Under the pieces are notes generated by a model, which was not told the origin of the DNA, made no database searches, and saw only the letters and a program-made list of their open reading frames with translations. A stretch of 64,000 nt of DNA from Tubiluchus corallicola (lineage: Eukaryota; Animalia; Priapulida). The stretch spans positions 993,688 to 1,057,687 of the forward strand of contig JAQGDQ010000031.1 of assembly GCA_030141605.1 (NCBI GenBank), in the 5' to 3' direction. The position numbers and the translations under genes were made by a program. Shown here piece after piece: positions 1 to 64,000 of this stretch; within the stretch, counting starts at the first letter, position 1, and each line of letters begins with the position of its first letter.

Positions 1-1
1 C

Positions 2-27966
<27,965 letters not shown>

Positions 27967-30243
27967 TTTCTGCGTGTATCTTTTTTGGGGGGAAATTGCA
28001 CATAATAAAGCACGAATCATTTATTTTCACCGATGTCAACCTTGTCAGGCAGAGTTTTCGAGAAATTTCTTTCGCTTTCGTACGTATGATGTGGTACAAA
28101 TATGTTTCTGTGTCCTATTCATTGGGATAATGTATAGCTCTTGTTCAGTGAAACCATTCAGCTATATATGCTGTGCAAACAATTATGAGCGCGGGGCTGC
28201 TCGCAAAGAAAAGCGTTTCATGCGCGCAGCCTGGCACACAGCATGCGCTTGTTTGTTGCGTTATCGTGCCAATAAAAAAGTGAGCTTGAAATGTTCAAGA
28301 ATCTAAATATTGCCTTTACTGTATTATTGTAGATGGTGTAGACAATACATCAATTTTCTTCTGGTCCTTTGCTTGTGTAATTTGTATATACCGCATTCAC
28401 ACTTCGTATTCAGTTTATTGGAGTGATTTTTAATAAGACCTATTATTTGACAATTTTTTATTTTGAAGCAGCTGTCCACTAATCTTATTTTGTGGTTAAT
28501 CTGTGCAGCATGATTATATTGCTATTAAAAGAAGAAAAGGCAAAATTGCTTACAGATGAAACAACTTCTTGCGTGAAAAGCTAGAATGCCAAGCTTCGTA
28601 TGATGCCCTAAATTTTTTAGACAGTTTAGTGACAAACATGAATACTGTTCTGAAGTGTTGTTGGGTAGGACAAGAGATAAAAAAATCGATATTACAGAAT
28701 ACAGACTTATACTACCTTATTTTCACGGTTACGTGTGATTAACTTCGACGCATACGAAGCTTTATTTTGCTATCATCAGCATGAAATAAAAAGTTACGAA
28801 AAAGTAAATGTAGGGCCTACTTAATATCAATATTGCGGAATTGATGGCGGTCAGGCAATTTTGGCTTGAAATTAGTGTTGATTGTTAGACTGTACTGTAA
28901 AGTTTTACCCAAAACAGACACAAAACTGAAGAAGAGATTGAAGTTAAACCTGTCAGCAATCTTGTCTTATGTTTCCCATATTGGTCTAAGGAACAGGTGT
29001 TGAAATACTGAGATACACCTGCCCGTGTTAGCTACTGAATCACAGAACTTCTGCTTGCTAGACTACAAAGTTTTATCGGTGCTAGTATGCACAGGCTTCA
29101 TAATGGACAGAACCATTGTGATGTAGGGGTGTGGTGAAAATAAACAGTATTTAACCTACAATGTATTGCCCTCTCTCCTACAGATAATGGATTGTCTCAA
29201 ACCAGAATGAAGAACCACACAGGAGAAGAGCCGCTGTCTCCCAGCTTCCTGAATGATAGGAAAGCTGAAAGTGTTTTACAACCATTAGGTTCCACTAGAG
29301 GTGGTACTTTAGCTAAATTTCGAAAAAGAACACCAGGAAAGTGTGGCACGTTACGTAAGAAAGCTGCTGGGTGTGAGCATTATTCCATAGATTGTTATTA
29401 GTAAAAACTGGAAACTCTGCCATATATCACCACACTTCAGCTCTAGTTTTGAAAAAGATCATCAGAACCACAAAGGCTACTAGAGAGAGAAAAAAAGCTG
29501 CTGATTGCCAATTATGACATTCATCGACTTCATTCTACTAATGACACTAGTGAACTGATGATGGCCAAACAATCTTGGGCTGGAATTTGAGTTGGCGTAT
29601 CATGCTGTATAGTTCAGATCTAAACTGCACAGAAGAGCCAAAAAACTGAAGAATGCCAATTGAAGTTAAATTTGCCAGTTGTGTGCATGTCATGTGTCTT
29701 CCACATTGGTCGATAGAACAGGTGCTGAGATTGTAAGTGCACCAGCACACACTGATACTGATCCATGGAACCTCTACGTGCTAGACTACTTGCAGGTGTT
29801 AGACTGTGCATGCTTCGTAATGGATAGAACCATATCAATGTAGGGATAGGGGTGAAAATAAACAGCATTTCCACTACAGTATAATACAGTATAGCCATTG
29901 TGTAAAAAACATAAGCCGAACATATAGCACATTCTGCAGTAGACCTACATATTCTTGTCATGCGCTTTGTGATGTATGGTATCTAAATCTGTAAAAAGCT
30001 TAGCTTAGCTTACACCCTCACTGTAACTCAAGCTAATAAAATTCTAATTTTCAGACCAGGAGTGTGTAAACCACATAGATTACAGTTTCTATAATATATT
30101 ATTAAGTTAGCATGTTGCCGCTCTTCAGGCCTACCTCCCAGATAATCTCTGCCTGGTTCCGGTGGCGCCCATAGTGTTGGTTTTTGAAGGTATTTTCAGA
30201 GACATTCCTTAGATGGCGCGCAAGTTCACCAGTTGTTTTAAAA

Positions 30244-33200
30244 ATGTCAGCGCCCCAGCAAGGACACATGTTTGCAAAGTGTTTGAAATATTTTTACCCA
30301 TCTGCATCACGTTTCCTGTTTAAGATCAAGGTATATTTAACATGATGATGAAGTTTTATTGCTCTTCTATTAATTATTTGAAAACTTGGACTGTTACCTC
30401 TATCATTTATTTTGCTTAGAATGTTTCACCAGAGCTCTCAAGTAGAAAATAAATTTTCAGGAATTTAAATGGTAAATGTCACCGTTTACTAAACTAATGT
30501 AAATTATTGTAGGACCAACAGAAGCTTCCGTACCGTTAGTGACTCACTATAAACATAATTTGTAGCATAAATTACTGTGTAACCACTTCTAATATCAGCA
30601 CTAAACTCGTAGTCGTATATTACAGGACAGTGAATCAGATATTTTGCGGTTTAGACTATCGGGCGTACTCGATGATCTGTCGAGAAAATGAATGAGTGAC
30701 ATGCTTTCCAATAACTGAAACATGCATGAATGACTGCTTTAAATGCTACTGATGAGGTTGAGCTTGTATGATTCTTGAGTGACGCATTTCGTCAGTGCGC
30801 TTTACCCGATAAGATTGCCCAATCAAAAGCCCGCATTTTTGTGTGCAACTACTGACTTCGTTGCAGAACTTTAGCTTCCATCGAGAAAGCGGAATATTTC
30901 AAATGCACAACATTCATCGCGGATACAGGATGTATAAGATTGACAACTTTGAGTGTCACTTAGATAAGATGAGGACCCTGATAGTCTGAACGGGGCTTAC
31001 GGTACAGTGTTACCTCCTGTAGCCTATCCATGCCGTCATCCTCTGGAATTCCTACCAGTGAGTACACTCTCACAGGTGTAGTCTGTGCCCACTGCCTTTA
31101 TAGTATCTGGACAACACTACTTCTCACTCTGAACATCAGCTACATAATTTAGCCTACACAGTACAGTATTTTGTTTGATTTCAAATGCATTGCTGGTATG
31201 ATAATAGTTTACTATATTACAGAAGAACAACTATATATAAGCTATAGTATTAATTATAAGTATTCATATAAAACATAAACTGCACATACTGCTGTTACAT
31301 TTTATTAGAAGGTCTTTTTCTTCCTTTTTTGTCAACAAAATGCAAAGAAAATTTCGGAATAAATCAGCATTAGAGAATATCCCAAAATTTTTCTAGACTT
31401 CGCTGTAGAGAAATTAGCAAAAAGGCTTTTGATCAGTTAGACACTATCTACCACAGCAGCATGTGTAGTTTGTGTTTTACATCAATTTTGTACCAATTGG
31501 GCATGGTAAATATGCTTTTCTATAAATTATATCTAAAAGGTTATTGCAATTTACGATAAGATAAATGTAAATTACTGTCATTGTAATTATGCCAGTCTAA
31601 AGTTAAAATAAAATTTTAAGTTCTCAGCTTTTATCATCTTTATTCAGTTATGCTTATGTTTATCCAATTACATCAAAAAATGCATACTTGGCAATATTTA
31701 GCAGTCCAACCTCTCAGCTTGTCTGTAAATTTAATCTGGTGTCTTTGTCTATAAGTTTATCTGTAAACTTATAAGCTAACACTACTTTATATCTCGTGCT
31801 GCAGTGTAGAGTTATATTTAAAACAAGTTGCTGAACATTATTTCATTATGACATTAGCAATCTCATGTTTATTCTCATTCACCTCATTTCAGTAACCTAA
31901 TCCTACTAAATCCCATCTCCTGCACTCTCCACTGTCATTCCATCATTTTTTACATTTCTTTTTTGCACCCTAACACCAGCTCCATTAATTGCATTATAGT
32001 CACACAAGTAATGCTTCTGACTATAATGCAAGCAACAATTTATATAGATATCATGTCCTGTAGATTTTATTATGGAATTAATGTAACTATGTATACCATG
32101 TTATCATAATATGTTTTGCTATATAGCATTGTTGTTTGGTGTTTTCATAATAAAATAAAAAATAATGATAAATTTCTTTTCTCTTTTGATGCAGGCAAAT
32201 GGTAATACTGTTGTCTGTGTGAGAACAGTTGTTTGTCACACTGAAGATGCAAAAGCTGCCGATGATGTTCGAGATAACGTATCTTCACTTTCAGAGTCTG
32301 AATCACCTTCAGCTGGTGTTGTAGTTCGCAAAATCAGTAAGGCAATGAAAGCGTATATTGAGCGTGCTCAGCAGCATGGTAAGGAACAAATGTCAGCTAT
32401 ACAGAAGTACATCAGCGTTTACTACTGCAACTGTTTATGTTGTGTACATAATAATTTCATTTAAGACATAGTTCAGGAATAACACCTTAAGCACCTTATA
32501 CTTATAAACCCACGTGCTTGGTCGAAGAACCAGTGGTACCATTTTTTAAGTCTGGTATTACTCGGTTGGGAGTTGAACCAGCGACCTCCCGGGTGGGAAG
32601 CGAGAATGCTACCATTGAGCTACGCCATCCAATTTAATCACTGATGATGGAATGCATGAACATGCTGGAATCTTATCAAACTATAGAAATTTAAAAATTT
32701 TAAAAAAGTCAAAGTCGCAGAGAATGTTGTTCAAGAGAGTAAACATTATTTTTGTATAAAAACCGAGAAGATAACATCCATGTTAAGCACAATGTGTGAC
32801 ATTTAATCTGGTTTATTGGTACCAAGCTTACTCATCATGCATTTCGCATATCTTTGAAAACTTCTCTATTTATAGTTTTTATAATAATTTACATTAAGGC
32901 ATTTCTCTGTCAGGAGACCAATTAAATAGCAATCATTGCAGGTACTATTCCGAATCAAGGTATTGAATTTAAGCTGAGTCATGTATAATTATAATAAAAT
33001 TACTTCATTCTAGAGAAGTTCATGCAAGAGCAATTAGTTGAGTATGAAATTGGCAAGCGCCATCTAGCTAACATAATGGGTTATGATGCTGAACTTATGA
33101 CTCAAGATGATATTGATGTAAGAACATTATTATTTCACTTTATTTTCACTTGAACTTTGAGCAATTACCAGTAGTGGTTTTTAATCATAGCTTGATGGCA

Positions 33201-36200
33201 ATAGTTCTCTGATTATTGCCTTTGGTAAAAGAAAGTTCTGAAATATCACTGCTTTTTAGGAAAATACATGAAAGAGCCGAGTGGATGTTCTAAAAATATT
33301 TATTTGAATCGCCATCAAATATTTTTGACATCAATTAGCATAACAGTTTTATGGCATTCACTTCTGAATTCGATTTAAGATGAAAATCAGAAAGTTAATA
33401 GAATTCTATAGCCAGGTATATATAAAAATGTTTTCTAATTTAAATAAATTCTGCCAGTTGTGAAGTAACTACCATCATGTTATACTACTGTCAAAATGCA
33501 ATTTTTTGTTACATGCTAAAGCATATAAATGTAAGAGCTGTGACAACCGATTTCATATTTTTACAGAAAGCCATTGAATATCTTTTTCCTTCTGGGATAT
33601 TTTCAAAGCGAGCACGACCAATGATGAAGGTAAGATTAATAAAAATAATAAACTAATAGATATTTTTTGCAGTAGTTTTATTTTTGTGATGTCATATTTA
33701 ACTTGCTTTTTTTGTTAATAAATTTCAGCACCCATCTGAAATATTTCCGAAGCAGAAGGCAGCTCAGTTCAGTTTAGATGGGCGACCGTTTCATTATCTG
33801 TTCTACACTGTACAGCCAAATTACTACAGCATTATGCATGTAAGTTTGTTGATGTCACACTCTTACGCCTGCTTAACTTAGACGCTATATGATATTATTA
33901 GTTATTGTGTATTAAGAATGATGTCTATCAAGTCTTAATAGCATTGTTAGTGCTAAGACTAACAGTGATTCTTAATCTTTTTTTACTGTTAGATCACTAT
34001 AACAAGCTCTGCTTTCAGAGTCGTGCCGTGCACGTGTTGAGAAAGATTGCTAGCCATACGCAAAAAGTGAGCCAAAGAATGGGCACCATGTTGTACAAAC
34101 AGTACAGTACAAAAACTGAATTCAATTGTGAAGCAAAAGCAGTCCTTGAACAAAAGTTTTTTGATGTATGGTTCGATATGCACGCTAACAATCTTTCTCT
34201 GTGCACGTGTGTGCTTAAATCTATGATAGCGAAACAGTGGCATATTGTAAACTTGAATTAAAATTATAATTAATCAATAGACTAAATTTTTGTAATTCAT
34301 AGTTTCTTGATAGTGTATTCAGCAATTATTAAAATGCTTTAATGTTATAAGTGACAAGGTAGTTTATGACTTAGTCATAAATTACTTTTTATAATCAAGG
34401 TGCTATAATGAGTAGTTTGTAGACTTATTGCATGTTCAGAGTAGCGAGTTTTCTGACGAGAATTTTCTCTCTGACTGCAAACTCGCAAGTGTAAACTGTT
34501 TCGCAAGTTACTGTCAATAAATTATTTCAAACTCTCCGACAGTTGCTGCGAGCTGATTTCCTGCGAGCTACTGTCTAGTGTAAACGCCTCTTCACTTCTG
34601 TCTACATTTCTCACAGTGAGCAAAGAAGAGAGTGTTAGCTTGCATTTACTGTCAGTGAGTAACTTGCAGCAAGTTCTGTTCTCTAGTCTGAACATGCTTG
34701 TGAGTTACTTGGCGAGAAAACTAGTTAGTAATAACACGCCACTAGATTGTCTGCTTATGTTTTCATTTAAATACCTATTTTACCAACTGTAATATGCTGA
34801 ACTACTTTAAGGCAGTTAGTTTCAGTGTTTATTACTGGATATTGCTTGTATTACGCTCCTGCTAGTCTCACCGTTCATACTATGTATCATCTTTATCTGA
34901 TAGAATTTGTCACATCATCTACAAAAACTAGACAAGTTTGAAGATAGGATGATACAAAAAGGCATCATGAGACCGGAACCTGGAACTGAATTGTAAGTAT
35001 ACAGCCACCAGTGATGAATGTATGAAATGATTACTGGTTACACTTAAAACACACAAACACATCTATATATATATATATATAGATATATATATATATATAT
35101 ATATAGCTACGCTTAAAAAGAGCCCTGTAGTTGTAGGGACGTGTTCCTATGTGCGTTGTTTGTTTAGTTTAAGACTTGTTAACTGTACTTGTGTTTATGT
35201 TTGTGAAATGAACTGTTTATAAATAAATTATGTAAAGGCCTCAGGACACAATGCATACTGATTCATTTGAGAAGCTGTATTGCCTAAACCAGTGCTATTC
35301 AACCTTTTTCAGACCAGTCCACCCTAAGAGCCCTAACTTCTGAATTTGTGTACAAAAATGTCTTGTTTTATTTTTAATTTAGCTTAGCCTTATTATTATT
35401 TATTTATTAAATAACATAATATTTATTAAACTATTAAGGTGTGAATAATTATTAATAATCCACCATAAAGCAGAATTATGTGGAGCACAGAAAGAGTGTA
35501 ATCAACTTTTTTTGGAAAAATTATAATGGCCATGTCACAGGATTATAGTACAGTGTTAGAGACCATATTCATTTTTGTATCATTGCCACTGTCATTGCCG
35601 TTGCCATTATCATTTGAATAATTATATTACAGTTTGACGTGGTCTTATACTAGTACCTCAATAGTTAAGCTCTTCTGATTAAAAGCCAGATACACATGTG
35701 CATCCACAACTCATAATTACTATTATTAATAAATTATTATATGTGAACTTTGGAAAATGAATTGCCAAATTGTAAGATAAGTGTTCTTTTCCAAAAATAA
35801 CTTTCGTGTCTGCTATACAGTCATTTTTGGTGCGAAAGCAACATATTTCTTAACAACTTTTGGATGATATGCAACAATCAACGGTTGCCAAAGTAACGAA
35901 ATGCCAGACATTAAATTTTTTTACTTGCAACTTGCTTATTTTATGTTAGGGATGTTGTAAGTGTGTATTCTTTTTCAATATTTGTTGGTCTTCAACCAGT
36001 ATACAAGAAAAACTCAATATTTCACGTTTTTTTTTCTGTGGGAAAATAGTACCCAAATAGTAATAGATTGGCCAAAATAGCACCAATCTGAATTCTGACT
36101 GTAATTCCGCATTGCTGGCCCACCCCATTTGAATAGCACTGGCCTACATGACAAAGTAAATGTAAAGCAAAACGTTAACACGTCACAAGCAGTTGACCAT

Positions 36201-39200
36201 CACGGCTAAATTCTTTGGTTAGTCTTATTTCCACAGTGTTGCGTAGTACTTTATTTCAGGCCCCTAGAATATAAAATGGATTTTATGCACTTTTCATTAG
36301 GTAAATTTATATGTTTAAATGTTGGTGCATCTTAAAATTGAATACATACATAATTGTATACACAATACAATCGAGTCCAGTTAAGTAAAAAAAGACAAAT
36401 TGCACTACATTATACATAAGCAAAACTTAAAATAATTTCAGAAAATTGAATTGAAATTTTTGAGAATTGACACTTTTCTAAATCTTCAAAGTTTTCTGTC
36501 CTTCATTAATTTTCCAACACATTTTTGCTGAAATGTCCAATTTAAAAGAAAACGAATTTGTAAAAGTTTATAAAGTTGTTGGTAGTACTAAATGAAATGT
36601 TATAATGTGATTGTTGTTATTGATCTGCTACACATTTTATGTTGGTTTTTATAATGATTTGTTGGTGCAGGGATCTGTCTGGAAGTGAATGGCAAGACCA
36701 AAAAACTTTGAGTCAAAAATTTTTAGAAGAAATTGATGAATTTCGTGTAAGTAATTAAAAGTGTGACAATTAAAATAAGCTAAGTTCGTTTGACAATTTG
36801 GCACTGTATTTAGTAAATACTTAAGAAGATAGTTTTGTGTTTGGCAAAAACACATTTTTTTTAAAGCTGTGTAAAAAAAATTTATGCAACTAGAAAGAAA
36901 CAGTTTGAATATTCACTTTCTGCTTGCTATTAAGTAATTTTACTTATGTATTATCATCTTGTAGCTCATTAAGCCTTTTCACAGTGCAGTTTCTGCAAGC
37001 CAAAAGCTAAGTGAAACCGGCATGTCTACGCGACCTTATGTGCATAACTACATGTAGGTGAAATGCGTGGTTATTTTTATTATATACTACACGTGTATAG
37101 TTTAAACTAACATGTTATTCTTATCTGAAAACAGCTAGCAAAGTAGCAGCAGCAAATCCATATGAAGTGAAATAAATGAAGCAAAAACTAATGCCAAAAA
37201 CTGTTACTGTTACAACAGCATGGGCTGAGAGGTGTTGTCAAGTGTAAACAAATGTGTTGTTTGGTTCAAATAACGTTGTTAGGTTCACTTGTCCTTTGAA
37301 ATTTTTACGATTATTATCAACCTCTGTGAAAAGACTTATTCTGCAATGATTTTCTTTATATTTGAAGTACAAACGATACATTGCATTACTGGATCGACTT
37401 TCAAAACATCCATATGCCTACAGAATAAAAGATATCATTACGGAACATCGAGTGTCCCTGGAGACAAAATCAAGGGCTATAGATATACTACCTGTAAGAA
37501 TAAAGTTTCATATGCTATTATTGTGCAGAAATTACATGGTACTTTCACTATCGCTTTCTCCTCGTTTCTATTTTTTATCTTTCACCACCTTTTATTTTTC
37601 TATGTTTTCAAAGTTTGCTCCCATATGATAACGTATGTGTAGCATGTGTCTTTCAAGTGAAAAATAGTAATGTGTACGTATTGTTTTGCATACATGACGT
37701 ATGATGTTTGCATACTTGGATGCTCAGTGGTGTGCAGAGGTTTGGTGATGCCCGGGTCCATCTTCTTGATTCTATGCTCCTAAGACTCAAGTAGTGGGCC
37801 TAGAGGGCCTAGTACTGAGAAATGTGAGAAAGTTAAATATGTAAAAACAGATGAAACATGAAATGAACACTTCATTCAAATTCATTATAATTTGACCCCA
37901 TTTATTAAGCTTGGGTTCCCCCAAATGAGATCTCCTGCGAGAAAACACTTGAACTACTTCAAGTTTTTTTTCAATACTGATTAAGGCCAGGTTGGTCGGT
38001 TGCTCTGATGACATGAAAGACTTCAGATGTGTTTTTATTAATTTCAGTTTTGAAAATGGCCTTTCACAACTTGCAATTGAAAATGCGATAGTAAGCAGTA
38101 ATCTGCGTTCAAGGCACATCTACTTATGCTACTTTATGTTTTCTTAATCGGAATTATGTAGAATATTTTGATGTAACAGATTTTCTAAACCGACCTTGCT
38201 TATCGAAACATGGATTACACCAGCTCATGGGATTGTAAGGCGTTAGTACAACAAAGTTAACAGGGTAATTTCGAATTTGAAAAACTAAATTTTTATTTCA
38301 CTCTTTGATTAGATATCCTCCTGATATTGATACCCGCGGTCATCGTGCTGTTTGCTCCTGTCTGCATGCTACTGTAAATGCTACATGATAATGCAAACAA
38401 AATTGTGTATTGCATAACAGAAATTTTCTAATTTTAGCTTTTAGAAGATGAAAGCGGAACTCGATATGTAGAAACAACATGTAAGTGGTACAAGTTTTTA
38501 GTTGTTTTTGTAATTCCCAATGTGAATTATTTTACTTAAGTGAATAGCCATGGGGCTGTGGAAGCCCCAAGCCAAGTGCCTGGTCTAGACTCTAAATAGA
38601 CTGGACAATGAACAAATTCGTAAATTAATTGTCTAAACTTGTATTTTATGTCTTACTTGATTCCATCACTGGACATTGGATGTTATGAATTATAACATTT
38701 GAAAACCTTAAAAATTATTTTTTCTGCCACGAACTTAAATGAATAACAAAAGAGCACCATTAGTAGGTAGTCAACATTTTCACTTCTGACAGTTCGTACT
38801 CTATTTACATTCATTAATTTACTTTCTAAGAGCAAAAAGAAAAGATTTCACAATCCCAGTAAAGGAATTTTTTAAATAACTGTAAAACAAAAATTTTTTT
38901 GCTTAAAATCACACAACATTATGTATTAAAAGTTTTAAAAGTTTCACAGTATTTGGGCGAGATTTCAATTCTTAATAAAAATCGAATTCGAAATTGGTTC
39001 TGAATATCATTCACACATTACATACATTTTGTCGCTTAGCACATAAAAATGGAATCATTTGGAAATTTTTAAGCAAAAGCCACAAAATCCATGAAACGAA
39101 ACAAACCTAGGAGGCTGTGTTGTAGGAGCCCTAAATACATTTTTTCTGGGGCCATTTTACTGTAGCTGGTCACTAGAATGAGTGTTCCAAATGTACCCAA

Positions 39201-42200
39201 TGCATCTAGTTTATTAAAAATCTTTGTTGTTACTACGAGTGTACAAAACTATAAATAAAACATGTTGATATCTTGCATGGTGTTTATGTCAATGAATGTA
39301 ACAATGGTATTGTAATTAGTGCATCGAGTCGTTCTTTCTTATTTACTGAAAAGGCGTGCTAAATTCTGATGGAAATTGTTAGAAATTTATAGTCTGTTTT
39401 CTTAGTGTCTGTGCTTTTGTCAGTGGTCAGTAAATTCATTAAAGTTTATCTTTGTTTTAGCCAAAAGAAAGACGAGTATTTCTAGAGTGATAGTAAAAGA
39501 TGGTACTGGTGTGATCACAATTAATGACGTACCATTTGAGCGTTATTTTAGTGACATGGAATCCTTGCAGCACAGGTATTCTTGCTGTACTGTATTGTGA
39601 CAATCTTTGTCTGTTAAGCCAGGCTTTCACTGGGTTTGCGACTTCCGTGACTATCTGAAAATTTCTAAATCCAATAGTAGCTATAATGCACTAAACTTTC
39701 GCTAAACAGTCGCTGTACATTGTTGAGTGTTCGCCGTTGTCGCAAAAAGACTGCCAACTTCAGAAAAATTTAAATGTTTAAAATTAGTCATCAGAGTCGA
39801 AAAACTCGCCACTTTGCCAAAACTTTGCAAAACTGTCGTAAAGTTGTCGTAACATGAGCCAATCATTTGCATTTGCTTGCGCTGCACTCTGCGAAAATTC
39901 CATGAAATTGTCGTAAAATGAACACAAAATATTTGCGCGAATTTCGTTAAACATTCGCCTTGTTGCAGAAGTCACCAACTACGTGCAAACATGTCGTGCG
40001 ACATTCTCACGATTGTTGCTTGAGAAAAAAGCCCAAAATTTGCTAAAAATCAGGCGACAATTGTGCAAACAAAAATTTTTATTGTTTAAATTTTCAAAAG
40101 TCGCAGCCCTGTGAAACATGCAAGTGATTGAAGCGGTAAAGATTTTCCTTTTTGTAATTTTTTCCAAATTAGTTTCTTCACTTGATGTGTCTTAAACTAA
40201 AAAGATTAATATTTTCTTTTAGAGAGCAAGTTTTGTTTCCCCTGCAGTTCACGGATATGCTAGGAAAATTAGATGTACAAGCATACGTAACATTAGGTGG
40301 TCCCACCGGGCAGTCCGGAAGTATTCGTCACGCCCTGTCGCTAGCCTTGTGTAGTTTTGTGGATAAAGATGTAGTGGAACGAATGAGATTAGGTGAGTGC
40401 TGGCTAGCTGTCTAGCTCAGGCATGGTTTGAGATGTAGTCATTTATTTTGCCACCATGCCAAATATTATATTACCATAGTTTTTTAATTACAGTTAAAAA
40501 AAGCAAATAAAAGTATACTCATAAGACATAAACAATAGGAAACTATATAATTTGCAGTGAATCAAAATGCTACCATGTACTAGTTTCATGTGCACATTAA
40601 CATGGCGACCAGACGGGTACTCTACATTTACAACACTACAAACATTTGTGTATTTTTACAGTAAAACAATCATACTGTAATTCTATTAGTGTTGGATACA
40701 GTTGAGTTCAGAAGCTTGCTTTTGTTAAAACCAGTGTACATTAACTTAGATGAATTAATGGAAACATTTCACGGCCTTCCCACTGCTGTATTCTGCACAA
40801 TTCGCAGATGCTTAGCAAAAAAACGTTATTCATCTAGCTAATTCTAGTATTGGTTAATTAATGTTTCGATGTGTGATAGTAGCTAAATCTGTGATTGTTC
40901 TGTAGGGCTTGGTTACGTCTCCATAATTAATTTCTATTGCCAGTGAATGATGAATTGTATGGGCAAACAATACTAGCAAAGTACTGAAGTATCTCTATTA
41001 AGCTTTCTCTGGATCGTAACTGCATCAGTGCCGATAGATTGTCTTCCCTATTTTAAGGATAAGATTCCTATAGATTGAAGAGATCTGGTTTATCTTAATG
41101 TTTATTGGAGTGTTGCCGAGAAGTCACTAACTGCAATGTTTATTTGTGTGGAGAGAGGAATTTATTTTATTTTAGAATTCTGCCCTGCTCAACTTCCAGT
41201 AAACGCAATGAGCATTTGATGATGATATTAACTTTTGTTGTAATTGTCAGAGTAACGCACACAATATAAGCGTGCTCGCTTATTAAAATCATCCATGTCG
41301 GCAATTAAGCCTTTCTAGTTATTCACATATTCTGAATCTCCATTTCATGAGGATTATTTTGATACCAAGCTCATCACTCTGTGTCATTTCTAAGCTGAGA
41401 TAATCCCGAGTTGAAGTTTGGTACATGCTGCACACTAAAAAACATAATCTTGAGAAAATCTCTGTTAAAGTTAGCCATTGTTATTTGTCGCGTTTCTACG
41501 AAACACTTAGCAACCGCACAAATGTTGGTTGCTACGGACTTTGCAAAAACACATTGATGTTATGTTTGAATCCAGTAGATGGTTCTTGCTGGTGAAAATC
41601 TGGGCTTGCAACAGAGAAAACCTGAAGCAAAATGAATGCTTCCATGAGTTACTACCAGAGTTTGAAAATGCAAGTTTTTCTCAATTGCAGTAGTGCTAAC
41701 AATGCCGACTTATGGATGGTTTTGGTTTGCAAGCACACACATGTGCAAGAATACATATTTTAAATTCTTGCTATTAGTTTCGGTTACTTTCTTGTCATGG
41801 TTTTCAAGTCAGACATCGAGGCTTGTGAATGTGTGCAGTTCGGTGCTTTGTATTGTATATTTCAAGAAAGTGAAATGTGTTTTTTGCAGTCATGGTAACT
41901 GATTCATATTTATTTTTGTAGTTGGGTTACTGACCCGGGACATACGTCGGAAAGAAAGGAACAAGCCTGGACAGCCTGGTGCAAGAAAGAAGGCAACATG
42001 GTAATTTTTATTTTCATACCTTTTGAGTGGCAAATTTGAATTAGCATAAGATAGGAAATATTGGCAGGTGGTTTCATTTTTGTTTAAAAAAAGAGAACAA
42101 AAACAATATTACGAATCAGAAGCAAAGATCACTTGTGATTATGAACTGGTCGGGCAGGAGATGGTTTGAATTTCTCCATTTGAATTCTTCAGAATTCCTC

Positions 42201-42979
42201 CAATGACAATTTTGTAGGAAACTAAATTTTCTTGACTGTACCAATTGCTATTTGACCAAAAAATCTCTGTAAAAGAAACAAAGAACAAATACAATATTTC
42301 AGATTAGTAAGCGTGCATGGTGTTTGAATGGGTGAATGGTTTTTGTTCAAATACAAATGTTTCGACACCCATTAGGGAGCCCTCGTCTGTGTAATTAATG
42401 CAATCTATAACTCAGAAGTTTAAAATTTAAAATATAAAATGAGACTTTAGAACCATGGCGACAATAGACTACAAAGAGAAGAAAACAATATATTATACTT
42501 TTATGCCAACGAGTACTTGACTATTTGTGCAATAAGTGGAACAAGCTGAACCAACGTTCACTCACATTATTAGTGTATTTACTAAAGTACCTTGATGAAT
42601 GTAAAATTATGTAATGTATGATGAAACATTTGTTTGAATTAAAACCATCCTTCAAAATCGTTTGCTAATTTTCAAGCATTGTGCCAAGTGTTGGAATAAA
42701 ACTACCAACTGAAATTAGATAATGCTCAAATTTATAATTCCGTTAAAAGGAAACTGAAAGCTCACCTTTTTAAGCATTGAAAGAGCATTTTATGTATTTA
42801 TCATTATTATTATTAATCACTGTTTATAGAGTGTATGGCAAGTTTTTGTTTTGGTTAGAGCACTGTTAGGGTTTTTGTTTGTAATAAGCATTTTAGCTAC
42901 CGTGTGTCAACTTATACAGCAAAGTTTGATACAACTGTTTTAAAGAAAGCTTTGAATTTCTTTCAGGAAAAAAAGATAA
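30244..42979 (+). CDS. MRPS9: Mitochondrial small-subunit ribosomal protein S9 (uS9m), complete, 13 exons, ~419 aa
   Basis: Exons 30244-30330, 32195-32378, 33014-33117, 33567-33629, 33729-33839, 34904-34992, 36671-36746, 37368-37493, 38438-38480, 39461-39575, 40223-40392, 41922-42000, 42967-42979, all GT-AG and in phase. Motifs [87 protein letters not shown]. The first exon is the least certain. Confidence 0.95.
32505..32630 (-). mobile_element. tRNA-derived SINE, 5' part with A/B boxes
   Basis: Minus strand reads ggatggcgtagctcaatggtag (A box) ... ggttcaactccc (B box), then gagtaataccagacttaaaaaatggtacc, the core shared with the other two copies. Confidence 0.7.
34430..34697. mobile_element. 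MITE with ~15 bp TIRs
   Basis: gcatgttcagagtag ... ctagtctgaacatgc (14/15 inverted match). Confidence 0.6.
35290..36141. mobile_element. Non-autonomous hAT-type element
   Basis: 13 bp TIR cagtgctattcaa / ttgaatagcactg; 8 bp flanks gcctaaac / gcctacat (6/8) fit an aged hAT TSD. Confidence 0.7.
37725..38374 (-). mobile_element. Internally deleted hAT transposon retaining the C-terminal dimerization domain
   Basis: ORF 37787-38119 reads [38 protein letters not shown] (hATC motif). Imperfect TIRs cagtggtgtgcaga / tctgcatgctactg; 8 bp flanks tggatgct / taaatgct. Confidence 0.8.
39619..40122. mobile_element. MITE-like element with imperfect TIRs
   Basis: tttcactgggtttgcgactt ... aagtcgcagccctgtgaaa, with internal tgtcgt/tgtcgc repeats. 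Confidence 0.55.
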
Positions 42980-45972
42980 CGTCACTTATTTTCTCCATGT
43001 TTGTGACACGATTATTCACATAATGTCGTGGTCTTGTTACAACTTAGTTTTGAGATGGAAAAGTGTGTAAGAAAGCAGACATGGTATTGTAGGAACTGCT
43101 AGACAGGACGTCGCTAAACTCACATTATCTAAAGATTGTACTAAATTGTTCTACATACATACTTACCGAGAGCATATTTATAGAGAGAAGTGATGCAAAT
43201 TCATCAATTTTATAATTGAATAAATTTGATTACAAACAGTTAATGAAGTATTTTATATTCACACAATATTCATAAATAGCAAACAAACATACATTAAGAA
43301 CACTTTTTTATAATTGTACGCTTATCTTTTAATAATAAAACATAAATCATATTATATCGACAAATTTTCAAACTTTTTATTGAAATTACTGCATAATACT
43401 TTATTATTAATAATGCATTTTACAGCAGTTATCGCACACTTCTATTTATCTCAAATTTGTAATCCAAAATGTGTGCCTATTTCTTTTGTCAGTTCCTTTG
43501 GATGATGTCACAAGTAAATGTATGGGGAACCACTCATAAGCCTTTTTACAGTTCCAGCGATTGATGATGATCGTGAAAAGGTCAAAGGTTAGGTAAACCT
43601 AACAACGTTATCTGAATCAAAAAATGTATTTATTTACACTTGACAATACTTTAAGGTCTGTTATTGTATTTAGTATCAGTTCTTGGAATTAATTATTGCT
43701 TCAGTTATTTCATTTTACATGCATTGCTGATGGTAGCCGTTGTTTCCGAGTAAGAATAACATGTCAGTTTAAAACTAAATACATAAGTATTGTAATAAAA
43801 ATAACCACATTTGTTTCACATACATGTAGTTACGTGCATAAAGGCACGTGACTGTTGTTATGTAAGATGCCCTGGGTTTAGTTAACCTTTGACCTACAAC
43901 AACTACGAGTGCGCATAGCGAAACCATGAAAGGGCTTATTTATAAAACTTGATATTAATCTTCAGTATCAAAGGCACACAAAGTACATCAGAAAATCCTG
44001 ATCCTATTTTGTCAAAGTTGTAGTAATAACATGTTACTTGCCCCTTTTACCGCAACCTCAACCCTCACTTGCTGGTACAATCTGTGTATTCATTCCCAGT
44101 ATTACTGCCGCATTGATAGTCCCATAGGAACGTGTGTTGAATACCCATTGCGTCTCCTTGGCGATGTTGTGAATGGTCATGTCTTCAAGTTATTGACACT
44201 GGTACCGTACATGTGAACTAAAATTAGAAAATTTTGATTACTGAATATTAATTTCAAAAATTAGGAAAAAGCAAAAAAAAAGAAATTTAAAAGATAGGAT
44301 GTTTGAATGCAACACTGCATACTATTTGAGATGAAAGAAGACAATATCAGTAAATATTAATTGCCTACATCATGGAATTCTCATCTGCAACATTACAGGA
44401 ACATTCTGCATTTAAGTTTTGAATGAATTAAAAATAATTCTAATAATTATCCAATTTCAGCACCACATTCGACACTACCTTCTACTCGTTTAGCGACTCT
44501 TGTGAAATACCGCATCTTGATTGCCAAAGCAAAATAAGATCGTTTCCTGTTTGTCTTGATCTCTCTGTCTGTCATGCCACGTTCTGTTCTTCCTTATCCC
44601 ATTTGACTTGTCTCGTTTTATCTCATGCTAAATTGGTTTTCCCAGCCTGCCCAATCTTGATTCTGTCTTTTCTATTTATTCTGCCCTTCTCAGTCCTGCC
44701 ACGGCCTTCTTTCCTTGTCCTGTTGCATCACATTGATGTCAGTCTAAAAAACCAATGCGACAAATAAAAAAGTCTGCTATTCTTTTATCTCCCTTACATT
44801 TTGTTGTCTCACTAAATAAAATTTTGCTTGTCCATTTGTTAATGGCATTAATTTTTGTTGTTCATGCTCCTTTCTGGCACCACTTTTCCTAGTCCTCATC
44901 TTGCATCATCACTTTCATTGATATTCGATTACTTTGCTTTTAATATTTAACTGCATTATTTTCTTCCTTTTTTCCATTATTACATTCATAATTTAACTGC
45001 ATTGTATTTTGTTCATTTGCTACTCTTAAGATCTAACTACATATTATCCACCTAACCATGTACTCTGCAGTCCTTTATACTATTCCTAAGTTATATAGGG
45101 GTGACTGACTCGATGGCCTCGTGGTCTTTTGTGGTCTTTTTGTCACTTTACATAATTTGTTGTAATTGTGTTATAAATATTATATTGGGGATAAATAAAC
45201 TTTTGAATTGAAAAAAATGAATTGAATTGGATAATGCACTGACGAGACCAGTTGGCCATTGTGCTTGACAAATGGGGAAGATTCCTTGATATGATGGTAG
45301 AACCTGCCCTATCCTTTGAAGTACCTACCGTAAAATTGCAATGAGTAACAGTTACTGGAAATCTCTGTTATAACAGAGCTCGTTATAAAGGACTTTGTGT
45401 ATACAGTCAAGCCGCTTCATACTGCTTATTCTGTAGCATTAACAGAATAAGTTAGCATCAAGTGAGTTTGGCAGTATAATGAGGTGTATTAATAAATGGC
45501 TGTCATTGCAAATACAATCATTTTGTTTTGCTAAAAATCTGGGCATTAAAGGCGACATTTGAGTGTAACAGACTGTTTCTATTTGAGACGTTTGTAGATG
45601 GAATTTTGCAAGGTGAAGACATGTTTATTAGCTATATAGTCACCTCATTTCAGAAGCAAGCTGAAGAGAAATCGTGTAGCATGATAAAAACAAGCAGCCG
45701 CATTCGCTGGGCTTAAAATAAGATTATCGTGGATTAGTGTCGGGGAGCCTGGCAAAGAATGACTGTTCTATTCATTCATTCATTCATTCATTTGTTTATT
45801 CAGTTCAGAATAGCTCAACCATTTTAATTATTGCTAGAAAAGTTTAATTTACGATTACTGTCACACTTCTTTCGTCCCCTCTTCTCTCTCTTTGTTCTTT
45901 CTTCATTCGAATGCACGTTTTTTCGATGCCTGATATACAAGAAGAACAAACAATAAAAAAGATGGAATGTTA

Positions 45973-46696
45973 CCATCTGTACATCGAAGTAACATTGAAG
46001 AACGCGCGCCTTTTATGATTTCCGGTGTGAGCAAGCAAAATTCTCTCCATCAAGAAACCACCCAATGTTCCAATAAAAGTACATGTATGTACTTAAACAG
46101 TACTTTACTATAATAATATTCCAAAAGTGAACTGTTTGCCCAGTTGCCTCGCTTGACTGGACTATAAGGATCTCTTAGAACTGCGAGTTTAACAGGTTCC
46201 TGATGCAGCATCTCATACATAACATGAACAGCTCTCCCAGGTGTACACTAAAAACAAAAAAGATCAAAGGAATATACAACAGCGCAAAGTGGCTGCCAGT
46301 AGGTACTATAGGGATAGTTCGTCACAAAAATTCCTTATTCACATCATACCATGATTTGAAATGCAAACATACTTTTTCATATTTGGGTTACAGCAGCTAG
46401 ACTATTTTATTTTTTAGTTCTAGACATTTATACAACATAGAAGAGGTAAATACTACCGGGTGGCTCAGAAAAAAATTGCCAAAGTTTAGACTACAATAAT
46501 TAACGGTTATAATTAAGGCCTTACCAGCTTTGAAGAGACCTTCCATGGGAAACAACGCCATAATGTATAAATCTTTCAATTGTTTGTCATCTTTGTTCAA
46601 AGCATTTGTGATGTTTAAACTTTGTGGAAAGCAGAAATTACTCTGAAGCAGCAACAGTAACAACAACACAAACGTTTGAATAGGACTTCGCCACAT
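45973..46696 (-). pseudogene. Decayed GABA-B-like class C receptor (Venus-flytrap/ANF ectodomain) gene
   Basis: Exon 46525-46696 has a signal peptide plus LYIMALFPMEG. Exon 46109-46247 reads CTPGRAVHVMYEMLHQEPVKLAVL..SPV[+1 nt]SEATGQTVHFWNIII, matching the GABA-B CDPG..LYELLY..PIK..CSSVS..A..WNL pattern. The two exons are out of phase and the expected intervening exon is not recognisable. Confidence 0.6.
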
Positions 46697-48070
46697 AACC
46701 GTAATTCAGCCTTTACCTTTACTGTTTTAAATGAAAATGTGTTGTCGAGAATCAGTTAAGTATTCGCGAGAAACGTAGGGAACAACAATTTTCTTCTTTT
46801 TTTGTTAATGTGGAATTATTTGACAAGTAGGCGGAGGACTTGGAAACTACTTTTTAGCAGACGGAAAGAAAACCGCTTTTGTGTTAATTTTTTTACAGTT
46901 TGGTGTCATTTTGTATCTTTATAAGTTTTTATAAAAGCATTTAGAGTTCCGATTAATCCACGTGTCTGAAGCACTTGTTTTCGCCTGCCTGCCTTTATTA
47001 TTTGCACGTTGTCTGTTTTGTTTGAAACAAGCGCTTACCTGGATATCAGAGGGGGGACACGCCCATTTCCCCCTCGTAAAGGTAAAGTTTTTGTTAAATT
47101 TAATCATCAATTACCAATGGTAGAAGTGCTACTCGGAAATATATTGGAGAAAATAAATGTTCTATGTCCATGCATGTCTATCTCTATGTCGTTTTTAAAG
47201 CAAAATCGCACCCAATCTTAAACTGTAGGTCAAAGCAACATAGTTCTTAAAATATTGAAAGAAAACGTACTGTTTTTTAAATAATAAATTACATGAAAGA
47301 ATTATTACCACACAAACACAATTTCATGTTTATGCCACTAGTTTTCCGTTGTTGCATGCATTTCGTCATTTGCTGGAAAGACAGGTGTCGCGAACGCGAG
47401 GCATGTGACACCAAGAAAGGTTTGGATTAGCCATGAGCATCTGGCGAGTGGAAAATTTTTTGTTCTAGTTTTACCAGACGAGGTGATGGAGTGTGTTTGT
47501 GTTTTCTGTCTTTGCTGTATTTTTGTCAATTTTGCGTTTATATGTTATAATAAACAGTTGTCTTTTTAAATCATCTATTGAGAAGGAAAATATGTCAGTG
47601 TTCGCTATTTCACATTTATGGATTGCTGAAATCGGATGGTTTCCGAAATGTGGTGCACGAAAACTGGGAGCAATCATGGACAGTCGTGTAAAGATTGTTA
47701 TTTTTCGTCAGTCAGCAGCTTAAGAAGTACGAGAGTCTCAGATGATACAACCAGGTATAGGACGAGATTTATGCTTCATTCCCACATTTAGCTGCTTACA
47801 GATGTCATCAGGACGTTCTGAAAATTCAGTTCACGTTTCCATCGGTACAGTTGGTCAACACAAGTAGCATTTTACAGTTCCTTTCTTTCGTGAAGAAGAG
47901 GTCAAGTCTGTGATACTGCAGCTTCAGTAGAGCGAAAAGACGTCTTCGATTGTGTAAGCAAATCATATTACAGTTACATTTCAAGTTAAATTTGTATTTG
48001 CTTAAAATTTTTGCCTTATATTTGTCAGTTGAACTTCATATTGTATTCGGTCACGTCAGTATTATCAGTA

Positions 48071-48238
48071 GACCTATTACTATCAGTTACATAGTGTAGG
48101 CCTTTCAGTATTACAGTTTCGTTGTGTAAATTGAATATTTACACTCAGTCTTTATACCTGTTACTATCAGTTATATAGTATAGGCCTTTCAGTATTACAG
48201 TTTCGTTGTGTAAATTGAATATTTACACCCAGTGTTTA
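48071..48238. repeat. Tandem duplication, 2 x ~85 bp
   Basis: acct.ttactatcagtta.atagt.taggcctttcagtattacagtttcgttgtgtaaattgaatatttacac.cagt occurs twice. Confidence 0.85.
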
Positions 48239-48241
48239 GAC

Positions 48242-48368
48242 CAGTCATTTGCAAAAGTTTAAGACGAAGCTCGAGTTTTCGGGATTTTCATCATACTGTA
48301 CCCCGATTGCATCAGATTCTTTGTTGATTGCATCATACTGTGGTTTGAAACAGTATGTCTAGTGAGTA
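48242..48368 (+). mobile_element. Probable 5' end of the Tc1 element, separated from its ORF by the pogo insertion
   Basis: Begins cagtcatttgcaaaagttt, a Tc1-like CAGT terminus; no matching right TIR was found. Confidence 0.45.
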
Positions 48369-50465
48369 CCGTAAAACGGGGTGAGTTCCCCACGCCTTAC
48401 TTAATGGATGACGTAATGGCCATTGTAGGTTTGCTGTAACTATTGTTCAGTGTTTAATGAACAGATATCATGATCACCGTCATTATAAACAGTTATCTTC
48501 TTTCAATTTGCACTAGAAGTATTCCATTCTGCGCTACATATTATTTGTCTACTATTTCTTGCTAATTAACATGCCACGCACCTACACCCCTGTACCGGGT
48601 CATAGATACCAAAATTTTACCCCAGAAGCTGCCCTACATGCCGTCAAGAATACCAACAGGACAATCAGCGCAACGGCAAGGCAATTCGGAGTTCCAAGAA
48701 AGACCCTTTCTGACAAACTCTCAGGAAGTCATCCGTGGAAGACCGGAGGTCAGCCAGTGTTCTCCGCCGCCGAGGAGCACGAAATTGCCAACACACTCCA
48801 AGTGGCCGCTGAGTGAGGGTTCCCAATGACTGCCATCGATCTCTGACTACTGATTAAGAGTGTTCTTGACGCGAAGGGAATCCAGGAACGACGATTCAAG
48901 GCAAACACCCCTGGAATAGATTTTGTCAAATCATTCGCCCGAAGGAACAATCTGGTTTTCAGAGTGGCTGGCAACATCAAGGGCGCCCGTGCGAAGATCA
49001 GTGCACAAGACGTTCAAGCCTTATTCAAAACGTCCCACCATCGAACATTTTCAACTTCGACGAGACCAACGACGACAACCCCAGTGCCAAAGTAATCCTT
49101 ACTCGTCTGAGAACAAGACGCATCGAGAACATCAAGGACCACTCCAAGGTCGCCGTTTCCCTGATGGCTTGCGGGGCCGCCGACGGGACGATGCTACCAC
49201 CTATGGTAGTATACAAAGCCAAGAACATTTACGAAAACTGGACAAAAGGAGGTCCACGAGGCACTGTCTATGATTGCACAACAAGTGGGTGGTACAACAT
49301 GGAGACCTTTGAGCGGTGGTTCACCTCCTTATTTCTTCCTCATGCCAACCAACTTCTTGGGAAAAAAGTTCTCCTTGGCGATAACTTGGCTTCACACTTT
49401 TCTCCAGAGGTAATCAGGCTGTGCCGAGAACATGACATCCATTTCATAAGCTTGATCCCCAATGCCACGCATCTTCATCAACCGCTTGACGTGGCAGTCT
49501 TCAAGGGCCTGAAAGTCAGATGGAGGCGAATCCTGGACAAGTGGCGGATGGAGACAAAAAGGAATGGGGTCATACCAAAAGAGACTTTCCCGCAACTTCT
49601 CAATAGCCTCTGGGATCAGTCCTCCCAAGCCTTTCGCGAAAGCTTACCATCTGGCTTCCGGGCGTGTGGCTACGTGCCCTTCAGGCCTGATGAAGTGACC
49701 AAGAGGTTGCCAGATGCCGGTAACTCAAACATTGGCAGGGACTTGGATGACCCTTTGATTGCTCTTTTGAAAGCACAACGACGAAGCCCAAGATAGGGAA
49801 GAAGGTTAGCCATAAACCAGGAGTTGATTTAGCAGCTGCCGCTTTCCATGGACATGATGGAGCTGGTCCTTCGACTTCGACTAACGCTGCAGGAAATCCA
49901 GAAGTGGATATTCCCGATGAGAACACGGACATCTGCTTTCAATGTGGAATGAATTACCGGGGATATACGGGGCCCAACTGGGTGCAGTGCCTGAACAGCG
50001 TAGACATTTAAGACTTTATCGGTGTTGATCTACATGTACATGCACCTTGTTATTTTATTGTCATACAAGAAATATAGTTCATGAAGCAAATTTCTGTTAT
50101 ACAGTTTCTAACTTTTTTTTATTACACTGTACTTTAAATCCTACAAATATTTACAGGTACATTGTTATTTTAAAATTTTAAATACTACTTTGCACGTAAT
50201 TCGGCTAAAACTAGATATTTTTCATAATTTTTTCATAGGGTGGCGAACTCACCCCCAACCAAACAATCACAACCAGTTAACTTCAACTGCCTAGAATGGC
50301 ATTAAACAGTGTTAAATTGTTAGTGGCGAATTCACCCCACGATAGTGTTTCATTCGAAAGACAATATAAAGCTTGAACTAAGAAAATCGGTTGGGTAATT
50401 CTCTTGCTATGGCAGGAAACATAAAAAATACCCATAAAAAGTGGCGAACTCACCCCGTTTTACGG
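48369..50465 (+). mobile_element. Full-length pogo-superfamily (DD35D) DNA transposon with a disrupted transposase
   Basis: 25 bp TIRs CCGTAAAACGGGGTGAGTTC(C/G)CCAC, TA on both sides, subterminal gtggcgaa.tcacccc repeats (50240, 50323). ORF from 48571: HTH (ATARQFGVPRKTL), NFDET, GDN-35aa-QPLD, C-terminal PHD-like remnant CFQCG..WVQC; contains stops and frameshifts. Confidence 0.92.
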
Positions 50466-50467
50466 TA

Positions 50468-51200
50468 TGAGTGACTCATTTGCCTGCCGCTATCCATACA
50501 GATCGGCCGTTTTTGCATGTTTCTTGTGATCCAAAAAATGGGCAAAAAAAATCGTCATTGAGTGAGACTCAGAGGGTTAAAATCGTGACTTTACATCAAG
50601 AAGGATATACTGAAAGGGAGATAGGTGCTAGATTACAGTTTTCCAAGACAGCCGTGCACCAAGCTATTGTCAAATTCGAGACTGATGGCACTTACAGCGA
50701 TAGGAAACTGTCTGGCCGTCCGCGGAAGACTACCCAAGGAGACGACCACATCATGAGACGCATGGTGGTATGCTCGCCTATGAGCTCCTGCAAGAAGATG
50801 CGGGCTCAGATGCGCTTGACAGGCTTGGAATTGAGTGCCAGTACAGTTTCTAGGCGTTTGAGCAAGGAGTTTAGCCTTAAAGCCAGAAAGCCGGCCCGTA
50901 AGCCACGCCTAATGCCAGTAATGAATCGGAAGAGACTGAACTTTGCAAAACGACATTGAGATTAGACCATCCAGGATTGGAACAAAGTCTTGTTCTCGGA
51001 TGAATCAACCATACAGCAGGTTGTAGCTCGAAAGAGGCACGTTAGGAGGCCAGTAGGCAAGCGATTCGATGAGAGATACACTGTAGCCACCATGAAACAC
51101 CCTCCAAGTCAGATGATCTGGAGTGCCATGTCGTGTTCTGGGACAGCTGGACTCTACTTCCTCCCACCCAATACCACTATGAATGGTCCTAGGTATGCCT
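50468..51200 (+). mobile_element. Tc1 transposase pseudogene, 3'-truncated
   Basis: ATG 50538 MGKK[frameshift in A8]..IVTLHQEG..REIG..SGRPRKTT..TVSRRL..ARKPRL..RLNFAKRH*..WNKVLFSDES..TMKHPPSQMIW; it breaks off at MNGPRY, before the second catalytic Asp. Confidence 0.9.
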
Positions 51201-51250
51201 AATTTCCAGTATGCCTCTTAGAATGAAGGCAGTATTGACAACTTCGGCGG

Positions 51251-52467
51251 CAGGGGCTGAACTGGGGGGGGGGGGGCGAGGGGGCGCGCCCCCGGTCAAA
51301 ATTTGCGCCCCCCTGCCAAATCGGACAAATAACTTTTTTGCAGTGAAAATTGCAGTTCGCATGTAATCATTTTCAATATGAATTAGAATTAGGTAAAAAA
51401 TGTTTGGTAGCTTCAATGTGTGTGCAGTCAAAACTCAGTGTGCATAGAGGTGCCTATCACAGTGTAGGCCTACAGGGACCACACACAGTCACAGTTTCTA
51501 CACACAGGCCAACAGGTCTGTGTGCACAGCTATAGGAGTAGCAGCGGTACTATGCTGAAATTTGAGAGTGCCCCTGTGCGTATAGGTACCATGGTGTAGC
51601 AGCGTTACGGCACTGAACTTGGAATAGGCCTAAACCTTTTGTACGGTACAGCACGCCAAAAACAAATTTGGTAAGTACACTATAGTAATAATTTCATTTT
51701 ATTGTTTCATATAATTTCATTGTTGAACTGTATTTGTATAATTTGGGCTACTTGGCAAAATGTATATCAACGTGCCTTTATAGAATGTGGACTTTACAGA
51801 GTGTCGAATATCATGTGATATTGAATGGTTTGTGATAGAACAAAAATTAATCAAAATTGTTTCAGAAACCTGCGCAACATGTCTGGGAATAGGGAAGACG
51901 ACAAAGTTGTACCACCTAGAAAACGGCAGAAAACTTTTGCTTTAGACTTTTTTGTCCAAGGAAGTAAAAAGGAATCAGCATATAAAGATGCACTGCAGAA
52001 GTCCAAAAAGATAATCCTGCCTCTGCCAGTGGAAAGGATCAATCAGTTTCAAAAGTTACAGAAGACGAGAAACAACCGGAGTAATCTACTCAGAAATGAA
52101 CACAAGAGCAAATGACTTAGGGCCTGTGTCTGAGAAACCACGACAACCACATATGACGAAGTATCCGAAAACTGGCCAAGGAAAGAATGCTCGTTCTTTT
52201 CAGTATAGTTGGTTCGGGAAACACTCATGGCTGGAGTACTTGAAGCAGACAGACGCAGCATTTTGTTTTGCATGCAGGCATTTTGGTAAACAAAGACAGA
52301 TTACTTGGACTGAAGTCAGATTTAAAAAATGGAAAGACGCAATGCATGATATGCAAAAGCACGAAGAGACGGAATCACACAAGAACAGCATGTCAATGTG
52401 GACCCTCTTCAAAAGCAGTAGTAAAACAGGTGACGTTCAAAAACGGATGGAAAGTTTTCGCGTGTAA
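51251..52467 (+). mobile_element. 5' part of a ZMYM1-like hAT transposon (TTF-type zinc finger), truncated
   Basis: Starts cagggg.. with a GC-rich subterminal region; ORF reads YPK..RSFQYSWF..HSWLEY..DAAFCFACRHF..FKKWKDA..KHEETESH. Confidence 0.8.
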
Positions 52468-53199
52468 AAATTTATGAGCCAAATTTTTCAGCTTACGATC
52501 AGCTTTCTCCGTGTCAATACTTTTGTGTGGGAGTAAAATATATTTTACCCACGTAAAATTTATATAATTTGCTCACAATTTGTGCTAATTTTCCAGAATT
52601 TGTTTAAATAGCTCAAGGCACAGCTGCGTCAGTGTTCTTACTCTGAAGACAATTAGTTAGTGGAATTTCATTTGCTAATTTGATCGAGATCAGTTGACCA
52701 TATTTTAGTAGATAGCATTCATGATACATTTTCCCATGATGGATAACTGTTAGTGGTATCTTGTTGAGGAAAGAGATAGAAGTAACTTGGAAAGAATTAA
52801 GTGAATCACTGCAAGATGCTTATGAACTTACAAGTTGTACTCAGTCTCTTTCATTGGAATTAGAAAGTATGGTAATTCAAAACATACAAAACCTAATAGA
52901 CAAATATAATCAGCTTATAGCACACTAGACCAACTTCATGGAAGCAAAAGGCTTTCCTGAAGAAAATGTTGAACAGCTTGCAGAAATTTCACTCAACTTA
53001 TTTACAACATGTTGTGATTGTTGTTTTTCTGCCATTTTTAAAATTTTGCTCTTTTCTCCTGACTTTTTAACTAGAGACTTGGGCAAATGAGGGAGTGCTG
53101 CTACCAGCTCTAATAGGTCCTGGGCAACAGCTGAGTTTCTATGACGTTCACACTACGTGACTCTATTAGTTTTGATGAAAGCAAGCAGGACAGCATTTT

Positions 53200-53560
53200 A
53201 CCTTTCAAAGAATTAAACAAAAATGTTACCGAGACACATACAAATCAAATACCAATTGCTTTTACCGCTCCGAAGTTTAGCCAAAAATTATGTCAATTTA
53301 AATTCTTCCTTAGTATTTAACAGGCCTATCTTTCGAAGAATTAAACAAAAATGTTGCCAAGACAAATACAAATCGAACTACCAGAAGCTTTTACCTCTCC
53401 GAAGTTTAGCAGAAATGATCAGTAAATTATGTCGATTTAAATTCTTTTTTTAGTATTTAACAGGCCTATCTTTCGAAGAATCAAACGAAAATGTTGCCAA
53501 GACAAATACAAATCGAAGTACCTCAGGCTTATACTGCTCCGAAGTTTAACAGAAATGATC
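53200..53560. repeat. Three tandem ~128-140 bp units
   Basis: ctttcgaagaattaaacaaaaatgttgccaagacaaatacaaatcgaa..ctccgaagtttagc at about 53202, 53330 and 53470. Confidence 0.85.
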
Positions 53561-56500
53561 ATGAGTAACGCCAGGCTTCACAGAGATTGATCAGTAGCTT
53601 TCTCGAGCCAGTTAGCATAGGACGGCAACGCCACCTGTACGGGAGCTTATCTATATATGGAGTAATTTTGAGTTGCTATGACTTACGACGTTGTGCAGTT
53701 AAATATTTAACCTTATGTATTTAATCCTGTATAGTAAGTACAACGTGTATGTATAGCCAAATATTTATCTGTACAATATACATGTACTAACGAATGCTCT
53801 GATTTAGGTAGGACCAGCCCTAACGTAGGGAGCTTTCTTTATTAGAAAGAAAGGAGTAAAAGAAAGCCGTTTAAAATAATGATTTAAGATCAAATTATCG
53901 TCTTGGCTAGAAGCCCAGTTAGGTGTGGCATATCACGTGATGATCAGTTGATATTCGACAGGCTTAGTCAGAAGTAAAGATTGATTATGTAATCTTTATG
54001 CGCAGAAGCTCTGGGCGCATTAGGTAGTTAGGCAAAAGGAATTTGAGGCCTCCATCTCGGGCAGATTTGGAGCTGTCTTGAAGACGGATGGCTGGCATTG
54101 CTATCCTCTTATGTATACCGTGTTTGTGCTTGATGTTTAATAAACATGCAGTTTGCTAAACAAGGTCTCGATAGTTTGGAGTAAGGAAAGCGAGATTCAG
54201 ATGCTTGGATCGGCCAGGAGCGATGCTGCTATACTCACCAGTTAAAGTATGCAGAATAATAATTGCATCAGCTGTACTGCACAATATCGCGAGCATAAAC
54301 AGCATTCCCTTGCCTTGCAAAGTTAATCTAGCACTGCGACAACTAGAAATTGGAGAGGAAGAGTACGAACAAGATGATATTTAACAATTACAGCAGTACA
54401 GGGATGATCGTGAAGCACGAGGTCACCTAGCTGAACAGAGATTTCAGTAGAACTGTTCTAGTTTCTTTCCCATATTGTAAAATTTCGTTTAATTTTGTTT
54501 CCAACATTTATATGCTTAATTAAATTATAAAAGCTTTGCATAATTACTAAAGCATGTTTATTTGAACAATTATGGGTGATTCTCCGAAAATAGGCCGTTT
54601 TGTGTCCTCATGTTTTTTCTCCCGTAGATTTGTTACTTCTGTAATAGTATTTCTAAAATTGTCAAAATAAGTATGTGATTGTGCTAAAAATTAGGTATAA
54701 TGTACATAACCTGTGGAATGAATGTCATTTTGAAAACAAAATTGTGACAAAAAATCATTACCATCACTGTTCCCAGCAATGAATTTTTATATATCCGGAC
54801 CTCTTTTCTTTAAATGTTACCTTATCTTGACTTGATAGATATTGTGTACTTCTTGCTGTATGTCCTAGTTATCGATTAGATAATCCGATATACAAAGAAA
54901 AGCACATTTAGTTGCAAATACGGACACTTATTGACATGTCCCTCATTTCAACCTTCATTACTCTAAAAATGTTTGCTAAGCGATCGTGTGAAGCTTTCTG
55001 TGAAATTTATTTTTTCTTGGGGAATTATTATAAGAATCACACCAGATGAACAAATAAACGTAATCTTTTTTTTAATTATTACCATGTGCACTGCAAATGC
55101 GTAAAAACCTGATAATGTATATTATTTATCAGAATTCGGTGTAGGTCAAAGGACCACCAGTCAAATATCCACAGGTAAATGGAACATCACAAAGAAAGGG
55201 CCACCAGTCAAAGAGCCACCAGATGAAGGACAACTGGTCAAACATTCATCTGAAAAGACAAAGGACCACAAAATAAAAATTAGCAGACGAGGTGAATGTG
55301 TGATTCATGTGAAAAATTATGTGATATACACTGTGCTCTGACCTGATCTGTTCATCAACATACTAAATTGTTATTGTTAAGCCAAGAAACTGGTCACCAT
55401 TTTCTAAGTTGAGGTTGATGTCTGCTCAAGCCAGGGTTGTCCATGCGGTTCACAAGAGCTCTGTGTGCAAGCATACATTACCAAGCAAGAAGAACCAGCA
55501 CTACCAATCCCAATAGTGACTATTGTCAAGTCAGTATTGGAATGTTATCAAGTGAAAAGTTTTGGGGAAATAATTACATTCAACCTTACAATTCTAATAT
55601 GAGATCAATTCCCATATCAGGGGCACAAATTTGAGTTGCACTGCGTTAGGCTCATGCTATTTAGAGGCAGCAAGCACGGAACATGTGTCCAATAGAGGAG
55701 ACGAACAAATTAATCATGAGCTGAACTGGAAAATGAATTATGCCTGTAGTAAACATGATAATAGCGGTTCTGCTATTATAACATGATAAAGTTGACTTGT
55801 GAGTTGAAGAAGCCAACAATAAAATTAATGCAGAAAGTTCAAATAACCAATTTTTTCTTTACTGCAGACGACTGCTTTTGAACATGACAGATTAATCATT
55901 GAAATGATGATTACACCACAAACTGATGAGCAATACTAACCCAAGTCAGGATCACTCTCACAAAGCCATAGCTGCACAAAAATTCTCGAGGATTTTACAT
56001 CGTAACAGTGATTTTCTAGCATCACAACAACTGTTGTGATAACATTCATTTCAAAGAAAAAGTAGCAGAGAAGATCGCCAATGCTTAAAGCAGTATGTCT
56101 ATGAACACCTGAATGAATTTCGTGATTATTCTATTAGTGAATATTTCTTTTTATTCAATTTTATATTTATAATATAGTTTTGTTGAATCTCTGTTAAATA
56201 CCTTAATTGTTAAAACCACTTCAAGTAAATAAAACTCAATTAATGAGATTCTTTTGCGCCTCAACTACTTTCATTAAAGCAAGTTCCTAACATTATTTCA
56301 GGCTTCAACGGAATCGCTCAGAACTCACAATCATTTTGAAACTCTGTTAAGAAAACTTTGGTTGAAATGAATCAAACTCTAGTAATGACGTTATGATGTC
56401 ATTCCTTAACTTTGTGCAACTTTACGTTTTAACGTTTTACGATTTAAGATATAGGTGTTTCATATAAAATAAATGAATGTATGGTTTTTATTAGAAATGT

Positions 56501-57238
56501 TTGAAAATTACATCACAAATAAATAGGGAAATGACTGGCAAAGTGACTTTAAATGCAATATAGTGAAACAGCCACAAAAATGTTTCTTTTGTGCATGACA
56601 AATTTTCTCATAACATCTACTTGCACATAATTGCTACATCAGTGATCATACGTAATGTCGTACATTCGAATAGTGTAAAATGACACAAAAGTCGCTGATA
56701 GAAAACCTGCTGAATCATTTAGTTACTGCTACCGAAATGTTTCAATGCAGTGTCGAACTCAGAAGACCGTACATAATGAACAGATTCCAAATTCTTCAAG
56801 CAATACTAATGACAGTTCTTTTTGTGGTAGTTTTTATGGACTAAATAGTAATATAGATTGTTCAACGACTTTGCAAAAACTTTTAGCATAAAAGACAAAC
56901 AGAAATTTTGTGCAAACAAAAGTGATTGACTTTTTTGAATCTCAACGACTTTGCACATAAAATACATGAACAGTTACATGGCGGGTCGCATTTTTAACAC
57001 AGCAACGCGGCACATCAAGTCGTCCCTAACCTCATTAAATACTGTACTGTAACGGCAGACACTTGGGACACTTCAGTACTTACTATTTTTAGGAAACTTT
57101 GTACGTCATGATTGACGTTTAGCGCGAATGTTTACACAAGTCACGCCACTAGTCATGCGTTGTACTTTGGACTAACTGTTTAACCGTCACTTCTTTGTTC
57201 GTTATGAGAGAGTATAGACCTGTCTTTATACCGTTCGT

Positions 57239-57843
57239 ATGGCTTACCGTCGGTATCGTCGTTTTGGTAGACGTTTTTCATTGCGTAAAAGATTATTTCA
57301 CACGGACTTAGAAGAATAGGTTATGGTCCGGCTAAAACAGCAGTTTCCCGTGCGTACTGGAGACACCGTGCGGCTTATCGTAGAATGGGGCGAAAAAGAG
57401 AGTGGAGTGCCCAGTCGGGTCGCCAGAAGTCGCATAATGCGTTTCTTCGGAGAAGAGGATGGCGGAGATCTAAGAGAAATCAGGACCATAGTAAGATACG
57501 CTTTAACAAAAAGGTATCTGTCGAAGCGATTGTACGGTATAATGGTACGGACTTTAATCCCTCTAATATCCAATTTGGCGAAGGACCTTTTTTACCTGCC
57601 CAGTATGAAGACCCTGTTAACTGGGATAAATGGGATATGTATCAGCAGAAAAGATTTGACCGTATATCATGGAAGGTTAGTAATGTCCGTCTCTTTACCC
57701 GTAACATCCATGGTGGAGATCCTGATACGACATGGAACCAAGACCGAACGCTGCCAATTTACTGGTACCACGATAAATATGAGGAAACCAATCGTTCGGT
57801 ATTCCCTAAACTGTGCAATTCTGATGCCAGCAGCGATTGTTGA
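57239..57843 (+). pseudogene. Endogenous viral element: CRESS-DNA/circovirus-like capsid gene, frameshifted and probably 3'-truncated
   Basis: ATG 57239 gives MAYRRYRRFGRRFSLRKRLF. Removing 2 nt from tttcacacgga joins it to HGLRRIGYG..YWRHRAAYRRMGRKR..FLRRRGWRRSKRN and then ..VNWDKWDMYQQKRFDRISWKVSNVRLF.. (~200 aa in total). Arg-rich arm followed by a beta-rich body; no introns. Confidence 0.65.
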
Positions 57844-58046
57844 TGGTAAAGCTTTCTTGCTGATGTGCATGCTATGGTCTGCATGCTTTTTCATCAGTAG
57901 CTATCTACAAAATCACCAGGCAGTGCCCAGACTCGGGCTGGACCCCGGCACGGGCGTAAAATGATCAAATAATTAGTCGAAAATTTTTATGCTTAACAGT
58001 TCGGGCTCAAAGTTAAGGCCGAAAGTCTTCAGCTGAGCCTCGGGTT

Positions 58047-58342
58047 GTAAGGTCTTCATTTTTTCCACCATCAGGGGGCTGCAGGTGCACCCCAAATTTA
58101 GCTATTTGGGGGGCTCGTGTTGTAAGGCCTTCATTTTTTCCAACAGCTGGGGAATGCAGGTGGACCCCAAAATTAACTATTTGTGTAGGCAGGAATGCAC
58201 CTGCAGGCACCCAGCTGGTGGCATGCCAGCATTGCATGTCTTTACATGTTTGTCACTTTTTAACGTGCATTTTACAAAATCTGCATTGCTTGTAACCCTC
58301 CTTAGAAGCACTCATCCAAATCTTTCTCTTTTTCTCTTCATC
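58047..58342 (+). repeat. ~295 bp direct repeat A (contains a 75 bp internal tandem repeat)
   Basis: Repeated at 59176-59466; a single internally deleted version lies at about 62838-63060. Confidence 0.9.
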
Positions 58343-59032
58343 TCTTGATTTTCGGCAGACATTACTTCGACCTTATCAGCTGGTTTCGTAGCTTGAATTT
58401 TATTGACGACGTCACCATTGCAACCGAATTCGGACAACTGCTTTGTAGTAAACGTTCCCGATTTCACCAGCTGAATTAGTAAATTATTGTCGCAACATTT
58501 CTCGCATGCCCATTGAAATTCGCCCAGCTGACTTAATGCCTCATAAAGTTTCTCTGTTAGTACATGATCTTGCTTTAGGTTTAAACAGTTTATGCACCAC
58601 CAACGTTCACAGCTGTCACAAATCAACCCACTTGCAACACGTTGACGACAATTTATGCATTTGTTATCTTTAGCCATAATTAGTCATTACGAAAATGTTC
58701 GAAAATTATTTACCGGTAGGCAGACGTCCTAGCGAGTAGACGATCGCTCTTTCTTGGTAAACGTAGACTGCATACAAGTATCGTCGCCCACTGATTAGCA
58801 AAAAACTACTCTCTGCTACCAATTTTTGTCGTGTTGACAAAAGGTATAACAGTTAAAATCTTCATCAAACTTTTATTTATAACAGTGAATTATGACATAC
58901 AGCTACAGCTTTCACATTACTGCAGCCATGCAGTCCTGCTTCACACACACTACACTGTATCACACACACTAATACAAATCAGACAACAATTCAATAGTGC
59001 TGCCATCTATTAGTGGCAATGCATACTTTACA
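58343..59032 (-). mobile_element. 5' end of an LTR retrotransposon: 206 bp LTR, tRNA-iMet PBS, PHD-finger ORF (gag-like N-terminus), truncated
   Basis: Minus strand: TGTAAAG (59032)...AATAAA...CACGACA (58827), 5 nt, then TGGTAGCAGAG (58821-58811), complementary to the 3' end of initiator tRNA-Met. ATG 58677 gives CINC..CDSCERWWCINC..WACEKC. Confidence 0.7.
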
Positions 59033-59175
59033 GCAACGAAGACCAGTTGAGGTAAAGTCTACACTTAAGTAACAATAGTACAGATTAAATGATTGAATAA
59101 GATTATCGCGGCTTGACGAACTCCATATCCGAGCCTAAGCACTACAGACAAAATCTTCGGTCGTTCACAACGACA

Positions 59176-59466
59176 GTAAGGTCTTCATTTTTTCCACCAT
59201 CAGGGGGCTGCAGGTGCACCCCAAATCTAGCTATTTGGGGGGCTCGTGTTGTAAGGCCTTCGTTTTTTCCAACGGCTGGGGAATGCAGGTGGACCCCAAA
59301 ATTAACTATTTGTGTAGGCAGGGGTGCACCTGCAGGCAATGGTGGCATGCCAGCATTGCATGTCTTTACATATTTGTCACTTTTTAACGTGCATTTTACA
59401 GAATCTGCATTGCTTGTAACCCTCCTTAGAAGCACTCATCCAAATCTTTCTCTTTTTCTCTTCATC
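59176..59466 (+). repeat. ~295 bp direct repeat B
   Basis: Near-identical to 58047-58342. Confidence 0.9.
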
Positions 59467-59934
59467 CCTCAACTCTCATGCATGCCATGCACCTTTATCA
59501 GTTGATATGTTGGATTAATATCACATATTATTACTATACCACAAATATTATGTTTAAAAAGTATTCTGAATGTAAATAGAACTGAATTTGTTCAATGCAT
59601 AATGCAAATAGAACTGAATTTATTCAGTAAGTTTGACAACTACTCTAATGACTAATTTGTCAACGGTTTTTGTTGGTACAACATATGAGTACAATAACAG
59701 ATCAGTTTTGGTCGCACTATCTTAGGCTAATACTTTTTGGAGGAAGCACTGAACATGTGTGCAAAAGAGAATACGAGCAAAATGATCATGAATTCCCTGC
59801 TAGAAAATGACCATAATAATATTATAGTTGCTATGATATTACCATGAATTTATTATTATCTGATGTTATTACCGTGGTAATACCATATTTTGCCTCTGTT
59901 ACCATACTATGGTTAGAACATGGTTTAGGCGAAC

Positions 59935-62900
59935 CATTTATATGCTTAATTAAATTATGAAAGCTTTGCATAATTACTAAAGCATGTTTATTTGAACAAT
60001 TATGGGTGATTTTCTGAAAATAGGCCGTTTTGTGTCCTCATGTTTTTTCTCCCGTAAATTTGTTACTTCTGTAATAGTATTTCTAAAATTGTCAAAATAA
60101 GTACGTCATTGTGCTAAAAATTTGGTATAATGTACATAACCTGCGGAATGAATGTAATTTTGAAAACAAAATTGTGACAAAAAATCATTACCATCACTGT
60201 TCCCAGCAATTAATTTTATATATTCGGACCTCTTTTCTTTAAATGTTACCTTATCTTGACTTGATAGATATTGTGTACTTCTTGCTGTATGTCCTAGCTA
60301 TCGATTAGATAATCCGATATACAAAGAAAAGAATATTTAGTTGCAAATACGGACACTTATTGACATGTCCCTCATTTCAACCATCATTACCAAACTGCTA
60401 TTGAAACACTCAACTTTTTGCGTTCATGTGACTGCTACTCAAAAAATGTTTGCTAAGAGATCGTGTGAAGCTTTGTGTGAAATTTATTTTTTCTTGGGGA
60501 ATTATTATAAGAATCACACGAGATGAACAAATAAACGTAAGCTTTTTTTAATTATTACCATGTGCACTGCAAATTTGTAAAAACCTGATAATGTACATTA
60601 TTTATCAGAATTCGGTGTAGGTCAAGGGATCACCAGTCAAATATCCACAGGTCAAAGGACCACTGGTAAAAGGATCATCAGAAAGAAAGGGCCACCAGAT
60701 AAAGGACCACTGGTCAAACATCTGAAAAGACAAAGGACCACGCGTTAAAGGACCACGAAATAAAAATTAGCAGACGAGGTGAATGTGTGATTCATGTGAA
60801 AAATTATGTGAGATACACTCTGCTCTGACCTGATCTATTCATCAACATACTAAATTGTTATTGTTAAGCGAAGAAACTGGTCACCATTTTCTAAGTTGAG
60901 GTTGATGTCTGCTCAAACCAGGGTTGTCCATGCGGTTCATAAGAGCTCTGTGTGCAAGCATACATTACCAAGCAAAAAAATCAGCACTACTAATCCCAAT
61001 AGTGACTATTATCAAGTCAGTATTGGAATGCTATCAAGTGAAAAGTTTTGGGGAAATAATTACATTCAACCTTACAATTCTAATATGAGATCATATCCCA
61101 TATCAGGGGCACAAAATTGAGTTGCACTGCGTTAGGCTCATGCTATTTAGAGGCAGCAAGCATGGAGCATGTGTCCAATAGAGGAGACAAACAAATTAAT
61201 CATGAGCTGAACTGGAAAATGAATTATGCCTGTAGTAAACATGATAATAGCGGTTCTGCTATTATAACATGATAAAGTTGACTTATGAGTTGAAGAAGCC
61301 AACAATAAAATTAATGCAGAAAGTTCAAATAACCAATTTTTTCTTTACTGCAGACGACTGCTTTTGAACATGACAGATTAATCATTGAAATGATGATTAC
61401 ACCACAAACTGATGAGCAATACTAACCCAAGTCAGGATCACTCTCACAAAGCCATAGCTGCACAAAAATTCTCGAGGATTTTACATCGTAACAGTGATTT
61501 TCTTGCATCACAACAACTGTTGCGATAACATTCATTTCAAAGAAAAAGTAGTAGGGAAGATCGCCAATGCTTAAAGCAGTATGTCTATGAACATCTGAAT
61601 GAATTTCGTGATGATTCTATTAGTAAATATTTCTTTTTATTCAATTTTATATTTATAATAATATAATTTTGTTGAGTCTCTGTTAAATACCTTAACTGTT
61701 AAAACCACTTCAAGTAAATAAAACTCAATTAATGAGATTCTTAGTTGCACCTCAACTACTTTCATTAAAGCAAGTTCCTAACATTATTTCAGGCTTCAAC
61801 GGCATCGCTCAGAACTCACAATAATTTTGAAACTCTGTTAAGAAAACTTTGGTTGAAATGAATCAAACTCTAGTAATGACGTTATGATGTCATTCCTTAA
61901 CTTTGTGTAACTTTACGTTTTAACGTTTTAAGATAAAGGTGTTTCATATAAAATAAATGAATGTATGGTTTTTATTAGAAATGTTTGAAAATTACATAAC
62001 AAATAAATGGGGAAATGACTGGCAAAGTGACTTTAGGTGCAATATAGTGAAACAGCCACAAAAATGTTTGACGAATTTTCTCATAACATCTACTTGCGCA
62101 TAATTGCTACATCAGTGATCATACGTAATGTCGTACATTCGAATAGTGTAAAATGACATAAAAATCGCTGATAGAAAACCTGCTGAATCATTTAGTTACT
62201 GCTACCGAAATGTTTCAACGCAGTGTCGAACTCAGAAGACCGTACATAATGAACAGATTCCAAATTCTTCAAGCGATACTAATGACAGTTCTTTTTGTGG
62301 TAGTTTTTATGGACTAAATCGTAATACAGATTGTTCAACAACTTTGCAAAAACTTTTAGTATAAAAGACAAACAGAAATTTTGTGCAAACAAAAGTGATT
62401 GACTTTTTTGAATCTCAATGACTTTGCACATAAAATACATGAACAGTTCATGGCGGTTCGCATTTTTAACACAGCAACACGACACATCAAATCGTCCCTA
62501 ACCTCATTAAATACTGTACTGTAACGGCAGACACTTGGGATACTTCAGTACTTACTATTTTTAGGAAACTCTGTACGTCAGCTCTTTTTTGCAAAGAACG
62601 TGCAATTGGTTGATGGTAAAGCTTTCTTGCTGATGTGCATATTATGGTCTGCATGCTTTTTCATCAGTAGCTATCTACAAAATCTCACAAATTTGTAAAT
62701 GTATCACCGGGCAGTGCCCAGATTCAGGCTAGACTTGGACACGGGCGTAAAATGATCAAATAATTAGTCGAAAATTTTTATGCATAGCAGTTCGGGTTCA
62801 AAGTAAAGGCCGAAAGTCTTCAGCTGAGCCTCGTGTTGTAAGGTCTTCATTTTTTCCACCATCAGGGGCTGCAGGTGCACCCCAAATTTAGCTATTTGGG

Positions 62901-63435
62901 GGCCTCTCGTTGTAAGGCCTTTGTTTTTCCAACAGGCTGGGGCATGCCAGCATTGCATGTCTTTACATGTTTGTCATTTTTAACGTGCAATTTACAAAAT
63001 CTGTTGTTTGTAACCCTCCTTAGAAACACTCATCCAAATCTTTCTTTTTTTCTGTTCATCCCTCAACTCTCATGCATGCTGTGCACCTTTATCAGTTGAT
63101 ATGTTGGATTTATATCACATATTATTATTATACCTCAAATATTATGTTTAAAAAGTATTCTAAATGTAAATAGAATGGAATTTGTTCATTGAATATGACA
63201 AACTACTTTAATCATAAATCATTTATGGTTTTTGTCAGAATTTGATTCTATTTAAATTTGACGGATATGAAATGCATAATTAACGTGTCTCAAATATTAT
63301 TCTTTAAAAACTTACTAAATGTGAACTTTAATGCTGGTTATACAGAATAAAAGTTTCCGAATTAAAATAGAACTGAATTTATTCAGTAAGTTTGACAGCT
63401 ACTCTAAAAACTCATTTGTCAACGGTTTTTGTTGG
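59935..63435 (+). repeat. Large duplicated unit, copy 2 (lacks the capsid and LTR segments)
   Basis: At 62580 tgtacgtca is joined through 19 bp to gtgcaatt..gttgatggtaaagc, where copy 1 has ~700 bp. Confidence 0.95.
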
Positions 63436-63471
63436 AATTTGATCCATTTTAAATCTGACTGATATTTACAG

Positions 63472-63649
63472 TTACAAGAACAACAACAAAAACAACAACA
63501 GCGACAACATCAGCAGCAACAACATCATCCACAACAGAACAACAACAGACCATACATACTTTCAGAAACAGAATCAGATGACGACGATGACACAGACCAT
63601 ATGAAAATTGACAAAGACAATTTCAGCAGCAAAATAGAGGCGAAAATCA
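63472..63649 (+). CDS. Putative isolated Gln-rich/acidic exon
   Basis: tttacag acceptor, open frame LQEQQQKQQQRQHQQQQHHPQQNNNRPYILSETESDDDDDTDHMKIDKDNFSSKIEAKI, gtaagc donor. Confidence 0.4.
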
Positions 63650-64000
63650 GTAAGCGTTTTGTTTTAATTACACGTTAAGCTCTAAAATATGCTACTTCTC
63701 AATTTACAAAAACTAAATCAAGCCCTTTTCGTCGAATCTGTATAATTAATTTCCGTGGTATAGGCTTAATATATATATATATATATATAAGATTTGAGGC
63801 TACAGCTCCAATGACGGCTACATTTTCGGCAATCTATATATCAAACAAAAGGTCTTGATCTAGTGTCGTGCCATTGGGGGTTTATTTTTTTAATCTTCGA
63901 ATCGGGCCCACCAGTACGAATGACTCCTCCGTACGAAAATTGTTTTTCTGTGTTTGCTGCCACCAGGGCTAAGGTAACCTTTTTTTGCTTTATGCGATGC

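What the first reader, a model, noticed from the sequence alone, without database searches (positions are those of the whole stretch)
57109..57843. Endogenous ssDNA-virus-like capsid gene present in only one copy of a duplicated unit
Seen: a ~700 bp segment (57109 to ~57812) in copy 1 is replaced by 19 bp in copy 2. It has a ~130 bp leader and an ATG at 57239 reading MAYRRYRRFGRRFSLRKRLF. A 2-nt 'ca' slip joins this to a frame that stays Arg-rich for ~80 aa and then reads WDMYQQKRFDRISWKVSNVRLF. The six-frame track misses the true start. Known: Circoviridae/CRESS and anellovirus capsids have an N-terminal Arg-rich DNA-binding arm ahead of a single jelly-roll, often with an aromatic-x-x-Y-R-I-x-K-V-like strand. 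Inference: this is a capsid EVE of a possibly undescribed invertebrate ssDNA virus lineage, notable because no Rep is recognisable nearby. Only one frameshift and no internal stop suggests a young integration.
Basis: partly seen in the sequence, partly recalled or inferred. Interest (0 to 1): 0.85.

Follow-up and report, generated by a model that had tools for sequence, protein, structure and literature searches.

The report
Broken capsid gene of undescribed virus
A 704-base piece present in only one of two tandem copies of an animal repeat is likely the broken front half of a capsid gene from an undescribed small DNA virus, and the same animal's sequencing data hold a diverged relative as a repeating 219-base unit, so it is likely an ordinary, non-working viral fossil from a possibly unusual virus.

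Summary
Bases 57109-57812 are in copy 1 only; copy 2 has 19 other bases. A contig from the same specimen spans both junctions and the frame break with no gap, so it is not an assembly slip. The gene is also cut short: its stop lies in host DNA, after about half of a predicted jelly roll. No sequence homolog was found. Three weaker lines support a viral capsid. Language-model neighbours are capsid clusters (0.96). A parvovirus VP profile aligns over helix A to strand E (E 8e-4, 5 of 1000 shuffles as high). A second relative, 79% identical, appears in the same specimen as a cyclic 219-base contig at 3.7-5.1 times the depth, and its differences spare hydrophobic residues (2 changed, 8.6 expected). 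The Arg-rich arm is circovirus/anellovirus-like, but the core fits parvovirus VP better than those families. No Rep or NS1 lies in the window, which is common for capsid fragments. Verdict: a new member of a known kind (capsid EVE), likely dead, from an unclassified lineage.

The parts
54505..57108 (+). Copy 1 of the duplicated host unit, left of the insert
   Evidence: 92.7% to 59935-62580; 4.5% substitutions
57109..57812 (+). Foreign segment found only in copy 1 (the likely viral piece); GC 44% against 34% in the unit, CpG o/e about 1.3
   Evidence: spanned by one X1 contig 57020-57992 with 1 difference and no gap
57109..57238 (+). 130-base leader before the ATG; role not shown
   Evidence: sequence; 9 CpG; no Rfam match
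57239..57319 (+). ATG frame: Arg/aromatic-rich start (7 Arg in the first 17 residues), stop after 26 residues
57289..57843 (+). 184-codon open frame without a start codon (P0001); its last residues and stop run into host DNA
57289..57477 (+). Arg-rich arm, residues 1-63 of P0001 (16 R, 5 K, 7 W/Y/F, pI 12)
   Evidence: most Arg-rich 60-residue stretch of 232 in the window apart from three (GA)n microsatellite frames
57613..57777 (+). Predicted jelly-roll core, helix A - strand D - DE loop - strand E (residues 109-163); strand names are inferred from the parvovirus alignment
   Evidence: hmmsearch with 52 parvovirus VP cores, E 8e-4 one-on-one; rank 2 of 99 capsid targets; helix and strands in the low-confidence model
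57574..57779 (+). Part matched by the cyclic 219-base relative that lies elsewhere in the specimen's DNA
   Evidence: 249-base contigs in X1 and X2, 222-base contig in X3, joint 57779 back to 57574 with 14 other letters
57320..57964 (+). Shifted frame open for 214 codons; likely a by-product
   Evidence: no constraint against the relative (12 of 25 hydrophobic codons changed, 10.0 expected); chance of staying open about 0.07; no Pfam hit
57813..57837 (+). Right junction: 8 bases shared with copy 2, then 17 bases only in copy 1; no target-site duplication, no poly(A)
59935..62580 (+). Copy 2 of the duplicated unit, left of the empty site
62581..62599 (+). The 19 bases that stand in place of the insert in copy 2
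   Evidence: the empty junction is also an X2 contig at depth 106.6

Best explanation
The 704-base segment lies between host flanks in one of two tandem copies and likely is an endogenous piece of a small single-stranded DNA virus: a leader plus the front half of a capsid gene, with an Arg-rich arm and a predicted jelly-roll core that most resembles parvovirus VP. Shown: the segment, its junctions, the frame break, the 3' cut, the Arg-rich arm, and a second diverged relative in the same specimen whose differences spare the hydrophobic residues of this frame. Inferred: the virus infected the germ line and a DNA fragment was patched into a break by end joining (19 target bases lost, no target-site duplication, no poly(A)) after the unit had duplicated. 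Inferred: it makes no capsid, since the frame is broken and the later strands are missing. Inferred: the 219-base relative is a separate capture from a related virus, amplified head to tail. My odds: viral capsid origin about 0.85; parvovirus-like core rather than another jelly-roll family about 0.6; insertion in copy 1 rather than loss from copy 2 about 0.85.
For: Junctions and frame break confirmed by an X1 contig. ESM Atlas on residues 64-175, arm left out: first hit 0.96 with 201 of 256 features shared, an unnamed cluster (281 members, 56% viral, commonest phylum Cossaviricota); the next sets are capsid fragments with PF02956 (26-54% of members) and PF00740 (13-15%); all 10 rows shown are mostly viral. 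Parvovirus VP profile: 5.4 bits, E 8e-4, 5 of 1000 shuffles as high, colinear over 55 residues; the core ranks 2 of 99 capsid targets, above all 37 anellovirus-type, 4 circovirus, 50 CRESS capsids and 6 of 7 densovirus-type VPs. Constraint against the cyclic relative over 53 codons: 2 of 19 hydrophobic/Pro/Cys codons changed (8.6 expected, p 1.5e-4), 17 residues changed (23.7 expected, p 0.0012), 11 multi-hit codons (6.4 expected, p 0.005), no stop; the shifted frame shows none of this. Arm composition fits the arginine-rich motif of ssDNA capsids (PMC11945456 section 6). Second sample X4 holds 57475-57625 with 0 differences.
Against: No significant sequence homolog anywhere: 0 of 27 candidates, 0 of 11 longer candidates, 0 hits at E 0.001 among 1.84 billion representatives, no Pfam family at E up to 10, no PDB sequence. 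The parvovirus score is weak: four families were tried, one unrelated window stretch scored 4.6 bits against 4.3 for the full frame, and hhalign gave probability 5.6% with the best of 40 shuffles scoring higher (21.5 against 20.0). The Atlas thresholds were not measured for parts of proteins. Parvovirus N-termini are Gly-rich, not Arg-rich (PMC11945456). The constraint test uses 35 of about 40 differences, and shows a constrained protein, not a viral one. The 19 bases in copy 2 contain an 11-base inverted match to nearby DNA (150 of 3000 random 19-mers do), which a templated repair of a deletion could leave. X1-X3 are one sample, perhaps the source of the window; X4 does not cover a junction.
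Confidence: 0.6

Rival explanations
1. It is a capsid EVE of a CRESS, anellovirus or gyrovirus-type virus; the parvovirus resemblance is only the shared jelly-roll strand D pattern.
For: Arg/aromatic arm, which parvoviruses lack (PMC11945456, PMC10266747 passages). Whole-protein Atlas first hit is a Cressdnaviricota cluster with Circo_capsid on 29% of members, 0.91, 175 features; Circo_capsid (0.91) and Gyro_capsid (0.89) clusters also appear for the core. CRESS capsids are very diverse and my sets were small.
Against: Core against 4 circovirus capsids: 248 of 1000 shuffles as high; the 12.1 bits of the full frame come with the arm, as the core alone scores -1.2. Anellovirus-type profile: 33 of 1000, 19 residues only. 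Eleven CRESS capsid clusters gave hhalign probability at most 1.8%. No PF02443 or PF02956 hit.
Confidence: 0.22
2. It is a reverse-transcribed piece of an RNA virus with an Arg-armed single jelly-roll capsid (tombus-, astro- or noda-like).
For: Viral_coat S-domain (0.87-0.88), Astro_capsid_N (0.86) and Peptidase_A6 (0.87) clusters are in the Atlas lists.
Against: These rows score under 0.9 and below the ssDNA clusters; no poly(A) or target-site duplication, and the cut is at the 3' end. I built no RNA-virus profile, so this was not tested directly.
Confidence: 0.07
3. It is not viral: a fast-evolving host or transposon gene piece for a basic nucleic-acid-binding protein, carried in by a mobile element.
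For: No direct viral homolog; the region is full of repeats and transposon remnants; the relative is multi-copy.
Against: No cellular or transposon hit either; every Atlas row shown is mostly viral; intron-free, CpG-rich, abruptly bounded; parvovirus-register alignment.
Confidence: 0.08
4. The segment was in the unit before it duplicated and copy 2 lost it by a deletion repaired with a templated 19-base patch; the element would then be older than the 4.5% divergence of the copies. This concerns direction, not identity.
For: 11-base inverted match of the 19 bases to position 62342 (also 56869), seen for 5% of random 19-mers.
Against: The deletion would have to end within about 30 bases of where the open frame ends; no capsid-like residue remains in copy 2 (tblastn); CpGs in the insert are not depleted.
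Confidence: 0.15

Closest known systems
Capsid-derived endogenous parvoviral elements of invertebrates (IHHNV-EVEs, PMC12287923, passages; parvovirus-related sequences, PMC5013282, passages)
   Same: Short viral gene piece joined to host DNA among repeats, capsid-only, no replicase beside it; core aligns to parvovirus VP helix A to strand E.
   Different: No significant match to PF00740 or any sampled parvovirus; Arg-rich arm in place of a Gly-rich or PLA2 N-terminus.
Circoviridae / CRESS capsids (PF02443) and Anelloviridae ORF1 / gyrovirus VP1 (PF02956, PF04162); PMC10266747 passages, PMC11945456 section 6
   Same: Arg- and aromatic-rich N-terminal arm directly ahead of predicted jelly-roll strands.
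   Different: Core does not score against my circovirus or CRESS sets and only weakly, out of register, against the anellovirus-type set; no Rep in the window; second half of the domain missing.
Unnamed ESM Atlas cluster (104 aa, 281 members, commonest phylum Cossaviricota) and neighbouring 'capsid fragment' clusters
   Same: 0.96 feature similarity to residues 64-175, 201 of 256 features shared.
   Different: No alignment or sequence is given, so kinship, arm and replicase of these members are unknown.
Repeated, jumbled IHHNV EVE of Penaeus monodon (PMC8982415, passages) and shrimp circular viral copy DNA (PMC8507497, abstract)
   Same: Precedents for viral fragments multiplied as repeat blocks in a chromosome, or present as small circles; either could describe the 219-base relative.
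   Different: Here the repeat is one direct unit from the capsid core and 21% diverged from the second copy; array or circle is not resolved.

Membership tests
Endogenous viral element | Joined to host chromosomal DNA on both sides | tested here: met
   X1 contig 57020-57992, 1 difference, no gap; host receptor exon and transposons in the window. X1 may be the window's own sample.
Endogenous viral element | Empty homologous site | tested here: met
   Copy 2 lacks it; this is a paralogous site, not an allele
Endogenous viral element | Inherited: same insertion in another individual | tested here: inconclusive
   X4 holds 151 identical internal bases and host flank pieces but no junction
Endogenous viral element | Significant homology to a viral protein | tested here: inconclusive
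   No database hit; Atlas 0.96; profile E 8e-4 one-on-one
Circoviridae / CRESS | Arg-rich N-terminal arm | tested here: met
Circoviridae / CRESS | Capsid matches PF02443 or sampled CRESS capsids | tested here: not met
   No Pfam hit; 248 of 1000 shuffles as high; 11 clusters, probability at most 1.8%
Circoviridae / CRESS | Cognate HUH/SF3 Rep | tested here: inconclusive
   None among 1568 stop-free stretches of the window, best E 3; the rest of the genome is not held
Circoviridae / CRESS | Eight-stranded single jelly roll | tested here: inconclusive
   Model pLDDT 41, no fold match; the control parvovirus fragment failed likewise
Anelloviridae | Arg/aromatic arm ahead of the jelly roll | tested here: met
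Anelloviridae | ORF1 jelly-roll match (PF02956) | tested here: not met
   No Pfam hit; own profile 33 of 1000 shuffles as high, 19 residues
Anelloviridae | Projection domain between strands H and I; circular genome | not testable with these tools
   The fragment ends before that region
Parvoviridae | VP core (PF00740-type helix A to strand E) | tested here: inconclusive
   E 8e-4, 5 of 1000 shuffles, rank 2 of 99; hhalign 5.6%; no Pfam hit
Parvoviridae | Gly-rich VP N-terminus, often with a PLA2 domain upstream | tested here: not met
   6 Gly against 16 Arg in residues 1-63; no PF08398 hit
Parvoviridae | NS1 gene; linear genome with hairpin ends | tested here: inconclusive
   No NS1 in the window, best E 0.055 on a simple repeat; genome ends are not in the fragment

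The most novel reading that the evidence does not exclude
The donor is an undescribed lineage of small DNA viruses whose capsid joins a circovirus/anellovirus-style Arg-rich arm to a parvovirus-type jelly roll, a pairing that the family descriptions I read keep apart. It has entered this invertebrate's germ line at least twice, and in one case just the conserved 73-codon capsid core has been amplified as a head-to-tail repeat or small circle that could serve as an antiviral small-RNA template.
Probability: 0.25. Interest if true: 0.65.

Novelty: new member of a known kind. Interest (0 to 1): 0.4.

Why it matters
As a capsid-only viral fossil it is ordinary. Its value is as a host-linked marker: it would tie an unnamed cluster of metagenomic capsid-like proteins to an invertebrate host, and give two diverged samples of that lineage. 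If the arm-plus-parvovirus-core anatomy holds, it bears on how ssDNA virus capsids of Cossaviricota, Cressdnaviricota and anelloviruses are related. The 219-base repeat offers a direct test of whether captured viral pieces are amplified as small-RNA templates outside arthropods.

Tried and rejected
No whole genome is held, so other copies and a cognate replicase could not be sought beyond the window. Sequence searches with the long frame or its core found nothing: homologs; representatives; Pfam; PDB sequences; metagenomes, 0 of 42 candidates; earlier findings. One search reported 1 candidate in viral contigs passing tblastn but returned no locus, so it could not be examined. Motif scans built from the core (0, 28 and 55 loci) gave only the motif itself; best E 0.13 among 8053 stretches. 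One search returned only 1 parvovirus relative, so profiles were built from fetched loci instead; their family labels (parvovirus, densovirus-type, anellovirus-type) are my inference from motifs and similarity, with Pfam confirmation only for L018 and 3 of 4 circovirus capsids. Fold route: model pLDDT 41, no meaningful match; a real parvovirus VP fragment treated alike gave pLDDT 52, best Z 3.1 to unrelated proteins, and found parvoviruses only at 42-97% identity with TM about 0.15, so the blank is uninformative. No RNA holder listed. X5 shows no cover of the insert but has no 99% match anywhere in the region. No Rfam match. An overprinted gene in the shifted frame was considered and rejected. 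Depth of the insert against copy 2 was too uneven to give copy numbers. Literature searches for this anatomy or a capsid-core repeat gave 0 papers, and 3 and 2 listed, none describing it in what I read; the library is open-access only and I opened no supplements, where EVE tables could hold relatives.

Full report
Observation. The window is animal DNA: it holds an ANF_receptor exon, a LINE reverse transcriptase and DDE, Tc1 and hAT remnants. A self-comparison shows tandem units 54505-57108 and 59935-62580 at 92.7%, with 116 substitutions in 2582 aligned bases. At the break, copy 1 has 704 bases (57109-57812) and copy 2 has 19 others; then come 8 shared bases, 17 bases only in copy 1, and shared sequence from 57839/62609. 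There is no target-site duplication and no poly(A). The insert is 44% GC against 34% for the unit and has more CpG (44) than any non-overlapping window among 1266 sampled. The ATG at 57239 gives an Arg-rich start and stops after 26 residues. A second frame, 57289-57843, is open for 184 codons; 0 of 2000 shuffles gave a run of 174. Its stop is in DNA shared with copy 2, so the gene is cut at the 3' end.

Is it real DNA? Six runs were listed; five were laid. One X1 contig spans 57020-57992 with 1 difference and no gap; X2 covers 57189-57868 with 2 differences and X3 covers 57087-57304 with 1, neither with a gap. The junctions and the frame break are thus not assembly errors, though X1-X3 are one sample and may be the window's source. 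X2 differs from the window and X1 at 57794 and its contigs break at 57188, which suggests two versions of the insert in this animal (inference). X4, another sample and study, holds 57475-57625 with 0 differences at depth 4.7, plus host flank pieces, but no junction.

A second relative. One search also shows, in X1, X2 and X3, a contig that matches 57574-57779 and then returns to 57574 through 14 other letters. The X1 and X2 contigs are 249 bases with overlapping ends, which gives a period of 219 bases (my arithmetic), a multiple of three. X3 has 40 differences in 190 bases (79%). Depth is 36.3 against 9.74, 852 against 167 and 15.5 against 4.2, so 3.7-5.1 times the focal copy. Contigs cannot tell a chromosomal array from a free circle; the steady ratio in three libraries favours an array (inference). 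No contig matching the rest of the gene at 80% or more was laid in X1 (6 of 6 records shown).

The relative allows a test of selection. Of about 40 differences, 35 are listed; I used these, over 57592-57751 (53 codons), against 20000 random placements with the same base spectrum (one search gave the same picture over a longer span whose list is incomplete). In the long frame 2 of 19 hydrophobic, Pro or Cys codons change (8.6 expected, p 1.5e-4), 17 residues change (23.7, p 0.0012), 11 codons have several hits (6.4, p 0.005), and no stop arises (p 0.05). The shifted frame from 57320, although open for 214 codons, shows no constraint, and its openness has a chance of about 0.07. So the two pieces descend from working genes that diverged as proteins in this frame.

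What protein? Direct searches were blank: and motif scans 39, 59, 60 as read. The ESM Atlas gave a Cressdnaviricota cluster with Circo_capsid on 29% of members for the whole frame (0.91; recognition value 1942, below the 2300 mark, so weak). With the arm removed the first hit rose to 0.96, 201 features shared, an unnamed cluster whose commonest known phylum is Cossaviricota, followed by capsid-fragment clusters carrying PF02956 and PF00740 on part of their members. I then built profiles from fetched viral loci. Against 52 parvovirus VP cores the window core scored 5.4 bits, E 8e-4 one-on-one, 5 of 1000 shuffles as high, colinear over residues 109-163; against 37 anellovirus-type, 4 circovirus and 7 densovirus-type sequences, 33, 248 and 510 of 1000 shuffles were as high. 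Among 99 capsid targets the core ranked second against the parvovirus profile, behind one densovirus-type VP. Against this: four families were tried, hhalign gave only 5.6% with a shuffle scoring higher, and one unrelated stretch among 386 in the window scored about as well as the full frame. Eleven CRESS clusters and one single VP gave nothing by hhalign. The strand names are from my knowledge of the jelly roll applied to that alignment.

Structure could not decide. The single-sequence model has pLDDT 41 with a strand, a helix and further strands in the expected order, and no fold match. A true parvovirus fragment of like extent also missed its fold. This is expected from the sheets BIDG and CHEF (PMC10266747, passages): strands B to E have no neighbours among themselves.

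Replicase. Profiles of 60 Reps and 50 NS1 proteins found nothing among 1568 stop-free stretches of the window, and tblastn gave no hit at E 0.01. This is not unusual: 30 of 252 IHHNV EVEs come from the capsid gene (PMC12287923, passages), and 107 VP against 356 NS homologues were recovered in a wide animal survey (PMC5013282, passages).

How it likely arose. A small DNA virus reached the germ line; a fragment holding a leader and the first half of the capsid gene was joined into a break in copy 1, with loss of 19 target bases. These steps are inferred from the junction anatomy. Loss from copy 2 remains possible, since the 19 bases hold an 11-base inverted match nearby (5% of random 19-mers do), but the deletion would have to end where the open frame ends. 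The piece likely makes no capsid. A small-RNA role is untested.

Comparison and novelty. It works like a capsid-derived EVE. It is not filed in Circoviridae, Anelloviridae or Parvoviridae, as each has a tested feature unmet. PMC11945456 (section 6 read whole, other passages) gives parvoviruses Gly-rich N-termini and the other ssDNA families Arg-rich ones; this element has the Arg-rich arm with a core nearest to parvovirus VP. PMC11071296 (passages, section 13) reports lineages that blur parvoviruses and CRESS viruses, so a mixed type would not be without precedent. Repeated viral blocks (PMC8982415, passages) and viral DNA circles (PMC8507497, abstract) are known in shrimp. Searches showed no description of this anatomy or of a capsid-core repeat. 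Verdict: real, likely viral, likely dead; new member of a known kind; interest 0.4.

Noticed in passing
runs X1, X2, X3 laid on window 57574-57779: Cyclic 219-base relative of the capsid core at 3.7-5.1 times the depth of the insert; it lies outside the window; array or circle unresolved.
   Followed up: partly
window 57103-57118: A 6-base inverted repeat straddles the left junction, one arm in the flank and one in the insert; could be fold-back repair or chance.
   Followed up: no
window 56733 to 58286, run X4: A joint skips 1552 bases including the insert, but has only 23 letters on its short side, so it may come from a repeat.
   Followed up: no
window 58312-58683 (-), within about 58345-59175: PHD-finger-like frame (Pfam PHD E 0.022, below cut-off) in a high-copy repeat found only in copy 1; depth up to 5435 in X2; about 300 bases of the unit are repeated around it.
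   Followed up: partly
window 27283-28020 (-): 245-codon frame with an ANF_receptor ligand-binding domain (E 1.3e-17), likely a large exon of a receptor guanylyl cyclase.
   Followed up: partly
window 12340-13662 (-), 37787-38119 (-), 48870-49796 (+), 50471-50959 (+): LINE reverse transcriptase, hAT, DDE_1 and Tc1-type transposase remnants.
   Followed up: partly
window 57320-57964 (+): Shifted frame open for 214 codons over the capsid-like frame; no sign of constraint.
   Followed up: yes
Viral contigs: One stretch passed the tblastn check but no locus was returned; it could not be inspected.
   Followed up: no
window 56894-56937 and 62345-62425: Short high-copy repeat just upstream of the insertion site in both copies (loose ends and depth).
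   Followed up: no
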